From positions 3,648,001-3,712,000 of the forward strand of contig OZ243961.1 of NCBI GenBank assembly GCA_965214605.1: a stretch of DNA of 64,000 nt. The letters run 5' to 3'. The translations under genes were made by a program, and so were the position numbers. Below, piece by piece: positions 1 to 64,000 of this stretch. Numbering within the stretch: position 1 is the first letter of the stretch; every line of letters begins with the position of its first letter. The notes under the pieces were generated by a model. The model was given only the letters and a program-made list of their open reading frames with translations, did no database searches and was not told the DNA's origin. This stretch comes from an uncultured Candidatus Binatia bacterium. GTDB taxonomy: Bacteria; Desulfobacterota; Binatia; Bin18.

Positions 1-7
1 CCACGGC

Positions 8-1870
8 CTAGGGTGAATGGATCGCTACACGTTCAGTCCTATCCATGTCGGGGCTGTTGGCCGGAAAGGCAATTGCCCGTAGTTCCTCACCGGTAAGAGT
101 TTCTCTTTCCAGCAGAGCCTGGGCTGCGTTCTTTAACACCTGGATTTTGGAGCGCAGCAGCTCTGTGACCCGCGCATATTGGGTATCAATGATACGCCGG
201 ATTTCCGTGTCAATAGCTTGGGCGGTGTCCTCACTATAGTCGCCCGATCTGGGGCTTTGGCCATTTGGTAGAAACAGTGGCTGGTGCTCTTGATCAAAAC
301 TGATCTGACCCAGCTTGTCGCTCATACCGTAGGCTTTGATCATGTTTTTGGCGATATCGGTGGCTTTGAGCAGATCGTCCCGTGCGCCGGTTGAGATTTC
401 CTGATAGATGATCTCCTCGGCAACCCGGCCGCCTAGGTACACGGCGATTTTGTTCTCCAGCTCGGATTTGGTGATCACAAAGCGATCTTCGGTCGGCAGT
501 TGTAGCGTATAGCCCAGGGCGGCCACTCCGCGTGGAATAATCGAGATTTTCTGCACCTCATCGCTGCCTGGCAGCGACAGAGAGACTAGGGCGTGACCGA
601 TCTCGTGATGCGCTATGCGCTCTTTTTCCGCCTTGTTGAGCACCCGGTTCTTCTTTTCTAGACCGGCAACCACCCGCTCGACCGCTTCCTGTAGCTCAGG
701 TAGGCCAACCGAGTCTTTGCCCATGCGGACCGCCAACAGTGCTGCCTCGTTGATAATGTTGGCTAGGTCGGCCCCAGCAAAGCCCGGGGTCATGGCCGCT
801 ATGACATCTAGGTCGGCGTCCGGGTTGAGTTGCACATTGCGCGCATGGACTTTGAGAATCTCTCGCCGGCCGATCTTATCTGGGCGATCGACCACCACGT
901 GGCGGTCAAAGCGGCCGGCCCGCAACAGGGCTTGGTCTAAAATTTCCGGCCGGTTGGTGGCGGCCATCAGGATCACCCCGGTGCGCTGATCAAAGCCGTC
1001 CATCTCGACTAGCAGCTGATTGAGGGTCTGTTCTCGTTCTTCGTGGGACACCGGGCCGATCCCCCGAGCTTTGCCCAGTGCGTCTAGCTCATCCACAAAA
1101 ATAATACATGGCGCCTTCTCTTTGGCCTGGACAAACAGGTCGCGTACCCGGGCCGCCCCCACCCCGACGAACATTTCCACAAACTCTGAGCCACTAATCG
1201 AAAAGAACGGCACGCCGGCCTCACCGGCAACGGCTTTTGCCAGCAAGGTCTTGCCCGTCCCCGGTGGCCCGACCAGCAGAATCCCCTTGGGGATTTTGCC
1301 ACCCAGCCGGGCGAATTTTTCGGGTGTCTTGAGAAATGCAATCACCTCTTGGAGTTCGGTCTTGGCCTCGTCCACACCGGCCACGTCGTTGAAGGTGACT
1401 TTGACGTCTTGCTCCATGTAGACCTTGGCCTTGCTCTTGCCAATCGACATAAAGCCGCCGCCCAGACCCTGCTTTTGGGCAAACCGGCGCATGAAGAACA
1501 GCCAGATGCCGACAAAGAGCAGCACCGGGATAATCCACGACAAGAAATCACGCAGGAATGTCGTCTCAATTTCCCCGGCAAAGCGGAGATCGCTCATGGC
1601 CAGCTTGTCAGCCAGATCAGGTTCAACCCGAATGGTCACAAACTGCCGTGGCTGACCTTCCAAGGGGCGCTTGAGCGTCCCCTGAATATAGTTATTGCTG
1701 ATCCGGATTTCTTCGATCAGATCCTCGTCGAGATAAGCCTGAAATTGGCTGTAGGGAATCTGTTCGATCTGGGTGGCCTGGAGCCACAGATTGTGTAACA
1801 GGATCACTCCCCACAGCGCGATGAAAACATACCAGATGTTAAAACGGAGCTTATAGTCCATTTTCTTCAT
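8..1870 (-). CDS. ftsH: ATP-dependent zinc metalloprotease FtsH
   Basis: Two N-terminal TM segments, Walker A GPPGTGKT, Walker [31 protein letters not shown], zinc motif HEIGH. Confidence 0.97.
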
Positions 1871-1919
1871 GGTCTAATTCTAAGTCTCCTGAGGGGGTGC
1901 ATCAAGCCTAGGCAGCGTC

Positions 1920-3404
1920 TCACTGGTCGAGAACGGAATTGGGGCGGCAGGCGGAGGCGAACAGGGCGTTTGTATCCATGGTACTGGCCAAGGTGTTGGC
2001 AAGTTCGTCCAGGGATCGCTCAACGCGCGACTCGTAGTCGAGCTCTGAGGCGGTATTGGTACAGATGCGCTCTAACCAGGCTCGCCGATAGGCGTCGTTG
2101 GCAAACAGGCCGTGCAGATAGGTGCCCTCGACACGCCCGCTCTGACTGCGCGCGCCGTCAGCGCCCGTGGTCAGCTGGAACATCGGCTGGCTGAGTGCTG
2201 GCCCGTGCGACTGGCCGGTGTGGATCTCATAGCCGGCAACCAGGGCGCCGCTGAGGGCGCAATGTCCCTGGGCGACGCGAACGATTTTGTGGTCGAACAT
2301 TGTGGTCTCAAGCTCAAGCAGCCCCAGCCCGTCAACCGACCTTCTCGGACCGTCAGCGCCCGAAGGATCGTGAATACGCCTACCTAGCATCTGAAATCCA
2401 CCGCACACCCCCAACACCTGGCCGCGGTGGCGAGCATGGGCAATGATGTCATGGTCCCAGCCTTGGGTGCGTAGAAAGGCCAGATCGCCAATCGTCGATT
2501 TGGTGCCAAATAGAATGACGACGTCCACATCGCGAGGGATCGGCTGACCGGGCGGCACAAAGGCAAAGTCCACATGCGGCTCCAAACGGAGCGGGTCGGC
2601 GTCGTCAAAGTTGGCCATACGGGACAGCATCGGAGCGGCAATCCGTATCCGTCCGGCGTGCTCGGCGCGCGTCTGGGGGAGCGGTACGGCATCTTCGGCC
2701 GGCAGGTGGGCCGCGGAGGGCGTCCAGGGGATCAGGCCAAAGCACGGCCAGCCGGTGCGGCGCTCAATGGCTGAGATACCGGCTTCAAACAAGGTCGGGT
2801 CTCCTCGAAACTTGTTGATCGCAAAACCGACAATCAGTCTGCTGTCCTCGGGGTCCAGCACGGCCTGCGTCCCCACCAGGGCGGCAATGACGCCCCCACG
2901 GTCGATGTCGCCGACAAGACAGACCGGAATGCCGACGCGCCGGGCAAAGCCCATGTTGGCAATGTCGCCGGCCCTCAGATTGATCTCTGCCGGACTGCCG
3001 GCCCCCTCGACAATGACGAGTTCGTGATCCGCAACGAGCCGTCCGAAGCTCTCCATAACCACGGTCATCAGACGAGCGCGGCCGGCCGGGTAGTCTCTGG
3101 CCTCCAGCAGGCCCACCGCCCGCCCGCGAACGACGAGCTGCGCACCGCGGTCGGTCTGCGGTTTCAAGAGCACTGGGTTGAAATCCGGCTGCGGGGTCAG
3201 TCCAGCGGCCCGAGCCTGGAGAGCTTGAGCACGGCCAATCTCCCCGCCGTCGGCGCAGGCCGCGGCATTGTTGGACATGTTCTGCGGTTTGAACGGGGCA
3301 ACGCGAATTCCGCGCTGCCTAGCAAGCCGACACAGCCCGGCGACAATGACAGACTTACCGACATTTGATCCAGTTCCCTGAACCATGATGACCCGCGCGC
3401 TCAT
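1920..3404 (-). CDS. cobQ: Cobyric acid synthase CobQ
   Basis: MVQGTGSNVGKS, FKPQNMSNN, EGAGSPAEINL, GATase nucleophile GVCGGFQMLG, GYEIH, GTYLHG. Confidence 0.96.
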   Translation of the reverse strand: MSARVIMVQGTGSNVGKSVIVAGLCRLARQRGIRVAPFKPQNMSNNAAACADGGEIGRAQALQARAAGLTPQPDFNPVLLKPQTDRGAQLVVRGRAVGLLEARDYPAGRARLMTVVMESFGRLVADHELVIVEGAGSPAEINLRAGDIANMGFARRVGIPVCLVGDIDRGGVIAALVGTQAVLDPEDSRLIVGFAINKFRGDPTLFEAGISAIERRTGWPCFGLIPWTPSAAHLPAEDAVPLPQTRAEHAGRIRIAAPMLSRMANFDDADPLRLEPHVDFAFVPPGQPIPRDVDVVILFGTKSTIGDLAFLRTQGWDHDIIAHARHRGQVLGVCGGFQMLGRRIHDPSGADGPRRSVDGLGLLELETTMFDHKIVRVAQGHCALSGALVAGYEIHTGQSHGPALSQPMFQLTTGADGARSQSGRVEGTYLHGLFANDAYRRAWLERICTNTASELDYESRVERSLDELANTLASTMDTNALFASACRPNSVLDQ

Positions 3405-3491
3405 AGTCGGTCTGTGTGTCTAGCATACTGTCAGCGTCGCGTCCGCCCCGCTTGACTCTGTGCCCGGCCTCGGATAGAGGAGAGAGCACGT

Positions 3492-3675
3492 CTGCTTCAG
3501 GTGCCCATTCAGGGTAAAAACGGGAAGCCAGTGAGAAGCTGGCGCGGTCCCGCCACTGTGATGGGGAAGCGGGTCTCGACAATGCCACTGCCGGTCAGAC
3601 ACCGGTGGGAAGGCCGGGACAAGCGCCGGGGCGCATGCCCCCGCACCCCTCAGCCAGGAAACCTGCCTGAAGCCC
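3492..3675 (+). ncRNA. Cobalamin (B12) riboswitch upstream of btuB
   Basis: Hallmark elements in order: GGTGC, AAACGGGAAGCCAGTGAGAAGCTGGCGCGGTCCCGCCACTGTGA, GCCACTG, GGGAAGGC, B12-box CAGCCAGGAAACCTGCC; sits 5' of a TonB receptor/ABC operon. Confidence 0.93.
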
Positions 3676-3824
3676 TAAACCAGCCTCTCCGCGGAGAGAG
3701 AAAGGTTGCCGTATGATGATTTTGCCCACCCGCGTACCGACATTTGGCCCTTTTTGCGCGGTTCTCTGTCAGCATACACCTGCTCCTGTCTGCTCTCCGC
3801 TGTTGGCTTCCTCGAGGAGGGAAG

Positions 3825-5834
3825 ATGGGAATATATGCTATGGCTTTCGTCCTGTGGGGGCTGAGCGTCTTGCCGGTGGCGGCCCAAACCACCAAGGTCC
3901 CAGCCCCAGGGGCTGAGCAGCCTCAAGAACGTTCCCGCGTTGTCCCCTTGCCCCACATCGTGGTCACCGCCTCGAAACTGGAAGAACCGCTCTCACAGCT
4001 TTCAAACGCGGTCACAGTGGTGACGCGAGAAGAGATTGAGCAACGCCAGACGACCGACCTGTTTGAACAGCTACGCGAGGTGCCGGGCTTGATCTTTGTC
4101 GCGCAGGGCGGCCGGGGCGGGGTGACATCCCTCTTTGCCCGTGGCGGTGAGTCCGACCACAACCTGATTCTGATAGACGGGGTGAAAGTCAATCGGCTCG
4201 GCGGCTCTTTCTCTTTCAACGACCTGACGACCCTTGGCGTGGACCGTATTGAGGTCGTGCGCGGTCCACAAAGCGCCCTGTATGGCTCGGACGCCATGAG
4301 TTCGGTCATCCAACTCCTGACGCCGCGCGGACAGGGACCAGTGCGTGCCACGCTCGGCTTCCGCGCCGGCAACCCCCATACCTTTGAGGAGCGTGCCGGC
4401 ATCTCGGGCGGCACGAACCTGTACGGCTACACCCTTGCTGTCGAACGGATTGACACGGAAGGCGTCCTGCCGGTCAACAACGACTTCAGCAACACGACGG
4501 TTGCCTCGCGCTTTGACCTTGACCCGCACGACGATCTGCACCTAACCACGACCGTTCGTTACATCGACAGTCGGTTCCATTTTCCGACCTCCAACGGCGA
4601 CATTATCGACCGGCGTAACAACGAGCTGGACCCGCACAGATATACTGACATCCGCCGTTTGATTCTTGGCCCACGGGTCGTCTACCGGCCCACGGCATGG
4701 TGGAGACACCGCCTGCAACTCGGGCTGACGCACACCTGGTGGACCTACCGCGATCGTGAAGATCCAGACGTTTTCCCGCACTCCTCGAATCTAACGAAAT
4801 CGCGTGAGTCCCGCTTGTCCGCCGACTATTCGTCTGATTTATTCCTGCCAACCGTGTATGCGGTCTCGCCCATTTTTACCCTTGGCGGCTACGTCGAAAG
4901 TGAGCATCTGAACCACAAATACCACGCTACCAGCAGCTTTGGCCCATCCCGTTACAAACGTGTCGAGAGTCGGAACGCCCAGGCCTTCTATACCCAACTT
5001 CGCCTGGCTTGGCGTAAGCTGCTGTTCATCACCTCTGGGTTCCGGCTCGACGACGCCTTTCGCTATGGGATCCACCTCAACCCTCGTGCCTCAGCCGCTC
5101 TGGTCGTGCCCGGCCCCAACACCAAGCTGCGCGGCGGCTACAGCGAAGGGCTTAGAGCCCCGAGTTTTTGCGAGAACTTCTCGTGCTATTCGGCCTTTAG
5201 CCGCGGCAACCCGCACCTGAAGCCGGAAGAATCCAGAAGCTGGGAAATCGGCCTTGACCAACCGCTTGAACTGGCCGGGCTGGGTGCGGAGCTGAGTCTG
5301 ACCTGGTTCTCGAACCAATATAAAAACCTGATTGCTTGGCGGAGCGCTCCAGCCCCAGCCCCGAACTTCGTCAATGTCGAGCGCTCCCGCAGCCGCGGAC
5401 TTGAAGCCGGCGCACGAGCGACTCTGCCCTACGGCTTGTCGCTACGCGGCGCCTATACCTATCTGGAGACAAAAATCTTGGAGGGCCAAGACAGTGGATC
5501 GTATGCGAAAGGCGGGCCGCTCATTCGCCGGCCCAAGCACGTCGGGGCTGTGAACCTGAACTATGCCGGCGAGCGACTGAACGCTAACTTCCACCTGTAC
5601 ATCAAAGGCAATGTCTCTGAGTATAGTTTTGCCTCCGGGGGCGGGGTGCTGCACGACGGCTACGAGCAGGCGGACCTCGCCCTGTCGTATCTGCTGTTTG
5701 AGAATAGGTGGGGTCTGCGTGCCCTGACTGTGGAGGGACGGGTGAGAAATCTGTTTGACGCCGACTATCAAGAGGTCGTGAATTTCTCGTCTGCAGAGAC
5801 GACCTTTCTGGCCGGCTTCCGGGCCGAGTTCTGA
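3825..5834 (+). CDS. btuB: TonB-dependent cobalamin receptor (BtuB-like)
   Basis: ATG 3825 after GAGGAGG; signal peptide, IVVTA TonB box, plug motifs LIDGV and IEVVRGPQSALYGSDA, C-terminal F; preceded by B12 riboswitch. Confidence 0.88.
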   Translation: MGIYAMAFVLWGLSVLPVAAQTTKVPAPGAEQPQERSRVVPLPHIVVTASKLEEPLSQLSNAVTVVTREEIEQRQTTDLFEQLREVPGLIFVAQGGRGGVTSLFARGGESDHNLILIDGVKVNRLGGSFSFNDLTTLGVDRIEVVRGPQSALYGSDAMSSVIQLLTPRGQGPVRATLGFRAGNPHTFEERAGISGGTNLYGYTLAVERIDTEGVLPVNNDFSNTTVASRFDLDPHDDLHLTTTVRYIDSRFHFPTSNGDIIDRRNNELDPHRYTDIRRLILGPRVVYRPTAWWRHRLQLGLTHTWWTYRDREDPDVFPHSSNLTKSRESRLSADYSSDLFLPTVYAVSPIFTLGGYVESEHLNHKYHATSSFGPSRYKRVESRNAQAFYTQLRLAWRKLLFITSGFRLDDAFRYGIHLNPRASAALVVPGPNTKLRGGYSEGLRAPSFCENFSCYSAFSRGNPHLKPEESRSWEIGLDQPLELAGLGAELSLTWFSNQYKNLIAWRSAPAPAPNFVNVERSRSRGLEAGARATLPYGLSLRGAYTYLETKILEGQDSGSYAKGGPLIRRPKHVGAVNLNYAGERLNANFHLYIKGNVSEYSFASGGGVLHDGYEQADLALSYLLFENRWGLRALTVEGRVRNLFDADYQEVVNFSSAETTFLAGFRAEF

Positions 5835-5846
5835 GGAGAGAGGGCG

Positions 5847-6788
5847 GTGTGGCTGATATCGGCCTGGGGGACACAGCTCCGGTGGGTCGCCGGTGTACTG
5901 AGCACGGTGCTGCTGGTCGCCTTAGTCTACCGCCCCCATGCCTTGCGTGGCGAAGCCATGTCGGCGCGGTTTCCGCCCCAGCGGATTGTGTCCATGACCC
6001 TAGCCGCGGACGAGATTCTGTTGGCTCTGCTGCCGCCCGAGCGGCTGCTTGGGCTGACCTATCTGTCCGACGACCCGCGTTATTCAAACAGCGTTGCTCT
6101 CGCGGCCCGGGTCCGGCACAAAGTCTCTGCCAACGCCGAGCAGGTGATCGCCTTGCAGCCGGATTTGATCATTGCCTCAGCTTCGGCCTACACTGGGACG
6201 ACCGCCCGCCGCTTCATCCGTGAGACCGGCATCGCTCTGCTCGAACTGCCCTGGCAGAGTTCGTTTGCCGGAGTGCAAAAAAACATCCTGGCTATCGGTC
6301 GGGCGATTGGTACGCCGGCCCGGGCGCAAGTTCTGGTCGCGGACATGGAGCGCCGGATCCAAGCCGTCCAAGAACGGCTGGCCGGCGCGCCGCGGCCCCG
6401 CGTGTTGTTCTACTTTCCCGGTGGCTTCAGTCCCGGCAGAGGGACAACGGTCGATGAGATGATCCGCCTGGCCGGAGGGCTGAATGTCGCCGCGGCCGCT
6501 GGGGTGCGCGGTGTCAAACAGCTGTCCCGGGAGAGCCTGATTAGCCTCAACCCGACGGTCATCCTAGTTGGCGGGTGGGCCGGCCATCCCGAAGGTGGCA
6601 GTCTGCGGCCCCTGCTGCTGGCAGATCCAGGCATGAGGGAGATTGACGCAATTCAGACCGGACGGGTGTCCGTTGTTCCCCATACATATGTCGGTTCGCT
6701 CTCGCACTATATTGTGAACGGCGTTGAGGCGATGGCCCAGCAGCTCCATCCCCAGGCCTTTGCCGGGGCAGAGGCCCGACGGCTATGA
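5847..6788 (+). CDS. btuF: Cobalamin/iron ABC transporter substrate-binding protein (BtuF-like)
   Basis: PQRIVSM, EQVIALQPDLII, LNPTVIL motifs of TroA/FepB-class binding proteins; operon context. Confidence 0.82.
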   Translation: MWLISAWGTQLRWVAGVLSTVLLVALVYRPHALRGEAMSARFPPQRIVSMTLAADEILLALLPPERLLGLTYLSDDPRYSNSVALAARVRHKVSANAEQVIALQPDLIIASASAYTGTTARRFIRETGIALLELPWQSSFAGVQKNILAIGRAIGTPARAQVLVADMERRIQAVQERLAGAPRPRVLFYFPGGFSPGRGTTVDEMIRLAGGLNVAAAAGVRGVKQLSRESLISLNPTVILVGGWAGHPEGGSLRPLLLADPGMREIDAIQTGRVSVVPHTYVGSLSHYIVNGVEAMAQQLHPQAFAGAEARRL

Positions 6789-7867
6789 GTACGGTGGCTC
6801 GGGCCGCGTTCGGACGCTGGAGCCCAAGAGCACGGGGTTGGCTCCGGTCCGGTTGGTGGTTGGCTGCGGGTGTTGGGCTGCTTCTGGTGTCGATGTTGAC
6901 CGGCCTGGCAGTCGGGGCCGTACCAATCCCGTTGGAGACCACCGCCCAGGTGTTAGCCAAAGGCATATTAGGGCTGGAGGTTGACGGTCAAGAGCGCGCC
7001 CAGGCCACAATTGTGTATCTTCTGCGGTTTCCGCGGGTACTGACCGCCGCCTTGGTCGGGGCCAGCCTGGCACTGTCCGGGGCGCTCATGCAGGGATTGT
7101 TCCGCAACCCGCTGGCTGACGCCGGGCTGATTGGCGTGTCCAGCGGCGGGGCGCTGTCCGGGGCGCTGGTCATGAGCGCTGGACTGGCCGCTGGCGCTTC
7201 TTTTGCCCTGCCCCTGGCGACTTTTGGCGGCGCGCTGGCGACCGCCTTTGGGGTGTATTTTTTTGCCACCCGTCGGGGCCGAACTGCGCTGACCCATTTG
7301 CTCCTGGTCGGGATTGCCGTCAACGCGCTATTTGGAGCGCTGACTACCTTTGTGCTGAGCATGGCCGAGTACGAGGTCTCGCGCCAGCTCCTGTTTTGGC
7401 TCATGGGCGGACTCGACGGACGCAGCTGGCCTCATGTGCAGATGATGCTGCCGTTTGCGCTGGGCGGATTTCTGCCAGCGTTTTTTTTGAGCCGGGATCT
7501 GAATATTTTGAGTCTGGGCGAAGAGACAGCAACCACCCTGGGCTTACAGGTTGAGCGTGTCAAGCGAGTGCTGCTGGTGCTGTCGGCCCTGCTGGCCGGA
7601 GCGGCTGTGGCGGTGAGTGGAACGGTTGGCTTTGTTGGGCTGGTCATCCCCCACGCGATACGGCTGCTGGTCGGTCCCAACCACCGTGCGCTCCTGCCCG
7701 CCGCTGCCCTGGCCGGAGCCATTTTTTTGATCTGGTGCGATGTGTTGGCCCGCACCCTGGTACCCAGTGAGGAGCTGCGGCTGGGGATTATTACCGCCTT
7801 TGTGGGCGCGCCTTTATTTCTCAATCTGCTGCTCCGCCAAGAGCGGAGCCAGCGAGGGGTGACGTGA
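6785..7867 (+). CDS. btuC: FecCD-family ABC permease (BtuC-like)
   Basis: RFPRVL, QGLFRNPLAD, LGEETATTLG, GFVGLVIPH motifs; multiple TM; 4-bp overlaps with neighbours. Confidence 0.88.
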   Translation: MSTVARAAFGRWSPRARGWLRSGWWLAAGVGLLLVSMLTGLAVGAVPIPLETTAQVLAKGILGLEVDGQERAQATIVYLLRFPRVLTAALVGASLALSGALMQGLFRNPLADAGLIGVSSGGALSGALVMSAGLAAGASFALPLATFGGALATAFGVYFFATRRGRTALTHLLLVGIAVNALFGALTTFVLSMAEYEVSRQLLFWLMGGLDGRSWPHVQMMLPFALGGFLPAFFLSRDLNILSLGEETATTLGLQVERVKRVLLVLSALLAGAAVAVSGTVGFVGLVIPHAIRLLVGPNHRALLPAAALAGAIFLIWCDVLARTLVPSEELRLGIITAFVGAPLFLNLLLRQERSQRGVT

Positions 7868-8652
7868 GCCGACCAGCTTTCAGCCTTGAGCGGCTGGGCT
7901 ATACGATCGACCGGACGCCCATCTTGCACGACATTTCGTGTGATATCCCGTCCCGTCGCTGGATCGGCATTTTAGGGCCGAATGGGGCGGGCAAATCAAC
8001 CCTGCTCCGAATTTTGGCCGGTGTCCTCGTCCCCTCAAGTGGGAGGGTGGTTTTAGAAGGACGTGCCCTCGCTGACTGGCCGGTCCTCGAACGTGCCCAG
8101 CGGCTGGCCTTTGTCCCCCAGCACACAGATCTCACCTTTCCGTTTCAGGTCCGCGAGGTGGTGGAAATGGGTCGGACCCCTTATCTGCGCCGCTGGCAGA
8201 CTGTTGGACGACAGGATAAACAGATTGTGAATGCGGTGATGGACCGGACGGAAACGGCGCGGCTGGCCGCCCGCGAGGTGACGAGTCTGTCGGGTGGCGA
8301 GCTCCAGCGCGTTGCCCTGGCCCGGGCGCTGGCCCAACAGCCGGACTTCCTGCTGTTAGACGAACCAACGGCTAATCTTGACCTGCGCCGCCAGTTTGAG
8401 GTGATTGAGATTCTGGAAGAGATGGTGGCCAACGGGGGCACGGTGCTGACCGTCTTGCACGATCTAAATCTGGCCGCTGCGGTGTGTTCGACCCTCATCC
8501 TGCTCCGGGCTGGCCAGGTCTACACCCTGGGCCCGCCGGCCCAGGTGCTGACTGTCGAGACCATCCGTACGGTGTATGAGGTCGATGTGGTCATTCAGCA
8601 CCATACGCCGACAGCTGCACTCCAGATTGTTTCCGTCCGCACACCACGTTGA
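7864..8652 (+). CDS. btuD: ABC transporter ATP-binding protein (BtuD/FepC-like)
   Basis: GPNGAGKST, LSGGE, LLLDEPT, VLHDLN. Confidence 0.88.
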   Translation: MSRPAFSLERLGYTIDRTPILHDISCDIPSRRWIGILGPNGAGKSTLLRILAGVLVPSSGRVVLEGRALADWPVLERAQRLAFVPQHTDLTFPFQVREVVEMGRTPYLRRWQTVGRQDKQIVNAVMDRTETARLAAREVTSLSGGELQRVALARALAQQPDFLLLDEPTANLDLRRQFEVIEILEEMVANGGTVLTVLHDLNLAAAVCSTLILLRAGQVYTLGPPAQVLTVETIRTVYEVDVVIQHHTPTAALQIVSVRTPR

Positions 8653-9144
8653 GGCGGCCAACGCCATCTCTGGCAGTGACAAATCTAGTTTGGACTGGAC
8701 AAGAGTCCGCGGCCGCCTGCCTTTCTGGTCAGACATTTTTACGGACACGGGCGCTACACCGGACGCTCGGGTCGCTTCTGCAGACTCCGGGAAGTGCGTG
8801 GACGTTTCCTGTCACTACGCAGCTGGGTGAATTATCCCTCAGCCGCCGGGCGAACCGATCGCCGCCCGGCGCTGGTGATTCTTGGCCTCGGGCCCCTGCT
8901 AGCCACACGCTTGAGAGGCGGTCCATAGATCGGTTGAATTTGATGGTGAAACCGGCTGTGTCCCCGACCGTCCGTATGGCGCCGACCACGGCCGGGCCCG
9001 CAACGTGGGACTGCCGACGGCTATCGAGGGGCGCCTCGAAGTCAAACAATCGGCTGGGCGGTTTGGGGTGTATGTGATTTTTTGGCTTCGGCAGGTGGCG
9101 AGCGGTGAGACAGAAAACGAAACAGACCGGACAGCCACTCGTTT

Positions 9145-9681
9145 CTATTCCAGATGCGCGCGGACAAAGGCTTGCACGGCGGAAAATTCACCCTCAACCA
9201 CGGCCGGGTTCGGCAGGCCTGCAATGTCGGCGCGCTCATCGAGGTAGGCGACCAGCGGTCGGCCGTAACGGAGGGCTAGGGCGACCTCACTGGCTGTTCC
9301 TGATCCGCCGGGCAGGGCAATCAGCACCTCGGAGCTCAGGATATTGATATGGTTGCGAGACAGAGGCTCGGTCCCGTGTTCGCCACTCAGCGCCAGGTGG
9401 GTATAAATCGGAATCTCAACCCAGGGATTGGGATAGCCCGCTTTTGGACCGGATAGGGGGTCGTCTGCGGCGCTGGGAATAATGCCGATGACCAACCCCT
9501 TGCGTCCGGCGGTCTCGGCAAACGCCTGGCTCACGCTCCGCATCACACCGCCGCCACCGCCGGTCAGCAGGTGGACACCGGTCTGGGCTAGCCAGGAGCC
9601 GACCTGACGGGCCCGGGCGGTGTGACTCTGGGTGCCAGAACCCATAACGCCGACAATTGGTCGGCGGGGAGACACAGACAT
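9145..9681 (-). CDS. LOG/SLOG-family Rossmann-fold nucleotide-binding protein
   Basis: IVGVMGSG, LLTGGGGGVM, SRNHINILSS, LPGGSGTASE; ATG 9681 follows the upstream stop. Confidence 0.8.
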   Translation of the reverse strand: MSVSPRRPIVGVMGSGTQSHTARARQVGSWLAQTGVHLLTGGGGGVMRSVSQAFAETAGRKGLVIGIIPSAADDPLSGPKAGYPNPWVEIPIYTHLALSGEHGTEPLSRNHINILSSEVLIALPGGSGTASEVALALRYGRPLVAYLDERADIAGLPNPAVVEGEFSAVQAFVRAHLE

Positions 9682-9685
9682 ACGC

Positions 9686-10315
9686 CTAGCGGGGAGCGTG
9701 TTCCAGCAGCCGTTCACGCACCCGCACGATGCGCTCCGCACCCCAGAACAGTTCCCCATTCACCACATAGCTCGGCACGCCAAACACGCCGCTGCCCTCG
9801 GCTTCGTCCACAATCCGGTCGTGCTCTTGGCGTCCCTCGCCGCCCAGGTAGTCGAGAAATCCTGAGGCGTCGACGCCGACCTCGGTCAAGATGCGACTGA
9901 TGAGGTCCGGGTTCTCAATATCGAGTTCACGCCGCCAGAAGCGTTCATAGACCGTGTCATGATAGGCTCGGAAATCAGCCCGGTGTTTGGCGTACAGCAT
10001 ACCGATGTGGGCGACCGAGCTATCAAAGATTTTCCGCGGACCGCGGATCACCAAACCCCGCCGGTTGGCCTCGCGCCGACAGTCCATATAGCTGTACTTT
10101 ACCCGTCGCCACTGGTGGGCGTTACGGCTTTCGCTCAGAACCTTCCCCCCGGGGTCAACTTCGGCCGATCCCAGAAAACTCGGGATGTTCAGAGTGAGCG
10201 GCAGCCAGTCGATCTCAATGTCAAAATCCCGGGCCAACTGATAGGTTGCCTCTTGGGCCAAATAGGCGTAGGGGCTTTTGTAATCAAAATAATGGGTGAT
10301 CTTCTCTAGGGCCAC
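9686..10315 (-). CDS. 2-hydroxychromene-2-carboxylate isomerase / kappa-GST DsbA-family protein
   Basis: YFDYKSPYAYL N-terminal motif and GVFGVPSY...ELFWGAER C-terminal motif. Confidence 0.88.
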   Translation of the reverse strand: MALEKITHYFDYKSPYAYLAQEATYQLARDFDIEIDWLPLTLNIPSFLGSAEVDPGGKVLSESRNAHQWRRVKYSYMDCRREANRRGLVIRGPRKIFDSSVAHIGMLYAKHRADFRAYHDTVYERFWRRELDIENPDLISRILTEVGVDASGFLDYLGGEGRQEHDRIVDEAEGSGVFGVPSYVVNGELFWGAERIVRVRERLLEHAPR

Positions 10316-10319
10316 AAGC

Positions 10320-10823
10320 CTACCTCCGTCCCGTGCTTACCCGGCAAACAGGATATCTCTTCCGCTGGCAAAATGGGTCAAGCTCCTGCGGCAACAACAG
10401 ACGCCGGTCAGGGGCGAACACTCGTCGAGCAATCTCCAGATTGATGGATGGAATTTGGTCCAAAGCCTCGATTTCCTCAAGCGTCAGGTAGGCCGCTCGA
10501 TCGACCTCGTCATTGTCTGGCCGCGGCCTGCCTCTCACCGGATGCAGCAGCAGCACGATGTAGATACTGTTGCCAATCTCCAGATCGTAGCGGTTGCGTA
10601 GACCTAACACGCCGTCGACCGCGGCCAGCACTCCGGCTTCTTCTCTGACCTCTCGAATCATCGCCTGTTCTACGGTTTCGTCGGGCTCGACAAAGCCGCC
10701 GGGTACCTGCCAGTTGCCGCGCCCCCGGCGTGAGGCTCGACGGACGAGCAGCAGACGGTTGTCACACGCCACCGCGCCGCCGCCGAGATTATAGCCGGTG
10801 TGATATCGCTCGGGGAGTACCAT
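10320..10823 (-). CDS. NUDIX hydrolase
   Basis: Nudix box GGFVEPDETVEQAMIREVREEAG. Confidence 0.88.
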   Translation of the reverse strand: MVLPERYHTGYNLGGGAVACDNRLLLVRRASRRGRGNWQVPGGFVEPDETVEQAMIREVREEAGVLAAVDGVLGLRNRYDLEIGNSIYIVLLLHPVRGRPRPDNDEVDRAAYLTLEEIEALDQIPSINLEIARRVFAPDRRLLLPQELDPFCQRKRYPVCRVSTGRR

Positions 10824-10939
10824 GCGGGTAAGATGCTAGCTTGTCACTTCTGTGGTGGCTTTGCAAGCTGTCTGTAGGATTGACAGCGGTGCTCATCTCA
10901 GACCATACAGGAGTGAACACAGTGAACGGGAGAACAGGC

Positions 10940-11725
10940 ATGCAGGACAACGCAGTGTATCTGAAAACCCAGGGTGAAATTGCCACGCTAGTGCTGAACC
11001 GTCCGGATAAGCTGAACGCGCTCAACACCGAGGTCTTAGAGCGCATTAAAGCCGCTACGGCCGAGGTGGCTGACAATCCCGAGATCAAGGTCATGATTTT
11101 ACGCGGAGCGACGGCCAAGGTGTTTTCGTCCGGGGCGGATATCAGCGAGTTCCCCAAGGTCCATGCCACCCCGCACTCACGTGAGCAGTTTAACGACCTG
11201 TTTCGCTCCACCCTCGACGGCCTCACCTCGCTCGATAAACCGGTTATTGCCATGATCGCCGGCTATTGCTTTGGTGGGGGCTGTGCCCTAGCCTTGGCCT
11301 GTGATCTGCGCTACGCTGACCACACCGCCCGCTTCTGCATCCCGCCGGCCAAACTCGGTGTGGTCTACACCCTGCACGAAACAAAGCGTTTGGTGGATCT
11401 AGTTGGACCGTCAAAAGCCAAGGAAATGCTGATGGGGGCCAAGGTGCTGAACGCTGAAGAGGCGTTGACCTGGGGTCTGGCCACCCAGCTGTTTGATCCT
11501 GAAGATTTGGCTCGCGAGACCTGGGCCTTTGCCCAAGAGCTGTGTCGTCTGTCACAGTTCACGATTCGGGCGGTCAAAACGACTGTCGGTGAAATCCTTG
11601 CTGGGGCGCAGGACGACACGGTCGCAAGCCGTGAGCTGCGCGCCCGGACGTTTGAGAACCCAGACTATTTTGAGGGCCGAGACGCTTTTCTGCAGAAACG
11701 CAAACCCCAGTTCCGGTACCGCTAG
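10940..11725 (+). CDS. Enoyl-CoA hydratase/isomerase family protein
   Basis: LNRPDKLNAL, FSSGADI, GYCFGGG, EGRDAFLQKRKP; ATG 10940 after GGGAG. Confidence 0.9.
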   Translation: MQDNAVYLKTQGEIATLVLNRPDKLNALNTEVLERIKAATAEVADNPEIKVMILRGATAKVFSSGADISEFPKVHATPHSREQFNDLFRSTLDGLTSLDKPVIAMIAGYCFGGGCALALACDLRYADHTARFCIPPAKLGVVYTLHETKRLVDLVGPSKAKEMLMGAKVLNAEEALTWGLATQLFDPEDLARETWAFAQELCRLSQFTIRAVKTTVGEILAGAQDDTVASRELRARTFENPDYFEGRDAFLQKRKPQFRYR

Positions 11726-12692
11726 ACCAGGGAGCGGCCCTAGGATGGAATGCCGCTGCGGAAGGGCGTGACTCTTGGCGTACGCGATGTGATACAGGGC
11801 CATCACGCTCGACTGCGATGCTCATTGACGCTCCATTGGCCTTGGAGTCGCGCCCGTCACGACGCGGCTTTTCGACTGTCGACCCGAGTTCATTGACCCC
11901 GTGTTGAATGCGGGAGATAGCTGGTTTCGCCGCGGCCTTCGAGCTGGGCGAACGCCCGTGCCACGATCCGAGAGAGCGACGACCACGAGAGAAACAGCTA
12001 GATTCTCTTTCTGCTTGTCCATGACCATTGAGGAAGCCTTTGTTTGTCGAGTAATGATCACGAGGAGAAATGCCCTCCAAGTCGTCACGCTGGAATGCTG
12101 GCTGAAGAATATCAAGACTGTCATAGGTAGTTGTGACTCTGTGTTCCGTAAGGAAGAGGGCGATTGGGGCGCGATGCGCCTTCCGCCCGGTCCTCTCCAC
12201 AGGGGGCGGAACGCTTTGCGAATCCAGCGAGGATGACACTTTGTCTTCTGGTTAAAGTTCGACTGACAACTCTTGAGATCTGCGTTTTCCTCCACTGCGT
12301 GGCCTCGGGGCTCATCCCTTGACTCCCTGTCTTGGGAGAGCGGCTAGAGATGCTCCTCCGCCGTTGAACTGCGTGCCGTCCCCCCCCTTCACTACGTCGG
12401 CGCGTAGTGCCTCTACGGTGGTGCGCCACTAGTGTCTTGGCTCAGAAACACCTGGCCGCTATGACTTCATGCGTCGATCCTTCGGTTGTTGACCTGTTTT
12501 TATTGGAGGATTGCGACTGATGCGATTTCTCCGTCCAGGGGGCGGCGTGCTTTTCCATCGCATGCAACATGGTTGCTTTTCCTCCTCCGCAGCAGCGTCA
12601 CGAGGGTAGCACCCTGGCCGAATGTCCCAGGATAGTCTTTAGCACAGCCGGCGGCAGGGGGACGAGAAAGGCGCACCTCACAGCAGTCAATT

Positions 12693-13610
12693 TCATAACG
12701 CCTTGACCTGGGCATACTCCCCCACCGGGATGCCGAACGCCTCGGCCTGGTGGAGCAAATCGAGCGCGTTTCTGACGTGGGCGTAGTCGATCATCATCCC
12801 GTCATAGGTCACAGCCGCACGGCCGGCCTGTTCGGCCTCGGCCATGGCCTGCAAAATGCCCTTGTTCCACTCGATCTCTTGGCTGGATGGGGCAAAGACC
12901 TCGTTGGCAAGGGGGACGGCAGACGGATGGATCAGCAAGGCGCCGCGGAAGCCGATCTCTCGGGCGCGCTTGAGCTGGGCCTTGACCAGCTCGGTATCAC
13001 CAACCTCCAGTGAGCCAACCCCCAGCGGGTACTCAAAGCCGGCCGCCCGACAGGCAAGCAGGACGTGAGAGCCCATGTATAAGCTCTCCAGCCCCTCTCG
13101 GGTCCACTGAAAACCGACCGCTTTTGTGACATCGCCCGAACGCTGGCCAACACCCCCGATGACGGCCCCAACGCGGGGACAGGCCGAGGCCAGCTCATAG
13201 GCGTTCATAATACCCTTAGCCGTCTCTGGAATAGCCATAATTTCAACCGTGCCAAGGTCTAAGCCGGCCTTGCGTTCAAAGAGCTCGATCCAGGCGTCGA
13301 TTTTACGGATCTCGGCCGCGTTTTCGAGTTTTGGAATAGCAATGCCATCGAGACCGGCGGTGACAACGGCTTCCACGTCCTCGCCGGTCAGTCCGGTATC
13401 AAGCCCGTTGACGCGAACGAAGACCCCGACGTTTTTGTCTCGCAGCCGCTCAATGCCGGCTCGCACAATTGAGCGGGCCTCGACCTTTTCGGCGATCGGT
13501 ACGGCATCTTCAAGATCAATGATCAGCGCATCAGGGCCGTATTTGGGAGCCTTGTCAATCCAGTCCGGGCGGTTGCCAGGGACAAACAGGACCGAGCGGT
13601 ACAGTTTCAT
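12693..13610 (-). CDS. CitE / malyl-CoA lyase-like (HpcH/HpaI aldolase-citrate lyase family)
   Basis: RSVLFVPGNR, DLEDAV, VRVN, IPK, IHP, GMMIDYA. Confidence 0.9.
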   Translation of the reverse strand: MKLYRSVLFVPGNRPDWIDKAPKYGPDALIIDLEDAVPIAEKVEARSIVRAGIERLRDKNVGVFVRVNGLDTGLTGEDVEAVVTAGLDGIAIPKLENAAEIRKIDAWIELFERKAGLDLGTVEIMAIPETAKGIMNAYELASACPRVGAVIGGVGQRSGDVTKAVGFQWTREGLESLYMGSHVLLACRAAGFEYPLGVGSLEVGDTELVKAQLKRAREIGFRGALLIHPSAVPLANEVFAPSSQEIEWNKGILQAMAEAEQAGRAAVTYDGMMIDYAHVRNALDLLHQAEAFGIPVGEYAQVKAL

Positions 13611-13683
13611 GGAGTCTCTCCTCCCTAGGTGTGATGAGTGCCAGCATTGGCCGATTTTTCGCCTCGGTCAAGAATCTAAGCCT

Positions 13684-15222
13684 TCACGAAACACGGTCGG
13701 ATTTCGGCCCAGTCTGAAAATAGTCCACAATCGCCCGGCTGAAGGCCGCAATCGTATACTGCTGGGGCTGGACGCTGACGGATAACCCATATTCGCGGGC
13801 CGTATGCGCTGTAATCGGCCCGATGCAGCCCAACGCCGTGCTGCCGAGTAGGGCTGGAACATCCTGGTCGGCAAACGCGGCCATAAAATTGCGGACCGTG
13901 CTTGAGCTGGTAAAGGTGATGAGATCAATCTGATGGGTCTGCAGCAGTTGGCGCAACTCCTCGGTCTGGGCGAGGGGACGAACCGTCTTGTAGACCGCGA
14001 TTTCATCGACCTGAGCGCCCGCGGCGCGCAGGTCCTTGGGCAGGACCTCCCGCGCTTCAGCTGCCCGCGGCAGGAGAATCCGTTGACCGGCGACATCGCC
14101 GAGCACGGGCAGGAGGGCTTCGGCGCGGTACTCGGTCGGTATCGCCTCAACCTGGAGATGCCGGGCTTCCAGGGCGCGGGCGGTCTCCGGACCGATCGCT
14201 GCCAGGCGCACTCCGGCCAGTCTCCGAATATCGTGTCGGCGTTGGGCCAAGCGCTCGAAGACATAGCGTACGCCGTTGACGCTGGTAAAAATTGCCCAGT
14301 CATAGCTCGGCAGCACCTCTAGGGCGGCGTCTAGCCCGTGGGAGGATTCAACCGGCACGGTTTCAATAGTCGGAAACTGAACCACGGCCGCACCGTGCTG
14401 TTCGAGCTGTTCAACAAAGCCGCTGGCCTGAAGACGGGGCCGGGTGACCACGATACGCCGACCGAATAAGGGCTTGGTCTCAAACCAGCGGAGCTGCTGG
14501 CGCAGCTCGACCACCTGGCCGACAACCGCCACGGCTGGTGGCTCAAATCCACGTTGCTCAACCAGATCGGCAATCGTCTCGACCGTGCCGATCAACACGT
14601 CTTGATCGGGCCGCGTGCCCCACCGAATCAGGGCAACCGGCGTGTGGCCAGACAGCTGGTAACGCATCAAACGCCGCATATTATTGCGCAGCTGTCGGGT
14701 GCCCATGAGGAAAACCAGCGTACCGCCGACCCCAGCCAACGTGGCCCAGTTGAGATGTGGAGCAGTGTCCCAGACTTCTTTGTGACCGCTTACAATCGCC
14801 ACCGCAGACGCGTGCTCACGATGGGTGAGTGGAATCCCGGCGTAGGCGGGGACCGCTAGCGCCGAGGTGACACCCGGAACAATCTCAAAGGGAAGAGCCG
14901 CCTTGGCCAGCTCCTGGGCCTCTTCACCGCCTCGACCAAACAGAAACGGGTCACCGCCCTTGAGCCGGACAACAGTCTGTCCCTGGCGAGCCCGGTCCAC
15001 AATCAGTCGATTGATGTCGGTCTGACTCATGACCGCGCGGCCGCTGCGTTTGCCGGCGTAGATCAGATCGGCCTGGGGGGGGGCGTAAGCCAGAATACGG
15101 TGGTCGACCAGATAGTCATAGATCACGACATCGGCCTGTTCGAGGCAGCGTTTGCCCTTGAGGGTCAACAGACCCGGGTCGCCGGGACCCGCGCCAATGA
15201 GATAAACGGACATAGGGCTCAC
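13684..15222 (-). CDS. Uroporphyrinogen-III C-methyltransferase / uroporphyrinogen-III synthase fusion (CobA-HemD)
   Basis: GAGPGDPGLLT, RLKGGDPFLFGRGGEE followed by HemD domain (VVTRP, FTSVNGV, FTSSSTV, CIGPIT). Confidence 0.95.
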   Translation of the reverse strand: MSPMSVYLIGAGPGDPGLLTLKGKRCLEQADVVIYDYLVDHRILAYAPPQADLIYAGKRSGRAVMSQTDINRLIVDRARQGQTVVRLKGGDPFLFGRGGEEAQELAKAALPFEIVPGVTSALAVPAYAGIPLTHREHASAVAIVSGHKEVWDTAPHLNWATLAGVGGTLVFLMGTRQLRNNMRRLMRYQLSGHTPVALIRWGTRPDQDVLIGTVETIADLVEQRGFEPPAVAVVGQVVELRQQLRWFETKPLFGRRIVVTRPRLQASGFVEQLEQHGAAVVQFPTIETVPVESSHGLDAALEVLPSYDWAIFTSVNGVRYVFERLAQRRHDIRRLAGVRLAAIGPETARALEARHLQVEAIPTEYRAEALLPVLGDVAGQRILLPRAAEAREVLPKDLRAAGAQVDEIAVYKTVRPLAQTEELRQLLQTHQIDLITFTSSSTVRNFMAAFADQDVPALLGSTALGCIGPITAHTAREYGLSVSVQPQQYTIAAFSRAIVDYFQTGPKSDRVS

Positions 15223-16139
15223 ACCTCCAGGGTTGCCAGTATTTCCCGTCCACCCCGAGCGAGCAGGGATTCCGCGACCGCGGCCCCGATCTGTCCGGCT
15301 GTCTCGACCGGACCGCTCTGCTCGTGACGCAGCAGGCGTTTGCCATCCGGGCTGGCCACCAGAGCGGTCAGCCGGAGGCTACCGTTGGTGACTGTCCCTT
15401 TGGCGGCCAGGGGTGTTCGACAGCTCCCGCCCATGCCTTTGAGAAAGGCGCGCTCGGCCTCAATCGCGTGTGCTGTTTCAGTGTGGTGCAAGGGATCGAG
15501 CAGGGCACCGACCCTGTCTCCGGCTCGGATTTCAATCCCCAGCGCGCCTTGGCCGATCGCGGGCAAAAATTCCTCGTCGTCGAGCGGATAGCCGTTTTTG
15601 AGCCTGAGACTCAGCCGTTTGAGTCCGGCAGCGGCTAAAATAGTGGCGTCTACCCGGCCTTCTAGTTGACGGCGCAGGCGGGTTTCCACATTGCCCCGCA
15701 GGACTTCGATCTGTAGGCCGGGACGCAGGTGGAGAAGCAGGGCTTGGCGGCGCAGGCTGCTCGTGCCGACACGAGTGCCATCCGGCAGCTCTGCCAGTGA
15801 TGAACCGTTGGGCGAGATAAGCACGTCGTGGGAGTCTTCCCGTTTAGGAATGGCGTGCAGGTGAAGTCCGGGGGGGAGCTCGGCCGGCAGGTCTTTGACC
15901 GAGTGGACGGCCAGATCAACTTCTTCGGCCAGCAGGGCCTGTTCGATTTCTTTGACAAAGAGACCCTTGCCGCCAATCCGGGACAGTGAGAGGTGCTGGA
16001 TTTTATCTCCCGAGGTGGTGATCGGCACGAGTTCAACCCGGAGATCCGGCCAGTGCGCTTCGAGTTGCTGCTTGACCCAGCCGGCTTGCCACACGGCCAG
16101 GGTGCTGCCACGGGTGCCGATACGAACGGTGGAGGGCAT
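15219..16139 (-). CDS. hemC: Porphobilinogen deaminase
   Basis: IGTRGSTLA, GGKGLFVKE, VHSVKD, GTSSLRR, RGNVETR, GGSCRTP. Confidence 0.97.
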   Translation of the reverse strand: MPSTVRIGTRGSTLAVWQAGWVKQQLEAHWPDLRVELVPITTSGDKIQHLSLSRIGGKGLFVKEIEQALLAEEVDLAVHSVKDLPAELPPGLHLHAIPKREDSHDVLISPNGSSLAELPDGTRVGTSSLRRQALLLHLRPGLQIEVLRGNVETRLRRQLEGRVDATILAAAGLKRLSLRLKNGYPLDDEEFLPAIGQGALGIEIRAGDRVGALLDPLHHTETAHAIEAERAFLKGMGGSCRTPLAAKGTVTNGSLRLTALVASPDGKRLLRHEQSGPVETAGQIGAAVAESLLARGGREILATLEV

Positions 16140-16143
16140 GTTT

Positions 16144-17454
16144 TTAGTCTTCCGCGTCATCAAGCCCGAACATCTGTCGTACCGCGGTCACACTTGTTGC
16201 GCCTTCCTCGGCATCCCCATTCCGGCTGCGGGTTTTCAGATATCCAATCGGTGGATGCAATAGTTTATTCATGAGCGACAAACTCAGTCCCTCGATCGCG
16301 CGGCGCGTTTCAGGCGGGCAGTCTTTGAGCCCGGCCAAGGCTTTTTCAACTTCACGCTTACGCATCGCCTCGGCTTTGTGACGCAAGGCAACAATGATCG
16401 GACTGATGTCTCGACTTGAATACCACTGCCAGAAGGCTTCAACCTCTTCGTGTACAATGGCCTCGGCTTTGAGCGCCTCGAACTCACGCTCGCCCCTATG
16501 GTCGGTTACAATCTGTTCTAAGTCGTCAATATCGTACAGAAACACATTCTCAAGATTGTTGAGGCGCGGGTCAAAATTGCGCGGGACGCCAAGATCAATC
16601 AAAAACATAGGCCGTCGTTTGCGCTCGTGCAAAGCCTCTAGGACAAGGTCTGAGGTCAGGTGATAGGTGCTGCCCCCGGCCGAACCAATCACTACGTCGG
16701 CCAAATGCAGCTGCTTGGGAAATTGTTCGAACGGCACGACTGTTCCGGCACAGGTACTGGCTAGCTCGACCGCCCGCTGGAAGGTTCGGTTGGTGATGAG
16801 AATTGTTCCAATGGCGTTGTCCCGGAGATGGCGGATGGTCTGTTGGCTCATCTCTCCCACGCCAATGACCATTGCGGTTTTGTCGTTGAGGTGATCAAAA
16901 ATCCGACATGCCAGCTCAACCGCAACCGAGCTGACTGAGACGGATTTGACCGCAATGCCGGTTTCACTGCGAACGCGCTTAGCGACCGAAAACGTTTTGT
17001 GAAACCACCGGTGGAGAACCGCGCCGAGCGTGCCAAGCGAAGCTGAGGCGGTATAGGCGTCTTTGATCTGGCCCAGAATCTGGGGTTCGCCCACGACTAG
17101 GGAATCAAGACTGGAGGCGACCCGGAACACATGTCTGACGGCCTCTCTATCGGTATGGGTGTACAGATGGGCTTCAAACAGCTGGAGTGGCAGACCCTGC
17201 TCTTGGGCCAAAAAGGTTTTGATGTGCTGGCTGGCCTCTTGTGGATTGTGGGTCCAAGTCACGACTTCGACCCGGTTGCAGGTCGAGACAATCGCGCCTT
17301 CCTGAATGCTGGGGGCGTTGACTAGGCGGGGCAGGGCGTGGAGCAACATCCCCTCGCTGAAGGCCAACTTCTCGCGCACCTCAACCGGAGTCGTATGATG
17401 GTTAAGGCCAACGACCATCAGGCTGGGGGCTGACTTAGCCAAATTCGCCTCCAT
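16144..17454 (-). CDS. hemA: Glutamyl-tRNA reductase
   Basis: STCNRVE, SLDSLVVGEPQILGQ, IDLGVPR, YDIDDL. Confidence 0.97.
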   Translation of the reverse strand: MEANLAKSAPSLMVVGLNHHTTPVEVREKLAFSEGMLLHALPRLVNAPSIQEGAIVSTCNRVEVVTWTHNPQEASQHIKTFLAQEQGLPLQLFEAHLYTHTDREAVRHVFRVASSLDSLVVGEPQILGQIKDAYTASASLGTLGAVLHRWFHKTFSVAKRVRSETGIAVKSVSVSSVAVELACRIFDHLNDKTAMVIGVGEMSQQTIRHLRDNAIGTILITNRTFQRAVELASTCAGTVVPFEQFPKQLHLADVVIGSAGGSTYHLTSDLVLEALHERKRRPMFLIDLGVPRNFDPRLNNLENVFLYDIDDLEQIVTDHRGEREFEALKAEAIVHEEVEAFWQWYSSRDISPIIVALRHKAEAMRKREVEKALAGLKDCPPETRRAIEGLSLSLMNKLLHPPIGYLKTRSRNGDAEEGATSVTAVRQMFGLDDAED

Positions 17455-18250
17455 GACGCCCCGGCAAGAGACGAACTCCCAAGAACGAGATCAGGAGCAC
17501 GGTAAAGCAGACAATGGTTAAGGTCGCGGCGCGTCGTCCACGCCAGCCAACGCTGCGATAGTGGAGCAGGCAGGCGTACAAGACCCAGCTCACCAGCGAT
17601 AACACCAGCCGCGGCTCCCAAATCCAGAAATGGCCCCAGGCGTGCTGGGCCCACACCGCGCCGCTGACAATCCCCAGGGTTAATAGCGGAAAGCCCCACG
17701 ACAGGGAGCGATAGTTCAGCTTGTCGAGGGTCTCTAGGGCGGGCAGGTGGCGGAAAACCCCGCCAATTTTTTTACCCTTGAGCCGTTTTTCTTGAAAGAC
17801 ATAGATCAGGCTGGCAAAAAAGGCGACGCAGAAAACAGCGTTGCCTAAAAAGGCAAGCGTCACGTGCACCGGCAGCCAGCTGCTCTGCAGGGCCGGCGGC
17901 AGCGCCCGAGCCTGGGTATAAAAGATAAACACTCCCAGAGTCAGAATAAAGCTAATCGGGCTGACCACCGCTCCTAGCACGGTCAGGGACGAGCGCCACT
18001 GAACCAACAGAAACAGGCCACTCGTCAGCCAGATGAAAAAGGAGACTGCCTCATACGGATTGGTGACCGCAATATAGCCGACTGACAGGGAGCGAGTTGC
18101 AATCGCTCCGGCATGGGCGGTGCAGGCGACTAGTAGCAGACCGGGCGCAACGTGCCGAAGGGTTTGCTGGGGCGACAGCAGAGCGAGCAGAAACCCCGCC
18201 GTGCTCAGCAGATAGAAGACAAGGGCCGATGTGAGTAGGACAATTTCCAC
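17435..18250 (-). CDS. ccsA: Cytochrome c assembly protein (CcsA/HemX family)
   Basis: Multi-TM, GAVWAQHAWGHFWIWEP WWD-like motif, C-terminal His; typical position before hemA. Confidence 0.85.
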   Translation of the reverse strand: MEIVLLTSALVFYLLSTAGFLLALLSPQQTLRHVAPGLLLVACTAHAGAIATRSLSVGYIAVTNPYEAVSFFIWLTSGLFLLVQWRSSLTVLGAVVSPISFILTLGVFIFYTQARALPPALQSSWLPVHVTLAFLGNAVFCVAFFASLIYVFQEKRLKGKKIGGVFRHLPALETLDKLNYRSLSWGFPLLTLGIVSGAVWAQHAWGHFWIWEPRLVLSLVSWVLYACLLHYRSVGWRGRRAATLTIVCFTVLLISFLGVRLLPGRHGGEFG

Positions 18251-18253
18251 CGG

Positions 18254-18916
18254 TCAGACCTGAAAGTCGAGCTGCTCTAAGCCGTAGGATTCTCCGAGGG
18301 TTGCGTGTAGCAGGGCGTTGAGCTTATCAATTTTCCGCTCGCGGAGATAGTCGAGCAGGGGAGAATTGACAAGAGCGTGCAGACGTTGCCCACGTTCCTG
18401 GCTCGACAGGCGAGTCTGAGCTACTCGCTCTCGGACCCGGGCTAGCAGTTGCAGTGCCTCGGCGTACTCTGGACCAAAGTCTGTGGATAGCTGGTGGCGG
18501 ATTTTTTTTGCCATGGCCGGACTAGTGCCCTCGGTGGAAACGGCAATCTTCAAATTGCCCTGGGAGACAACGGCGGGAACGATAAACGAGCACAGGGCCG
18601 GGCGATCAGCAACGTTCAGCAACACTCCGGCGGCACGTGCTTCAGTGGCTAAGCGGCGGTGCAGGCTCTCGTCCGAGGTCGCCGCAAACACGAGACCAAA
18701 ACCTCGCATATCGCCGCTTTGGTATGGACGAGACTCGGTCTTGATCCGCAACTCGGCAGCCCATACACCGAGCTGCGGGGTTAGGGTCGGGCTAATCACG
18801 CTGACCCGGGCCTGGGCGTCGAGTAAAGCTGTCACTTTCCGCTCAGCAACACTCCCTCCCCCGACGACTAAACACGGCTGATCGCTGAGATCAACAAAAA
18901 TTGGATAATAGCCCAT
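18254..18916 (-). CDS. Precorrin-2 dehydrogenase / sirohydrochlorin ferrochelatase (SirC/Met8/CysG N-terminal)
   Basis: YYPIFVDL, LVVGGGSVAERK, NVADRPALCSF, AVSTEGTSP. Confidence 0.92.
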   Translation of the reverse strand: MGYYPIFVDLSDQPCLVVGGGSVAERKVTALLDAQARVSVISPTLTPQLGVWAAELRIKTESRPYQSGDMRGFGLVFAATSDESLHRRLATEARAAGVLLNVADRPALCSFIVPAVVSQGNLKIAVSTEGTSPAMAKKIRHQLSTDFGPEYAEALQLLARVRERVAQTRLSSQERGQRLHALVNSPLLDYLRERKIDKLNALLHATLGESYGLEQLDFQV

Positions 18917-18962
18917 AGCGATTCGTGCCGGATAGCAAGGTAGGCCAAAACGCTAGCATAAC

Positions 18963-19000
18963 CAAAAAAGCAGGGGAATGACCCCGCGCTAGGGCGGGGT
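18963..19000 (-). terminator. Probable intrinsic terminator after the lytic transglycosylase gene
   Basis: Minus strand GC hairpins (ACCCCGC-N6-GCGGGGT / GGGG-TCATT-CCCC) followed by TGCTTTTTT just after the stop at 19009. Confidence 0.45.
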
Positions 19001-19008
19001 GCTAGCCC

Positions 19009-20727
19009 TCAGTAAGTCAGTGGCACGCGCAAGGTCTGGCCGACCTGTAGGAAGTGGGGGTTCCGGATCCCGTTCAGGCGCTTGAGCGCGGTGACAGTCG
19101 TCCGGTAGCGCTGGGCAATGGCGCCAAGGGTTTGGCCGCGCCGGACCTTGTGGGAGACGTAGCCGCCGGGCAAGCGCAGCTGCTGGCCGGGGTAAATGGT
19201 ATTCACCCGCTTGATGTCGTTGAGTTCCTTGAGGGTGGCGACGCTGGTCCGGTAGCGCTGGGCGATGGCGTCGAGGGTCTGGCCGCGCTGAACCGTATGA
19301 AGATGCTCTGAAGGGTTCGGCTGGGGGGGCTGGGAGGCTGGGGGGCTGGTAACAGACGCTTGAGCGGTAGCGATCGTGTCGTTGGGCTGGGGCAACAACA
19401 GACGCTGCCCGGCCCTAATAAAATTAGCATTCTGTATAGAGTTGAGCCGTTGCAGTGTCTTGACGCTAGTCCCGTGGCGCTGCGCGATGACGGCCAAGGT
19501 CTGGCCGGGACGAACGGTATGGCTCGTGCTGTCTAAAGCCGCATACTGGCGACGGAACTGCTCAGTCGTGCCGTCCGGGATACGCAGCTGGTAGCCCCTG
19601 GGGATTGAGCGTCTGCCCTGGCGGATAGATCTCCCCAGGGCGGGATTGAGCTCAATCAGCTGCTCGGTCGAGATGTTGGCGCAGCGCGCCGCGACCCCTA
19701 GCGGCAGATAGCTGGCGAGGGCCACCTCGTCGTAGCGAAGCGGGGCCTCGCGTTTGAAGTCGCCAAAGTAGTTGGCTGCATTTTTTTCAACTTCGACCGC
19801 GGCCAGAAACTCGGCGTAGAAATTGCGCGAGGCAAAACCGAAGGTGCGGCTTTTGTAGGAACGGATGATACGGACAATATCGGTGCTGCCGACCTGCCGG
19901 ACCGCTCTGACCATGCCGGCCCGACCGTGGTTGTAGGCGGTGATGGCCAACGGCCAGGTGCCGAGTCTTTCATAGTTGGCTTTGAGCAGCTTGGCCGCGG
20001 CCCGGGCCGAGATGAATGGGTCGCGACGCTCGTCAATTAGCCCGGTGATCTGCATGAACTGCCGCCCGGTCGAGGGCATAAACTGCCACACACCAGCGGC
20101 CCCGGCTCTGGAGTAGGCGTGGATGTTGAACGTTGATTCGACTAGTGGCAGTCGGGTCAGTTCAGTCGGCAGGCCGGCACGTCGGAAGATTGCCTCTATC
20201 TCGTCCATATACCGGCCCGATATTTGAAGCCCACGGCGGAACTTTTCCCGGATGCCGGTTTGCGCCCGGACCCGCCCCTCGGCCGCAGCTCGAAGAAACT
20301 TGTTTGACTCGCTGACCGTGCTGAAGAGCCGTCGAAGCTGTTGTTCTTCAGCCGTCAGTCGGCCCTTATTCGTCGAGCGGTGCAGTTTGCGTAGAGTCGT
20401 CCGGATGTTTTTGCTCTCGCGTTTGATGCGCTTTTTTCTGAGGCGGGCAAAGGTATGCGGCGGCCGGTCCTTGTAGCTTTCGTGCAGGGACCGGAAGTCC
20501 AGCGTCTTGTAGACTAGCATATGGACGTTGTCGTGCAGAATGACGGTGTGTTTGGAGGTGGTGAACACCTGCTGCCAGAAGTTGACCTGTGGTCTGAGTT
20601 CTGGAGGGGCGGGGAAAGGCTGGGACGGAGTGGGTGGGCGGGCAGCCTGTAACCCGCCGGCTGGCAGAACGAGCGCAATTCCGATCAGGACCGCAACAAA
20701 GATCCGTGGCATATCCATCGACTGCAT
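19009..20727 (-). CDS. MltD-like lytic murein transglycosylase with three C-terminal LysM repeats
   Basis: SLT motifs LVES, AGVWQFM, AITAYNHG; three H(T/K)VxxGQTL LysM repeats; ATG 20727 after GAGGAGG. Confidence 0.9.
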   Translation of the reverse strand: MQSMDMPRIFVAVLIGIALVLPAGGLQAARPPTPSQPFPAPPELRPQVNFWQQVFTTSKHTVILHDNVHMLVYKTLDFRSLHESYKDRPPHTFARLRKKRIKRESKNIRTTLRKLHRSTNKGRLTAEEQQLRRLFSTVSESNKFLRAAAEGRVRAQTGIREKFRRGLQISGRYMDEIEAIFRRAGLPTELTRLPLVESTFNIHAYSRAGAAGVWQFMPSTGRQFMQITGLIDERRDPFISARAAAKLLKANYERLGTWPLAITAYNHGRAGMVRAVRQVGSTDIVRIIRSYKSRTFGFASRNFYAEFLAAVEVEKNAANYFGDFKREAPLRYDEVALASYLPLGVAARCANISTEQLIELNPALGRSIRQGRRSIPRGYQLRIPDGTTEQFRRQYAALDSTSHTVRPGQTLAVIAQRHGTSVKTLQRLNSIQNANFIRAGQRLLLPQPNDTIATAQASVTSPPASQPPQPNPSEHLHTVQRGQTLDAIAQRYRTSVATLKELNDIKRVNTIYPGQQLRLPGGYVSHKVRRGQTLGAIAQRYRTTVTALKRLNGIRNPHFLQVGQTLRVPLTY

Positions 20728-20772
20728 GGTTCCTCCTCGACATATTCCCATCCACCTAACCATGCGCTAGGC

Positions 20773-22104
20773 TTAGCGCAGACTGAGCTCCTCCAGCGGT
20801 CCCCTGTCAGATACCGGAGCCGGTGACACACCGGCCTGTAGGGCGACAGATCCCGGTGGACGTTGGTATGAATCGGGCAAGTCTATTTCTTTGGCATACT
20901 CTCGCAGCTCGGGCATGATCTCAGTGGCGATCAGCCGCATGCTCGTCATCCGGTCTTCGTTGCTGACCTTGCCCTGAATATTAAAGAACACAAACACGCC
21001 CGGTCGCAGGATCTGGAGCAGGAGTTTGAGCTTGGGGATGACGGTCTTGGGCGAGCCGATGATAAGCTGGTGGTTGTGCTGCACTTTCTGATAGCCGGAC
21101 AGGAGTTTCTTGCGGACCACGTCGTAGTCGGTCTCCTGGCGCAACTCGCCGTCCTTGGCCTCCCGCAGCTTGTCCGGACTGACGCCTAGCCAACTCCCGC
21201 CCGGATGACGGGCCAGCATCTTGATCGCACCCTTGGAGTTATAGCCCGGCGGCAGAGTATGCTCGGGTCGCGAAAAGGCATTCTGCCCGCCGCCATACAC
21301 AAAATTTCTGCCCAGTTCCTGGGCTTTTTCGTCGGTTTCGGCCACAAAGCTAGGAATCAGATAGCCAAAATTTTCCGGGCCGGCCTGGTAGCCGAGCTTG
21401 GCCGCCTCATCGGCATATATATCCCACAGATCACACGTTGGGCCGAGGGCGGTGCCGAGGCCGATATAGGGGTAGCGGTGCTGGGCGCACCAGCGCACGG
21501 TCTCCGGGCTCAGGACGCCCGGAATCCACATTGGGGGGTGTGGCTTTTGGTAGGGGAGGGCCCACGGGTTAACGTGGCGGTAGTGAAAATGTTTGCCCTC
21601 GTAGCGCCACGGGCCGGGCTTGGTCCAGGCTTGGACGATGAAGTCGTGGGCCTCGTTGAACATTTCGCGGTTGTAGGCCGGATTGGCATTATTAAAAAAC
21701 TGCTCGCTGCCCGCTCCACGCACCCAACCCGTCACCAGCCGCCCGCGCGAGATAAGATCAATCTCGGCCAGTTCCTCAGCCATGCGGAGCGGGTGTTTAA
21801 TGACCGGCAGAGGGTTGCCGATGAGGACGATTTTGACCCTGTTGGTAATACGCGCCAGGATAGACGCCTCGACGTTCATCACGCTGCCCATGCAGAACGG
21901 GTTGCCGTGGTGTTCATTGAGGGCCACCGCGTCAAAGCCCAGCTCCTCGGCGTAGCAGTATTCGTCCAAGAAATAGTTGTAGTCGTCGGCAGCCTTGTGG
22001 CGGTCGAAATGTCGATTCGACAGGGCAAAAAAGGCTTTGTTTTTGAGGACCTCGTCCTCATCGATCCAGCGGTACGGCCGCTCGGTGAAATAGGCGAGTT
22101 TCAT
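20773..22104 (-). CDS. LLM-class (luciferase-like) flavin-dependent oxidoreductase
   Basis: AEELGFD..NEHH, PLRMAEELAEIDLISRGRL, PYQKPHPPMW. Confidence 0.9.
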   Translation of the reverse strand: MKLAYFTERPYRWIDEDEVLKNKAFFALSNRHFDRHKAADDYNYFLDEYCYAEELGFDAVALNEHHGNPFCMGSVMNVEASILARITNRVKIVLIGNPLPVIKHPLRMAEELAEIDLISRGRLVTGWVRGAGSEQFFNNANPAYNREMFNEAHDFIVQAWTKPGPWRYEGKHFHYRHVNPWALPYQKPHPPMWIPGVLSPETVRWCAQHRYPYIGLGTALGPTCDLWDIYADEAAKLGYQAGPENFGYLIPSFVAETDEKAQELGRNFVYGGGQNAFSRPEHTLPPGYNSKGAIKMLARHPGGSWLGVSPDKLREAKDGELRQETDYDVVRKKLLSGYQKVQHNHQLIIGSPKTVIPKLKLLLQILRPGVFVFFNIQGKVSNEDRMTSMRLIATEIMPELREYAKEIDLPDSYQRPPGSVALQAGVSPAPVSDRGPLEELSLR

Positions 22105-22123
22105 GGTTTCCTCTTGTGCCGGT

Positions 22124-22909
22124 CTATGACGCTAGGTAGGCTTTGACGATTCGGACGAACTCGGCTGAGTTCTCAATTTCTGGTCGATGGCCCACCCCTT
22201 GGATGGTGGCGACCTCAGCATTAGCAATGACTTTTTTATAGGCATCAATACAGCTTTTGGGAACGAGGGCATCGGCACTCCCCCATACCAGCAGGGCGGA
22301 CAAGCCTTTTGCTCCCTCTAGCAGATAGGGCAGGCTAGGATTGTGCATATACGGCTCCCAGCCGATTCGAGCGGCCTCTGCGCGGGCGTCCTCAAACGCC
22401 TCAAACTGCTCCGGAGTCATTTCTCCACCGTAGATATCTCCAAACTCGGGCGTGTTGATATCGGCAACCGTGGCCCGCATGTGGGTGCGGATAGTCAGTG
22501 GGAAGATGTCGGTAATCTCGCCCTCTTCTGGCTTGATACCCATGGGCGCGACCAGGACCAAGTGCTTGAACATGTCGGGATCGGCTGCAACCATTTCGGC
22601 GGCGGCATAGCCACCGGCGGAAAAGGCAATGGCGTCAACCGGCTCCAGGCCCATTTCCCGAATCATGCGGGCGTAAAAACCGCCCAGGTCGCGGTAGGTG
22701 CGTATCCAGTCCACACGTGGGGTCTTGCCGCAGCCCGGCTGTAAGGGAATCACAAACTCATGCTCCTCGGCCAGCGCCTCATTCCATTTGACCCAACCGG
22801 GAAAGCCGAGCTCGTCGTGAAGCATAAAAAGCGGCTTGCCAGAACCACCTCTGATAAGTACAACGTCGGTCCCACCGACATTGACCGTTGTTTCGGTCCA
22901 GTTTGCCAA
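22124..22909 (-). CDS. Alpha/beta fold hydrolase
   Basis: Nucleophile elbow AFSAGG, WGSAD, GHRPEIE; probable TTG start after AGGAGG. Confidence 0.85.
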   Translation of the reverse strand: MANWTETTVNVGGTDVVLIRGGSGKPLFMLHDELGFPGWVKWNEALAEEHEFVIPLQPGCGKTPRVDWIRTYRDLGGFYARMIREMGLEPVDAIAFSAGGYAAAEMVAADPDMFKHLVLVAPMGIKPEEGEITDIFPLTIRTHMRATVADINTPEFGDIYGGEMTPEQFEAFEDARAEAARIGWEPYMHNPSLPYLLEGAKGLSALLVWGSADALVPKSCIDAYKKVIANAEVATIQGVGHRPEIENSAEFVRIVKAYLAS

Positions 22910-23040
22910 TGATTTTTCCTCCTTCATCTTTCTATAGAGCTTCCCTGAGTAGCAAATGGGCCTGTGCGCTGTCAACTCACAGGCTCTATGTTAAGGCGTC
23001 TCTTCTCTCGTACCTGGAAGTCAGCTATTAGGAAGAAGTG

Positions 23041-24168
23041 ATGCCGCAACTCCCGTTTTCCCGTTTTGAGGTCGTTCGGCCGACCGTTCGACGCATGCAC
23101 GGCTATGTGCCCGGTGAGCAGCCCCAGGAGTTGGACCGCTACATCAAGATCAATTCCAACGAGAATCCCTATCCTCCCTCGCCCCGTGTCTTGCGCGCTC
23201 TCCAAAGGGCGGTTGGATACGACCCACTCCGCCAAAACGTCCCCGATCAACAGGCGCTGCGCATCTATCCGAGTCCTAGTGCCGAAGACGTGCGCACCAA
23301 AGCGGCCGAGGTGTACGGCCTGGAGCCGGACCAGGTCTTGGTCGGCAACGGCTCGGACGACATTCTGACTATGCTGATGAGAACGTGTATTGACCCGGGC
23401 GACCGGGTCGCCTATCCGGTCCCGACCTATAGCCTGTACGACATTCTCGTGGCTATGCAGGACGGCCGGGCCGTCCAGGTGCCCTGGCCTGCGGATTTTT
23501 CCTTGCCGGTCCAGCGGTTGGTCGAGAGTCGGGCCAAGCTCGTCTTTGTTGCCAATCCCAATGCGCCGTTTGGCAATTTCACGTCTCTAGACCAGATCGA
23601 AGCCCTGGCTCAGCAGACCTCGGGTCTTGTTGTTATTGACGAAGCGTATGTGGATTTTGCCGAACAGACTGCGTTGCCTTTTATCGCCCGCTATCCCCAG
23701 GTGTTGATTGTACGGACCCTGTCCAAGTCTTTTTCTCTGGCCGGAATGCGGATCGGCCTGGCGTTTGGTCACCCTGCCCTGCTCGGCGAGCTGCTGAAGG
23801 TCAAGGATTCGTATAATATCAACCGCCTGAGCATGGTGGCGGCGGTAGCGGCGCTTGAGGACTCTGATTGGATGCGGACCAATGTGGCCAAGATCCGGGC
23901 GACGCGCGCACGGCTCGGTGCGGCCCTGCAAAAGCTCGGCTATTACGTCTATCCTTCGCAGGCGAATTTTGTTGTGGCGCGCATGCGTGGGGTCAGTCAG
24001 CGGGCGCTCTACGAGTGGTTGAAAGCACGGCGGATCCTGGTTCGCTATTTTTCCGCCCCCGAACTGAGCGACTGTGTACGTATTTCAATTGGAAGCGACG
24101 AGGACATCGATCAGCTTCTGGCCGCCATACACGAGTTTCTCGGCTCAGAGCAGGGCCGACTAGCGTAG
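23041..24168 (+). CDS. hisC: Histidinol-phosphate aminotransferase
   Basis: YVPGEQP, NSNENPYPPSP, GNGSDD, IDEAYVDF, PLP lysine in RTLSKSFSLAGMRIG. Confidence 0.9.
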   Translation: MPQLPFSRFEVVRPTVRRMHGYVPGEQPQELDRYIKINSNENPYPPSPRVLRALQRAVGYDPLRQNVPDQQALRIYPSPSAEDVRTKAAEVYGLEPDQVLVGNGSDDILTMLMRTCIDPGDRVAYPVPTYSLYDILVAMQDGRAVQVPWPADFSLPVQRLVESRAKLVFVANPNAPFGNFTSLDQIEALAQQTSGLVVIDEAYVDFAEQTALPFIARYPQVLIVRTLSKSFSLAGMRIGLAFGHPALLGELLKVKDSYNINRLSMVAAVAALEDSDWMRTNVAKIRATRARLGAALQKLGYYVYPSQANFVVARMRGVSQRALYEWLKARRILVRYFSAPELSDCVRISIGSDEDIDQLLAAIHEFLGSEQGRLA

Positions 24169-24194
24169 GGTGTTCCAGGCATTAGGGAGACGTC

Positions 24195-25241
24195 ATGAAA
24201 ATCTCACTCTTTCATTTACCCAGCTTTTTTCCCGAGTTTCACGAAAGCGATTACGACTTCTATCAAAACATCCTGCTGGAGACCGACAAGGCCGAGGCGT
24301 ACGGGTTTCATTCGGTCTGGTTTGCTGAACACCATTTTTACAACTACGGCGGCCATATTCCGTCGGTTCCGGTCTTAGGCACGGCCGTGGCCCAGCGGAC
24401 CAAGCGCATCCGGATCGGCTCGGGTATCGCGCTGCTGACGCTGCAAGACCCGATTCGGATTGCGGAGGAATTTGCGATGCTTGACTGCCTGTCGGGAGGG
24501 CGGCTGGAGTTTGGGATTGGCCGCGGCTTCCAAAAGGGGGAGTTTGACGCCTTTGAGCGCGACATGGGCGACAGTCGGCCGCTGTTTGAGGAAGCCCACG
24601 ACATTATTATGAAGGCCTGGACCGAACCCCGTTTCTCTTACCAGGGCAAATTCCGCACGGTCACCAATCTGCAAGTCCTGCCCAAACCGGTCCAAAAACC
24701 GCCCCCCATCTATGTGGCGTGCATCTTCACCCCAGAGTCTTTTGAATGGACTGGCAAACAGGGCTACCATCTCATGGTGGTGCCCTACGCCGCGGCCCAG
24801 CCCGAAGCCTTGATCGGCAAAATCAACCTGTTTCGTGACACGCGGACCGCCCACGGTTATCCGGACGACGCCGAAGTTCTGGGAGTCTACCACTTTTACT
24901 GCGGTGAGACGCCGGAAAAAGCCAGACAGGAGCCGCGGGCGGCCATGATGCGCTACCTCGAATCGGTCCAGGTCGCCAACCCAGAGGCAGCCTACTCTAG
25001 TCAGTACACCGCCTACAAAAACCTGCGCCAAGGCTTCCAGGCGATGGACTACGACAGCTATCTGTATCCCCAGCGGGTTATTTTTGGTGATCCGGACCAG
25101 TGCCTTGAGCGCATTCAACAGATCCAAGCCTCGGGCATAACCAATGTGAGTCTGTTGGCCGACTTTGGCGGCCTGCCCCGGCAACAGATCCTGGACTCGC
25201 TAGATCGGTTTGGCCAGCGCGTCCTGCCGCACCTTAAGTGA
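24195..25241 (+). CDS. LLM-class (luciferase-like) flavin-dependent oxidoreductase
   Basis: WFAEHHF, PIRIAEEFAMLDCLSGGRLEFGIGRG, PKPVQKPPP. Confidence 0.92.
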   Translation: MKISLFHLPSFFPEFHESDYDFYQNILLETDKAEAYGFHSVWFAEHHFYNYGGHIPSVPVLGTAVAQRTKRIRIGSGIALLTLQDPIRIAEEFAMLDCLSGGRLEFGIGRGFQKGEFDAFERDMGDSRPLFEEAHDIIMKAWTEPRFSYQGKFRTVTNLQVLPKPVQKPPPIYVACIFTPESFEWTGKQGYHLMVVPYAAAQPEALIGKINLFRDTRTAHGYPDDAEVLGVYHFYCGETPEKARQEPRAAMMRYLESVQVANPEAAYSSQYTAYKNLRQGFQAMDYDSYLYPQRVIFGDPDQCLERIQQIQASGITNVSLLADFGGLPRQQILDSLDRFGQRVLPHLK

Positions 25242-25254
25242 GAAGGAGACAAAC

Positions 25255-26379
25255 ATGAAAATCCACTATGCAAAAGGGACGGTGCCCAAACAGGCCCACG
25301 TCGCCATTCCTGAAGGGCTGTACGAAGAGGAGCACGGTCGGCAAGGATTTTTTGGTCCGGCCAGCCAGTTCTATCACACCCATCCGCCGACCGATTGGAA
25401 GCGGATTGAGGGACCCCTGCGGCCACGGGCGTTTCATGCCTATGACTTAGTGCCGACCGACCGCGACAGTCCGCGCGGTGAGCCCCTCCGGGTATTGCAC
25501 AACGACGATGTGAGTCTGTCCATCTCGCGCCGCTCAGAACCGATGCCCTACTGCTTTCGTAATGGAGACGGTGACGAGGTCCACTTTATTCATAAAGGCC
25601 GGGGGGTGTTGCAGAGCGATTTTGGGCCGCTGTCGTATGGCGAGGGGGACTATCTGGTGATTCCCAAAGGCACCAATTACCGCACCGTGCCGGCCAGCCG
25701 CGATAACTTCTCGCTGATTATTCAGTCGCGCGGCCCGATCGGCTTTCCCGACCGGGCCGGCGTCGGTCATTATGCGCCGTTTGACTATGACGTGATTGAA
25801 ATTCCTGAGCCCGGACCGGTGACCGAGCAGCGTGCTGAGTGGGAGCTGCGGGTAAAACGGCGTGGCGAGTATACGGCGATCTTTTACGATTTTTGCCCGC
25901 TCGACGTGGTGGGCTGGAAGGGGACTCACTCGGTGTTTAAGTTGAACGTCAAAGACTTTCGGCCGCTGATGAGTGAGGGCGTCCATCTGCCGCCTAGCGC
26001 CCACGGGACGTTTGAGGCCCCGGGATTTGTGATCTGTACCTTTGCCCCGCGTCCGCTTGAGGGCGATCCGCACGCCTTACGCGTGCCCTGGTATCATCGC
26101 AATATCGACTACGACGAGGTGTTTTTTGTCCACAGCGGAGAGTTTACCCTGAGCCGCAAGAGCGGCACCACACCGTATGGGGTGATTTCTCTGAATCCCC
26201 AAGGGCTCCACCACGGGCCGCAGCCCGGGGTATGGGAAAAGAGCGTCAAAAATTGGAAAAAGGACGCCCGACTGGAATTTGTCGCCATCAATCTGGACAC
26301 CGAACAGCCGCTTCACATGACGCAGGCGGCCTATGAGGTCGAGATACCAGGTTACGCCGATCTATGGGCGAAGACATGA
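25255..26379 (+). CDS. hmgA: Homogentisate 1,2-dioxygenase family protein
   Basis: EEHGRQGFFG, FRNGDGDE, DVVGWKG, HLPPSAH, Fe ligands in PWYHRNIDYDE and HHGP. Confidence 0.85.
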   Translation: MKIHYAKGTVPKQAHVAIPEGLYEEEHGRQGFFGPASQFYHTHPPTDWKRIEGPLRPRAFHAYDLVPTDRDSPRGEPLRVLHNDDVSLSISRRSEPMPYCFRNGDGDEVHFIHKGRGVLQSDFGPLSYGEGDYLVIPKGTNYRTVPASRDNFSLIIQSRGPIGFPDRAGVGHYAPFDYDVIEIPEPGPVTEQRAEWELRVKRRGEYTAIFYDFCPLDVVGWKGTHSVFKLNVKDFRPLMSEGVHLPPSAHGTFEAPGFVICTFAPRPLEGDPHALRVPWYHRNIDYDEVFFVHSGEFTLSRKSGTTPYGVISLNPQGLHHGPQPGVWEKSVKNWKKDARLEFVAINLDTEQPLHMTQAAYEVEIPGYADLWAKT

Positions 26380-26542
26380 ACATGTGACAGGACAAATCCA
26401 CGGCGGGCCGGGTGAGACCTAACGAGAAGCCAATAGATATCAACGCCGCTGCTGAGAGGGCTGGCGTTTCAGAATTGTCGACACCGGTGGTGGAGTTGGG
26501 AGTCTGAGATGCGTTCTTGACTCTGCAATGAGGAGGGTCCTG

Positions 26543-27391
26543 ATGGCCAATGTTTTCTCCACGATTAACCTGAAGGGAGGCGTTGGAAAAACCACAACCA
26601 CTGTAGCGCTCGCCGAGTTCATGTCGGGCAGACTCAACAAGAAAGTTCTCGTCGTCGATCTCGACCCACAGACAAACGCCACTGTTATGCTGATCGGAGA
26701 GGCAAAATGGCTTGATCTGCATAAGAAAGAATGGACGCTGGCTCGGTTGTTCAAAGACGCGCTCGACCCCAAGGAGAGAAGGTTCGATCTTGATAAGACA
26801 CTTCAGAGACAAGTATCAAACGTGCGGGAAGCGAGGACGATAGACCTGCTTCCATCAAGCCTTGACCTGATCGATGTTCAGGACCGTCTCGTCACGATCC
26901 CGTCTGGTCGATTCCACTCTGTGAACCCTGTAGAGCTTCTGTTGAGATCCGTGAAATCGCGCTTGGATGACTACGATATCGTTATCGTCGATTGCCCGCC
27001 CAATCTCGGTATTATTACGCTTAACGGCTTGCGTATTTCCCGTGGATTCGTAATTCCGACGATTCCGGATGTCTTATCCACCTACGGAATACCGCAGATT
27101 CTGACGCGAGTCCGCCAATTTTCAGAGGAGATAGCCGAAGAAATTGAACCTCTCGGCATTATCGTCACAAAATACCAGAGTAATTCAACAGTCCATGAAA
27201 ACACCGTCAGACAGCTGCGTGCTAAGGGCGATCCACAGGTGTTCAAATCGGTTATTACACAGGCAAATCAGTTCGCGGGAGCTGCTGAGTATTCTGGGCA
27301 GATGACTCTCAAGCAAAAGTGGGGATATCAGGGCCTTGCCAAGCAGTTCGCAAAGCTGGCTTGCGAAGTTGTTGCTACGTTGGAAGGCTAA
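26543..27391 (+). CDS. Orphan ParA/Soj-family ATPase
   Basis: Deviant Walker A KGGVGKTT, DLDPQTNAT, DCPPNLG; ATG 26543 after AGGAGG; lower GC than flanks. Confidence 0.9.
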   Translation: MANVFSTINLKGGVGKTTTTVALAEFMSGRLNKKVLVVDLDPQTNATVMLIGEAKWLDLHKKEWTLARLFKDALDPKERRFDLDKTLQRQVSNVREARTIDLLPSSLDLIDVQDRLVTIPSGRFHSVNPVELLLRSVKSRLDDYDIVIVDCPPNLGIITLNGLRISRGFVIPTIPDVLSTYGIPQILTRVRQFSEEIAEEIEPLGIIVTKYQSNSTVHENTVRQLRAKGDPQVFKSVITQANQFAGAAEYSGQMTLKQKWGYQGLAKQFAKLACEVVATLEG

Positions 27392-27394
27392 CAG

Positions 27395-27760
27395 ATGTTG
27401 CTTAAGAAAGCGTTGAGTGATCTGACAAAGGTTGTCAAGGTTGTCAGCGACGAGGCCGAACGGAATCCAGAGTTCGCGAAAAGACTTGAAGAGAGTCTGA
27501 ATCGTGATCATAAGAGAAAGCGCAGAAATCGGCGGGCGCCGGCAGTCCTTGACCCTGTCGCGCTTGCTGCCGAAGGTGAAGATGGACTCCGTTCACAGCT
27601 TGCTAGACTGAACCTCGACCAACTCAAGGACATTGTTGCCGAGTATGGCATGGACCCTAAAAAGTTAGTTATGAGATGGAAGAGGCCGGAGCGGGTGATC
27701 AACGTGATCGTTGAGTCTTCACTAGGGCGAGCTCGCAAGGGTGACGCTTTCCGCTCCTAA
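27395..27760 (+). CDS. Small basic hypothetical protein coupled to ParA
   Basis: Starts 3 bp after parA stop; helical, basic patch HKRKRRNRR; same low-GC composition. Confidence 0.75.
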   Translation: MLLKKALSDLTKVVKVVSDEAERNPEFAKRLEESLNRDHKRKRRNRRAPAVLDPVALAAEGEDGLRSQLARLNLDQLKDIVAEYGMDPKKLVMRWKRPERVINVIVESSLGRARKGDAFRS

Positions 27761-27789
27761 GCCGTGGTTCGGCTTCGGGTTCTGTGATT

Positions 27790-28100
27790 CCGACTCCTCC
27801 GCATCGGGCAGCTTCTCTGAGCGGGTAAGGGTAATGAGCGAGACTGGCAACGGAGCCAAGATGAACGCTGGGCTGGACGATAAACCGGAGTAGGTCTATG
27901 TTTTCGGCGCCGACAAGATCGGCGTTTTTTGTCCCTGGGATAAACCACGTCTGATACTTCTGGGTCAGCGTGCCTGTCGTGTCGAGTCGCGCGAGCGTGT
28001 TGTCCACTGACTACTTTCGTGATGACGTCCATCAGCGGGGTTTCGCCCGATGAAGCACGCGCGTTGACAGAGGCCCCTTCGGTCAAGCCCCGCTCGAGAC
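27790..28100 (-). pseudogene. Possible degraded ankyrin-repeat gene
   Basis: Fragments in different frames: LTEGASVNARASSGETPLMD and YPLREAARCG resemble the ankyrin consensus. Confidence 0.35.
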
Positions 28101-28202
28101 TGTCTGCATATAAACAGGCCGCTCCATTCGCTGCAGAGACTCTCCGTGCGCGATATGAAGGAGAACATGGCTGAGCCCGCTGGCCAGAATGTAGACACAG
28201 GA

Positions 28203-28317
28203 GTGTTCCATTTCCAGCAGCCGGGTGCGTTCTTGCTGTAAGCCACACTCAGAGGGTGGGGGGCGGCGTGGCTCGCGTAGGTGTTCCATTTCCAGCAGCC
28301 GGGTGCGTTCTTGCTGT
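28203..28317. repeat. Two exact 37-bp direct repeats separated by 41 bp
   Basis: GTGTTCCATTTCCAGCAGCCGGGTGCGTTCTTGCTGT at 28203-28239 and 28281-28317. Confidence 0.9.
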
Positions 28318-28669
28318 GGGAGTTCCGGACGGAGATATAGTTGCCAGTGATTGAATCAGATATGGATGGGGAGGGCAGGCTGCGCTTGGGGATACCGGCC
28401 ACTGTGTATCGCTGGAAGGGGCAGAGCAGAGAGCATATGACGCGTCTCTCCTATGTGAGCGCGAGAGGCCGGTCTACCAACATCTCCCCGATCTCCTCAA
28501 GTCTTGGCCCAGAGAGCAAAGACGGGTGGCTCCTGTGCTCAGCCGTCGATTTTAGTGCGCACCAATTCAGAGTTCTGCATGGTGAAGCCTCCGAACGGGA
28601 GGGCCGTTTTCGATGCCGGAGCCTCGGTTGCCGGGACTCCCCGGTTTGACTGCCTGTCCATGATCGTGC

Positions 28670-31332
28670 CGTCCTCCCACTCGAAGCCGGTCCGCAGGTA
28701 GTAGAAGCCGCCGTCATAGCCATGAGGTGTGGGGGTATTTCTGGCCAGAGGCGCGGACGTAAGGGTTTTTGGTCGGATAGGCATCGAGCAGATTTTGCGC
28801 GCCGGCGGCCAGCGTCAGGCCAAGATCGAACAAGGTGTACGAGACTTCGAGGTCGAGCAGGGCCCGGGCATGCGTGTAGATGGGCTGGGCCTCGTTATTC
28901 TGATGTCGCTCGGTGAAGCCGCCATAATAGTTGCAGCCGGGAGAGAAGCCGCCACGGCCTCCAGGTATGGTTTGCGGTCAGCGAGAAACGAAACTCCGGC
29001 GCCAACTCCTCAAGCTGATGTTTACGCAACGAGCCGATGACGTTCGTATTGATCGAATCACGATTGATCTTGGTGTCGTTCCAGTTGCCGGCCAGGGTCC
29101 ACGTAGTCCGACCAAAGCGGCCGCGGAACAGGCTCATGGGGGAGGCGGCCACCAGGTCAAGGCCTTGAGTGTAGGTTGCAAACGCGTTGGCAGAGAACTG
29201 CACTCTAGCCCCCCGGCCAGCGTCGGTTCCCCGGACCGCCAGCGCAGTGACCTCCTCAGGGGTGACGGCCAGATCCTCACCCAAGTTGATGCGGTTTCTG
29301 CCCTCGATGTTGTAGGAGTCCAGGGTAACGGCCAGCTCGCCGAAGATCAGCACAGCGCCTAGCGAAAAGGACAGAGAGGTCTCTGGACTGAGCAGCTTGG
29401 CCCCTTGCTGCTGGGCAATCGGATCATCGGCAGGATTGAGGATTCAATGAGGTTGCCGTCATCGCCCAGGATGGTGGCGGTGTCCCGGAAGCTGGTCTGC
29501 CCCACGGTCGGGGCCGAAAGCCGGTGCCAATGGAGCCACGCACTGCCAGTAGGTCTACGAGCAGCTCCCAGCGGGCAGCTAGCTTACCGTCCGGGGTTTC
29601 ACCAATGCCCTCATGGTGCTCAAAGTGTCCCGCGGCGGTCAGCAGCAGGCCTTCGATAAGGTCGGTTTCCAGGTCGAGATAGGCCCCGAAGCTGCCTCGG
29701 TCGGCGTTTGAGGTCTCCTCGGGCCGGATGCCGGGATAGCCGGTGGTGCCGATGAAAAATCCCTGCTGGGCAAGGCCGTTCGGGTGCTGAGTCCCGTCGC
29801 ACTCGCCGGTGTCGTCCACACACCAGGCGGACTGTTCTCCGGCTTCAATTGTGAAGGCTTCTTCGCGGTACTCCAGGCCAAAGGCGACATTCAGCGGGGA
29901 GGTGAGGATACCCAGGTCGAATGGGCGGGAGAAGTCGGGATTGAAGATCTTGTCCCGCTCCTCGTAGGCGCGGCCAAAGTATTGGGTCTGTATCGCGTCT
30001 CTGAGCCGGACTCGCTGTAGATTGACGTTGTTCCAGAGGGTGTAGGTCCCGCGGTGCTGGCCGAACACTGCGCTCATGTCATAGTACCAGCCGTCAAGCA
30101 GAGAGGGGCCGCGCCACTGACCGCGCAGGCCAAAGGCGATGCTCCAGTCTCTTCCCTTGGCCCGCATCCGGGGGATGAAGCCGCCCGGAAACCGTTGGCC
30201 TAGTCAGTAGCAGTCGGGACCCAGCCGACTCAGGACGGCCTTGGCATCTTGGTGGTGCTCGCGCCCGGTGATGTCCTTGGGGCAGTCGCCGCTTTGGCCC
30301 TCCGGCGATAGGCCGGCAATCAACAGGCTGGCAGCCGGCCGCCAGCCTCCAGCAGGGCTACGGGGGTCGGTGAACACGCCCGGCCGGCCGATCGGGCTGC
30401 GCCAGTACCACGAGTCGTCGACCTCGCGTTCCATCCAGTTTCCAAAGGCGTAGAGGTGGTGATTGACGCCGAGGTTGAGCCCGAGGCTGCCGAAGAACTT
30501 ATAGTCGTACCTCACGTCCGGTGCACCCCATACGGTGGAGGCCGAGCGGCGGACATGCTCGTTACCGCTGCGAATCAACTCTCGCGCGTCGCTGCGCCGG
30601 ACACTGCGGCTGGTTGAGTCAGTGTTGGTGAATTCAAAGCTGAGGTTGGCAAAGCCAGTGTCGGTCAAGGGGAGGCCGATGTTGGCCGCCCGTGCTCACT
30701 AGGTCACCGTCGCCCTGGTAGTACTGGCCCCAGCGGGCTTCCGAGCGTGCCGCCCTCGGGGGCGTCGTGCAGGACAAAGTTGAGCACCCCGGCTACGGCG
30801 TCGGAGCCATACTGAGCCGCGGCCTCGTCGCGCAGGACTTCGACCCGTTTGCGGGCGATGGTCGGAATGGCGCTGAGATCGGCTCCGTGTGAGCCGTCGG
30901 TCAACTCGAAGGTGAAGAAGCTGATGGCCGACGAGCGGTGGCGGCGCTTGCCGTTAACCAGCACCTAGGGTGGAGTCCGGCGGCAGGCCGCGTAGTTTGG
31001 CTGGCCGGACCAGAACGTTGACGTCGCCGATGGAGTGCTGGCTGACGTTCTAGGATGGAATGGCGGCGGCCAGCAGGCTGTTCAGGTCACGCACGCCGTA
31101 CTGGAAGTCGTCCGTATTCATCACGTCTACCGGCACGGGCGCATCTACGGCCGAACGGCCCAGCAGACGGGAGCCAACCACCCTGAAGGTATCGAGCCCA
31201 ACGACTGGCGCGTCCCGGTCCGTGGGCTGCTCAGCGTCTTGTGCGGTGTTCTGGGCATTGGCCTACAGTTATCAAGGTGGTGAGACTCGTGGCCCTAGCC
31301 CATTGTCGCTATCGTGGCCGCCTATGTTTCAT
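28670..31332 (-). pseudogene. Degraded TonB-dependent receptor, tandem paralog of 31430-34009
   Basis: Colinear fragments matching the intact neighbour (VNGKRRHRSSAI, QYGSDAVAGVLNFVL, FANLSFEFTN, GLEYREE, GGFYYLRTGFEW) broken by stops (TAC->TAG at 31050-31052) and frameshifts. Confidence 0.92.
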
Positions 31333-31429
31333 CGCGTCTCCTGCTCAACGTCCTGCTTTCGTTCCTGCCTTAGAGAGGGCAGGCCCCAACGGAGGGGCTT
31401 AGGTCTGTCATTGCCACCATGTCTCCAGC

Positions 31430-34009
31430 TTATCCCCACTCAAAGCCGGCCCGCACATAGTAGTACCCACCGTTGAACCCGTAGGGCGAGGTGACCGGGT
31501 ATTTTTCGCCAAAGACAGTAGCGCCCCGATTTTTGGTCGGATAGGTGTCAAACAGGTTTTGGACCCCGAAGGCTAGCGTGAGGCCAGTATCCAGGAAGAG
31601 ATAGGAGGCTTCCAGGTCAAGCAACGCTCGGGCGTGGGCATGGGTACGATCGCGGAGCGTAGACAGGCCTGGGAAGCTGTGGAAGTCGTCATAGTAGTGC
31701 AGCCGACTGAGGAGCCGCCATGGACCCCAACGGTGGTCCACACTGAGCGTGAAGCGGAACTCTGGATCGATCTCCTCAAGATGGGCCACATGGTAGTCAC
31801 GCAGGGCCGGGCCATGTTTATCGACCTTGGAGTTGTTCCAGTTGCCGGCAAAGGTGAACAGAGTCCTGCCGCTGAACCAGTCCAGGGGATAGGTGGCCAC
31901 CACATCAACCCCCTGGGTGGTGGAATCAAAGTCGTTGGTGAAATAGCGCACCAGGCTCAGGCTGGAGAAGTCGATACCAGCGGCCCTCAACGCGGCCCGA
32001 TCGGCGTCGGTCAGCTGCAGATCTCCACTCTGGAAAATCCGTTTTCGGATCTTGATATTGTAGTAGTCGGCCGTCACCGACAGCCCGCCGAGGGTTAACA
32101 CGGCGCCGACGCTGAAACTGGTCGAGTGTTCGGGCTTGAGCGGTTTGGCGCCCATTTGTCGGGCGATCGGATGGTCCACGGGAAGGGTGACGACTTCGGC
32201 CAGAACCCCCTTAGTGCGGTCTACGCCGGTGGTTGCCCGCCGGTAGTTGACCTGTCCGACGGTCGGAGCCCGAAAGCCGGTGCCGACCGAGCCACGCACG
32301 GCCACATAGTCCTTGAGCACTTCCCAGCGAGCGGCCACTTTGCCGACCAGAGAGTCGCCTATCCCTTCGTGGTTCTCATAGCGGCCGGCTGCGGTGAGCA
32401 GGACATCCTCAATAACATCGGCTTCAAAATCGAGATAAGCGCCAAAGATGCCCCGGCTCGCTACCCCTCCGTCCCTCGGCGGCGTGCCCTGCTGGCCGGT
32501 GACGCCGTTCAAAAACCCCTGGGCTACGAGCGTTTCGTCGCGGAACCAGGAGGCGGGTTCGCCGGTTTCATTCTCGAATTCTTCCTCGCGGTACTCCAGG
32601 CCGAGGGCAAGATTGAGCGGGGAATAAAAGAGGCCGAGGTCGAGCGGCCTGGACAGGGCGACGTTGAATATCATGTCCTGTTCGGTATAGCCCGAGACTC
32701 TGTACTCGGTCGGAATTGCCGCTCCGAGGCGGAGCAGGTTCGGGTTAACGCTGTTCCTGACCCGGCCGACGATGCGGTGCTGGCCGAACACCCCGCTCAT
32801 GTCGTACCGCCAGCCGTCAAGCAGTGGGGAGGCGCTGCGCAGCCTGCCGCGCAGGCCGAGAGCGATGCTCCAGTCCGTCACCGTGCCATTCCAGCGGGGC
32901 GTGAACCCGCCCGGAAAGTGTAAGAACAGGGTATCGCAGTTGGGGTTGGCCCGAACCTCGGCCAGCTTGGCCGGATCGGGACGATAGTTTTCTGTTGGGA
33001 CCCGAGGACAGCCACCTGACAGGTCGGGAGTCAGGTTGGCAATCAAGAGGTCGGCGTTCGGACCCCCGCCGTTATTGGGGCCGAAGGGATCGGTGAACAC
33101 CTGGGCGAAGTTTGTAGGGTGGCGATAAAACCAGGAATCTTCAAGCTCGCGTTGCGCGTAGTTGCCAAACGCATAGACGTGGTGATGGTCGCTGAGGTCA
33201 AGCCCAAGGTTGCCGAAGAACTTGTAGTCATAGTGCAGATCGGGCGCGCCCCACACCTGGGCCGCCGATCTGCGCACGTAGTCGTTGCCTGTGGCGATGA
33301 GCCGCAGGGCGTCTTCGCGCTGGACGCTGCGGTTGGTCGAGTCGGCGTTGGTGAACTCAAAGCTGAGGTTGGCAAAGCCAGCCTCTGTCAACGGCAGGCC
33401 GACGTTGGCCGCCACATTTCCTAGGTCGCCGTCGCCGTGGTAGTGCTGGCCGAGCCGGGTCTCCAGGGTGAGGCCCTCGGCGTCATCGCGCAGGACAAAG
33501 TTGAGCACGCCGGCTACCGCGTCTGAGCCGTACTGGGCCGCGGCTCCGTCGCGTAGGACTTCGATCCGCTTGAGGGCAATGGCCGGGATGGAGGCAATGT
33601 CAGGCCCGTGCGAGCCACGCGCCCGGCCCCGGCTCCAGACGGTAATGGCCGACGAGCGGTGGCGGCGTTTGCCGTTGACCAACACCAGGGTGGAGTCTGG
33701 TGGTAGGCCACGCAATTTGGCCGGCCGGACCAGCGTGTCCTGGCTGCCGATGGAGTGCTGGGAGATGTTGTAGGATGGGATGGTAGCGGCCAGCAGATTA
33801 TTCATATCCCGGATGCCGTAGGTCTGGAGGTCTTCTCCCTGGATCACATCAACCGGAACCGGGGCGTCCTGCGCCGAGCGTCCCGGAAGCCGCGAGCCGA
33901 CCACCTGAAGTTCTCCGAGCTCAACGACCGTCTCTTGTGCTCTTGCCGGCGCTGAACCGATCACAACCATGAGGCCGACCAAGACTCCGTGTTGCCACAA
34001 TTTCTTCAT
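31430..34009 (-). CDS. TonB-dependent outer-membrane receptor
   Basis: Signal peptide, plug motifs LRGLPPDSTLVLVNGKRRH and IEVLRDGAAAQYGSDAVAGV, beta-barrel, C-terminal YVRAGFEWG. Confidence 0.93.
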   Translation of the reverse strand: MKKLWQHGVLVGLMVVIGSAPARAQETVVELGELQVVGSRLPGRSAQDAPVPVDVIQGEDLQTYGIRDMNNLLAATIPSYNISQHSIGSQDTLVRPAKLRGLPPDSTLVLVNGKRRHRSSAITVWSRGRARGSHGPDIASIPAIALKRIEVLRDGAAAQYGSDAVAGVLNFVLRDDAEGLTLETRLGQHYHGDGDLGNVAANVGLPLTEAGFANLSFEFTNADSTNRSVQREDALRLIATGNDYVRRSAAQVWGAPDLHYDYKFFGNLGLDLSDHHHVYAFGNYAQRELEDSWFYRHPTNFAQVFTDPFGPNNGGGPNADLLIANLTPDLSGGCPRVPTENYRPDPAKLAEVRANPNCDTLFLHFPGGFTPRWNGTVTDWSIALGLRGRLRSASPLLDGWRYDMSGVFGQHRIVGRVRNSVNPNLLRLGAAIPTEYRVSGYTEQDMIFNVALSRPLDLGLFYSPLNLALGLEYREEEFENETGEPASWFRDETLVAQGFLNGVTGQQGTPPRDGGVASRGIFGAYLDFEADVIEDVLLTAAGRYENHEGIGDSLVGKVAARWEVLKDYVAVRGSVGTGFRAPTVGQVNYRRATTGVDRTKGVLAEVVTLPVDHPIARQMGAKPLKPEHSTSFSVGAVLTLGGLSVTADYYNIKIRKRIFQSGDLQLTDADRAALRAAGIDFSSLSLVRYFTNDFDSTTQGVDVVATYPLDWFSGRTLFTFAGNWNNSKVDKHGPALRDYHVAHLEEIDPEFRFTLSVDHRWGPWRLLSRLHYYDDFHSFPGLSTLRDRTHAHARALLDLEASYLFLDTGLTLAFGVQNLFDTYPTKNRGATVFGEKYPVTSPYGFNGGYYYVRAGFEWG

Positions 34010-34218
34010 ATCCGCTTCCTATACGCACGCTTATGATGTCTCAAGCTCTCAGTGCTTGCAGAAGCTTGCCAGAGTTGCGGAGTGTCTGGAAGGTGCCGCG
34101 TAGGGAAGCGTGATGTCTGGTCGCTGTCTTGGTCATGAGGGAACTGAAATACGTTGCTGGGATAGGTCCTCTCTGGTATTCTCTGCCCCTCTTGCTTCGT
34201 CTGTTGAGGTTATTGAAG

Positions 34219-35970
34219 ATGTCGACCACCCCTGCAGGCCACAACCCTAATATCCGCTACGAACCCAACGAACAGCCTTCGCATCTCTTGTCCCTGAGTC
34301 TCGGTTTCCAGTACGCTATGCTGCTCCTCGCGGCTATTGTGTTGACCCCGGCCATTGTGATGCGGGCAGCCAGCCAGAGTGAGAGCTATCTGTCCTGGGC
34401 AGTCTTTGCGGCACTGATCATCAGCGGACTGACGACCGTCCTTCAGGCCGTCCGGCTGGGGCGCATCGGATCCGGCCATGTCCTCATCATGGGGACCTCG
34501 GCCACCTTTATTTCTGTCTCCATCACGGCCTTGGTGGAGGGGGGGCCAGCCCTGCTGGCAAGCCTCATTGTCGTCTCGTCGCTGTTCCAGTTCGCGCTAG
34601 CGGCCTGGCTATCATTGCTGCGGCGGATCATCACGCCGGTTGTCACCGGTACGGTCATTGCCCTCATCTCTGTCACCATCATGCCGGTCATGTTCAACCT
34701 GTTGACCGACGTGCCCGAGGGAACGCCGCCAGCCGCGGCTCCGATAAGCGCCGCGACCACCCTGATTACTGTCGTGGCCCTGGCTCTGCGCGCCTCGGGC
34801 GTCTGGCGGCTGTGGGCGCCGGTCATTGGCATTGCCGTGGGCTGTCTCGTCGCCTCGCCGTTTGGGCTCTACGACTTCGAACGGGTGAGCGCCGCGGCCT
34901 GGATCGGCCTGCCGGCGTTTGCCTGGCCGGGCTTTGATATGAGGTTTGGGGTTGAGTTCTGGGCGCTGTTGCCGGCGTTTGTATTTGTGACCCTGGTTGG
35001 CGCTATTGAGACGGTCGGTGATGCTGTGGCCATTCAGCGGGTCTCGTGGCGTACGCCGCAGGCGATCAGTTTCCGGACGGTCCAGGGCGCGGTCACCGCC
35101 GACGGCGTGGGCAACCTGCTGTCCGGCGTTGCCGCCACCGTGCCGAATACGACCTACTCCTCAAGCGTACCGCTCGTTGAGCTGACCGGAGTTGGCGCTC
35201 GCAGCGTTGGCGCCAGTGTCGGTATTGCCTTCGTCACGCTGGCGTTTCTCCCCAAGGCCACCGCTCTCCTGCTGGCTATTCCAGGCCCGGTCGTCGCCGC
35301 CTATGCTTTTGTCCTGCTGGGGCTGCTGTTCATACAGGGCATGAAGCTCATAGTCCAGGACGATATTGATTATCGCAAGGCCACAGTGGCCGGGGTCGCC
35401 TTCTGGTTGGGAGTAGGATTTCAGAATCAGGCAATTTTCGCTGACTATCTCGGCGAGGCGTGGAGCGTACTGCTCGGCAACGGTATGACAATGGGCGGCT
35501 TTGCGGCGATTGTCCTCACGCTGTTCATAGAACTGACCGGCCCGCGCCGCCAGCGTATCGAAATGGAACTGGATGTCGCCGTCCTGCCAAAGGTCGAGGA
35601 TTTTCTGCGTCGGCTAGCCTCGCGCCTGGGCTGGAACGCCGAGGCAACAGAGCGGCTGTGCTCGGCTGGCGAAGAGACCCTGCTCACCCTCCTTCAGCAC
35701 GAAGAGGGCAAGCCGGTGAGGACGGATCAGCGTCTGCTGCTGGTCGCGCGCGGCGACCGGAGCGCCGCGGAATTGGAGTTTGTGGCGGCAGCTGGCGAAG
35801 AAAACCTTGAGGACCGGCTGGTGCTCCTCGGCGAGCGGGCCGCTGGGACGCCAGCCGAGAACGAGCTCTCGCTACGCCTGCTGCGGCATTTCGCCTCGTC
35901 GGTCCGCCATCAGCAGTACCACGACACGGACATTATAACGGTCCGGGTCGTGGCTGCTGGGGCGAGATAG
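34219..35970 (+). CDS. NCS2 (xanthine/uracil) permease with C-terminal soluble RsbW/HATPase-like extension
   Basis: NCS2 motifs (LGFQY, SGLTTVLQ, PVVTGTVI, ETVGD, ADGVG) over ~440 aa, then ~145 aa hydrophilic domain. Confidence 0.85.
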   Translation: MSTTPAGHNPNIRYEPNEQPSHLLSLSLGFQYAMLLLAAIVLTPAIVMRAASQSESYLSWAVFAALIISGLTTVLQAVRLGRIGSGHVLIMGTSATFISVSITALVEGGPALLASLIVVSSLFQFALAAWLSLLRRIITPVVTGTVIALISVTIMPVMFNLLTDVPEGTPPAAAPISAATTLITVVALALRASGVWRLWAPVIGIAVGCLVASPFGLYDFERVSAAAWIGLPAFAWPGFDMRFGVEFWALLPAFVFVTLVGAIETVGDAVAIQRVSWRTPQAISFRTVQGAVTADGVGNLLSGVAATVPNTTYSSSVPLVELTGVGARSVGASVGIAFVTLAFLPKATALLLAIPGPVVAAYAFVLLGLLFIQGMKLIVQDDIDYRKATVAGVAFWLGVGFQNQAIFADYLGEAWSVLLGNGMTMGGFAAIVLTLFIELTGPRRQRIEMELDVAVLPKVEDFLRRLASRLGWNAEATERLCSAGEETLLTLLQHEEGKPVRTDQRLLLVARGDRSAAELEFVAAAGEENLEDRLVLLGERAAGTPAENELSLRLLRHFASSVRHQQYHDTDIITVRVVAAGAR

Positions 35971-36159
35971 GTCAACCGACCGGAGAATCTGTCTTCCGTT
36001 TTTTCGACACGTCTTCTGCTCAGTGTTCTGAAACCCTATATTTTTCAGACGCCTATCTTCGCCACTTCGTCAGCAGCCCCGGGGGACGCCCTGTCTTCTC
36101 CAGCCTTGATGTGCTAAGCACAGAGTTAGACACTTACATCGCGCAGGAGGGGCATTCTC

Positions 36160-36912
36160 ATGTCAGGCCACTCTAAATGGAGCACGATCAAACACAAAAA
36201 GGCGGTCAAGGATGCGCGCCGGGGTAAGCTCTTTAACAAACTCATTAAGGACTTAAGCATTGCGGCTCGCATCGGCGGCAGTGACGCCTCCGCCAACCCG
36301 CGCTTGCGCACGGCCCTGGCCGCGGCTAGGGCTGCCAGTATGCCGAACGACACAATTGAGCGGGCGATCAAAAAAGGCGCCGGCGAACTTGAAGGCGTGA
36401 GCTATGAGGAGGTTGTCTATGAGGGCCACGGCCCGGGTGGAGTAGCAATCATGCTGCAGGTCCTGACCGATAACAAGAACCGGACGGTTGCCGAGATTCG
36501 TCATTCTCTCACCAAGTATGGCGGCAGCCTAGGGACCTCAAATTCGGTCGCCTGGATGTTTGATAAAAAAGGCATTATTGCAGTTGAAGCTGAGCAGGTT
36601 GACGAAGACCAGCTGATGGAAATCGTGCTGGAGGCCGGAGCTGAAGACGTGAGCGGCGGCGAGGGCAGCTTTGAGGTAGTGACGAGCCCTGAGGATTTTA
36701 GTGCCGTGCACGCCGCCCTTGAGCAGGCCGGCTTGGCCATGCAGTCGGCTGAGGTAACGCTCGTCCCTCAGAGCACGGTCAGCCTCTCCGGCAAAGAGGC
36801 CGAACAGGTGTATAAACTGCTCGATGTGTTGCAGGAACACGACGATATCCAGAGTGTAGCCGCCAACTGCGAATTCTCTGAAGAGGATTTTGAGCGCTTG
36901 AGCGCAGCCTAA
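36160..36912 (+). CDS. yebC: YebC/PmpR family protein
   Basis: MSGHSKWSTIKHKK, NPRLR, YEGHGPGG, TDNKNRT. Confidence 0.96.
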   Translation: MSGHSKWSTIKHKKAVKDARRGKLFNKLIKDLSIAARIGGSDASANPRLRTALAAARAASMPNDTIERAIKKGAGELEGVSYEEVVYEGHGPGGVAIMLQVLTDNKNRTVAEIRHSLTKYGGSLGTSNSVAWMFDKKGIIAVEAEQVDEDQLMEIVLEAGAEDVSGGEGSFEVVTSPEDFSAVHAALEQAGLAMQSAEVTLVPQSTVSLSGKEAEQVYKLLDVLQEHDDIQSVAANCEFSEEDFERLSAA

Positions 36913-37009
36913 CAGGCCGGTGCCAACAGATGGGTAGGAGGGAAAAGCTTTTCAGCGTCAGGGTTGATGATTACTAACATGCCGATGAGTTGGGGCAGGA
37001 GGAGGACAG

Positions 37010-37642
37010 GTGCGACGCACGGAAGAAATAGAGCGGGTGCTTGGAGTAGACCCTGGAACGTTGCGGACCGGTTGGGGCATTGTTGACCGCCATCGACAAC
37101 TCACTTTTTGTGCCGGAGGCGTTGTCTCAACCGCTGGCTTCTCATCTCTACCAGAACGGCTGCGGGTCGTGTATGCAGGAATCGTCGAGGTAATTGAGCA
37201 GTGGACTCCCCACACTCTGAGTTTGGAAAAAGCGTTTGTGGCCCATAATGTGCAAAGCGCCTTTCGGCTTGGAGAAGCCAGGGGCGTCATCCTGCTCGCT
37301 GCGGCTCAGGCCGGGCTGCAAATCTCCGAGTATAACCCGACCGAAATTAAAACGGCCGTAGTCGGCTATGGCCGTGCGGATAAGACGCAGGTACAGAAAG
37401 CCGTGTTTTCTCTCTTAGGCAGTGAGACATCGGCCTTGCCAACTAGCCAGGACGCGACAGATGCCCTAGCCGCGGCGGTGTGTCACTGTCATACCTCGCC
37501 GCTGGCGGATCAGATTCAGACCCAGCTGGCCGCGGCGACGGGCCGTCGGGGTAAACGACGTCTGCGCTCGTGGCGTCAAGTTTCTGCCGATAGTCTCGAT
37601 CCTAAGCTGTTGGTCAGGGAGTGGGGAAGAGGCCGGAACTGA
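37010..37642 (+). CDS. ruvC: Holliday junction resolvase RuvC
   Basis: LGVDPG, LGEARG, VGYGRADKTQV, DATDALA. Confidence 0.95.
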   Translation: MRRTEEIERVLGVDPGTLRTGWGIVDRHRQLTFCAGGVVSTAGFSSLPERLRVVYAGIVEVIEQWTPHTLSLEKAFVAHNVQSAFRLGEARGVILLAAAQAGLQISEYNPTEIKTAVVGYGRADKTQVQKAVFSLLGSETSALPTSQDATDALAAAVCHCHTSPLADQIQTQLAAATGRRGKRRLRSWRQVSADSLDPKLLVREWGRGRN

Positions 37643-37664
37643 GCAGCGGGGATCGGGGCGGACA

Positions 37665-38255
37665 ATGATTGCGCATCTGAGCGGAGTACTCGAAGACAAA
37701 GCCCCGGATCAACTGATTGTCGATGTCGGTGGGGTGGGGTACCTAGTGTTCGTTTCGCTCCAAACTTTCTATCGTCTGCCTGAGTCGGGGCAGCGGATCC
37801 GTCTACATATCCATACCCATGTGCGTGAAGACGCCTTGCAGCTCTTTGGCTTCCTCGACGAGCAGGAAAAGGCCGACTTCGTGTTACTCAAAGGGGTCAG
37901 CGGAATTGGCCCCCGGCTGGCGGTCAACATCTTGTCCGGTATCCCGGTTGAGGAGCTAGAAGACGCCCTGCGGGCTGGGGATGTGACCCGGCTGCTGGCT
38001 ATCCCCGGGGTTGGGCGGAAAATGGCTGAGCGTCTGGTGGTTGAGCTGCGTGAAAAGGTCGGGACCTCTCCCGGAAGCGACGCCGTGGCTATCCCGGACG
38101 CCGAGCCGGCGGTTTCTGCGGACGCGGTCTCGGCTCTTATCAATCTGGGCTATCGTCAGGCCCAGGCCGAAAAAGCGGTCCAGCACGCACTCCGCGATGG
38201 GCGGTCCACACTGACCGGTATTATTCAGGAATCACTACGGAGTCTGAGCGGGTGA
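37665..38255 (+). CDS. ruvA: Holliday junction branch migration protein RuvA
   Basis: [31 protein letters not shown]. Confidence 0.96.
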
Positions 38256-39334
38256 GTAAGCCGAAAGAATCCTCCAGAGCCTCTGTCCTTGATCTGAACG
38301 CGCCGCTCGACGCTGTCGAGGATACAGCCACCGGCGAGAGTGGCGGCGAAGCGCGGCTAGAGGGCTCGCTGCGCCCCCGCAGCCTGGACGACTATATCGG
38401 TCAGGAGAGTACCAAACAGAATCTGCATATCGCTATCCAAGCCGCCAAACAGCGAGACGATGTGCTTGACCACCTACTGTTCTACGGCCCTCCAGGGCTG
38501 GGCAAGACCTCGCTGGCCCATATTATCGCCCGGGAAATGGGGGTGGATATTCGGGCCACGACCGGGCCGGTCATTGAGCGGCCCGGTGACCTAGCGGCCA
38601 TCTTGACCAACCTGGAAGACGGCGATGTGTTGTTTATTGATGAAATTCACCGTCTCAACCGAGTGGTGGAAGAATTTTTGTATCCAGCCATGGAAGATTT
38701 TCAGCTGGACCTAGTGGTCGGCCAGGGCCCCTCGGCCCGCACCGTCAAGCTCTCGCTCAAACACTTCACCCTGGTGGGTGCGACCACCCGCTCGGGCCTG
38801 CTGACCTCGCCTCTGCGCGACCGCTTTGGCTCGACCTTTCGCCTGGACTTTTACCGGGCGGCCGAACTCGAACAGATCGTTCGCCGCTCGGCTTCCATTC
38901 TAAATATGACGATTGACTCCGACGGCGTGACTGAGATTGCCCGCCGCTCGCGCGGCACGCCGCGCATCGCCAATCGTTTGCTGCGGCGGGTGCGCGACTT
39001 CGCCCAGGTCAAGGCCGACTCGGTGGTCAGCCGGGAGGTGGCCTGGGATGCGCTGCAGCTGCTAGAAGTGGACGAGGTCGGCTTTGACAAAATGGACCGA
39101 GCCGTCCTATTGACGATTATTGATAAATTCCAGGGTGGCCCGGTCGGAATCGAAACCATCGCCGCAGCCATTGGCGAAGAGAAAAACACCATCGAAGACG
39201 TGTATGAGCCGTATCTGATCCAGGAGGGCTATCTACAGCGTACTTCCCGCGGGCGGCTAGCAACTCTGAAAGCCTACACCCATTTTGGCCGAACCAGCAG
39301 TGCGGACGGCTCGGGTCGGGGTCATCTGTTCTAA
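38252..39334 (+). CDS. ruvB: Holliday junction branch migration helicase RuvB
   Basis: [37 protein letters not shown]. Confidence 0.97.
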
Positions 39335-39364
39335 ATTTCTCGAACGTCAAGGAGTTGAGACGCT

Positions 39365-41677
39365 ATGGACACAGGCCCGCCGTCCGCCGCTCCGTCCCAG
39401 AAATCGCAGCATGCCAAACGCCGGCGAGTCCGGGAAGGCGGGCTGATTGTACTCGCCGGCCTCGCCGTTTTCCTGTTCGTCGTCTCTCAGGGATCGGTGC
39501 CCCAGCTCGTCAACCACAGCTTGGTCAGTAATATCGTCTTTGTTCTACTGATCAACCTCAATATCATTCTGCTCGTCCTCGTCGTTTTTCTGCTCGGCCG
39601 CCACGTGATCAAGCTCTTTTATGAGCGTCAGCAGAAGATACCGGGCGCGCATTTACGCTTTCGGCTGGTCCTGGCCTTTGTGGCGATTTCTCTGCTGCCT
39701 GCCTGCCTGCTGTTTTTGATCGGGATTGGTTTTGTTAATCAGTCTATTAACAACTGGTTTTCCGAAAAGATCGAAACCCCGCTGAGCCAAGCGGTCGACG
39801 TCGTCAATGCCTTCCACGATCACTTGACTGACGATGCGTTATTTCATGCTCAGAGGCTGGCCACCGAGGTGGTGTCCGAAGGGTTGCACGATGGGCAAAG
39901 CCAGGCGCTGGGGGACTTGGTCGAGCGCACCTCTCGGCGCTTTGAGCTGGGACGAATTTTGATCTTTGGTCCTACCCGGCACCTCTTGGCGAGCGCCTCG
40001 GAACCGGACCACGCCATTGGCGAGAACAACAAAAGGGACACCAAGCTGCTCGACCAGGTGTTCCAGAATACGGCCATTCCTCAGACCTACTCGGTGGGCC
40101 AGACCGAGGTCGTGCGCGGAGGGGCACCTATCCTGGACCGAGATGAGGTGATTGGAGCGGTCGTTGTCGAGTACTCGATGCCGCCTCACGTCGCCTGGCA
40201 GGAAATCCAGGTGGCGAAGGCCTCCCGGGAGTATCAGCAGCTTAGAATTCTCAAGCAGCCGATCAAGAACAATTATTTGATCACCATGTTTCTGGTGACA
40301 CTAGTGGCAGTCTTTTCCGCGATTTGGCTGGGTTTCTTTTTGTCCAAAAAGATCACCATCCCGCTCCAACAGCTGGCCGCGGCAACTCGTGAGGTAGCCC
40401 AGGGCCACTGGAGCCATCGGCTTGAGGGCGAGGGCGAGGATGAGGTCGGAACCCTGGTGGCCGCCTTTAACCGGATGACAACCGACTTACAGCAGAGCCA
40501 TCAAGAGCTGGAAGCCCGGCGGCGCTATATGGAAATCTTGCTCGCCAATATGAACGCCGGGGTCGTATCTTTAGATCGGACCGGTATGGTCTCGACGCTG
40601 AATCGGGCCGCCGAGCAGCTGCTGGGGGTGGCCGCCGAGGGGGTAGTTGAGCGGGACTACCACAACGTGTTTGGGTCGGCCGAGTTTGCTGAACTGCGGC
40701 GGATGATCGGGAACTTGCTGACCGAGTCACTCAGCGAGCCAAGCGCTGGAGACGAGGGGAGGCCCGAGAGCCAGGGGCAACTGCGCCTGCTGCGTGACGG
40801 CCAAGCCCTGACCCTATTAGTAACGACCGCGCCTCTGACTGATGAGCGCGGAGAAGTGTTAGGCGGGGTGTGCTTTTTTGAGGATGTGACCCAGATCATC
40901 CGGGCCGAACGTATGGAAGCCTGGCGTGAAGTGGCGTGCCGGATTGCTCACGAAATCAAAAATCCGCTGACCCCAATTCAGCTTGCCGCCCAGCGCTTGC
41001 ACCGGCGGTTTGCGCCGCAGTTGTCCGATTCCCAAGGCGTGTTCGAAGAATGTGTCCAGAGCATCGCCCATGAGGTTGATACGATTAAACGGCTGGTCAA
41101 CGAGTTTTCGACCTTTGCCCGTTTACCGACCGCTGAGTACCAGCCGGAGGATCTGAACACGCTGATCCAAGAGGTGATTATCATCTTTTCCGAGGCGCAT
41201 CGAGATCTGGATTTCATCTTGTCCTACGACCCTGATCTGCCGCTGCTTGATCTCGACCGAGAGGGTATCAAACGGGCTGTACGCAATCTGCTGGATAATG
41301 CCGTGGCTGCCTGCCAGACCTCGGTCAACGGCAGGGCCAATGGCCCGTTGGGTCAGATTGGAGTGGCGACCCGCTTTTTCCGTTCGGTCGGCATCGTTCG
41401 ACTTGAGGTGACCGATACTGGCTGCGGTATTCCGGCCCAGATCAAGGATCGCTTGTTCGAGCCCTATTTTTCGACCAAAAAAGAAGGAACGGGCCTAGGG
41501 TTGGCGATTGTGGCTACGGTGGTGGCTGATCATCAGGCTTTTCTGCGCGTGCGGGATAATACCCCTCACGGAAGTCGCTTTATTATTGAGCTGCCGGTCC
41601 GACGGCGGGGGCAGCTGAGCACGGATCTGGTCAGGGCGACGCCACCGCAGCCAACCGCAAACGGTCGATATAGCTAG
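39365..41677 (+). CDS. ntrY: NtrY-type membrane sensor histidine kinase (TM-HAMP-PAS-HisKA-HATPase)
   Basis: HAMP DEVGTLVAAFNRM, PAS, H-box AWREVACRIAHEIKNPLTPIQL, NLLDNA, DTGCGI, FEPYFSTK, GTGLGL. Confidence 0.88.
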   Translation: MDTGPPSAAPSQKSQHAKRRRVREGGLIVLAGLAVFLFVVSQGSVPQLVNHSLVSNIVFVLLINLNIILLVLVVFLLGRHVIKLFYERQQKIPGAHLRFRLVLAFVAISLLPACLLFLIGIGFVNQSINNWFSEKIETPLSQAVDVVNAFHDHLTDDALFHAQRLATEVVSEGLHDGQSQALGDLVERTSRRFELGRILIFGPTRHLLASASEPDHAIGENNKRDTKLLDQVFQNTAIPQTYSVGQTEVVRGGAPILDRDEVIGAVVVEYSMPPHVAWQEIQVAKASREYQQLRILKQPIKNNYLITMFLVTLVAVFSAIWLGFFLSKKITIPLQQLAAATREVAQGHWSHRLEGEGEDEVGTLVAAFNRMTTDLQQSHQELEARRRYMEILLANMNAGVVSLDRTGMVSTLNRAAEQLLGVAAEGVVERDYHNVFGSAEFAELRRMIGNLLTESLSEPSAGDEGRPESQGQLRLLRDGQALTLLVTTAPLTDERGEVLGGVCFFEDVTQIIRAERMEAWREVACRIAHEIKNPLTPIQLAAQRLHRRFAPQLSDSQGVFEECVQSIAHEVDTIKRLVNEFSTFARLPTAEYQPEDLNTLIQEVIIIFSEAHRDLDFILSYDPDLPLLDLDREGIKRAVRNLLDNAVAACQTSVNGRANGPLGQIGVATRFFRSVGIVRLEVTDTGCGIPAQIKDRLFEPYFSTKKEGTGLGLAIVATVVADHQAFLRVRDNTPHGSRFIIELPVRRRGQLSTDLVRATPPQPTANGRYS

Positions 41678-41687
41678 TGAGGACGGT

Positions 41688-43007
41688 ATGAACGATACCA
41701 TTCTAGTGGTTGATGATGAGGAAAAGATTCGGACGACCTTACGCGGGATTCTGAGCGATGAGGGATTCCAGGTCTTGGACACCGGAGACAGTGCCCAAGT
41801 CCTCGATCTAATCCGCACCCGCCAACCCCGGCTGGTCATTCTTGATATTTGGATGCCGCAGCTCGACGGCATTAGCCTGCTCGAACAACTCAAAGCCCAG
41901 CAACCGAAACTACCGGTCATTGTCATTTCCGGCCACGGCACAATTGAGACAGCGGTCCGGGCGACCAAGCTGGGAGCGACTGATTTTATTGAGAAACCGT
42001 TTTCGCTCGAAGCCCTCCTCCGCTCGGTGTATCGGGCGATTGGACGCGAGGCGGCTGACCACACCGCCCAAGGAGGACATCGCGCTTCGCCGCCCAACCG
42101 TCAGGCTGTAGTGGGGCCGCGCGAGTGTGTCCAGGCTCAGACAATTGGACGCAGCGTTGTGCTGCGTGGTCAGGGATTGCACTCTGGCGTGCGCACTGGG
42201 GTGATCCTGCAACCGCTGCCACCCGGCAGTGGAATCGTGTTCGGATCCCTATCGACCGGTGTGGTAATTCCGGCCTCAGTCGACTATATCAGCTCGACCG
42301 GCTATGCGACGAGTTTGTACCGGGACGGCGCTATGGCCCGTACGATTGAACATCTCATGGCGGCCCTGCACGGCTACGGTATCACTAATCTGATGATCAA
42401 GATGCAGGATGAAATCCCGATTCTGGACGGATCGGCGCGCGAGTTTTGTCAGGTACTTGACGAAGCCGGGATTGTCGAGCAGGACGAGACAGTTGAGCTC
42501 ATTACGGTCGATCGGCCGTATCAGGTGGGCGACGGAGGGGGTGACAAGGAGCTGCGCATTGAGCCGGCCGATCATTTTTCGGTCCGCTATATTCTGGACT
42601 ATCCCCCACCGGTCGGTCGTCAGGAACACTGCTATGTGCATCGGGGAGCCGAGAGCTTTGGCGCCGAAATTGCCCCGGCCCGAACCTTTGGCTTTTTGAA
42701 AGAGGTCCAAGCGCTGGAGCAGATGGGCCTGGCCAACGGTGGACGGCTTGACAACTGTATTTTGATAGGCGATCAGGGCGTGATTAATCCACCTCTGCGT
42801 TTTGATGACGAACTCGCCCGCCACAAAGTCTTGGATCTGGTCGGTGATCTGTACCTGTTAGGGCGACCGTTACGGGGGAAAGTGACGGCTAATCGGACCG
42901 GTCACAGCGATAATGTTGCCCTAGTCCGGGCCTTACGGCTGGGATTGCAAGCCAAAAAGCTCGGGGGAGAGCATTTGTCTATGAGAGGTGTGGAAAAACA
43001 GCTATGA
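41688..43007 (+). CDS. lpxC: Receiver (NtrX-like) domain fused to UDP-3-O-acyl-GlcNAc deacetylase LpxC
   Basis: REC: VVDDE, LDIWMP, ISGHG, FIEKP; LpxC: GLHSG, TIEHLMAAL, PILDGSA, ARTFGF, RHKVLDLVGDL, TGH; one uninterrupted ORF. Confidence 0.92.
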   Translation: MNDTILVVDDEEKIRTTLRGILSDEGFQVLDTGDSAQVLDLIRTRQPRLVILDIWMPQLDGISLLEQLKAQQPKLPVIVISGHGTIETAVRATKLGATDFIEKPFSLEALLRSVYRAIGREAADHTAQGGHRASPPNRQAVVGPRECVQAQTIGRSVVLRGQGLHSGVRTGVILQPLPPGSGIVFGSLSTGVVIPASVDYISSTGYATSLYRDGAMARTIEHLMAALHGYGITNLMIKMQDEIPILDGSAREFCQVLDEAGIVEQDETVELITVDRPYQVGDGGGDKELRIEPADHFSVRYILDYPPPVGRQEHCYVHRGAESFGAEIAPARTFGFLKEVQALEQMGLANGGRLDNCILIGDQGVINPPLRFDDELARHKVLDLVGDLYLLGRPLRGKVTANRTGHSDNVALVRALRLGLQAKKLGGEHLSMRGVEKQL

Positions 43008-43014
43008 TGAAAGA

Positions 43015-44001
43015 ATGATTAAACGCTGGCTCTGCCTGAGTCTCCTTTTTGCTGTTGGACTCGTGGCTGACGGCCTTGGCCAGAGCCCTCCGTCCTCCGT
43101 CCAACTCGCCCAACTCAAACAGGTTCGTGACCGTCTGCTCTCGGTTATCCCTAATCCCCCCCAGTTTGAACTCCTGGTGTTCGACAACCCATCCATCAAC
43201 GCTGGGGCCACCTCTGGTCGGCTCCTTTTCTCGACCGGCATGCTCAACTTTGTGCGCTCAGACGACGAACTCGCCGTGATTGTCGGCCACGAGATCGCCC
43301 ATCTCACCCAGGGACATGTGGTCCAGGGGAGGCTCAGGTCCATCCTGCTCAGCTTGGCCAGCCAGCTAGTCGATAACGTCTATCCGGGCGTCGGGGTGCT
43401 GACCGGTCAGATCGGTCGGCTGTTTCTTAACCACTATGACCAGCGCCAGGAGCACGAGGCCGATGCGGTCGGCCTGCGCTATGCGTTTGACGCCGGCTAT
43501 GATCCCTGGGCCGGGGCTGAGGTCATGCGTCGTCTGGCCCGTGAGGTGCCGAAAACGGCCACCGCCAACTTTTTTTCGTCCCATCCGTCCTCTCCAGAAC
43601 GGGCCAACACACTCCAACGGCTCGCCGCCCGGCTGACCGCCCAAGCTTCCGCTTCCCCGCCCACACAAGCTCCCGGCCCGGCCGCTGATTTGGCGGCCTT
43701 GTCACGGTCGCCAAATCAGCAGGTAAGGTCTCGGTTCGGACGTGACAAGGAGTCTTGCCTTCGGGCGCGATCCTACTTCCAGCGCGCCTCAGACACCCAC
43801 GCCTTAGACCAAAAAGTGCAACTCTACCACCGGGGCTTACGCCTGTGTCCGCAGAGCCCACGGGCACGTTTTGAGTTGGCCGAGGTGTATGCCCGTCTGG
43901 GACAGCTCAAGCCCGCGGCCGATGAGCTCCGGGCGGTGTTGAGTTACGATCCGTTTTATCCTGGCGTCCGTCAGCGCTTGCGCAGCCTGCAGGAGCGCTG
44001 A
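43015..44001 (+). CDS. Exported M48 family metalloprotease with C-terminal TPR (BepA-like)
   Basis: Signal peptide, INA, ELAVIVGHEIAH, EHEAD, AGYDP, SSHP, then TPR-like helices. Confidence 0.88.
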   Translation: MIKRWLCLSLLFAVGLVADGLGQSPPSSVQLAQLKQVRDRLLSVIPNPPQFELLVFDNPSINAGATSGRLLFSTGMLNFVRSDDELAVIVGHEIAHLTQGHVVQGRLRSILLSLASQLVDNVYPGVGVLTGQIGRLFLNHYDQRQEHEADAVGLRYAFDAGYDPWAGAEVMRRLAREVPKTATANFFSSHPSSPERANTLQRLAARLTAQASASPPTQAPGPAADLAALSRSPNQQVRSRFGRDKESCLRARSYFQRASDTHALDQKVQLYHRGLRLCPQSPRARFELAEVYARLGQLKPAADELRAVLSYDPFYPGVRQRLRSLQER

Positions 44002-44685
44002 CGGTATCCCTTGAACTCAGCGGTGTTTTCCGACGGTGACAATCTCGCTGACGATCTCCGAGAGAGATGCGGTCGGTGTGGCCGGCTGCTGCACCAGACG
44101 GAATAGACTTGACTCGCGCTGAAAAAATCTCTCGGTCTGGCAGGATCCGGGCAATCCGAGGTAGGTGTGTAATCGAAGGGGTGACAAACCTCGTGTAGGA
44201 GGGGGCGAAGGTGCGAAAGGCCACTCCCTAGCCTCGTTTGGCGGTCTGCATCCAGATCTGGAATCCTTACGGCTGCCATTGTTGTACTGAGTGTATAGAC
44301 CGTGTAGCTTACTGCGCTGATTCCGAGGAATGGGATCCCCCGGACTTGTACCCGTACGCTGCGAACGGTGAGTTGACAGCAGATCTGATTCACAATACGC
44401 CGCTCCTCCCCACCTAGGACACTGACCAGAGTCTCCACCACGTCTAACAAGTGCAGGGGAGGTGTCGAGCTTGATCGGGGTGATGACACGATACTGCGAT
44501 CGTACATTCGTTTCTGACATGGATTCTTGACCAGCCAGTCCCGCATCCTCACCTCTCTGACAGACGACTATTGTGGCCCGGACAAACGAAGACTACAAGG
44601 CGGCCGCAAAGAGCTTTCTCTTTTCTTCTAGACTGAGATAGCGTATGGTGAAGGCTCATTTCGCAACTCACACACAGGAAGCGTC

Positions 44686-45168
44686 ATGCGATCTCTCGTC
44701 AGATGGTGGGGCAGTGCAGTTCTGATTATGTTGGTAGTCGGCACGCCTGTACGAGTCGCCGCGTGTTTTGCCGATTTCTTCCAGCAGCAGAAAGTCGGTC
44801 AGGAAATGACGCTGACCGGGGAGTTTTACCGTTTTCCCCAGACGCGTCGATTTTTTCGGCGCGATTATAAGACCCGCCGAGTTGACTATTTTACCTTTTT
44901 TAGCGTAGCAGTCGTGCCGACCACGATTATCGGCAACGGGGCCATGTCGCAGGAGGCGAGGCCAATCGATTCCTTGCTGTTGCTGTTCCCCGCTGAGGAA
45001 CTCGTCCGAGACCTGCCACAGACGGGTGATAAGATTTGGTTCACCGGAACACTACTCGGCTATCAATACGGCTCAAGCGGCATTACCGAAGCCTTCGGTA
45101 TCGGCGGTATGCCCTATATTTTGCTCAAGCGCTTCTCTGACCAAGCCCCGGACTCTCTCAACCGCTAA
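44686..45168 (+). CDS. Exported hypothetical protein
   Basis: ATG after AGGA, signal-peptide-like N-terminus; possible OB-fold-like GDKIWFTGTL segment. Confidence 0.65.
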   Translation: MRSLVRWWGSAVLIMLVVGTPVRVAACFADFFQQQKVGQEMTLTGEFYRFPQTRRFFRRDYKTRRVDYFTFFSVAVVPTTIIGNGAMSQEARPIDSLLLLFPAEELVRDLPQTGDKIWFTGTLLGYQYGSSGITEAFGIGGMPYILLKRFSDQAPDSLNR

Positions 45169-45212
45169 TCGGCCTTGCCAAGACCCAAAAAAATCTGCAC
45201 GGTCATAGGATT

Positions 45213-46985
45213 ATGACTTGGGATGCGTGGTTTACTCTGGCGGTCGTGGTCGTCGGTATTGGGGCCTTGATTCGGGACTTGTTGGCCCCGGATCTGATCT
45301 TTGTGGGCATGCTGGCCGTCTTGCTAGTGAGCGGTATTCTCTCGCCGCAGGAGGCGTTTGCCGGTTTTTCAAACCCGGAAATTTTGGCCATCGGCGCCTT
45401 ATTTGTGGTTGCCGGGGCGCTCCGCCATACTGGCGCCCTGAGCTTTGTAGCGACTCGCCTGTTTGGCCAGATTACCAGCGACCGACGTGCCCTGTTGCGC
45501 ATGATGCTGCCCACCGCCGGGATCTCCGCCTTTCTAAACAACACCCCGATTGTGGCAATGTTCACGCCGGTTGTGTTTGACTGGGCGCGCCGCCACCACG
45601 TGTCGCCGTCGCGCTTTCTCATTCCGCTGTCCTACGCGACGATTTTGGGCGGGGCGTGTACCCTGATCGGGACGTCTACCAACATGGTGGTCAACGGCTT
45701 GATGGTCAGCGCCGGCCAGCCGGGCATGTCCTTCTTTGAGCTAAGCGCGGTCGGGGTTCCATGTGCTCTGGTCGGCGTGGGTTTTCTGGTCATTGCTGGG
45801 CGTGTTCTGCTGCCCGATCGCAAGGAGCTGCTGGAGAGTCTCGGCGAAACGAGTCGTGAGTATCTGGTTGAACTCGAGGTGACGGCTGAGTGCCCTTTGG
45901 TCGGCCGACCGATCGAAGAGGCTGGGCTGCGCCACCTGCCCGGCCTGTTTCTGGTCCGTATCGAACGGCTTGAGGAAACCGTCTCCCCGGTCGGGCCGCA
46001 AGAACGTATCCGGGTCGCTGACCGGTTAGTCTTCACCGGAGTCGTGTCGACGATTGTCGATCTGCAAAAGATCCGGGGACTGGTACCAGCCGGGGATCAC
46101 CGCGAAGGAGCCGAACGCGTCGGCGAGGGCAATAATCTGAGCGAAGCGGTTGTTTCTGAGGAGTCGCCGCTCAACGGGGTGACAATTCGGGATGCCAATT
46201 TCCGCACCCGCTACGGTGCGGCCGTGGTTGCCGTGCATCGTGGGGGACGCCGGCTGAGTGGAAAAATCGGCGATATTTTGCTCCGCGCGGGAGACACCTT
46301 GTTACTCGAAGCCTCGGCCGGTTTTGCCCGTACCTACCGGAATTCGGCTGACTTTTATCTGGTGTCTGAGGTCGATAATAGCGCGCCGCCACGTTACGAT
46401 AAAGCTATTCCGGCCCTGCTCGCCCTGCTCGCCCTCATCTCTACTGTGGCCATGGGAGTGCTGCCGATGATAACGGCGGCGCTGCTGGCCGCGTTTATCG
46501 TTATCGCGTGCGGCTGTCTGTCCGTGGGGGAGACCCGCAGTGCTGTCGATGTCTCGGTGTTGATTCTGATTGCCGCCGCATTCGGGGTCGGCAAAGCGCT
46601 GGATAAGACAGGGGTGGCTGGATTTTTGGCTTTATTCTTGATCGACCTCGGCGATGGGCTGGGGCTAGTGGGAGTGCTGGCGTTGGTCTATCTGGTCACC
46701 CTACTCTTCACCGAATGTATCTCCCACGCCCCGGCAGCGGTCCTGATGTTCCCCATTGCGCTTGAGACCGCCCAGCAGTTTGGAGTCGATATGCGGCCGT
46801 TTGCGATTACGATTGCGATCGCCGCCTCGGCCGCGTTTGCCTCGCCGCTCAGCTATCAGACCCATCTCATGGTCTATGGACCAGGGGGCTATCGCTTTGC
46901 CGATTTTCTGAAAATCGGTATTCCCCTTGACCTGTTAATCTTCACCGTAGCCATGATTTGTATTCCGTGGGCCTGGCCATTCTGA
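45213..46985 (+). CDS. SLC13-family permease with two TrkA-C domains
   Basis: SAFLNNTP, LIGTSTN, central TrkA-C repeats, SPLSYQTHLMVYGPGGYRFADF. Confidence 0.92.
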   Translation: MTWDAWFTLAVVVVGIGALIRDLLAPDLIFVGMLAVLLVSGILSPQEAFAGFSNPEILAIGALFVVAGALRHTGALSFVATRLFGQITSDRRALLRMMLPTAGISAFLNNTPIVAMFTPVVFDWARRHHVSPSRFLIPLSYATILGGACTLIGTSTNMVVNGLMVSAGQPGMSFFELSAVGVPCALVGVGFLVIAGRVLLPDRKELLESLGETSREYLVELEVTAECPLVGRPIEEAGLRHLPGLFLVRIERLEETVSPVGPQERIRVADRLVFTGVVSTIVDLQKIRGLVPAGDHREGAERVGEGNNLSEAVVSEESPLNGVTIRDANFRTRYGAAVVAVHRGGRRLSGKIGDILLRAGDTLLLEASAGFARTYRNSADFYLVSEVDNSAPPRYDKAIPALLALLALISTVAMGVLPMITAALLAAFIVIACGCLSVGETRSAVDVSVLILIAAAFGVGKALDKTGVAGFLALFLIDLGDGLGLVGVLALVYLVTLLFTECISHAPAAVLMFPIALETAQQFGVDMRPFAITIAIAASAAFASPLSYQTHLMVYGPGGYRFADFLKIGIPLDLLIFTVAMICIPWAWPF

Positions 46986-47017
46986 GCCGAGACCTGCCTT
47001 CGGCACCCCACGGTCCG

Positions 47018-48154
47018 CTAACTGAAGCGCGGCATGACTTTTTCGGCAAAGATCTCAAAACTGCGCAACACCATATCATGGGGTAAAAGGCCGTCGCCAA
47101 TTAAGAAGAACATTTCGTCGGTACCAATTTTTGCCGCCAGCTCGATTTTCCGTGACACACTGTCCGCGTCACCGATCAGCGGCTCTGCCACACCTAGCCC
47201 GAACGGAATGCCCCATTTTTCCCAGAACCAGCGGGTATCTTTGAGGGCGCGCTCGGTGTGCTCTGCGTTGTCCGTCACCACCAGCTGTCCTCCTAGGGCG
47301 AGTTCGGTGCCGGGAGTGACGGTGCGACCCGCCTTATCAGCCTCCTCACGATAGATGCTCTGCAGTCGAGCGCACAGTTCTTCGTGCAAGAGAATAATAA
47401 TCGGTTTGCCGCCCTCGCGGGCCCAGTAGCGAATCGACTCGGTATTATGGGTAAAACCGGCGTACAGTGGGGGATAGGGCTTTTGGTAGGGACGCGGAGC
47501 AATACCGACCTGTTCGATGATCATATCTTGTGTTACCCCGGCGCCGTACTGGCTATAGGCCTCCATAGGATGGGGATTCCTGGCCCCCTGAGGCGGGAAC
47601 TGCCAAAACTCTCCCCGGTGGCAGAAGGTGTCGTGCGTCCAGGCTTTCTTAATAATCTCCACGCCTTCTTCAAACACTCGTCGGTTGAGCAGATCAGAGG
47701 CCTGTTTTTTATTCCAGTGTCCGACCGCCTCGACGCCGGGCCGGGTGGCATAGTTCTGGACCCAGCGCGCCTGATAACCGCGTACGAAGGCGACGTTGAG
47801 TCGACCTTGGAGCATATGATCCATCATTGCCACATCCTCGGCCACCCGTAGTGGATTATGGGTGTTGAGCACATAGCCCAGCACGTCTACGCGTAAACGC
47901 TCGGAATGCTGGCCGATGAACATACTCAGCAGACCGGGGCTGCCGGTCGCTTCCATCCCCTCGATCTGTAAGTGATGCTCGGGATGGCCAAAGCCGGCAA
48001 AGCCGGCCTGGTCACAGAACTGGACGTAGTCCTTGAGATTGGTCAGCATGCGCTGATACAGAACCGGATTTTTTCCGGCCATACCGACCTCCAGCTCTTT
48101 ACGGGTTCCAACTGTACCATACGCAATAGCGTGAAATTTCATCATGTTCCTCAA
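47018..48154 (-). CDS. LLM-class (luciferase-like) flavin-dependent oxidoreductase
   Basis: HPEHH, NPLRVAEDVAMMDHMLQGRL, PRPYQKPYPP, FAEKVMPRF. Confidence 0.88.
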   Translation of the reverse strand: MRNMMKFHAIAYGTVGTRKELEVGMAGKNPVLYQRMLTNLKDYVQFCDQAGFAGFGHPEHHLQIEGMEATGSPGLLSMFIGQHSERLRVDVLGYVLNTHNPLRVAEDVAMMDHMLQGRLNVAFVRGYQARWVQNYATRPGVEAVGHWNKKQASDLLNRRVFEEGVEIIKKAWTHDTFCHRGEFWQFPPQGARNPHPMEAYSQYGAGVTQDMIIEQVGIAPRPYQKPYPPLYAGFTHNTESIRYWAREGGKPIIILLHEELCARLQSIYREEADKAGRTVTPGTELALGGQLVVTDNAEHTERALKDTRWFWEKWGIPFGLGVAEPLIGDADSVSRKIELAAKIGTDEMFFLIGDGLLPHDMVLRSFEIFAEKVMPRFS

Positions 48155-48359
48155 GAATAGTCGCTAGCGCCTCAGCTAAATTCTCGCGTGCAGTGTTCTT
48201 GGTTTTGTCCGGCCTGTTTGCTCCGGGAAGTGCAGGGCAGTATACCATTCCTCGCCCTACTCGATAATCGTACCGATCTCATTTTTTCTCGTAGCAATCT
48301 CCTAAACCAGAGCGCTGAGACGGCCTTTCCCTCATCTGCACGGAGAATCGATCCCGGTC

Positions 48360-48739
48360 TTCCCCTGGAAGCCGTGCCACTGCTCTCGAAGCGCATACGG
48401 TTATATGTGTCTCTGACACCGACCACGTCAGAGATATGGATAATCGTCTCGAACGCTTCTCGCTGGACGAAGAAGCAGCGGGCCTCTCCGTCGCGCCGCC
48501 GTCGGTCTGCTCCGGCAAGTCGGGTTCCCCGGACCTGTCAGTTGAGCGGGCTGTGACTTGCCGGGCTTGTGCCCGCATTGGTCGCTCTCAAGGAACGTCT
48601 GGTGCCAAAGCTCGGGCCCTCACTGGCGGCATCAGCTTCTCGACACTCCTCTCCCGCGGAGCCTCATCCGCCGAGAACCAGCGAAGCTCCAGGTAATCGT
48701 AGAGGGGGGAGAAGCGGGGGAGTCGGGATGGAGCGCCGT
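48360..48739 (-). pseudogene. N-terminal remnant of a type III-like restriction (Res) helicase gene
   Basis: Frameshifted fragments (ACG)ALHPDSPASP / LRWFSADEAPRERSVEKLMPP / EPDLPEQTDG / FFVQREAFETII..DVVGVRDTYNRMRFESSG recall the N-terminus of Res-type DEAD helicases; recognised from memory. Confidence 0.6.
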
Positions 48740-48740
48740 G

Positions 48741-49277
48741 TCAGCGGCTCAACAACCGCTTGTTCGCCGTTAGTATAGATATTCCTTGTCCGTCGAAATC
48801 GCCGTCATCGGTGATCAGCTTTAAGCCCCGGCTGTTACACAGCTCCCGAATAACTTGGTCATTAAAGTCAGCGCGCCCCTCTGTGTACTCGCTCATCAAG
48901 CCAGCTACGTTCAACATTTCAAAGCAGTTTTCAATCCGCGCACAATGGCGCAGCACTCGCTTGATGTTGTCGGCTATTTCTTGAGCGATCGGCTTGAAGC
49001 CTGGGCTGTTGCGGAACTCCTTGAACTTCTTCGTGGAGGCAACGAGCCGCCACTGCTGTCGGGTATAAGCGTTAATAAATTCCGAGACGACGAGGACATC
49101 GATGTAGATATGGCTGCCCGCTTCCAGGATGCGACGAAACGCTGAGGAATACGTGGACATTTTGGGGTTGGTGGGGCGCTGTGGGCCGTAGATAAACAAC
49201 CAGATATTGGCGTCCAGAAATAATTCATCGTCAGACGTGAACTTGTAACCTCCGACATGCGCAACGTCATGCGTCAT
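48741..49277 (-). CDS. PIN-domain (VapC-like) ribonuclease
   Basis: Acidic active-site pattern FLDANIW, VSEF, DFND, ITDDGDF; ATG 49277 overlaps the upstream gene end. Confidence 0.85.
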   Translation of the reverse strand: MTHDVAHVGGYKFTSDDELFLDANIWLFIYGPQRPTNPKMSTYSSAFRRILEAGSHIYIDVLVVSEFINAYTRQQWRLVASTKKFKEFRNSPGFKPIAQEIADNIKRVLRHCARIENCFEMLNVAGLMSEYTEGRADFNDQVIRELCNSRGLKLITDDGDFDGQGISILTANKRLLSR

Positions 49278-49632
49278 CGCCGTTGTCCTCAAGCACTTCC
49301 CGCACCGCGTTATCGAATCTCTCCGGGTCTTGAAAGTATCGCTTGGCTGTCTCGACAACCCGCCTTAACAGGACGACATCATCAGATTCCATGTCTTCTA
49401 CCTTCAGCAAGGTGCGAATCTTATTTTCGTCGAATTCACTGTATAATTGACCGATCGCCGTGTTGAGAAATGCCGACGTCAGTGTGGACACGTTCCGGAA
49501 CGAGAGCGAGACGCGCCGGTTCTGTCTCAGTACAGCGACGATGCGATCGTATACTTTTTGTCCGTCGCTCGACGCGACGCATAAGGGGCTGCCGACGATC
49601 CCGAATATGGATATCGCAATGTCTGTGCTCAT
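49267..49632 (-). CDS. STAS-like (DUF4325-type) protein
   Basis: ~120 aa; DGQKVY, VSLSFRNVSTLTSAFLNTAIGQL with candidate phospho-Ser. Confidence 0.82.
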   Translation of the reverse strand: MSTDIAISIFGIVGSPLCVASSDGQKVYDRIVAVLRQNRRVSLSFRNVSTLTSAFLNTAIGQLYSEFDENKIRTLLKVEDMESDDVVLLRRVVETAKRYFQDPERFDNAVREVLEDNGDDA

Positions 49633-49639
49633 AGGGGCC

Positions 49640-50512
49640 TTAGAAGATTTCGTGGTCTTCGGGTTCTGAAGCGAGTCTGTAGGAGCTATAGTCTGCGGTA
49701 TTGATTTCCATGCTGACGACCGTCCCTGGAAACGGTTGGTCCAGTGGAGACGTATCAATCCCCTTGTCTTTTCGCTGCCAATACCCAGCATCAGACACTA
49801 TCTGAATATGGCCCCCATTCAAATCAATAAACTCACTCAGCAGTGTCAACCCCAGTCCGCCGGGAATTGTACCGCGCTTGGTCGTATTGTGCTCCCGAGT
49901 GGCCCAGATGATAGCGTCCATCGGAGACAGATTTTTCTGAAGATGGTCGCAGACATTTTTTCGTATGCCGACCCCTAAATCGGCCACGGTAAAATTAAGT
50001 CTGTTCCTGGTAGGAAAAAACTGTCCACAACTAAAAATTCCCAACTCAGTACGGGAGTGCAGCACGGCGTTGCTGAATATCTCGAAAACACTCTCGCGAA
50101 GTTTTTTCAACAGTCCCGGCGACATTGCTGGCATTTCGGGATGGCTGATAAACTCCCGCTCAATATAGTCGGAGAAATATCGGTCGTCTTCAACATCAAA
50201 TCGTTGGTAAGGAATAGTCGTTCCCCAGCGGTCGGGGATGTTCGTCCGACCGTAGTGGCTCAGAAAACCGTTTTTCGACAGGATGCTTTCAACAGCTGGG
50301 GGGAGATTGACCAAATTGACGGTGTTCAGATTGTCTCCCAAGCAATACAGAATTGCGCCGAACGCCGCGCACCTGTCGGCGTCAAGCCAACTCGTTTCCC
50401 TCATGTCAATTTCGACGTCCTCAAAGACACACTGTTTAGTTTGAGAGTGGAAGAGTGCCAAAGCTGCGAAACCTTTGAGGCCGTGGTAAATCGTCGGGAG
50501 AGGAACTCTCAT
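49640..50512 (-). CDS. Anti-sigma-kinase-like HATPase protein with N-terminal STAS-like region
   Basis: N box EIFSNAVLH, G1 DLGVGI, G2 GGLGL, PGT; no HisKA H-box or TM. Confidence 0.82.
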   Translation of the reverse strand: MRVPLPTIYHGLKGFAALALFHSQTKQCVFEDVEIDMRETSWLDADRCAAFGAILYCLGDNLNTVNLVNLPPAVESILSKNGFLSHYGRTNIPDRWGTTIPYQRFDVEDDRYFSDYIEREFISHPEMPAMSPGLLKKLRESVFEIFSNAVLHSRTELGIFSCGQFFPTRNRLNFTVADLGVGIRKNVCDHLQKNLSPMDAIIWATREHNTTKRGTIPGGLGLTLLSEFIDLNGGHIQIVSDAGYWQRKDKGIDTSPLDQPFPGTVVSMEINTADYSSYRLASEPEDHEIF

Positions 50513-50655
50513 ACCGTTACCTCCACATGCGTCATGGCGTCGTTACTGAAAAGGTTCACAACTTTGACGGCAATCTTATACCGTCCCGGCGGGCGGTCCA
50601 CATTTCCGGCTGAAGGAGCGTCCTCATCCAAGAAGTTGAATGTCCCAACCCAGAA
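50509..50655 (-). pseudogene. C-terminal remnant of a Mod-like DNA methyltransferase gene
   Basis: Open frame FWVGTFNFLDEDAPSAGNVDRPPGRYKIAVKVVNLFSNDAMTHVEVTV* resembles the KIAVKVVDIFGND C-terminus of type III-like MTases; TGA overlaps the HATPase ATG (ATGA). Confidence 0.6.
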
Positions 50656-50865
50656 TTATAAAAGGCAATCTGATCGTTAGCTCGAACAACGCTCCTACAC
50701 TCCGTTTGTGTTATTTTTCCCGTGGTCGTTTCTCTACGCCATCGTAACAAACGGTTGGACTCGGACTCATACTGGTTCCTCACGAGCTCTTGAAAGGCCG
50801 CTTGACGATTAATTCTCATGACACAGAGACAAAGCCTCGGTCCCTGCTATAGGTGAGTATTCCCC

Positions 50866-51168
50866 CTAAAACGGCAAAAACCTCCGAAATAGACGGTCGT
50901 CGTCTTTGGGCAGACTACGCTCTTCCTCATCGTCCTCGTCTGAGGAGGCAAAGGGATTGAGGCGGGCAAACAGGCCCGGCTTGACGATCACATCCCCCTC
51001 TCGGGGTTCCACATCTTCAGGGCCGGCATAGACAGGCATCTCTGAATGAACGTTCTCTTCAATGTAACGCTTCCCAATGAAATGGTCTTCATTCTGGCTG
51101 CCAAAAGGCCACAGCGAACATGCGCTCAGCGTTACACACCACACCAAGCCTAGGAACACATGTCTCAT
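50866..51168 (-). CDS. Small hypothetical lipoprotein
   Basis: Lipobox LSAC after hydrophobic stretch; ATG 51168 downstream of the vWA gene. Confidence 0.65.
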   Translation of the reverse strand: MRHVFLGLVWCVTLSACSLWPFGSQNEDHFIGKRYIEENVHSEMPVYAGPEDVEPREGDVIVKPGLFARLNPFASSDEDDEEERSLPKDDDRLFRRFLPF

Positions 51169-51202
51169 CGCTTTCTTTGATCCTCTTCTCGGCTCGGGTG
51201 GC

Positions 51203-53866
51203 CTATTCGGCCAGGGGTCCGAACAAGGTGCGCAGACTGATATCTCCGAGCAACAGGAAGACGGCGGCAATAATCATGATATTCTCCATTGGATGCAGCT
51301 GCTTGCGTTTGCCTTCCCGCTTTTGGGCAACTAGCTCTTGGGGGTTGGGGTTGAGCTTCCCACCGCTCCCCTCGGCTAGGGCACGTAGCAGGTCGCGGTT
51401 GGGATGCTGCTGGCGGTACTCGTCGAGCGAGGCGTCGGCCGTCCGGCTGACCATCACGGTTTGGGTCTTTTGGTTGGCGACTTTGCCGTCTTTACGTTTG
51501 ATAATCGTGACCGGAAAACTCCCCTGTTGCCGACGTGCCATGACCGCTTCATACACCCGCGGGGCGACCGGCATGAGGGTGATGAGATCACTGGTCGAGC
51601 CCCGGGGCAGGCGAGCCTGCAAAATGCCGCTCTGGTCGCTGTCGTACGACTCAACCCGCAGCACGGTCCGGTTGCGCCGCTGCGGCATGCTGATCCGATA
51701 CTCCGAGGTGGTTTCGTCTCGCATCGACCAACGTGCGGCCTGCGACCAGAACTTGCCGAAACCCGGCCAGCGGATCCAGTCGCCCGCTCCGCTCCCGCTA
51801 GGGTCAAAGGTGACGGCCACGACCTTGCCAAGCCCGTACTGCCAGGTGGCCAGAATCGGATCGCGTTCGTCCTTGACGTCGGTATAGAGCTGGACTTTTG
51901 CCCCTTTCTTGGGGTTTGTGAGCATATATTCGTCAAGGTCGGGAAAGTCGTTCAAGCCGCGTAGAATCTGGCCGCGGATCCCGACTAGGGGATGGATCTC
52001 TTTGGGGTCCTGATCCTCCTCATCTTCCTCGTCATGCTCGCCAATGGTCTGCTTGGTGTCTTTGACCAGCAGTTGGGGAAGCTTTGCCGCATCATAGACG
52101 TGATAAAAACGCCCCTTGGTTTTTTCGGACATATAGGACAACAGCCGAAGATTGATGGTATCCGCCCCAATCCGGATCGTGGTAATCGAGATCTGACGCT
52201 GGGTAATCAGATTGACCAAGGGGTAATGGTCCCTTGGGTCGCGGTTGGTGTCCCCGTCGGTCAGTAAAATAATGTGTCGGATTGCCCGGCGGGTCCGCCC
52301 TAGCTGGTCGGCCGCCGTTTCTAGGGCTCTGAAAAAGTCGGTTCCACCTCCGTACTGTAGACGTTGGATTTTGTCGTTCAGCTCGTCTCGATTGTGGGAC
52401 AAAAGCTTCAGCGGGGACAGGGTGTAAGCTTCTGAATCAAAGGCGACCGCCCCGGCCAAGTCGTCATCCTTGAGCTGGCGCAGTACTGCGAGTGCCGCCT
52501 CTTGCGCGTAGTGCATTTTCTGGCCGTCGTGCAGTCCCCGGACTTTGCTGTTGTAGCCCATGCTGTTGGAGCGGTCGATGATAAGGAAGAGCGCAATCGG
52601 GATACGTTTCTTTTTGAGCTTTTTGGGTTTGGGCGGCGGTTGCTCCTGAAAGGTGACAGGTAAAATCCGCTCAACCGGCGTATCTCTAAAGGCTAGGTCG
52701 CCAAAAGAGCGGGTACCACCGGCCATCAGAAAGCCGCCGCCAAAATCGCGCACATAGTGCTCAATGGCGCGCATCTGTCGGTTGGTGATACCGCCCCGAC
52801 CGATATCGTCAAACACCAGACAGTGGTAATCGAGCAAATCTGATAGCTTGGTTGGTAAGCCCTCGGGGCGACGAAACTCAATGTCGACTTCCTTGAGTTG
52901 AAGCGCACGGGCCAGATGGGTACGCGGGTTGTCGGTAATGACCAGCGCGCGGACCTTGCCCGAGACGACCAGAGTGGCATGTTGGCGGTTATTGCCGGTC
53001 ACGGTATCCGGCTCGGCCGCGATCTCAGCCCGCAGCAGATAGTTGCCGGGTTGCATGATCTGGGCCGGGATTTCAAAAACCGACAGGCCGGGACTGAGCT
53101 GCACCGGCTGGCTGGTCAGCCGATCCTTGTTAGCGTGGATCATCACCTGGCCCTTGACCGCTTGCTCATTCCCGTTGCGGATGACTAAGCGCAGGGTAAA
53201 CACGCTGCCCTCGCGGGCCAGGGGCGGAGTGACGAATTTCTCCAGAGAGATTTCGGGTTGTTGGCCCGAGGGCGGGATGACTGGGAAAATGCTCACCCCC
53301 ATTTGGCGCGCCAGAGCTAGATGTTGGCGGGCCGAGCCGGTCGTCTCGTTGCCGTCAGTCATCAGCAGCAGGCGTTTTTGAGCCTGTTCTGGGTAGAGGG
53401 CAAACACCCGCTCCAGGGCTTCGGCAATATTGGTCCCACCACCAGGGTGCGCTTCGTCCGGGTCGACAGCCACACTGACCGAGGTCGGGGGGCCGGGCGG
53501 TATGAGCAGGGTGGTGTCGCTGGCAAACGACAGCGCGGAAAACTCCTCTTCGTCGGTCAAATAGCCGCGCAGCTGGGCTAGGTAATCATTCATCCACTGA
53601 CGGCTCTCCCGCGAGATGCTGTCGGATGTATCAAGCGCGGCAACAAGGGCAAGCTGATGCTCAGACAGGGTGGTCTGTAGGTTGAGGCCGGCCAAGGCAG
53701 CGACTAGGGCGACCACCGCCAGGGTCCGTAGGACAACGGCGCTGAACAACACGCCCCGTCCGCGCTGCCAGAAGAGGGGGAGCCACAGCAGTGGAATCAG
53801 GACCAACAGCCAGAACCAGCTCGGGTCAAGGAAGACATAGCTGCGTCCAAAGAGATCGTAGGTCAT
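51203..53866 (-). CDS. Large membrane-anchored protein with two vWA domains and a GATase-like domain
   Basis: MIDAS-like DTSDS/TDGNET and DRSNS/TDGDT; GGGFLMAGG; ATWQYGLGKV; terminal TM segments. Confidence 0.88.
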   Translation of the reverse strand: MTYDLFGRSYVFLDPSWFWLLVLIPLLWLPLFWQRGRGVLFSAVVLRTLAVVALVAALAGLNLQTTLSEHQLALVAALDTSDSISRESRQWMNDYLAQLRGYLTDEEEFSALSFASDTTLLIPPGPPTSVSVAVDPDEAHPGGGTNIAEALERVFALYPEQAQKRLLLMTDGNETTGSARQHLALARQMGVSIFPVIPPSGQQPEISLEKFVTPPLAREGSVFTLRLVIRNGNEQAVKGQVMIHANKDRLTSQPVQLSPGLSVFEIPAQIMQPGNYLLRAEIAAEPDTVTGNNRQHATLVVSGKVRALVITDNPRTHLARALQLKEVDIEFRRPEGLPTKLSDLLDYHCLVFDDIGRGGITNRQMRAIEHYVRDFGGGFLMAGGTRSFGDLAFRDTPVERILPVTFQEQPPPKPKKLKKKRIPIALFLIIDRSNSMGYNSKVRGLHDGQKMHYAQEAALAVLRQLKDDDLAGAVAFDSEAYTLSPLKLLSHNRDELNDKIQRLQYGGGTDFFRALETAADQLGRTRRAIRHIILLTDGDTNRDPRDHYPLVNLITQRQISITTIRIGADTINLRLLSYMSEKTKGRFYHVYDAAKLPQLLVKDTKQTIGEHDEEDEEDQDPKEIHPLVGIRGQILRGLNDFPDLDEYMLTNPKKGAKVQLYTDVKDERDPILATWQYGLGKVVAVTFDPSGSGAGDWIRWPGFGKFWSQAARWSMRDETTSEYRISMPQRRNRTVLRVESYDSDQSGILQARLPRGSTSDLITLMPVAPRVYEAVMARRQQGSFPVTIIKRKDGKVANQKTQTVMVSRTADASLDEYRQQHPNRDLLRALAEGSGGKLNPNPQELVAQKREGKRKQLHPMENIMIIAAVFLLLGDISLRTLFGPLAE

Positions 53867-55749
53867 CGTACCCTCGCATAGCGCCATAGCGCGTACAGCC
53901 ATTCCAAAAACAGCAGCGTTGCTGCGCCGTAATACAGCAGCTGCCCAAACTCAATCGGTACGGTACGACTGACTTCTTGGGGAGCCTGAGAGGTCTCCAA
54001 GACCACTGAAACCGCCTCTAAACTTTGCTCGGGTTGAGGGCGACGTCCGATGTCCGACTCAATTTCGTCAAACAGGTTGGCGTACCACATCGCCTGGTAG
54101 TCTCCGTTTTGCAGCCGATAGGCCCCCACGTGCGGAATCTCGACTGCGGCGGCTTCGACTGCTTGTGTTTCACCGCTGGGTAGGGTCAGCTCAAGCGTCT
54201 CAACGGCAATAGAGGGCGGCACAAAGAAAGTCTCTCCGGGCGTGGTCAGGGCTGGCACGCTGGGGTCTGACGGCAGCAACCAACGCACCGCATTCAGAAA
54301 AAGGAGTAGCAGACTCAGACTATCGGAGTCGGTCAAATTGCCCTGGTCCAGATCAAAAGCTAGACACACCACCCGGTAGCCGTCTTTTTCGCCAGTCAGT
54401 GCCAGCGGCACCTCGCCGGTATCGGTGCGCGAGGAGATCAAGACTTGTGCCCACGACGGGAGCACGACAACGCGGGCTTTCTTGAGCGGAAGGGCATCAA
54501 CATAATGCAAATTATGCAGAATCTCGTGGCTCTCCCGCCAGTCCAGAATGCTCAGATCTTTCGCCTCGGCAACAATCGGAAAGAGCGGATTGTCCATGGG
54601 TGGGAAGACGTACAAACTGTTGGCGGAAACCACCACGCTGGGGACAAACTGGTGAAACAGGACGATATCCTGGGCGTCTAGGCGGAATGTGAAAAACTCG
54701 TCTGGCGTGATGGCAGTGAGGCTGAGGTTGGGAATTGAACGACTGACCCGTTGCAGCTCGCGGTGGAGGCTGGTGGTAGCCGAGACGAGCACGAGACGGC
54801 GCTCACGCCCCTGGGCCACCCAGGCGAGGGCCTGATTGTCGACCGTTAGCCCGTCGTCGGGGCTGACTCGGGCGACTAACTGGCCCGCCTCGGGAAAGTT
54901 GCCGACTGAGAAGGACGCGGTGTCTCGGGACGGCAGGGTAAACGCCCGCCGAAAGATTTGGCGCTCGTTCAGGTAGACGGTCAGGGTGCCGCGCTTGGTG
55001 CGCGAGGCGTAATTGCGAACCAAAATATAGGCGCGAGCTTGCGAGTAGTGCTGGAACGGATTTTGGTGCAGGTTGAACGCGGCCAGAGCGATATTATCAT
55101 CGTTGCGACCAACCTGGTGATACACCAGATTCGTCAGCTGATCCTGGGAGAGGTCGAGCTCGGTCTGTGGTACGTCGGTGAAGACGTGGACGCTGGCCCG
55201 GTGTCCAGTTCTGTCGCGCTGGGTCAGGGCCAGCTCGATCCCCAGGTCGAGATTGGTCGTGCTATCTTCGGGCTGTAACGATTCGAGCAGGTGCAGAAAG
55301 ACCCGGTGGTCGGTGGTAAAGCCGCTGACCACCCGTGGTCGAGCTGCCACGCTGATCAGCATTACCTCGTCGAGCGGTCCCAAGGAACGCACGACCTGGG
55401 TGGCCTGATCGCGGGCTAGGCTAAAGCGCTCGGTATTGCCCTCGCGGACTTGCATGCTGGCTGACACATCAAAGACTAGAATGTGTCGGTCGCCCCGGAC
55501 TTCGGTGACCGTCTGGGAGCGGTAGGGATGTAACAGGCCGCTCAGCAGCAAGATCAGCAGCAGGGCTTGAATCAAGAACAGCAGGCTCGGAAAAAATCGC
55601 CGGACACGGACGCTATCCTCCCTGATTTCGTGCCAGAACATCAGGCTGGACACCTCGACCCGTTTCCGCCAGCGCTCCCGTAGATAGACTAGAATCAGAA
55701 TACCCAATAGGGCAAAAAGTGGCAGGGCGGCTGGATTTAAAATACCCAT
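53863..55749 (-). CDS. BatA-domain / vWA membrane protein
   Basis: N-terminal BatA-like ILNP..LILVYL..VSSLMFW, DVSASM MIDAS, C-terminal LLFLEW TM. Confidence 0.87.
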   Translation of the reverse strand: MGILNPAALPLFALLGILILVYLRERWRKRVEVSSLMFWHEIREDSVRVRRFFPSLLFLIQALLLILLLSGLLHPYRSQTVTEVRGDRHILVFDVSASMQVREGNTERFSLARDQATQVVRSLGPLDEVMLISVAARPRVVSGFTTDHRVFLHLLESLQPEDSTTNLDLGIELALTQRDRTGHRASVHVFTDVPQTELDLSQDQLTNLVYHQVGRNDDNIALAAFNLHQNPFQHYSQARAYILVRNYASRTKRGTLTVYLNERQIFRRAFTLPSRDTASFSVGNFPEAGQLVARVSPDDGLTVDNQALAWVAQGRERRLVLVSATTSLHRELQRVSRSIPNLSLTAITPDEFFTFRLDAQDIVLFHQFVPSVVVSANSLYVFPPMDNPLFPIVAEAKDLSILDWRESHEILHNLHYVDALPLKKARVVVLPSWAQVLISSRTDTGEVPLALTGEKDGYRVVCLAFDLDQGNLTDSDSLSLLLLFLNAVRWLLPSDPSVPALTTPGETFFVPPSIAVETLELTLPSGETQAVEAAAVEIPHVGAYRLQNGDYQAMWYANLFDEIESDIGRRPQPEQSLEAVSVVLETSQAPQEVSRTVPIEFGQLLYYGAATLLFLEWLYALWRYARVR

Positions 55750-55778
55750 GGTATACGTCCTTGGCCTTCTGGCGTGCC

Positions 55779-56687
55779 CTAGCGCAGGGCTAGCAGTCCA
55801 GTCCGGGTGAGTTCCTGGCTAATCACGCCTGTCACTGCCTGATGCGTTGATATCTGGCTATACAGAATCTGATGCCGGTGACAAAAGTCCCGTATGGTGC
55901 TGATGTGGGCTTGCAGCAGCTCTTGGTAGCGGCGGAGATTGGCCTCGCTGAGAGTAATCCAGCGCTCGGCTCCGTCTTCAACATCATACAGTTTACCGCG
56001 TCGAAAGAGACGTCTGGGTTCCAGCTCACTAGCCCCCAAGACGTGAATCACTTTGACCTCGTAGCTGCGCGCTTTGAGAAGAACCAGAGGCTCTTCGTAC
56101 TGTGCGGCTGGCATTAAGAAGTCCGAGATGATGATCGCCACCCCCGGCTCTAGGGTTTGACCGATATAGGCCCGGATGGATTCTCGTAAATAGGTCTTAC
56201 CGACCGCAGACAGGGTGTCGAGAAACGGCGTGACCCGAAAAAATCGGTTGCGGTGGCGCAGAAACGGCGTGGCCCGAAAGGAGCGCGTGTTTTTACCAGC
56301 GCCGGATAGGGCGATCAGCCGCAGGGTGTTATTGCTGGACAGCACGATGTAACCGAGGGCTGACGTCAAATCCAGGGTAAACCGGAATTTCTCATCCTTG
56401 ACCGGCACCCCCATTGAGGCGCTGGTATCAAGAAAGATATGGAACGGAATCTCGCGTTCGGCGGTAAAGGTCCGGACCATGAGTTGATCAAGCCGGCCCA
56501 GGGCGTTCCAGTCCAGATGCCGAAAATCGTCCCCAGGCGAGTATTCTTTGAAAGATTCAAACTCGATGCCCGAGGCCTGACTGGTACGGGGAATCGGGGT
56601 TTCACCGGGACGGTTGCCGCGCGCCATTCGGACGCGGATATGAAATCGATTCAGGGTTTTAAAAAAAGCGGCATTGAGGCTAGCCAC
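55779..56687 (-). CDS. DUF58 family protein
   Basis: GIEFESFKEYSPGDDFRHLDWN, LDTSASM, IISDF. Confidence 0.92.
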   Translation of the reverse strand: MASLNAAFFKTLNRFHIRVRMARGNRPGETPIPRTSQASGIEFESFKEYSPGDDFRHLDWNALGRLDQLMVRTFTAEREIPFHIFLDTSASMGVPVKDEKFRFTLDLTSALGYIVLSSNNTLRLIALSGAGKNTRSFRATPFLRHRNRFFRVTPFLDTLSAVGKTYLRESIRAYIGQTLEPGVAIIISDFLMPAAQYEEPLVLLKARSYEVKVIHVLGASELEPRRLFRRGKLYDVEDGAERWITLSEANLRRYQELLQAHISTIRDFCHRHQILYSQISTHQAVTGVISQELTRTGLLALR

Positions 56688-56699
56688 GGTCGGATCGCC

Positions 56700-57770
56700 C
56701 TATTGGAGTTGACGAGCACTGTTGAGGATACGCTCAATCAGGCTATTGGGATCGACATTATCCGCCTCAGCCGCAAAATTGAGCACCAGTCGATGGTTGA
56801 GCGTCGGGACGGCAACCCGGTTCACATCGTCGTAGCTGACGTTGGCCCGACCGTTTAGCAGTGCCACGACTTTTGCCCCCAGCATCAGGGTTTGACCGCC
56901 GCGCGGGCTTGAACCAAAAGAGACATAGCGGTTGATCTCGTCGTCTTTGGACAGTGTCACCTTGGCCGTATCCTCTGGGCTCATGTAGTTCGCTTCGGCC
57001 GGAATGGTGGCATGAATCAGGGCCGCGATATACTCCTCTATATGCGGGGCGACAATGACCTCGCGTACCAGGTGGCACAGCGCCATGATTTTTCCCGCGG
57101 CCTCATCCTGCTCAAAGACCGGCCGTACCTCGGGCAGTTCGGTTGTCGTGGTCGAGCTAATAATGCGCTGGATTTCTTGGTGGGTCGGGTAGCGCAGGCG
57201 AACCTTGAAGAAAAAGCGATCTAACTGGGCCTCGGGAAGCGGATAGGTACCCTCCATCTCGATGGGGTTGAGCGTGGCTAGGACAAAAAAGGGCGGCATC
57301 AAGCGGTGGGTGGTCCCGGCCACCGTCACCTGCAGTTCGGCCATGGCTTCGAGCAGCGCGGCTTGGGTTTTGGGGGTTGAGCGGTTGATTTCGTCGGCCA
57401 GCAAAACGTGCGAGAAGATCGGTCCGGGGACAAAGGTAAAGTCTCGTCGGCCGTCCTCTCTGTCCATTACCATGCGCGTGCCGGTGACGTCGGCTGGCAT
57501 GAGGTCAACCGTAAACTGAATTCGGCTAAAGCTGAGGTTTAGCGCTTCGGCCAGCGAGCGGACAATCAGCGTCTTGCCCGTTCCCGGTACGCCCTCGATC
57601 AGAACGTGGCCGCCAGCAAAAAAAGCGATCAAAATGTTTTCAATCAGCTCGTCATGGCCAACAACAACCCGAGCCACTTCCGACCGGAGGCGACGAAATG
57701 TTTCCTGGAACTCGGCGACGAGGTTGGTCGCCGGAACTTCACTCGTAGTTTGGCTCAGCGATTCGCTCAT
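56700..57770 (-). CDS. moxR: MoxR-family AAA+ ATPase
   Basis: GHVLIEGVPGTGKT, RIQFTVDLMPAD, LADEINR, EGTYPLPEAQLDRF, SPRG. Confidence 0.93.
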   Translation of the reverse strand: MSESLSQTTSEVPATNLVAEFQETFRRLRSEVARVVVGHDELIENILIAFFAGGHVLIEGVPGTGKTLIVRSLAEALNLSFSRIQFTVDLMPADVTGTRMVMDREDGRRDFTFVPGPIFSHVLLADEINRSTPKTQAALLEAMAELQVTVAGTTHRLMPPFFVLATLNPIEMEGTYPLPEAQLDRFFFKVRLRYPTHQEIQRIISSTTTTELPEVRPVFEQDEAAGKIMALCHLVREVIVAPHIEEYIAALIHATIPAEANYMSPEDTAKVTLSKDDEINRYVSFGSSPRGGQTLMLGAKVVALLNGRANVSYDDVNRVAVPTLNHRLVLNFAAEADNVDPNSLIERILNSARQLQ

Positions 57771-59221
57771 CTAGATTCTCCTTGGGAAAATAGACGTTTG
57801 ACAATAGCTTCGTATTCGGGCGGGATCTTGGCCTTGCGGATGGCGTCGTCCAAGGACTGGCGTTGGCTCAGCCTGCGACGAGATTTACTAGGTGGGAGTT
57901 CGCCCTCATATTTGACCGCCTCGCCCTCCCCGCCCCGGGTTAATTCATAGGTGCTGTCCAGCGATAGTTGGAAGGTCTGCATGTCATTGCCCAGAGTGGT
58001 TCGGTCGCCGAACAGATTGGGGTCTGTTCCGCTGCCCGCACCCGTACCCGCCCGACCTCCGCCGCCGCTGCTCGGCATCTGCGGGGTCTGGGGCTGAAAG
58101 CTGCCGGGAGCATTTTTACGGCCTAGGCGAGCCTGGCTGAGCTGCTGCAAGCCACTGCCCTGGGCCGGTGACTGGGCACCGGGCCCGGCTTGGCCGGACA
58201 TCATGCCCGAACCGTCTGCTCTGGTCGTTTCACGCGTGCGACCGCCCTGGGGTCTGTCCGTGCCCTGAACCGAAAAATCTGCCTCGTCCTTGGGCGTGTT
58301 GGCAAGCTGCAGGCCGTCGAGATCTAGATCCGGAAGGGGAGGTGCGGTATGCTCGTCGACCTGCTCTGCTGGATCTGGACTAGGTGGAATCGATAATCCC
58401 TGCAGAGTATCGCGAATTGATTGCTGGAGTTCCTCTGACAGCGAGGCCAGGGTTTGCAGGGCCGGGTTGGTCGTACTGTCATCGGCTGGGCTGGGGGTGA
58501 CCTCTTGATCGTTGGTCGCCGGAGGCGTGTCCTGCTGCGAGAACATACTGCTCTCCCCCCAGTTTTCTGACGTGGGAGGGATGAGCGACATTTTTTCTTC
58601 AATCAGTTTTGTCATCCGTTCGGGCAAATTTTGGGCCAGATCTTGCATACTGGCCAGGCTGAACGGGTCGTCCTGCTGCCTGGAAGATAAGGACGGAATC
58701 AGAGCGGTTAGGCTCAACACGCCAAGCGCGGCCAAGAAGGGGAGACTGCTCCACGGAATCCGGCGCGGAGCGACCTTTGATATTTCCCATTCGGACAACC
58801 AGGCGGTGTTATCGGCTAATAGATGCGGCCACAGCCGGGAGGGTGGTCCTCTGCCGACCACGCCGTCTTGGAGCTGGGCAGCCAGGGTTGACACGCGTTC
58901 TTGTAGGCCGGCGTGTTGATCGGCTCTGCGGGCGGCCAGGACGATATCCGCCCACTCCTGAATACCGAGACGCAGGCTAAAGAGGAGCAGGCCGAGCAGA
59001 CCAAGGCCGAGCGGCCAGCTGATCCAGGCAAAAATATGGGAAGCCACGTCTATCTTATAGGCCCCCACGATCAGGACGCTAGTAGCCAGGGCCAGCGCCG
59101 TTCCAAAAATATACAGACGGTGTTGAAAGGTGTACTGGTTGAACCGTCCCCGCAGCTGGCGCAGCCTGTCTTCTATGTCCGCTAGGGCCAGCCGCTCCTC
59201 TGTTCCTGGGACGCCTACCAT
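57767..59221 (-). CDS. Membrane protein with low-complexity G/Q/S-rich tail, MoxR-operon associated
   Basis: Three TM segments, GLQERVST motif, C-terminal IPPEYEAIVKRLF; 4-bp overlap with moxR; start uncertain. Confidence 0.75.
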   Translation of the reverse strand: MVGVPGTEERLALADIEDRLRQLRGRFNQYTFQHRLYIFGTALALATSVLIVGAYKIDVASHIFAWISWPLGLGLLGLLLFSLRLGIQEWADIVLAARRADQHAGLQERVSTLAAQLQDGVVGRGPPSRLWPHLLADNTAWLSEWEISKVAPRRIPWSSLPFLAALGVLSLTALIPSLSSRQQDDPFSLASMQDLAQNLPERMTKLIEEKMSLIPPTSENWGESSMFSQQDTPPATNDQEVTPSPADDSTTNPALQTLASLSEELQQSIRDTLQGLSIPPSPDPAEQVDEHTAPPLPDLDLDGLQLANTPKDEADFSVQGTDRPQGGRTRETTRADGSGMMSGQAGPGAQSPAQGSGLQQLSQARLGRKNAPGSFQPQTPQMPSSGGGGRAGTGAGSGTDPNLFGDRTTLGNDMQTFQLSLDSTYELTRGGEGEAVKYEGELPPSKSRRRLSQRQSLDDAIRKAKIPPEYEAIVKRLFSQGESR

Positions 59222-59518
59222 TTGTGTGACTGCTGCCTTTCTCTTGGATGAAAAAGTGCCCACGTTCTCGTTTCTGTTTGTACGAGGTATGTTGACCGCA
59301 ACCAGTGCTCGGCTCTTCACCGGCGTCGCTTCAGAGATACCCCAGATCGGGTGATGGTGGTAGCCGCGCTGGCGTCTCACTATGAAGCGCCCCAACATAT
59401 AGTCGAGAGCATGACATAGGTCAACTCAGAAAAAAGCGGCCATAGCTCTGTTTACAATCTCCACCACATAGCCTGAGGCTCTTGGCGACGACCTGACCTA
59501 TCGTCTATACACACATCC

Positions 59519-60490
59519 ATGGCCCTGCATGTCCATGTCCGTCCAGCAGCCCTCAGCCTAGTCGGCCTGCTGGCCTTGCTGGCGGGTGGCTGTCACGAGC
59601 CCTTGCGGCCGCCATATATCGTTCCTGAGCTGCACGACTGGCCCAAGACCTATCACGGTACGCCAGGGCTGCGGCTCCATGTTTTTCAGACCGGCTCGGT
59701 GATCCTGCCGAGCCGACTGGTGTATGAGGGTAGCAGTGTCTTTGGGCGGACACACCTGGACGTGCTGGTCTTTGCCATCCAGCATCCACACCGAGGGCTC
59801 GTCCTGGTTGGCACCGGGCTTAACCGGGCTCTGGCCGACTCCTCAGCTGACAGTCCCCAAGCCTATTTGGAGACGCCGTTGTCGGTGATCGTACAGGCCC
59901 GGTTGAGAGCCGGTCAGGACATTGTCGCCCAGCTCAAAGCCGCCCGGCTAGCGGCCGACGAGATGACGCACATCATCCTGCCCGATCTACGGCCCGATCA
60001 CGCCGGGGAATTGGAGCATTTTTCTGGGGCAGCTGCGGTGGTAACTAGCACTGAACACGCCGCAGCAATCAGACAGACCGGGTTCGGGGCCTATCTGCCC
60101 AAAGAGTATGACCAAGTCGCGCAGTGGCAGTTCATAGATTTTGGACAGGCCGAGCCGCTCGGCCTGCTGCCCGCCGCCCAGGACTTGTTCGGCGACGGCA
60201 GTGTTGTCCTGCTTGACGCCAGCGGCGCGACCGCGGGCGGACTCGCGGTGCTCGTCCGGCTCCCCTCGGGGCCGATGTTGCTGTGCGGAAACTTGGCCTG
60301 GACCAGGGAGCAATACATGTATGCCCGCCTGCCCGGGCTGGCCTTTGATCGGAACGCCTGGTGGGACAAAATCTGGCGCCTGAAGAAATGGACCCAGCTT
60401 GCGCCCGAATTGACGGTTTTGCCCGATCATGACTGGCGGGCGGTTGAGGCGAGCGTGACGGCTGATGTGCAACTCCACGTGTTTCAGTGA
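59519..60490 (+). CDS. Metallo-beta-lactamase-fold lipoprotein (AHL-lactonase-like) with degenerate metal motif
   Basis: Lipobox LAGGC; HIILPDLRPDHAG, DLFGDGSV, VLPDHD align with the AiiA-like scaffold. Confidence 0.78.
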   Translation: MALHVHVRPAALSLVGLLALLAGGCHEPLRPPYIVPELHDWPKTYHGTPGLRLHVFQTGSVILPSRLVYEGSSVFGRTHLDVLVFAIQHPHRGLVLVGTGLNRALADSSADSPQAYLETPLSVIVQARLRAGQDIVAQLKAARLAADEMTHIILPDLRPDHAGELEHFSGAAAVVTSTEHAAAIRQTGFGAYLPKEYDQVAQWQFIDFGQAEPLGLLPAAQDLFGDGSVVLLDASGATAGGLAVLVRLPSGPMLLCGNLAWTREQYMYARLPGLAFDRNAWWDKIWRLKKWTQLAPELTVLPDHDWRAVEASVTADVQLHVFQ

Positions 60491-60613
60491 TAATGGACAG
60501 AAGAGGCAAACAGACAATGGGAAACCTAGAGCACTATGGCTTGTCCAGCAGACAAGGTTTTGACCTCTGACTTGAGAACCGGCTGCGCTCCCAGCAAAGA
60601 CCACAGGCAAACT

Positions 60614-61495
60614 ATGGAGGTTATGTTTCTTGGTCACGGCTCGCTAATGAGCGGGCGAGGTTTGTCCTTCTCCGGGACCTTTGCCGTTCGTCGAGCGGGC
60701 ATTATTGCGCTCGCCAGCTGTCGGCGGGGTTTTGCCAAACTATCGATGTATGGCAACCGGTTTGCCACCGATGTGGAACTTGTGCGGCTTCCTCTGCGGG
60801 GCTGCTGGGTTTCGCCCCAGACTAGTGGGCCTGGGGGTATCGAGACCTTGGCCCTGAGTGTCTCCCTTGACGAAGCCTACCGGCTGATTAAGCGTGAGGG
60901 CTATCAGCCTGGGGCGGCCCAAAAGCTGGCCCGGTTTGGTCAGGAGCGAGGCCGGGGACTGGCCGATTTTTTATGGCAGGTGCAGACCGAGGCCGGGCAC
61001 GATGTCGTCGGCTATCGGCGTCGGCTTTTTGAGCTGACGGGCTATACTTCGCCCCACTATATCCCGCATCCGGTGCAGGTCGATGGGAAGGAGACGGCCC
61101 TCATCTTTCTGGCCCCCGGTTTTGAGGCGACAGGCTCTGAGGCGGTTATCTCGGTCCGCCAGCAAACCGGGGTACGCACAGTCATGTCCGCGGGGCAGGC
61201 CTGGAAGCACAAACCAAATGAAGAGCAGTTGAGCTATCTCGTGTCGTGTGTACTGGGCGGCGTACACGGGGTCAAAATTGATGACTTACTGCCCCGGCTC
61301 AGCGATGACCCGCGGCTGATAACCGCCCTGACAGAACGCTTGCAGCCGGAGATCGAGACGGAAGCGTCCCGCTTCTTGGAAACCGTCGGCTTGTCGGCCG
61401 AGCAGTATCGCGCGGCCTTTGGTGAACCTGAGCAGCTGCTCAGGCGCAGTGGCTTGCACGACTTTCTGAGGGGCAATCTCAGTCCTCGTGTCTAG
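60614..61495 (+). CDS. Hypothetical protein, possible gamma-glutamylcyclotransferase-like fold
   Basis: N-terminal FLGHGSLM resembles FGYGSL; later LIKREGY resembles the LDxREG motif. Confidence 0.6.
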   Translation: MEVMFLGHGSLMSGRGLSFSGTFAVRRAGIIALASCRRGFAKLSMYGNRFATDVELVRLPLRGCWVSPQTSGPGGIETLALSVSLDEAYRLIKREGYQPGAAQKLARFGQERGRGLADFLWQVQTEAGHDVVGYRRRLFELTGYTSPHYIPHPVQVDGKETALIFLAPGFEATGSEAVISVRQQTGVRTVMSAGQAWKHKPNEEQLSYLVSCVLGGVHGVKIDDLLPRLSDDPRLITALTERLQPEIETEASRFLETVGLSAEQYRAAFGEPEQLLRRSGLHDFLRGNLSPRV

Positions 61496-61513
61496 CGTGT
61501 GGAGACCGACCCT

Positions 61514-62017
61514 ATGAGTTTCTTTTCAGTCACCATTGGAAAAGACCAGTTGTGTTTTACGGCCGCTCACTTCATTGCCTTTCGGGGGTTTCGAGAGCCG
61601 CTGCACGGCCATACCTATCACGCTCAGGTCACTGTCAGCGGACCGGTCGGGCCGGACGGCTATGTGGTTGACTTTCTGGTGCTCAAGAAGCTTGCCGTAG
61701 AAGAATGTTCCCGGCTCCATTTTCGGACCCTGTTGCCCGAGTGTAGTGACTGTCTGGATATCGTAGAGTGCGAGGGCCGGATCGAGGTGAGCTGTGAGGA
61801 CGGCAATCGTTTTGTGCTGCCGCGCCAGGACGTGTGCCTGTTACCTATCGTGCATTCGTCTTCGGAAGAGCTCGCCCAGTATCTGGTGGCGCGCTTGCGT
61901 CAGCGGCTGGCTGGCGAACGCAACAGCATCGAAACCATTGAGGTCAGCATTGAAGACATCCCCGGCCAGCTTGCGGTATGTCGGGAAGCCTTTGACGCTG
62001 ACAAGGCGGATGGATGA
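61514..62017 (+). CDS. 6-pyruvoyl-tetrahydropterin synthase family protein (PTPS-III-like motif)
   Basis: FTAAHF, EPLHGHTY, VVDF, SSEELA. Confidence 0.88.
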   Translation: MSFFSVTIGKDQLCFTAAHFIAFRGFREPLHGHTYHAQVTVSGPVGPDGYVVDFLVLKKLAVEECSRLHFRTLLPECSDCLDIVECEGRIEVSCEDGNRFVLPRQDVCLLPIVHSSSEELAQYLVARLRQRLAGERNSIETIEVSIEDIPGQLAVCREAFDADKADG

Positions 62018-62298
62018 GTCGGGTCCGGTGGAGCCTTCTGTGTCTGGTGGTGTCGGCCGGACTCGGCTGTAGTTCCGGGCTGCCCGAGGCGGAGTCGGTG
62101 GCCGCCCAGGCCTACGTCCAGCGCTGTTCGGGCTGTCACCGTGTGTACCACCCGAGGCTGCTGACGGCTCAGATGTGGGACTTTATGCTGACGCGTATGG
62201 ATGACGAACTTCGGCGACTCGGAAGACCGCCACTTCAGGGACAGGAACGGGAGACCGTGCGCGCCTATCTCCATAAGCATAGTGGCGGTCAAGGGTAA
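62014..62298 (+). CDS. Small monoheme c-type cytochrome lipoprotein
   Basis: Lipobox AGLGC, heme motif CSGCH, candidate Met ligand; ATGA overlap with upstream gene. Confidence 0.8.
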   Translation: MSRVRWSLLCLVVSAGLGCSSGLPEAESVAAQAYVQRCSGCHRVYHPRLLTAQMWDFMLTRMDDELRRLGRPPLQGQERETVRAYLHKHSGGQG

Positions 62299-62329
62299 CA
62301 CTACGGGGGTGGCCCGGACGGCCCCGTCC

Positions 62330-62779
62330 CTATTGGTTGCGTTGCAAATCGTACTGATCGTATAGCGCCGGGAGCTCTAGAGTAGCGTCGGCTTGGCGTT
62401 GTACTTGCAGAAGGTGGGCGCTCAGAGCCTTTTGGCACGGCCCGTTGGCCAGGCAGTTTTGAAATGGAGCGGGACCATCGGTCATGGCCCGCTGGAGGGT
62501 TTGCAAGACCCACTCAGCTTCTGTTTTTGCGACCGCCGGCGTCGATAGGCTTGGCGGCGGAGCTACCGCGACTGGACGTGGTGGTGGGACCGGGCTCGGT
62601 GGGTGGGCAGCGGCTGGACTTGAGCTACTTGGGGAAGCGGAGGAGGAGAACGACGGTATCCGTGAGGTCGAACTGCCCGGAATAACCGTGCCAATCGTTC
62701 CGAGGACCTCTCGCTGTTGCTGGACCGTACAGCTGGTGAGGAGGAACAGGCTGCTGAGGCACAAGGATACGTATCGCAT
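62330..62779 (-). CDS. Pro/Ser-rich hypothetical lipoprotein
   Basis: Lipobox LTSC, P/S-rich linker, C-terminal CxxxxxC domain; RBS GGAG upstream. Confidence 0.65.
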   Translation of the reverse strand: MRYVSLCLSSLFLLTSCTVQQQREVLGTIGTVIPGSSTSRIPSFSSSASPSSSSPAAAHPPSPVPPPRPVAVAPPPSLSTPAVAKTEAEWVLQTLQRAMTDGPAPFQNCLANGPCQKALSAHLLQVQRQADATLELPALYDQYDLQRNQ

Positions 62780-62854
62780 TATGGTGCTCCCTTAGACTAA
62801 ATCAGACTTGGTGACCTTGACTTGTGTAGGCAAACAGCAGACTGTCTACCACAT

Positions 62855-63214
62855 ATGGAACACAAGCACACCTATCCGGAAGCTCTAGAGACCCTGCTGA
62901 GCCGTCTGCCGGAAATCGAACTGGTGCTGGGCCCGCAGGCCAAAGGCGGACTGGTGGCGGTCGAGCGCTCACTGCAACAGGCGATTGCCCTACGGGCCGA
63001 CGGTGATATCCCGCGCACGGTGTCCCACATCGCCGCGGCCATGGACAGCCTGTCTCAGCTGGCCGACGAGCTAGATCCGCAGGAAGCAGCTATGATGCGG
63101 ATGTTGACCAACCATTTTCGCCGCGCTTTGCTCAGTGGGCACAACAGCGAGGCGCGGCGGGTCTCTGACTTGATGCGCGAGAAGTCGGGAACGACAGTTC
63201 GAAATCGTGATTAG
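62855..63214 (+). CDS. Hypothetical helical protein
   Basis: 119-aa ORF with host-like codon usage and amphipathic helices. Confidence 0.65.
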   Translation: MEHKHTYPEALETLLSRLPEIELVLGPQAKGGLVAVERSLQQAIALRADGDIPRTVSHIAAAMDSLSQLADELDPQEAAMMRMLTNHFRRALLSGHNSEARRVSDLMREKSGTTVRNRD

Positions 63215-63739
63215 CGCCCCAGTGTTCAGTCGCTTCGCTCCCCGTGAGGGGGGGGGTAAGGGAGAACACTCTAGCATCGACCGGAACCGACAGACTTGGG
63301 GAAGCGGAATACGCTAGGCGGGGAAGTAGGACGCCGCCGGTATCAAGCCGCTTGACGGCGGGACGAGTGCTTACAGCCATGTAGCGTTCGTCAGGCGCGG
63401 CCGGATGTGTTTGATCGTGAACTACTCATCGACCTCTGTGGCCACTGTCGACCGCAGCAACTACTGGCAAGCGCGCGAGGCGTATCGGATATGACATTGA
63501 CCGGACAGATGGAGAGAGTTGCAAGCACTGGCGTCGGCGCTCCTCAGTCCTTGGCTAGGGACATGCCCGCGGTCTGTTGGACGCAAGGTTGGCCGGAGCG
63601 AGCTTGCTTGGTGTTCTGTCAACAGCGGCATGTTTTGGCGCTCCGATAGAAGAGGCATGACAATACGCCTCTTTACCGAACGATGACTTCCTCAGCCGTG
63701 GCTTTCAGGGTCGCCGATATCCACTCGCACGCAGAGTGA

Positions 63740-64000
63740 CCCCTTGTGACCCCTTGCCGATAGGACAGTGTTGCCCCGGCGGGGTGCCACAGATGGCCTG
63801 CAGGAGGACAAATTGTAAGACTGACTCTCAATCCTGATTCGCCCCACACGCCCAGCCGGAGATAACGCCAAGGCCGCTTTGGAACACACCGAGCTGGGAA
63901 TTTGCAAGCATCGCTTGAGCCTGCGCGCGTGCGGCAGCGCAGATCAGCAGGAGAACCAGCAATGCGGTTACGAACGGGCAGAATCGAAGCCATGAGACGA
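63740..64000 (-). pseudogene. Frameshifted remnant of a secreted protein gene running off the window end
   Basis: Frame 63998-63828 reads ..FVTALLVLLLICAAARAQAQAMLANSQLGVFQSGLGVISGWACGANQD*; similarity continues in other frames (RIESQ, LQAICGTP, RGNT). Confidence 0.5.

What the first reader, a model, noticed from the sequence alone, without database searches (positions are those of the whole stretch)
39365..43007. NtrY-like kinase paired with a receiver-LpxC fusion: possible direct phospho-control of lipid A synthesis
Seen: 10 bp after an NtrY-type kinase is one 439-aa ORF. Its first ~120 aa are an NtrX-type receiver with all phosphorylation residues (DD, phospho-Asp in LDIWMP, S in ISGHG, K in EKP). 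A ~30-aa linker joins it to a full LpxC retaining Zn/catalytic residues (EH, HKxxD, TFGF, GH). Established: LpxC catalyses the first committed step of lipid A synthesis and in E. coli is tuned by FtsH/LapB proteolysis; NtrX normally carries an AAA+/HTH output, and NtrYX is linked to envelope homeostasis in alphaproteobacteria. Inference: the transcriptional output has been replaced by the enzyme itself, making a response-regulator enzyme that couples a periplasmic or PAS signal to LPS flux. I know of no characterised example.
Basis: partly seen in the sequence, partly recalled or inferred. Interest (0 to 1): 0.9.

Follow-up and report, generated by a model that had tools for sequence, protein, structure and literature searches.

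The report
Phospho-receiver fused to lipid A enzyme LpxC
This uncultured Binatia bacterium makes its only LpxC, the enzyme that commits a cell to outer-membrane lipid A synthesis, as one protein with a two-component receiver domain encoded right after its sensor kinase, which suggests that a phosphorylation signal acts directly on the enzyme, though nobody has tested this.

Summary
ORF 41688-43007 (439 aa) is a receiver domain, a disordered ~30-aa linker and a complete LpxC. It starts 10 nt after an NtrY-like HAMP-PAS histidine kinase, and it is the genome's only LpxC.

- **Not an artefact:** one match spans both domains in 138 of 151 Binatia genomes and in 105 of 124 genomes of a second phylum. 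Contigs from other studies bridge the junction.
- **Kinase linkage:** the kinase lies directly upstream in 20 of 20 loci covering all 19 sampled Binatia families.
- **New here:** the protein is the most reduced member of a larger family. Relatives of 650-736 aa are NtrX-like regulators (receiver, AAA+, sometimes the Fis-type HTH) joined end to end to LpxC. All fused LpxC domains form one clade.
- **Residues:** phospho-acceptor and catalytic residues are kept in 72-74 of 74 fused proteins.
- **Complementary pattern:** unfused relatives carry lpxC-ntrY-ntrX clusters. In fused lineages outside Binatia the kinase has no neighbouring regulator.

Direct phospho-control of LpxC is the best reading, but it is inferred. 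No paper I could search describes the fusion. This scan noted the same architecture at least 24 times on other DNA.

The parts
39365..41677 (+). NtrY-like sensor histidine kinase, 770 aa. Hydrophobic segments lie at about aa 21-129 and aa 302-329, with a putative periplasmic stretch of about aa 130-301 between them. Then HAMP (aa 326-377), PAS (391-508), HisKA (521-587) and HATPase_c (631-746).
   Evidence: ORF. Pfam domains, with NtrY_N at 23.2 bits, equal to the cut-off. Hydropathy scan and H-box. The orthologue lies directly upstream of the fusion in 20 of 20 Binatia loci.
40949..40951 (+). Codon of His529, the phospho-accepting histidine of the H-box AHEIKNPLT. Asn533 sits at H+4.
   Evidence: The role of Asn at H+4 in phosphatase activity of an NtrY-family kinase (PlrS) is taken from passages of PMC13001219.
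41678..41687 (+). 10-nt intergenic gap between kinase and fusion. It contains the Shine-Dalgarno-like GAGGA at 41679-41683, 4 nt before the ATG.
   Evidence: Sequence read. The scan for promoter-like and terminator-like sites found no excess over shuffles in 35500-45300.
41688..43007 (+). Receiver-LpxC fusion gene, 439 aa plus stop. It is the only LpxC in the genome.
41700..42029 (+). Receiver (REC) domain, aa 5-114, NtrX-type. It carries D9, D10, phospho-acceptor D53 (codon 41844-41846), S81 and K103.
   Evidence: Pfam E 2.6e-31. NtrX is the best NCBIfam model at 139 bits. Brucella NtrX 4d6x matches at E 6.3e-31. Across 74 fused proteins the residues are conserved in 72-73. The model shows a (beta-alpha)5 pattern.
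42042..42128 (+). Interdomain linker, aa 119-147. It is Pro, Gly and Ala rich and predicted disordered.
   Evidence: pLDDT is below 50 for aa 122-141. Linker length ranges from 26 to 116 aa among 57 short-form relatives.
42129..42938 (+). LpxC (UDP-3-O-acyl-GlcNAc deacetylase) domain, aa 148-417. The Zn ligands H222, H379 and D383 and the catalytic E221 and H406 are intact.
   Evidence: Pfam E 9.7e-84. TIGR00325 scores 244 bits against a cut-off of 187. P. aeruginosa LpxC matches at E 1.4e-50 with identical motifs. The residues are conserved in 73-74 of 74 fused proteins.
42939..43004 (+). Non-conserved C-terminal tail, aa 418-439, predicted disordered from aa 428. The start of the next gene overlaps it.
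   Evidence: Homologues cover only 95-96% of the query. pLDDT is below 50 for aa 428-439.

Best explanation
The two genes form a two-component system whose response regulator is the lipid A enzyme itself.

**Proposed mechanism.** The membrane kinase is NtrY-like, with a periplasmic loop, HAMP and PAS. It autophosphorylates on His529 and passes the phosphate to, or removes it from, Asp53 of the receiver domain. That receiver is tethered by a flexible ~30-aa linker to the cell's only LpxC. The phosphorylation state of the receiver then sets how much LpxC activity the cell has, most likely post-translationally. This could work by a change in contact between receiver and enzyme or in receiver dimerisation, as in CheB-type and PleD-type regulators. 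Envelope or redox signals would thereby adjust flux into lipid A without transcription.

**Evolutionary origin.** The protein is the reduced end state of a complete NtrX regulator (receiver, AAA+, HTH) that was fused end to end to LpxC and later lost its AAA+ and DNA-binding parts.

**Shown here.**
- The architecture and its intact residues.
- That it is the sole LpxC of the genome.
- Conservation across lineages.
- The kinase linkage in Binatia.
- The NtrX ancestry.

**Inferred.**
- Phosphotransfer between this kinase and this receiver.
- Any effect of phosphorylation on LpxC, and its sign.
For: 1. **Both halves look functional.** Pfam and NCBIfam scores are above cut-off. All phospho-site and catalytic residues are present and are kept in 72-74 of 74 fused relatives.
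2. **The enzyme is needed.** There is one LpxC match in a 99.99%-complete genome. LpxB and LpxA-type genes are present.
3. **Deep conservation.** One match spans both domains in 138 of 151 Binatia genomes and in 105 of 124 genomes of a second phylum. The fusion is also the sole LpxC in G538 and G539.
4. **Kinase linkage.** The kinase is directly upstream on the same strand in 20 of 20 loci covering all 19 sampled Binatia families, and in 5 of 5 further Binatia-like MAG loci. Here the gap is 10 nt and holds a ribosome-binding site.
5. **Complementary pattern.**
   - In 5 of 5 sampled genomes with stand-alone LpxC, the orthologous kinase is followed by an NtrX-like receiver-AAA+ gene.
   - In fused lineages where the fusion lies elsewhere, 8 of 8 kinase loci have no receiver within 1.5 kb.
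   - Each of 5 such genomes has exactly one strong kinase orthologue.
6. **Independent neighbourhood link.** The genes lie as lpxC, ntrY-like, ntrX-like contiguously in G043 and in G210, G394 and G370.
7. **NtrX ancestry.**
   - Long forms are receiver + AAA+ + lid + LpxC, with HTH_8 above cut-off in 5 of 10.
   - All fused LpxC domains form one clade, with SH-like support 99 in FastTree and SH-aLRT 96 in IQ-TREE.
8. **The receiver is always kept.** Through repeated loss of AAA+ and HTH, 74 of 74 full-coverage fused rows that carry a detected receiver keep the acceptor site almost invariant.
9. **Known biology.** NtrYX lowers lpxC transcript and LPS in R. sphaeroides and regulates lpxC in Caulobacter (passages of PMC7240162 and PMC12444477).
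Against: - No biochemical or expression evidence exists for any member.
- The AlphaFold2 model gives two confident domains but only pTM 0.71 and a disordered linker, so it shows no defined contact between receiver and enzyme.
- LpxC is a monomeric enzyme, so a dimerisation switch has no obvious catalytic logic.
- Outside Binatia the kinase is unlinked, so the partnership there rests on both genes being orphans.
- In G538 no kinase was found at E 1e-30. That genome is a MAG.
- The kinase's NtrY_N score here is only at the cut-off.
- The sign of regulation is unknown.
Confidence: 0.7

Rival explanations
1. The receiver controls how long LpxC lives, not how fast it works. Phosphorylation exposes or hides the protein to a protease such as FtsH, Lon or ClpXP. 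This would replace the LapB/FtsH route of E. coli with a phospho-switch degron.
For: - LpxC is controlled mainly by regulated proteolysis in E. coli (established knowledge; review PMC12444477, passages seen).
- The fused proteins end about at the LpxC core. The window's extra tail is not conserved, so an E. coli-like C-terminal degron is not evident.
- No LapB zinc-ribbon match above cut-off was found in this genome. That model's control was unspecific.
Against: - Nothing in the sequence points to a protease adaptor.
- This is a variant of the main reading (the same switch with a different read-out), and these tools cannot separate the two.
Confidence: 0.15
2. The receiver is an evolutionary relic or a tether. 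It docks LpxC to the membrane kinase or serves as a phosphate sink, and LpxC runs constitutively.
For: - The protein is the remnant of a larger NtrX fusion in which other domains decayed. Walker B Glu is lost in nearly all 17 long forms and GAFTGA is absent in all 17.
- No confident contact between receiver and enzyme was predicted.
Against: - The phospho-acceptor pocket is under strong constraint: D53 in 72 of 74, D9, D10 and K103 in 73 of 74 each, and S/T81 in 73 of 74.
- The receiver is retained in every lineage that shed AAA+ and HTH.
- In fused lineages the kinase has no other neighbouring regulator. The fusion would then be its only evident output.
Confidence: 0.1
3. The fusion is an assembly or gene-calling artefact that joins a separate ntrX-like receiver gene and lpxC.
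For: The window comes from a metagenome-type assembly. Some relatives show split matches, for example G410, G478 and G494.
Against: - There is one uninterrupted frame.
- The same fusion appears in 138 of 151 and in 105 of 124 independently assembled genomes.
- Contigs of other studies bridge the junction with no differences.
- The split cases also show frame breaks in neighbouring genes (L131), which indicates indel errors there.
Confidence: 0.01

Closest known systems
NtrY/NtrX two-component system (Brucella, Rhodobacter/Cereibacter sphaeroides, Caulobacter; PlrS/PlrR of Bordetella)
   Same: - The kinase architecture matches: NtrY_N, HAMP, PAS, HisKA and HATPase_c, with His and Asn at H+4 in the H-box.
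- The receiver is closest to NtrX by NCBIfam and by solved structures.
- The gene order is kinase then regulator.
- Long relatives keep the NtrX AAA+ module without GAFTGA, and sometimes the HTH.
- NtrYX is already tied to lpxC expression and the envelope.
- Loss of the AAA+ domain has a precedent in beta-proteobacterial NtrX (passage of PMC13001219).
   Different: - The window's protein has no AAA+ and no DNA-binding domain. Its output is an enzyme.
- Scores are far below the curated NtrX equivalog cut-off (139 against 600 bits).
- The locus follows ruvCAB, not ntrBC or rsmB-DUF4390.
Response regulators with enzymatic outputs: CheB (receiver + methylesterase), PleD/WspR (receiver + GGDEF), RpfG (receiver + HD-GYP)
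   Same: One polypeptide holds an N-terminal receiver, a flexible linker and a C-terminal enzyme. This suggests phosphorylation acts on the enzyme directly. The comparison is recalled from general knowledge and is not a tool result.
   Different: - The output is a biosynthetic housekeeping enzyme that is the cell's only copy, not a signalling enzyme.
- No contact between receiver and enzyme could be shown here.
FtsH/LapB(YciM)/YejM control of LpxC in E. coli
   Same: [quoted passage not shown]
   Different: - The E. coli route is proteolytic and uses a C-terminal degron and the adaptor LapB.
- Here the candidate control element is a covalently attached phospho-receiver.
- No LapB zinc-ribbon match above cut-off was found in this genome (the control was unspecific).
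Transcriptional control of lpxC by two-component regulators (D. vulgaris DVU2934; NtrX in alpha-proteobacteria)
   Same: A two-component signal ends at LpxC (passages of PMC3333781 and of PMC12444477).
   Different: Those systems act through DNA binding and, for NtrYX, through large regulons. Here the regulator and the enzyme are the same protein.
Bifunctional LpxC/FabZ fusion (NCBIfam NF009667)
   Same: It is a natural fusion of LpxC to a second domain. The window's LpxC part matches that model at 208.7 bits, below its cut-off of 465.
   Different: The partner there is a pathway enzyme at the C-terminus, not an N-terminal signalling domain.

Membership tests
LpxC (UDP-3-O-acyl-N-acetylglucosamine deacetylase) | Sequence matches the family models above the curated cut-offs. 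| tested here: met
   Pfam PF03331 scores 281.5 bits against a cut-off of 27. TIGR00325 scores 244 bits against 187.25.
LpxC (UDP-3-O-acyl-N-acetylglucosamine deacetylase) | Zinc ligands (His, His, Asp) and the catalytic Glu and His are present. Residue roles are recalled from the LpxC literature. | tested here: met
   E221, H222, H379, D383 and H406 align with the same residues of solved P. aeruginosa LpxC. They are conserved in 74 of 74 fused proteins.
LpxC (UDP-3-O-acyl-N-acetylglucosamine deacetylase) | Deacetylase activity on UDP-3-O-acyl-GlcNAc. | not testable with these tools
   This needs an enzyme assay or complementation.
Response-regulator receiver (REC) domain | Family model match and a (beta-alpha)5 fold. 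| tested here: met
   PF00072 scores 108.5 bits against a cut-off of 30.2. The model shows five alternating strands and helices over aa 4-117 with pLDDT mostly above 90.
Response-regulator receiver (REC) domain | Acidic pair, phospho-acceptor Asp, Ser/Thr and Lys are present. | tested here: met
   D9, D10, D53, S81 and K103 are present and kept in 72-73 of 74 fused proteins.
Response-regulator receiver (REC) domain | Phosphorylation by a cognate histidine kinase. | not testable with these tools
   Only gene adjacency (20 of 20 loci) and the orphan-orphan pattern support it.
NtrX (NtrC-family regulator partnered with NtrY) | The receiver is most similar to NtrX receivers. | tested here: met
   NtrX is the best NCBIfam model at 139 bits over the receiver. 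The best solved relatives are 4d6x and 5m7n. A tree of receiver domains was unresolved.
NtrX (NtrC-family regulator partnered with NtrY) | A central AAA+ domain and a C-terminal Fis-type HTH are present. | tested here: not met
   Both are absent from the window's 439-aa protein. The AAA+ is present in 650-736-aa relatives, and HTH_8 is present in 5 of 10 of them.
NtrX (NtrC-family regulator partnered with NtrY) | Score above the curated equivalog cut-off. | tested here: not met
   139 bits against a cut-off of 600. No protein of the genome passes the cut-off.
NtrY-type sensor kinase | Multi-pass N-terminal NtrY_N region followed by HAMP, PAS, HisKA and HATPase_c. | tested here: inconclusive
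   The architecture is present, but NtrY_N scores 23.2 bits, equal to the cut-off. Orthologues in relatives score 34.6-41.7 bits.
NtrY-type sensor kinase | Encoded next to an NtrX-type regulator. | tested here: met
   In unfused relatives, 5 of 5 orthologous kinases are followed by a receiver-AAA+ gene. In G043 that gene's best model is NtrX at 506 bits, below the cut-off of 600.
CheB-like intramolecular control (works-like comparison only) | The receiver packs on the enzyme and phosphorylation changes that contact. | tested here: inconclusive
   The single-chain model gives a disordered linker and pTM 0.71. Interdomain confidence is not reported.

The most novel reading that the evidence does not exclude
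An ancient signalling module, spread over several phyla, puts the committed enzyme of lipid A synthesis under direct two-component phospho-control.

- In the reduced forms, such as this one, the NtrY-like kinase switches LpxC catalysis on or off through Asp53. This would stand in for the proteolytic LapB/FtsH control of enterobacteria.
- The long forms would be bifunctional proteins that are both DNA-binding NtrX regulators and LpxC enzymes.
Probability: 0.45. Interest if true: 0.85.

Novelty: new variant of a known kind. Interest (0 to 1): 0.78.

Why it matters
**A possible new mode of LpxC control.** LpxC is the control point of lipopolysaccharide synthesis and a long-standing antibiotic target. 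The control mechanisms covered in the passages of the 2025 review that I read are proteolysis in enterobacteria and their relatives, and transcription. A receiver domain welded to the only LpxC of hundreds of species would be a third mode: direct control by a two-component signal.

**It explains a known link.** NtrYX systems affect lpxC and the envelope in alpha-proteobacteria. The fusion works as a 'Rosetta stone' for that link. The lpxC-ntrY-ntrX clusters in unfused relatives support the same link independently.

**It is directly testable.** Recombinant protein, acetyl phosphate and Asp53 mutants would suffice. It would add a biosynthetic housekeeping enzyme to the list of response-regulator outputs.

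**It records stepwise domain loss.** The series from receiver-AAA+-HTH-LpxC down to receiver-LpxC shows the domains being shed one at a time.

Tried and rejected
- **Interface prediction** of receiver (aa 1-122) against the LpxC domain (aa 148-420), both as alignments: no verdict, score 0.00. It counts neither for nor against binding.
- **Single-chain AlphaFold2 model**: good domains but no usable information on how they sit together.
- **Receiver-domain tree** (112 rows, 122 columns, FastTree): unresolved. The smallest clade holding all fused receivers has support 12. It also holds all 33 NtrX receivers and one of the five own-genome sigma54-type regulators, so it neither supports nor rejects a single origin.
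- **LpxC-domain trees:** FastTree and IQ-TREE quick agree on one fused clade but disagree on its internal order. The topology alone therefore does not say whether short or long forms are ancestral. I rest that point on the presence of the complete NtrX, including HTH, in long forms, and on five tight short/long sister pairs.
- **Promoter and terminator scan** of 35500-45300: counts equal those of shuffled sequence (3 against 3.1, and 9 against 8.5). It gives no operon boundary.
- **LapB search** with PF18073: no match above cut-off. The control rang in Gram-positive genomes too, so the model is unspecific.
- **RNA evidence:** no RNA holder was listed for the stretch.
- **M48/TPR protease gene** downstream, considered as part of the module: rejected. 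It follows the fusion only in the closest relative (L002) and lies 2 kb away in L130. It was not found next to the fusion in the other 18 Binatia loci.
- **** failed on a parameter error (a locus id was given where a genome handle is needed). It was corrected through.
- **G030:** no LpxC part was reported with the long-form query at E 1e-40. I left this unresolved.

Full report
**What is there**

On the + strand the window carries yebC (36160-36912), ruvC, ruvA and ruvB (37010-39334). These are followed by a 770-aa histidine kinase (39365-41677), a 439-aa ORF (41688-43007) and an M48/TPR protease gene (42988-44001).

The kinase has a hydrophobic N-terminal region, a putative periplasmic stretch of about aa 130-301, then HAMP, PAS, HisKA and HATPase_c. 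Pfam's NtrY_N model scores exactly at its cut-off of 23.2 bits. Its H-box is AHEIKNPLT, with His529 and Asn at H+4. That Asn is needed for phosphatase activity in the NtrY-family kinase PlrS (passages of PMC13001219).

The kinase stop and the next ATG are 10 nt apart, and the gap contains GAGGA.

The 439-aa ORF has these parts:
- A receiver domain at aa 5-114 (E 2.6e-31).
- A linker that AlphaFold2 predicts as disordered. pLDDT is below 50 for aa 122-141, while mean pLDDT is 87.7 and pTM is 0.71.
- A complete LpxC at aa 148-417. Pfam gives E 9.7e-84, and TIGR00325 scores 244 bits against a cut-off of 187.

The LpxC motifs are identical to those of solved P. aeruginosa LpxC.

**Is it real, and does the cell depend on it?**

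The genome is 4.37 Mb and 99.99% complete. It has exactly one LpxC match, which is this gene. It also has LpxB and two LpxA-type matches, so the pathway is present.

The 120 best homologues in the 5.8-billion-protein collection, at 65-100% identity, all carry both Pfam domains.

In a sample of 151 genomes of the same class, 147 have a match and 138 have one match spanning both domains. One of the 138, G474, is unpublished.
- Nine genomes show only partial or split matches. Most of these lie at contig ends or in assemblies with indel errors. In L131 the frame breaks also hit ruvB and the kinase.
- Four genomes have no match at E 1e-30.

Contigs from other sequencing studies bridge the junction between receiver, linker and LpxC with no differences. 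One run, X1, may be the source sample. An artefact is excluded.

**Neighbourhood**

I took one locus from each of the 19 families sampled in the class, plus one extra, with 6-kb flanks.
- The kinase orthologue lies directly upstream on the same strand in 20 of 20.
- ruvB precedes it in 16 of 20.
- The M48/TPR gene follows only in the closest relative, L002. It lies 2 kb away in L130, so it is not part of the module.

NCBI titles of related MAGs name Candidatus Binatia or Binatota.

**A second phylum, without linkage**

Four MAG loci labelled Bdellovibrionota or Bdellovibrionales encode ~450-aa receiver-LpxC proteins at 43-48% identity. They sit between ferredoxin and purA on one side and murC, murB and ftsA on the other, with no kinase nearby.

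In the GTDB phylum of one of them (124 genomes), 120 have a match. Of these, 105 have one match spanning both domains, and G541 does so at 34% identity. The rest are split at contig ends. In G538 and G539 the fusion is again the only LpxC.

An NtrY-like kinase exists elsewhere in G595, G554 and G539. None was found in G538 at E 1e-30. In G595 and G554 it lies right after ruvB, the same ruvB-kinase linkage as in Binatia. In G595 a DUF4390 gene precedes it, and no regulator sits beside it.

**A larger family**

I searched 1.84 billion representatives with the LpxC domain alone. The closest relatives turned out to be mostly longer proteins.
- Six proteins of 650-736 aa are receiver + sigma54-type AAA+ + AAA lid + LpxC.
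- Their best NCBIfam model is NtrX, for example P0124 at 335 bits over model positions 3-450 of 452.
- Aligned with a canonical NtrX-like protein of a relative, all 17 long forms lack the GAFTGA loop. Nearly all lack the Walker B Glu, while most keep Walker A.
- Many keep a segment aligned to the Fis-type HTH just before LpxC. Pfam HTH_8 scores above its cut-off in 5 of 10 tested.

The family therefore began as a complete NtrX joined end to end to LpxC.

Sources label long and intermediate forms as Nitrospinota and 'Deltaproteobacteria' MAGs. JGI names one of them NtrX. A 427-aa form lies in a 2.68-Mb Spirochaetota-labelled genome.

Within the window's own phylum I picked ten non-Binatia genomes because their LpxC scores lay in the same lower band. 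This is not a random sample.
- Two have long forms (G045, G081).
- Six have short forms.
- One is unfused (G043).
- One was unresolved (G030).

**One origin**

In a FastTree of 172 LpxC domains, one clade of 85 rows has SH-like support 99. It holds all 57 receiver-LpxC rows, all 17 receiver-AAA+-LpxC rows and 4 N-truncated AAA+-LpxC rows. It also holds 3 rows with unassigned N-termini and 4 short 'stand-alone' calls. Eighty-six stand-alone LpxCs lie outside it.

IQ-TREE (LG+C20, quick search, 91 rows) again gives one clade, with SH-aLRT 96. It contains all 58 fused rows plus the same four short calls. Two of those four sit on ~900-bp contigs and are truncated. Two may be true reversions.

The two trees disagree on the order inside the clade, so the topology does not give the direction of change.

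I favour long to short for two reasons.
- The long forms contain the whole NtrX, including the HTH.
- Five short forms are tight sisters of long forms (P0141/P0142, P0136/P0132, P0140/P0150, L155/L159, P0145/P0125). This shows that AAA+ loss recurs.

Loss of the AAA+ domain is also known in beta-proteobacterial NtrX. A tree of the receiver domains was unresolved.

**Functional constraint**

Across 74 fused proteins with full coverage:

| Residue | Conserved in |
|---|---|
| D9 | 73 of 74 |
| D10 | 73 of 74 |
| D53 | 72 of 74 |
| S/T81 | 73 of 74 |
| K103 | 73 of 74 |
| E221, H222, F334, H379, K380, D383, D387, H406 | 74 of 74 |
| T333 | 73 of 74 |

Linkers are 26-116 aa in short forms and 260-349 aa in long forms.

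**Who talks to whom**

No protein of this genome passes the curated NtrX cut-off. The best is a generic sigma54 activator at 378 bits against a cut-off of 600.
- In 5 of 5 genomes with fused LpxC but no adjacent kinase, exactly one strong full-length kinase orthologue exists.
- In 8 of 8 such kinase loci, no receiver lies within 1.5 kb.
- In 5 of 5 sampled genomes with stand-alone LpxC, chosen for that feature, the kinase is followed by an NtrX-like receiver-AAA+ gene.
- In 3 of those 5, and also in G043, lpxC itself lies directly upstream, giving lpxC-ntrY-ntrX.

The fusion therefore occupies the NtrX slot, and lpxC is linked to this two-component system even where it is not fused.

**Literature**

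- In R. sphaeroides, loss of NtrYX raises lpxC mRNA 8.8-fold and raises LPS. No NtrX site was found upstream of lpxC (passages of PMC7240162).
- A 2025 review of lipid A regulation reports NtrYX effects on lpxC transcription in Rhodobacter and Caulobacter. It contains neither 'receiver' nor 'fusion' (passages and term counts of PMC12444477).
- D. vulgaris DVU2934 targets lpxC transcriptionally (passages of PMC3333781).
- Searches for the fusion under several wordings found nothing relevant. I judged most listed papers by title and abstract only.
- Subscription journals and supplementary files were not searchable, so a prior mention cannot be excluded.

**Mechanism**

Best reading, at about 0.7: the NtrY-like kinase sets the phosphorylation state of Asp53, and this adjusts LpxC post-translationally.

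Whether that happens by a change in domain contact, by dimerisation or by altered stability is open. The model shows a flexible tether and no defined contact, and the interface job gave no verdict.

By analogy with alpha-proteobacteria, where active NtrYX lowers lpxC, phosphorylation may lower LpxC output. That is speculation.

**Earlier notes of this scan**

The same architecture was noted at least 24 times on other genomes, with similar readings. One note led me to look for longer forms and another to the DUF4390 paper. I tested each point independently here.

**Verdict**

The feature is real, deeply conserved and apparently undescribed. It is a new variant of known kinds: response regulators with enzyme outputs, and post-translational LpxC control. 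The biochemical claim remains to be tested.

Noticed in passing
window 42988-44001 (+): An M48 peptidase gene with C-terminal TPR repeats overlaps the 3' end of the fusion gene by 20 nt. It is BepA-like at only 62 bits against a cut-off of 570. It follows the fusion only in the closest relative (L002) and lies 2 kb away in L130, so the tight coupling is specific to this lineage.
   Followed up: partly
window 36160-39334 (+); L151, L152, L177: yebC-ruvC-ruvA-ruvB lie directly upstream of the kinase with small gaps. ruvB precedes the kinase in 16 of 20 Binatia loci. It also does so in another phylum (G595, G554) and in another family (G068), where the fusion lies elsewhere. I have no explanation for this conserved ruvB-kinase linkage.
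   Followed up: partly
L171 7007-11491 (-); L178, L179, L180: In relatives with unfused LpxC the genes lie as lpxC, NtrY-like kinase, NtrX-like regulator on one strand. In G043, lpxC and the kinase overlap by 14 nt. A tandem duplication of such a cluster followed by a deletion could have produced the ntrX::lpxC fusion. That is my inference and was not tested.
   Followed up: partly
L151 3692-4273 (-): A DUF4390 gene sits between ruvB and the NtrY-like kinase in G595. It is the family of Bordetella PlrP, proposed as a periplasmic third component of NtrYX-type systems. No such gene lies between ruvB and the kinase in the window.
   Followed up: partly
L130 (G110), L128 (G143), L113 (G076): The frame of the fusion stays open for 650-1070 codons upstream of the real start and runs across the kinase gene in another frame. 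These are spurious long open frames of G+C-rich DNA, not kinase-receiver-LpxC triple fusions.
   Followed up: yes
L131 (G410); G478, G494: Some class members show the fusion, the kinase and ruvB each split into two frames. This looks like indel errors of those assemblies rather than gene decay.
   Followed up: partly
G000 C1:1893239-1893484 and C1:1332665-1332904 (outside the window): The genome has two matches to the LpxA C-terminal domain model PF13720, in open frames of 283 and 269 aa. That means two LpxA-type acyltransferases beside a single LpxC.
   Followed up: no
window 44686-46985 (+): A 160-aa ORF and a 590-aa membrane-protein ORF follow the protease gene. Both are conserved next to it in the closest relative, L002, at 81% and 90% identity. 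I did not scan them against protein families.
   Followed up: no

What the first reader, a model, noticed from the sequence alone, without database searches (positions are those of the whole stretch)
48741..50512. Intact HATPase kinase / STAS / PIN three-gene cassette: candidate kinase-gated toxin or anti-phage system
Seen: three tightly coupled genes (7-bp gap, 11-bp overlap) with lower GC than the flanks (line 49981-50040 is 24/60 GC by hand count). They encode a soluble GHKL ATPase without an H-box, a STAS-like protein with a Ser in TSAFL, and a PIN nuclease with intact acidic residues. Established: RsbW/SpoIIAB kinases phosphorylate a Ser on STAS partners; VapC/PIN proteins are toxic RNases. 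Inference: partner switching releases the PIN toxin from a STAS antitoxin upon stress or infection. From memory, kinase/STAS pairs (CapK/CapS-like) linked to VapC have been reported, so novelty may be partial and needs checking.
Basis: partly seen in the sequence, partly recalled or inferred. Interest (0 to 1): 0.8.

Follow-up and report, generated by a model that had tools for sequence, protein, structure and literature searches.

The report
Kinase-gated VapKSC toxin cassette, restriction-operon relic

Summary
Three coupled minus-strand genes (7-nt gap, 11-nt overlap, GC 0.51 against about 0.58 in the flanks) encode a STAS+GHKL kinase, a STAS-like DUF4325 protein and a PIN nuclease.

VapS binds and inhibits VapC. 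VapK phosphorylates a conserved VapS serine and releases the RNase. The proposed trigger is single-stranded DNA.

Membership holds at sequence level:
- The only solved-structure relatives of genes 2 and 3 are Escherichia VapS and VapC (PDB 9z7o).
- VapS S53 aligns with the phospho-site S48, and VapC D22 with catalytic D28.
- Homologues 63-69% identical to the kinase come from genomes listed in the paper's dataset.
- The trio is co-conserved in 79 of 80 related loci.

The new part is context. The cassette sits between an about 58-residue tail of a Type III mod gene and a frameshifted head of res. In 45 of 80 related loci the same mod/res family flanks vapKSC, and 12 of those are intact mod-vapKSC-res operons. 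Species of the same genus carry other defence cargo at this site.

Verdict: a new member of a known system. Nesting of defence genes inside defence operons is itself a known pattern.

The parts
49640..50512 (-). vapK: 290-aa kinase with an N-terminal STAS domain (about residues 1-90) and a C-terminal GHKL/Bergerat ATP-binding domain (about residues 96-275).
   Evidence: Pfam HATPase_c 26.4 bits over residues 136-242. AF2 model, mean pLDDT 73.7. VIA-align: residues 1-90 match STAS domains (3mgl_A Z 9.5, rmsd 2.0, 86 aligned; RsbV 6m36_B Z 8.9); residues 96-275 match SpoIIAB 1l0o_A (Z 8.8, rmsd 3.4, 131 aligned). N148, D178, G180 and G218-L222 are invariant in 81 of 81 clade rows.
49267..49632 (-). 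vapS: 121-aa STAS-like antitoxin (Pfam DUF4325) with C-terminal helices. Predicted phospho-acceptor is S53.
   Evidence: DUF4325 64.5 bits. phmmer hit to PDB 9z7o_A 'Escherichia VapS', E 1.4e-15, with S53 aligned to the serine that corresponds to S48. S53 is Ser in 79 and Thr in 1 of 80 rows; T52 is invariant in 80 of 80. AF2 model, mean pLDDT 82.5, with helices at 83-101 and 103-116. Residues 1-97 match STAS folds (SLC26A11 9iar_B Z 8.3; RsbV Z 7.5).
48741..49277 (-). vapC: 178-aa PIN-domain nuclease, the toxin/effector.
   Evidence: Pfam PIN 33.1 bits. Its only PDB sequence hit is 9z7o_C 'Escherichia VapC', E 2.1e-7, with D22 aligned to catalytic D28. D22, E66 and D160 are conserved in 75 of 76 rows; D137 and D158 in 76 of 76.
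50512..50652 (-). Remnant of the 3' end of a Type III R-M methyltransferase gene (mod), last about 58 codons. Its TGA stop overlaps the vapK ATG (ATGA).
   Evidence: tblastn of the 741-aa Mod of a same-genus genome (L093:957-3182; PADLOC MTase_III 363 bits): residues 684-741 match, 47% identity, E 1.5e-6 (alignment). Junction sequence read.
48361..48736 (-). Frameshifted remnant of the 5' end of the Type III restriction gene (res), starting directly after the vapC stop codon.
   Evidence: tblastn of the 896-aa Res of the same relative (L093:4948-7638; PADLOC REase_III, Pfam ResIII): residues 4-17, 20-88 and 26-129 match in different frames with in-frame stops, best E 1.8e-13. The same stretch matches same-genus genomes at DNA level.

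Best explanation
This is an intact VapKSC module, a kinase-gated type II-like toxin-antitoxin and abortive-infection system.

Proposed mechanism, with the basis for each step:
- VapC, a PIN RNase, is held inactive in a complex with VapS. VapS binds through the STAS face that carries S53 and lays its C-terminal helices towards the VapC active site. Shown for the Escherichia homologues; only predicted for this copy.
- VapK (STAS+GHKL) is switched on by single-stranded DNA made during DNA damage or phage infection. Proposed in the paper from an AlphaFold model and one point mutant; not shown biochemically for any VapK.
- Active VapK phosphorylates VapS S53. Inferred.
- Phospho-VapS leaves VapC, and the free nuclease arrests growth and blocks phage. 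Shown for the Escherichia system by a phosphomimetic mutant and plaque assays; inferred here.

In this genome the cassette is what remains of a five-gene mod-vapK-vapS-vapC-res unit. The Type III restriction-modification genes have decayed to stubs on both sides while the toxin-antitoxin core stayed whole.
For: Domain content.

Sequence homology to the only experimentally characterised system: VapS hits 9z7o_A at E 1.4e-15 and VapC hits 9z7o_C at E 2.1e-7. These are the sole VapC hit and the top VapS hit in the PDB. S53 aligns with S48 and D22 with D28.

Four relatives at 63-69% identity to VapK come from genomes that Dataset EV3 of the paper lists as vapKSC carriers: L012 Nitrosomonas nitrosa Nm90, L074 Zetaproteobacteria CG_4_9_14_3_um_filter_49_83, L016 DeMMO2_3 and P0030 Nitrotoga AM1P.

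Co-conservation in 80 loci from many phyla: vapS adjacent in 80 of 80, vapC in 79 of 80. The one miss is a contig that ends 33 nt after vapS. The 11-nt vapS/vapC overlap is kept in 48 of 77 loci and the 10-nt vapK-vapS gap in 42 of 76.

Catalytic and phospho-site residues are conserved.

VapS-VapC complex prediction: score 0.89, best of 3 controls 0.00. That mark was reached by 116 of 157 solved complexes and 2 of 215 mismatched pairs. The runs agree in at least 79% of contacts and partner pLDDT is at least 87. VapS 52-55, including S53, touches VapC 28-31 and 40-48, and the VapS C-terminal residues 84-114 also contact VapC. A like complex (9z7o) is solved, so this pass may reflect likeness rather than independent evidence.

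Mobility and defence context: a true VapK homologue was found in 1 of 40 relatives and 0 of 7 same-genus genomes. The same chromosomal site holds other defence cargo in 4 of 5 same-genus genomes examined.

Published function of the family (PMC13373217 section 13): VapC is toxic, VapS rescues, S48E abolishes rescue and binding, and the operon gives about 2-log protection against phage Bas42.
Against: Nothing has been measured for this copy.

No RNA-holding sequencing run was available, so expression is unknown.

With mod reduced to a stub, the operon's original promoter is probably gone, and the sigma-70 consensus scan found 0 promoter-like sites in 48100-51300 (2.3 expected by shuffling). That scan may not fit this organism.

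The HATPase_c score sits exactly on Pfam's cut-off.

VapK activation by ssDNA is unproven even in the reference system, where VapK was insoluble.

The Phe reported as the ssDNA contact (Escherichia F54) could not be mapped with certainty. P0001 F51 is Leu in 93 of 119 family rows. The better candidate is W42, aromatic in 110 of 119.

PADLOC v2.0.0 has no model for any of the three proteins.

No other defence gene lies within 10 kb in this window.
Confidence: 0.82

Rival explanations
1. Restriction-coupled second line. In this clade vapKSC is not an autonomous toxin-antitoxin. It would be the abortive-infection arm of a composite five-gene Type III R-M operon, firing when restriction is under way or is overwhelmed or inhibited, for example on ssDNA or degradation products made by Res. 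In this window, with mod and res dead, it would be an orphan that responds only to general DNA damage or acts as an addictive relic.
For: The mod C-terminus abuts vapK (within 15 nt) in 40 of 80 loci. Full mod lies upstream in 21 of 80, full res downstream in 17, both in 12, and any trace in 45.

In the intact example L003, the mod stop overlaps the vapK start by 4 nt and res starts 4 nt after vapC. The window keeps both junctions.

Among the 35 loci without this R-M family, R-M genes of other types lie directly upstream in the same orientation in 3 (Type I in L052 and L076, Type IIG in L063).

For CapKS, the paper itself proposes coordination between R-M and later-acting systems. PrrC embedded in a Type IC R-M locus is a precedent for an RNase guarded by an R-M system (PMC12707154 passage).
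Against: The Escherichia operon protected against phage as a three-gene unit. The Deinococcus plasmid copy has no flanking R-M. 35 of 80 loci show no trace of this R-M family.

The mod-res gap of this R-M family also takes unrelated cargo: an ABC-type ATPase pair, a DinD-like gene and a P-loop protein. That argues for a permissive insertion slot rather than a dedicated partnership. vapKSC often outlives the R-M genes.
Confidence: 0.3
2. Silent relic. The cassette is an unexpressed leftover of a decayed defence island and no longer does anything in this cell.
For: Both flanking R-M genes are reduced to stubs. No promoter-like site was found upstream. The closest relative, L002, is in a similar decayed state.
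Against: All three ORFs are full length, with every conserved catalytic and phospho-site residue intact and the coupling distances kept. An unneutralised or half-decayed toxin-antitoxin pair is usually lost quickly. The cassette is co-directional with the upstream Bat/MoxR operon and lipoprotein gene, so read-through transcription is possible.
Confidence: 0.1
3. Classical partner-switching regulator. An RsbW/RsbV-like kinase/antagonist pair controls transcription, and the PIN gene is only a neighbour.
For: The kinase's closest folds include SpoIIAB, and the STAS folds include RsbV and SpoIIAA.
Against: There is no sigma factor gene in or beside the cassette. The PIN gene overlaps the STAS gene by 11 nt and is co-conserved in 79 of 80 loci. 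VapS has no DNA-binding domain. Direct VapS-VapC binding is solved for homologues and predicted here.
Confidence: 0.03

Closest known systems
VapKSC of Escherichia sp. E4736 (Chambers, Rani, Min, Villa, Corbett, EMBO J 2026, PMC13373217; PDB 9z7o)
   Same: Same three genes in the same order. VapK is STAS+GHKL, VapS is STAS plus a C-terminal helix with a conserved Ser, and VapC is a PIN nuclease. The phospho-site (S53 = S48) and catalytic Asp (D22 = D28) align. The predicted VapS-VapC interface buries the Ser, as in the crystal structure.
   Different: It is distant in sequence: about 36% identity for VapS by my count on the printed alignment, and VapC matches only at E 2e-7. It belongs to an environmental clade whose VapK is unusually conserved (58-82% identity across many phyla). 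In 45 of 80 loci of that clade the cassette is flanked by one Type III mod/res family, a context not mentioned in the paper's main text or Dataset EV3. Here that R-M is decayed.
CapK/CapS transcriptional controllers of immune operons (same paper)
   Same: A homologous kinase-substrate pair with the same proposed ssDNA trigger and the same Ser-phosphorylation logic.
   Different: CapK has an N-terminal HTH and CapS a C-terminal winged HTH, and CapS acts as a DNA-binding repressor. P0001 starts directly with the STAS domain, and P0002 has no HTH. The output here is release of a nuclease, not de-repression.
SpoIIAB/SpoIIAA and RsbW/RsbV partner-switching modules
   Same: A GHKL Ser kinase phosphorylates a STAS protein at the start of helix 2. 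They are the closest solved folds.
   Different: There is no sigma factor and no PP2C phosphatase in the locus. The kinase carries its own non-phosphorylatable STAS domain (Ala at the Ser position, 'DADR/DADM'). The STAS protein sequesters a toxin, not the kinase.
Canonical VapBC toxin-antitoxin pairs; group PIN.4 of Matelska et al. 2017 (PMC5499597)
   Same: A PIN/VapC-type toxin is neutralised by a small protein encoded just upstream with an overlapping reading frame. [quoted passage not shown]
   Different: The antitoxin is a STAS domain, not an AbrB, RHH or Phd-type DNA-binding VapB. Release is by phosphorylation rather than proteolysis. In the solved homologue the antitoxin does not displace the active-site Mg2+.
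Defence genes embedded in defence operons: PrrC in the EcoprrI Type IC R-M locus (PMC12707154) and 'guilt-by-embedding' (Payne et al. 2024, bioRxiv 10.1101/2024.01.29.577857)
   Same: A latent RNase module sits between the genes of a restriction system, and the same slot takes alternative cargo in relatives.
   Different: The host is a Type III mod/res pair. The passages I read of the preprint name Hma, BREX, DISARM and Type I R-M as hosts and contain no mention of STAS, HATPase or DUF4325. Unlike PrrC, VapC has its own dedicated antitoxin and kinase.

Membership tests
VapKSC | Three-gene operon in the order kinase - STAS protein - PIN protein, tightly coupled | tested here: met
   7-nt gap and 11-nt overlap. 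The same order occurs in 76 of 80 related loci, and 4 have S-C-K. Modal spacings are kept.
VapKSC | VapK = STAS domain + GHKL kinase domain, with no HTH | tested here: met
   VIA-align on the AF2 model: residues 1-90 are STAS (Z 9.5-8.6 for the best rows) and residues 96-275 match SpoIIAB or histidine-kinase catalytic domains (Z 8.8-8.4). Pfam HATPase_c sits at the cut-off.
VapKSC | Conserved Asn of the kinase active site (CapK N218 in the paper) | tested here: met
   N148, in the ExxxNAxxH N-box, is invariant in 81 of 81 clade rows and 119 of 119 family rows. Equivalence to N218 is inferred from the motif, not from an alignment to CapK.
VapKSC | Conserved aromatic residue at the predicted ssDNA site (Escherichia VapK F54 = CapK W68) | tested here: inconclusive
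   The Escherichia VapK sequence was not obtainable with the tools. The candidate is W42 (W81/F26/Y3 of 119 rows). F51 is Leu in 93 of 119 rows.
VapKSC | VapS = STAS domain plus a short C-terminal helical region, homologous to crystallised VapS | tested here: met
   9z7o_A hit at E 1.4e-15 over residues 9-117. DUF4325 64.5 bits. The model shows a STAS core plus helices 83-101 and 103-116.
VapKSC | Absolutely conserved Ser/Thr in the VapS STAS domain (S48) | tested here: met
   S53 aligns with the Ser of the Escherichia chain, given the 18-residue offset of the 134-residue chain against the 116-residue protein. It is Ser in 79 and Thr in 1 of 80 rows.
VapKSC | VapC PIN domain with the catalytic Asp (D28) and the other acidic residues | tested here: met
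   D22 aligns with D28. D22, E66, D137, D140 and D158 are invariant in the 61-row alignment A3.
VapKSC | VapS binds VapC through the face that carries the phospho-site | tested here: met
   This is a prediction only. Score 0.89, best of 3 controls 0.00. The mark was reached by 116 of 157 solved and 2 of 215 mismatched pairs. Runs agree in at least 79% of contacts and partner pLDDT is at least 87. S53 is among the lowest-error contacts. A like complex is solved, so the pass may come from likeness.
VapKSC | VapC toxicity, rescue by VapS, loss of rescue in the phosphomimetic, phage protection, activation by DNA damage | not testable with these tools
   Bench assays. Published for Escherichia sp. 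E4736 only.
CapK/CapS regulators | HTH on the kinase and a winged HTH on the STAS protein, which acts as a DNA-binding repressor | tested here: not met
   No HTH family hit in P0001 or P0002. The STAS fold begins at residue 1 of P0001. P0002 is 121 aa with only helices after the STAS core.
Canonical VapBC | VapB-type antitoxin with a DNA-binding domain (AbrB, RHH, Phd or MerR type) | tested here: not met
   The upstream gene is DUF4325/STAS. No VapB-like ORF lies in 48100-51300.
Sigma-factor partner-switching (RsbW/RsbV, SpoIIAB/SpoIIAA) | A cognate sigma factor sequestered by the kinase, plus a PP2C phosphatase | tested here: not met
   Neither is encoded in the cassette or among the 17 neighbouring ORFs scanned in 38.2-61.5 kb. 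The rest of the genome was not searched.
Type III restriction-modification (context) | Intact Mod methyltransferase and Res helicase-nuclease | tested here: not met
   In the window only Mod residues 684-741 and Res residues 4-129 survive, the latter frameshifted. Both genes are intact in relatives such as L003.
Embedded defence systems | Cargo lodged between the genes of a host defence operon, with alternative cargo in related operons | tested here: met
   12 of 80 loci have full mod and full res on either side, and 45 of 80 have some trace. The same Res family is found with no insert (6 loci), with a 0.7-0.9 kb insert (4 loci), with vapKSC (1 locus) or with an ATPase pair.

The most novel reading that the evidence does not exclude
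In this environmental VapK clade the ancestral unit would be a single five-gene, translationally coupled operon, mod-vapK-vapS-vapC-res. The nesting would be functional, not just physical: Type III restriction (or its blockade by a phage) generates the single-stranded DNA that fires VapK, so restriction and VapC-mediated growth arrest form one wired two-layer defence. The toxin-antitoxin core then outlives the R-M genes as an addictive relic, which is the state seen in this window.

The physical nesting and the repeated decay are shown here. The functional wiring is conjecture.
Probability: 0.3. Interest if true: 0.55.

Novelty: new member of a known kind. Interest (0 to 1): 0.3.

Why it matters
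For the finding itself: it is a correct call of a real defence/toxin-antitoxin system, but that system was described and mechanistically dissected in 2026. The window adds one more member, from a lineage (nearest loci are labelled Candidatus Binatia) that is absent from the paper's supplementary files (0 occurrences of 'Binatia').

Three smaller gains:
- VapS is Pfam DUF4325, and VapC fits the 2017 'PIN.4' group. This gives a ready handle for annotation pipelines, which still name these genes 'ATP-binding protein', 'STAS-like' and 'PIN domain' and which PADLOC v2.0.0 does not detect.
- A large clade of vapKSC travels inside one Type III R-M family. This gives natural intact five-gene operons in which the idea that restriction feeds a DNA-damage-sensing kinase could be tested directly.
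- The locus is a defence hotspot within this genus, and it shows the order of decay: R-M first, toxin-antitoxin last.

Tried and rejected
**Searches that found nothing or little**
- The first genome-contig scan, with the single protein, found no relative. The second, with alignment A1, gave 80 loci.
- PADLOC gave only weak partial hits: DrmA at E 4.6e-4 for the ATPase part and a DRT-associated model at E 1.3e-3 for VapS. I do not read either as membership.
- NCBIfam gave only sub-threshold histidine-kinase hits.
- The first literature search was swamped because 'stas' matched 'stasis'.
- Foldseek against the PDB gave only generic GHKL hits for VapK (best E 4.8e-4) and nothing at E <= 0.001 for VapS. 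VIA-align was needed to see the STAS folds.
- There are no tRNA genes in the window, and Rfam found only a cobalamin riboswitch far away, so there is no tRNA-linked island boundary.
- Earlier-findings look-ups by sequence and by place returned nothing.

**Expression**
- No RNA holder was listed for the stretch. Contigs cannot show transcripts.

**Mapping Escherichia VapK F54**
- I could not obtain that sequence. The E. coli collection takes DNA queries only. The plasmid search gave a Deinococcus copy at 32% identity, and the phage search gave three distant VapK-like genes.

**Ideas considered and dropped**
- That the 1,772-bp cassette and the 1,774-bp ATPase+small-gene insert of relative G007 are related because they are the same size. 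They share no detectable similarity, so the match in length is taken as coincidence.
- That 'A' after the vapK start codon in 79 of 80 loci is a fossil of the overlapping mod stop. It could equally reflect a preference for Lys/Arg/Asn as the second residue, so it is not used as evidence.
- That the 87-aa ORF at 50556-50819 is a fourth gene. It has no family hit and overlaps the mod remnant.

**Tool trouble**
- The careful tree did not finish in 300 s, so only the quick tree is reported.
Full report
**What is there**

Three minus-strand ORFs fill 48741-50512: 290 aa (49640-50512), 121 aa (49267-49632) and 178 aa (48741-49277). They are separated by a 7-nt gap and an 11-nt overlap.

The cassette is at 0.511 GC, against 0.580 and 0.575 for 4 kb on either side (profile).

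Pfam gives HATPase_c (26.4 bits, exactly the cut-off, with no HisKA), DUF4325 'STAS-like' (64.5 bits) and PIN (33.1 bits). PADLOC v2.0.0 and NCBIfam give nothing meaningful.

**Is the trio real?**

The kinase has 1361 homologues at E <= 0.001 among 3017 candidates. The best 120 are all 66-82% identical and nearly all 290 aa long, although they come from very different bacteria.

A pattern scan of one genome per species, using alignment A1, found 166 relatives. The best 80 loci (58-76% identity) were kept. In these:
- A VapS homologue is adjacent in 80 of 80.
- A VapC homologue is adjacent in 79 of 80. The miss, L052, is a contig that ends 33 nt after vapS. L050 and L014 hold only part of vapC.
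- The order is K-S-C in 76 and S-C-K in 4 (L033, L036, L040, L077).
- The 11-nt vapS/vapC overlap recurs in 48 of 77 loci, and a 10-nt vapK-vapS gap in 42 of 76.

Contigs of a run from a different study bridge both outer junctions in the window (47800-48825 and 50107-51223), so the arrangement is not an assembly artefact.

**What it is**

A literature search led to Chambers et al., EMBO J 2026 (PMC13373217). I read the abstract, sections 7, 11, 12, 13 and 14, passages found by term, part 1 of 3 of Dataset EV3, and term searches over the 11 text-held supplementary files. The Appendix PDFs could not be read.

The paper defines CapK/CapS, and also a related three-gene toxin-antitoxin operon, vapKSC:
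- VapK is STAS+GHKL.
- VapS is a STAS domain plus a short C-terminal region, with an absolutely conserved Ser/Thr (S48).
- VapC is a PIN nuclease (catalytic D28).

For the Escherichia sp. E4736 operon the authors report:
- a VapS2VapC2 crystal structure with S48 buried in the interface;
- VapC toxicity that is lost in D28A;
- rescue by VapS, but not by VapS S48E or a C-terminal deletion;
- about 2-log protection against phage Bas42, lost in VapC D28A, VapS S48A and VapK F54A.

Activation of VapK by ssDNA is proposed from an AlphaFold 3 model. It could not be tested because VapK was insoluble.

**Membership**

Against all PDB sequences, P0002 hits 9z7o_A 'Escherichia VapS' at E 1.4e-15. P0003's only hit is 9z7o_C 'Escherichia VapC' at E 2.1e-7.

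In those alignments S53 pairs with the serine that is S48 once the 18-residue offset of the deposited chain is removed. D22 pairs with residue 28.

Residue conservation across the clade:
- S53 is Ser in 79 and Thr in 1 of 80 VapS rows.
- T52 is invariant.
- VapC D22, E66 and D160 are kept in 75 of 76 rows, and D137 and D158 in 76 of 76.
- Rows dropped before these counts: L029 VapS; L078 and L080 VapC, which had a stop in my ORF call; and L014, L059 and L052 VapC, which were incomplete.

An AF2 model of the kinase (mean pLDDT 73.7) matches STAS domains over residues 1-90 (3mgl_A Z 9.5; RsbV 6m36_B Z 8.9). Over residues 96-275 it matches SpoIIAB (1l0o_A Z 8.8) and histidine-kinase catalytic domains. 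The N-box Asn (N148) and the G1 and G2 boxes are invariant in 81 of 81 clade rows and at least 90% conserved in 119 diverse family rows.

The VapS model (mean pLDDT 82.5) is a STAS core plus two C-terminal helices.

A VapC+VapS complex prediction scored 0.89, with a best control of 0.00 among 3. That mark was reached by 116 of 157 solved complexes and 2 of 215 mismatched pairs. The runs agree in at least 79% of contacts and partner pLDDT is at least 87. VapS 52-55 lies against VapC 28-31 and 40-48, and the VapS C-terminal helices also lie on VapC. Because a like complex is solved, this shows likeness rather than independent proof.

Four relatives at 63-69% identity to the kinase come from genomes that Dataset EV3 lists as vapKSC carriers: Nitrosomonas nitrosa Nm90 (L012), a Zetaproteobacteria MAG (L074), DeMMO2_3 (L016) and Nitrotoga AM1P (P0030).

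One feature stays open. The Phe said to contact ssDNA (F54) could not be mapped, because I could not obtain the Escherichia VapK sequence. P0001 W42 is aromatic in 110 of 119 family rows and is the likely equivalent. F51 is Leu in 93 of 119.

The module is not a CapK/CapS regulator, since neither protein has an HTH. It is not a canonical VapBC pair, since there is no VapB. It is not a sigma-factor switch, since no sigma factor or PP2C phosphatase lies in the cassette or among the 17 neighbouring ORFs scanned.

**Earlier hints in print**

'DUF4325' occurs in only three papers of the library. One is the 2017 PIN classification, whose table lists a VapC group 'PIN.4 ... [quoted passage not shown] Another lists a 293-aa hypothetical protein followed by a 112-aa DUF4325 protein beside the repressor of a Francisella prophage (one table passage).

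'VapKSC' occurs only in the EMBO paper and its preprint.

**Context: the part that is not in the paper**

The neighbours in the window are housekeeping genes. On one side are RuvB, a PAS histidine kinase, a receiver-LpxC fusion, an M48 peptidase, a CitMHS transporter and a luciferase-like oxidoreductase. On the other is a Bat/MoxR-VWA operon. There is no PADLOC hit beyond generic P-loop matches.

A full-length VapK was found in only 1 of 40 relatives (G014, 73% identity) and in 0 of 7 genomes of the same genus. The other nine 'matches' are weak hits to histidine-kinase ATPase domains.

All five same-genus genomes examined keep both flanks but differ in between:
- G007 has, at exactly this site, a Type III Mod (741 aa, PADLOC MTase_III 363 bits), an AAA_15/21 ATPase (NsnB/PDC-M55A-like), a small protein and a Type III Res (896 aa).
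- G006 has a decayed version of the same set.
- G004 has the ATPase pair alone.
- G005 has a PDC-M47/PD-T4-4 pair.
- G002 has 11.7 kb of mostly metabolic genes.

Searching the window with G007's Mod and Res shows two remnants. Window 50652-50512 encodes the last 58 residues of Mod (47% identity, E 1.5e-6), ending in a TGA that overlaps the vapK ATG. Window 48736-48361, starting right after the vapC stop, encodes Res residues 4-129 in shifted frames with stops (best E 1.8e-13). So the 'non-coding' DNA on both sides of the cassette is the wreck of a Type III R-M operon that once enclosed it.

This is general for the clade. Among the 80 loci:
- A Mod C-terminus abuts vapK (within 15 nt) in 40.
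- Full-length mod (at least 90% coverage) lies upstream in 21, a remnant in 24, nothing in 35.
- Full res lies downstream in 17 and a partial res in 10.
- Both are full in 12, and there is some trace in 45.
- Of the 56 loci with enough flank to judge, 12 have both full, 33 have some trace and 23 have none.

In the intact example L003, the mod stop overlaps the vapK start by 4 nt and res starts 4 nt after vapC.

On a quick VapK tree the R-M-flanked rows (46 of 81) are spread over the whole tree. The label needs 14 changes, of which at least 6 are forced by supported branches. The window groups with three Binatia-labelled loci at 97% support. The tree is unrooted, so gains and losses cannot be told apart.

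Among the 35 loci without this R-M family I scanned 118 neighbouring ORFs. Other R-M genes lie directly upstream in the same orientation in L052 and L076 (Type I) and L063 (Type IIG). Several other loci have AbiEii, Hhe/PDC-S37, IetA, MzaA, TIR or mad3 neighbours.

The same Res family was found in 33 of 401 sampled genomes of the phylum. Loci with Res at 50% identity or more show mod directly abutting res (6), a 0.7-0.9 kb insert (4; a P-loop protein plus a 74-aa ORF in L098, a DinD-like gene in L103), vapKSC (1), or an unresolved state.

The VapKSC paper's main text has 0 occurrences of 'Type III', and its supplementary files have 0 of 'RM_type_III'. N. nitrosa Nm90, which carries full mod and res around vapKSC (L012), is annotated there only with 'PDC-S01'.

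**How new is the nesting?**

Not very. Defence genes embedded in defence operons are a described pattern. PrrC sits inside a Type IC R-M locus (PMC12707154, passages). 'Guilt-by-embedding' was described by Payne et al. in a 2024 preprint. In the passages I read, its named hosts were Hma, BREX, DISARM and Type I R-M, and it contains no mention of STAS, HATPase or DUF4325.

Earlier notes of this scan report other cargo between Type III mod and res in other genomes. Those are unchecked AI notes, but I independently saw DinD-like, AlbA_2-like and PDC-M47 cargo in this R-M family.

What is specific here is that vapKSC is one such cargo, that a whole conserved clade of it travels this way, and that the toxin-antitoxin core repeatedly outlives the R-M genes.

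**Mechanism and odds**

I put about 0.9 on membership in VapKSC and about 0.8 on the published mechanism applying to this copy.

What is shown elsewhere: VapS-VapC binding, the Ser switch, toxicity and phage protection. What is inferred here: all of these for this copy. What is unproven anywhere: ssDNA activation of VapK.

Points against: no expression data; no promoter-like site upstream now that mod is gone; and the R-M partner is dead.

Functional coupling to restriction is the boldest reading the data allow, at about 0.3.

**Verdict**

A correct and careful first-stage call of a real system, but one that was already published. It is a new member of a known kind, with a modestly informative genomic context.

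Noticed in passing
window 48155-51270; loci L093-L097 (same-genus genomes G007, G006, G004, G005, G002): The site between the Bat/MoxR-VWA operon and the CitMHS/luciferase-like genes is a defence hotspot in this genus. Three relatives carry an NsnB/PDC-M55A-like AAA_15/21 ATPase plus a roughly 145-aa partner, with an intact, decayed or absent Type III R-M around it. One carries PDC-M47/PD-T4-4, and one carries 11.7 kb of mostly metabolic genes plus a HipA_2-like kinase.
   Followed up: partly
L098:763-1498, L103:637-1497, L109:33-1397: The same Type III Res family carries other inserts directly upstream of res: a P-loop (zeta-toxin-like by eye) protein plus a 74-aa ORF, a DinD-like 286-aa protein, and a 454-aa protein that looks AlbA_2/HATPase_c_4-like by eye. 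None was scanned against family libraries.
   Followed up: no
L033, L036, L040, L077: Four Thermodesulfobacteriota loci have the permuted gene order vapS-vapC-vapK, form one supported clade on the VapK tree, and show no trace of the Type III R-M family.
   Followed up: no
L022 vs L024; L015 vs L016: VapK proteins are identical or nearly identical in MAGs labelled as different phyla (Sumerlaeota vs 'Deltaproteobacteria'; 'Deltaproteobacteria' vs Thermodesulfovibrionia). This means either very recent transfer or mis-binned contigs.
   Followed up: no
window 41688-43007 (+): A single ORF combines a response-regulator receiver domain (108.5 bits) with a full LpxC deacetylase domain (281.5 bits), directly downstream of a PAS/HAMP histidine kinase. 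This is an unusual fusion for the committed step of lipid A synthesis.
   Followed up: no
window 3482-3684 (+): Cobalamin riboswitch, 101.8 bits. It is the only Rfam hit in the window.
   Followed up: no
window 50556-50819 (-) and 50866-51270 (-): The 87-aa ORF has no family hit and overlaps the mod remnant, so it is probably spurious. The 134-aa ORF probably starts at an internal Met followed by a signal-peptide-like stretch and a Cys (lipoprotein-like by eye), and it is conserved next to the VWA gene in same-genus genomes.
   Followed up: partly
phage records MK448860.1 (2384-3127) and MT837343.1 (4778-5593): VapK-like genes at 26-40% identity occur in a Streptococcus prophage and in an unannotated 7-kb phage contig. 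A Francisella prophage lists a 293-aa hypothetical protein plus a DUF4325 pair beside its repressor. Phage-borne relatives therefore exist.
   Followed up: no
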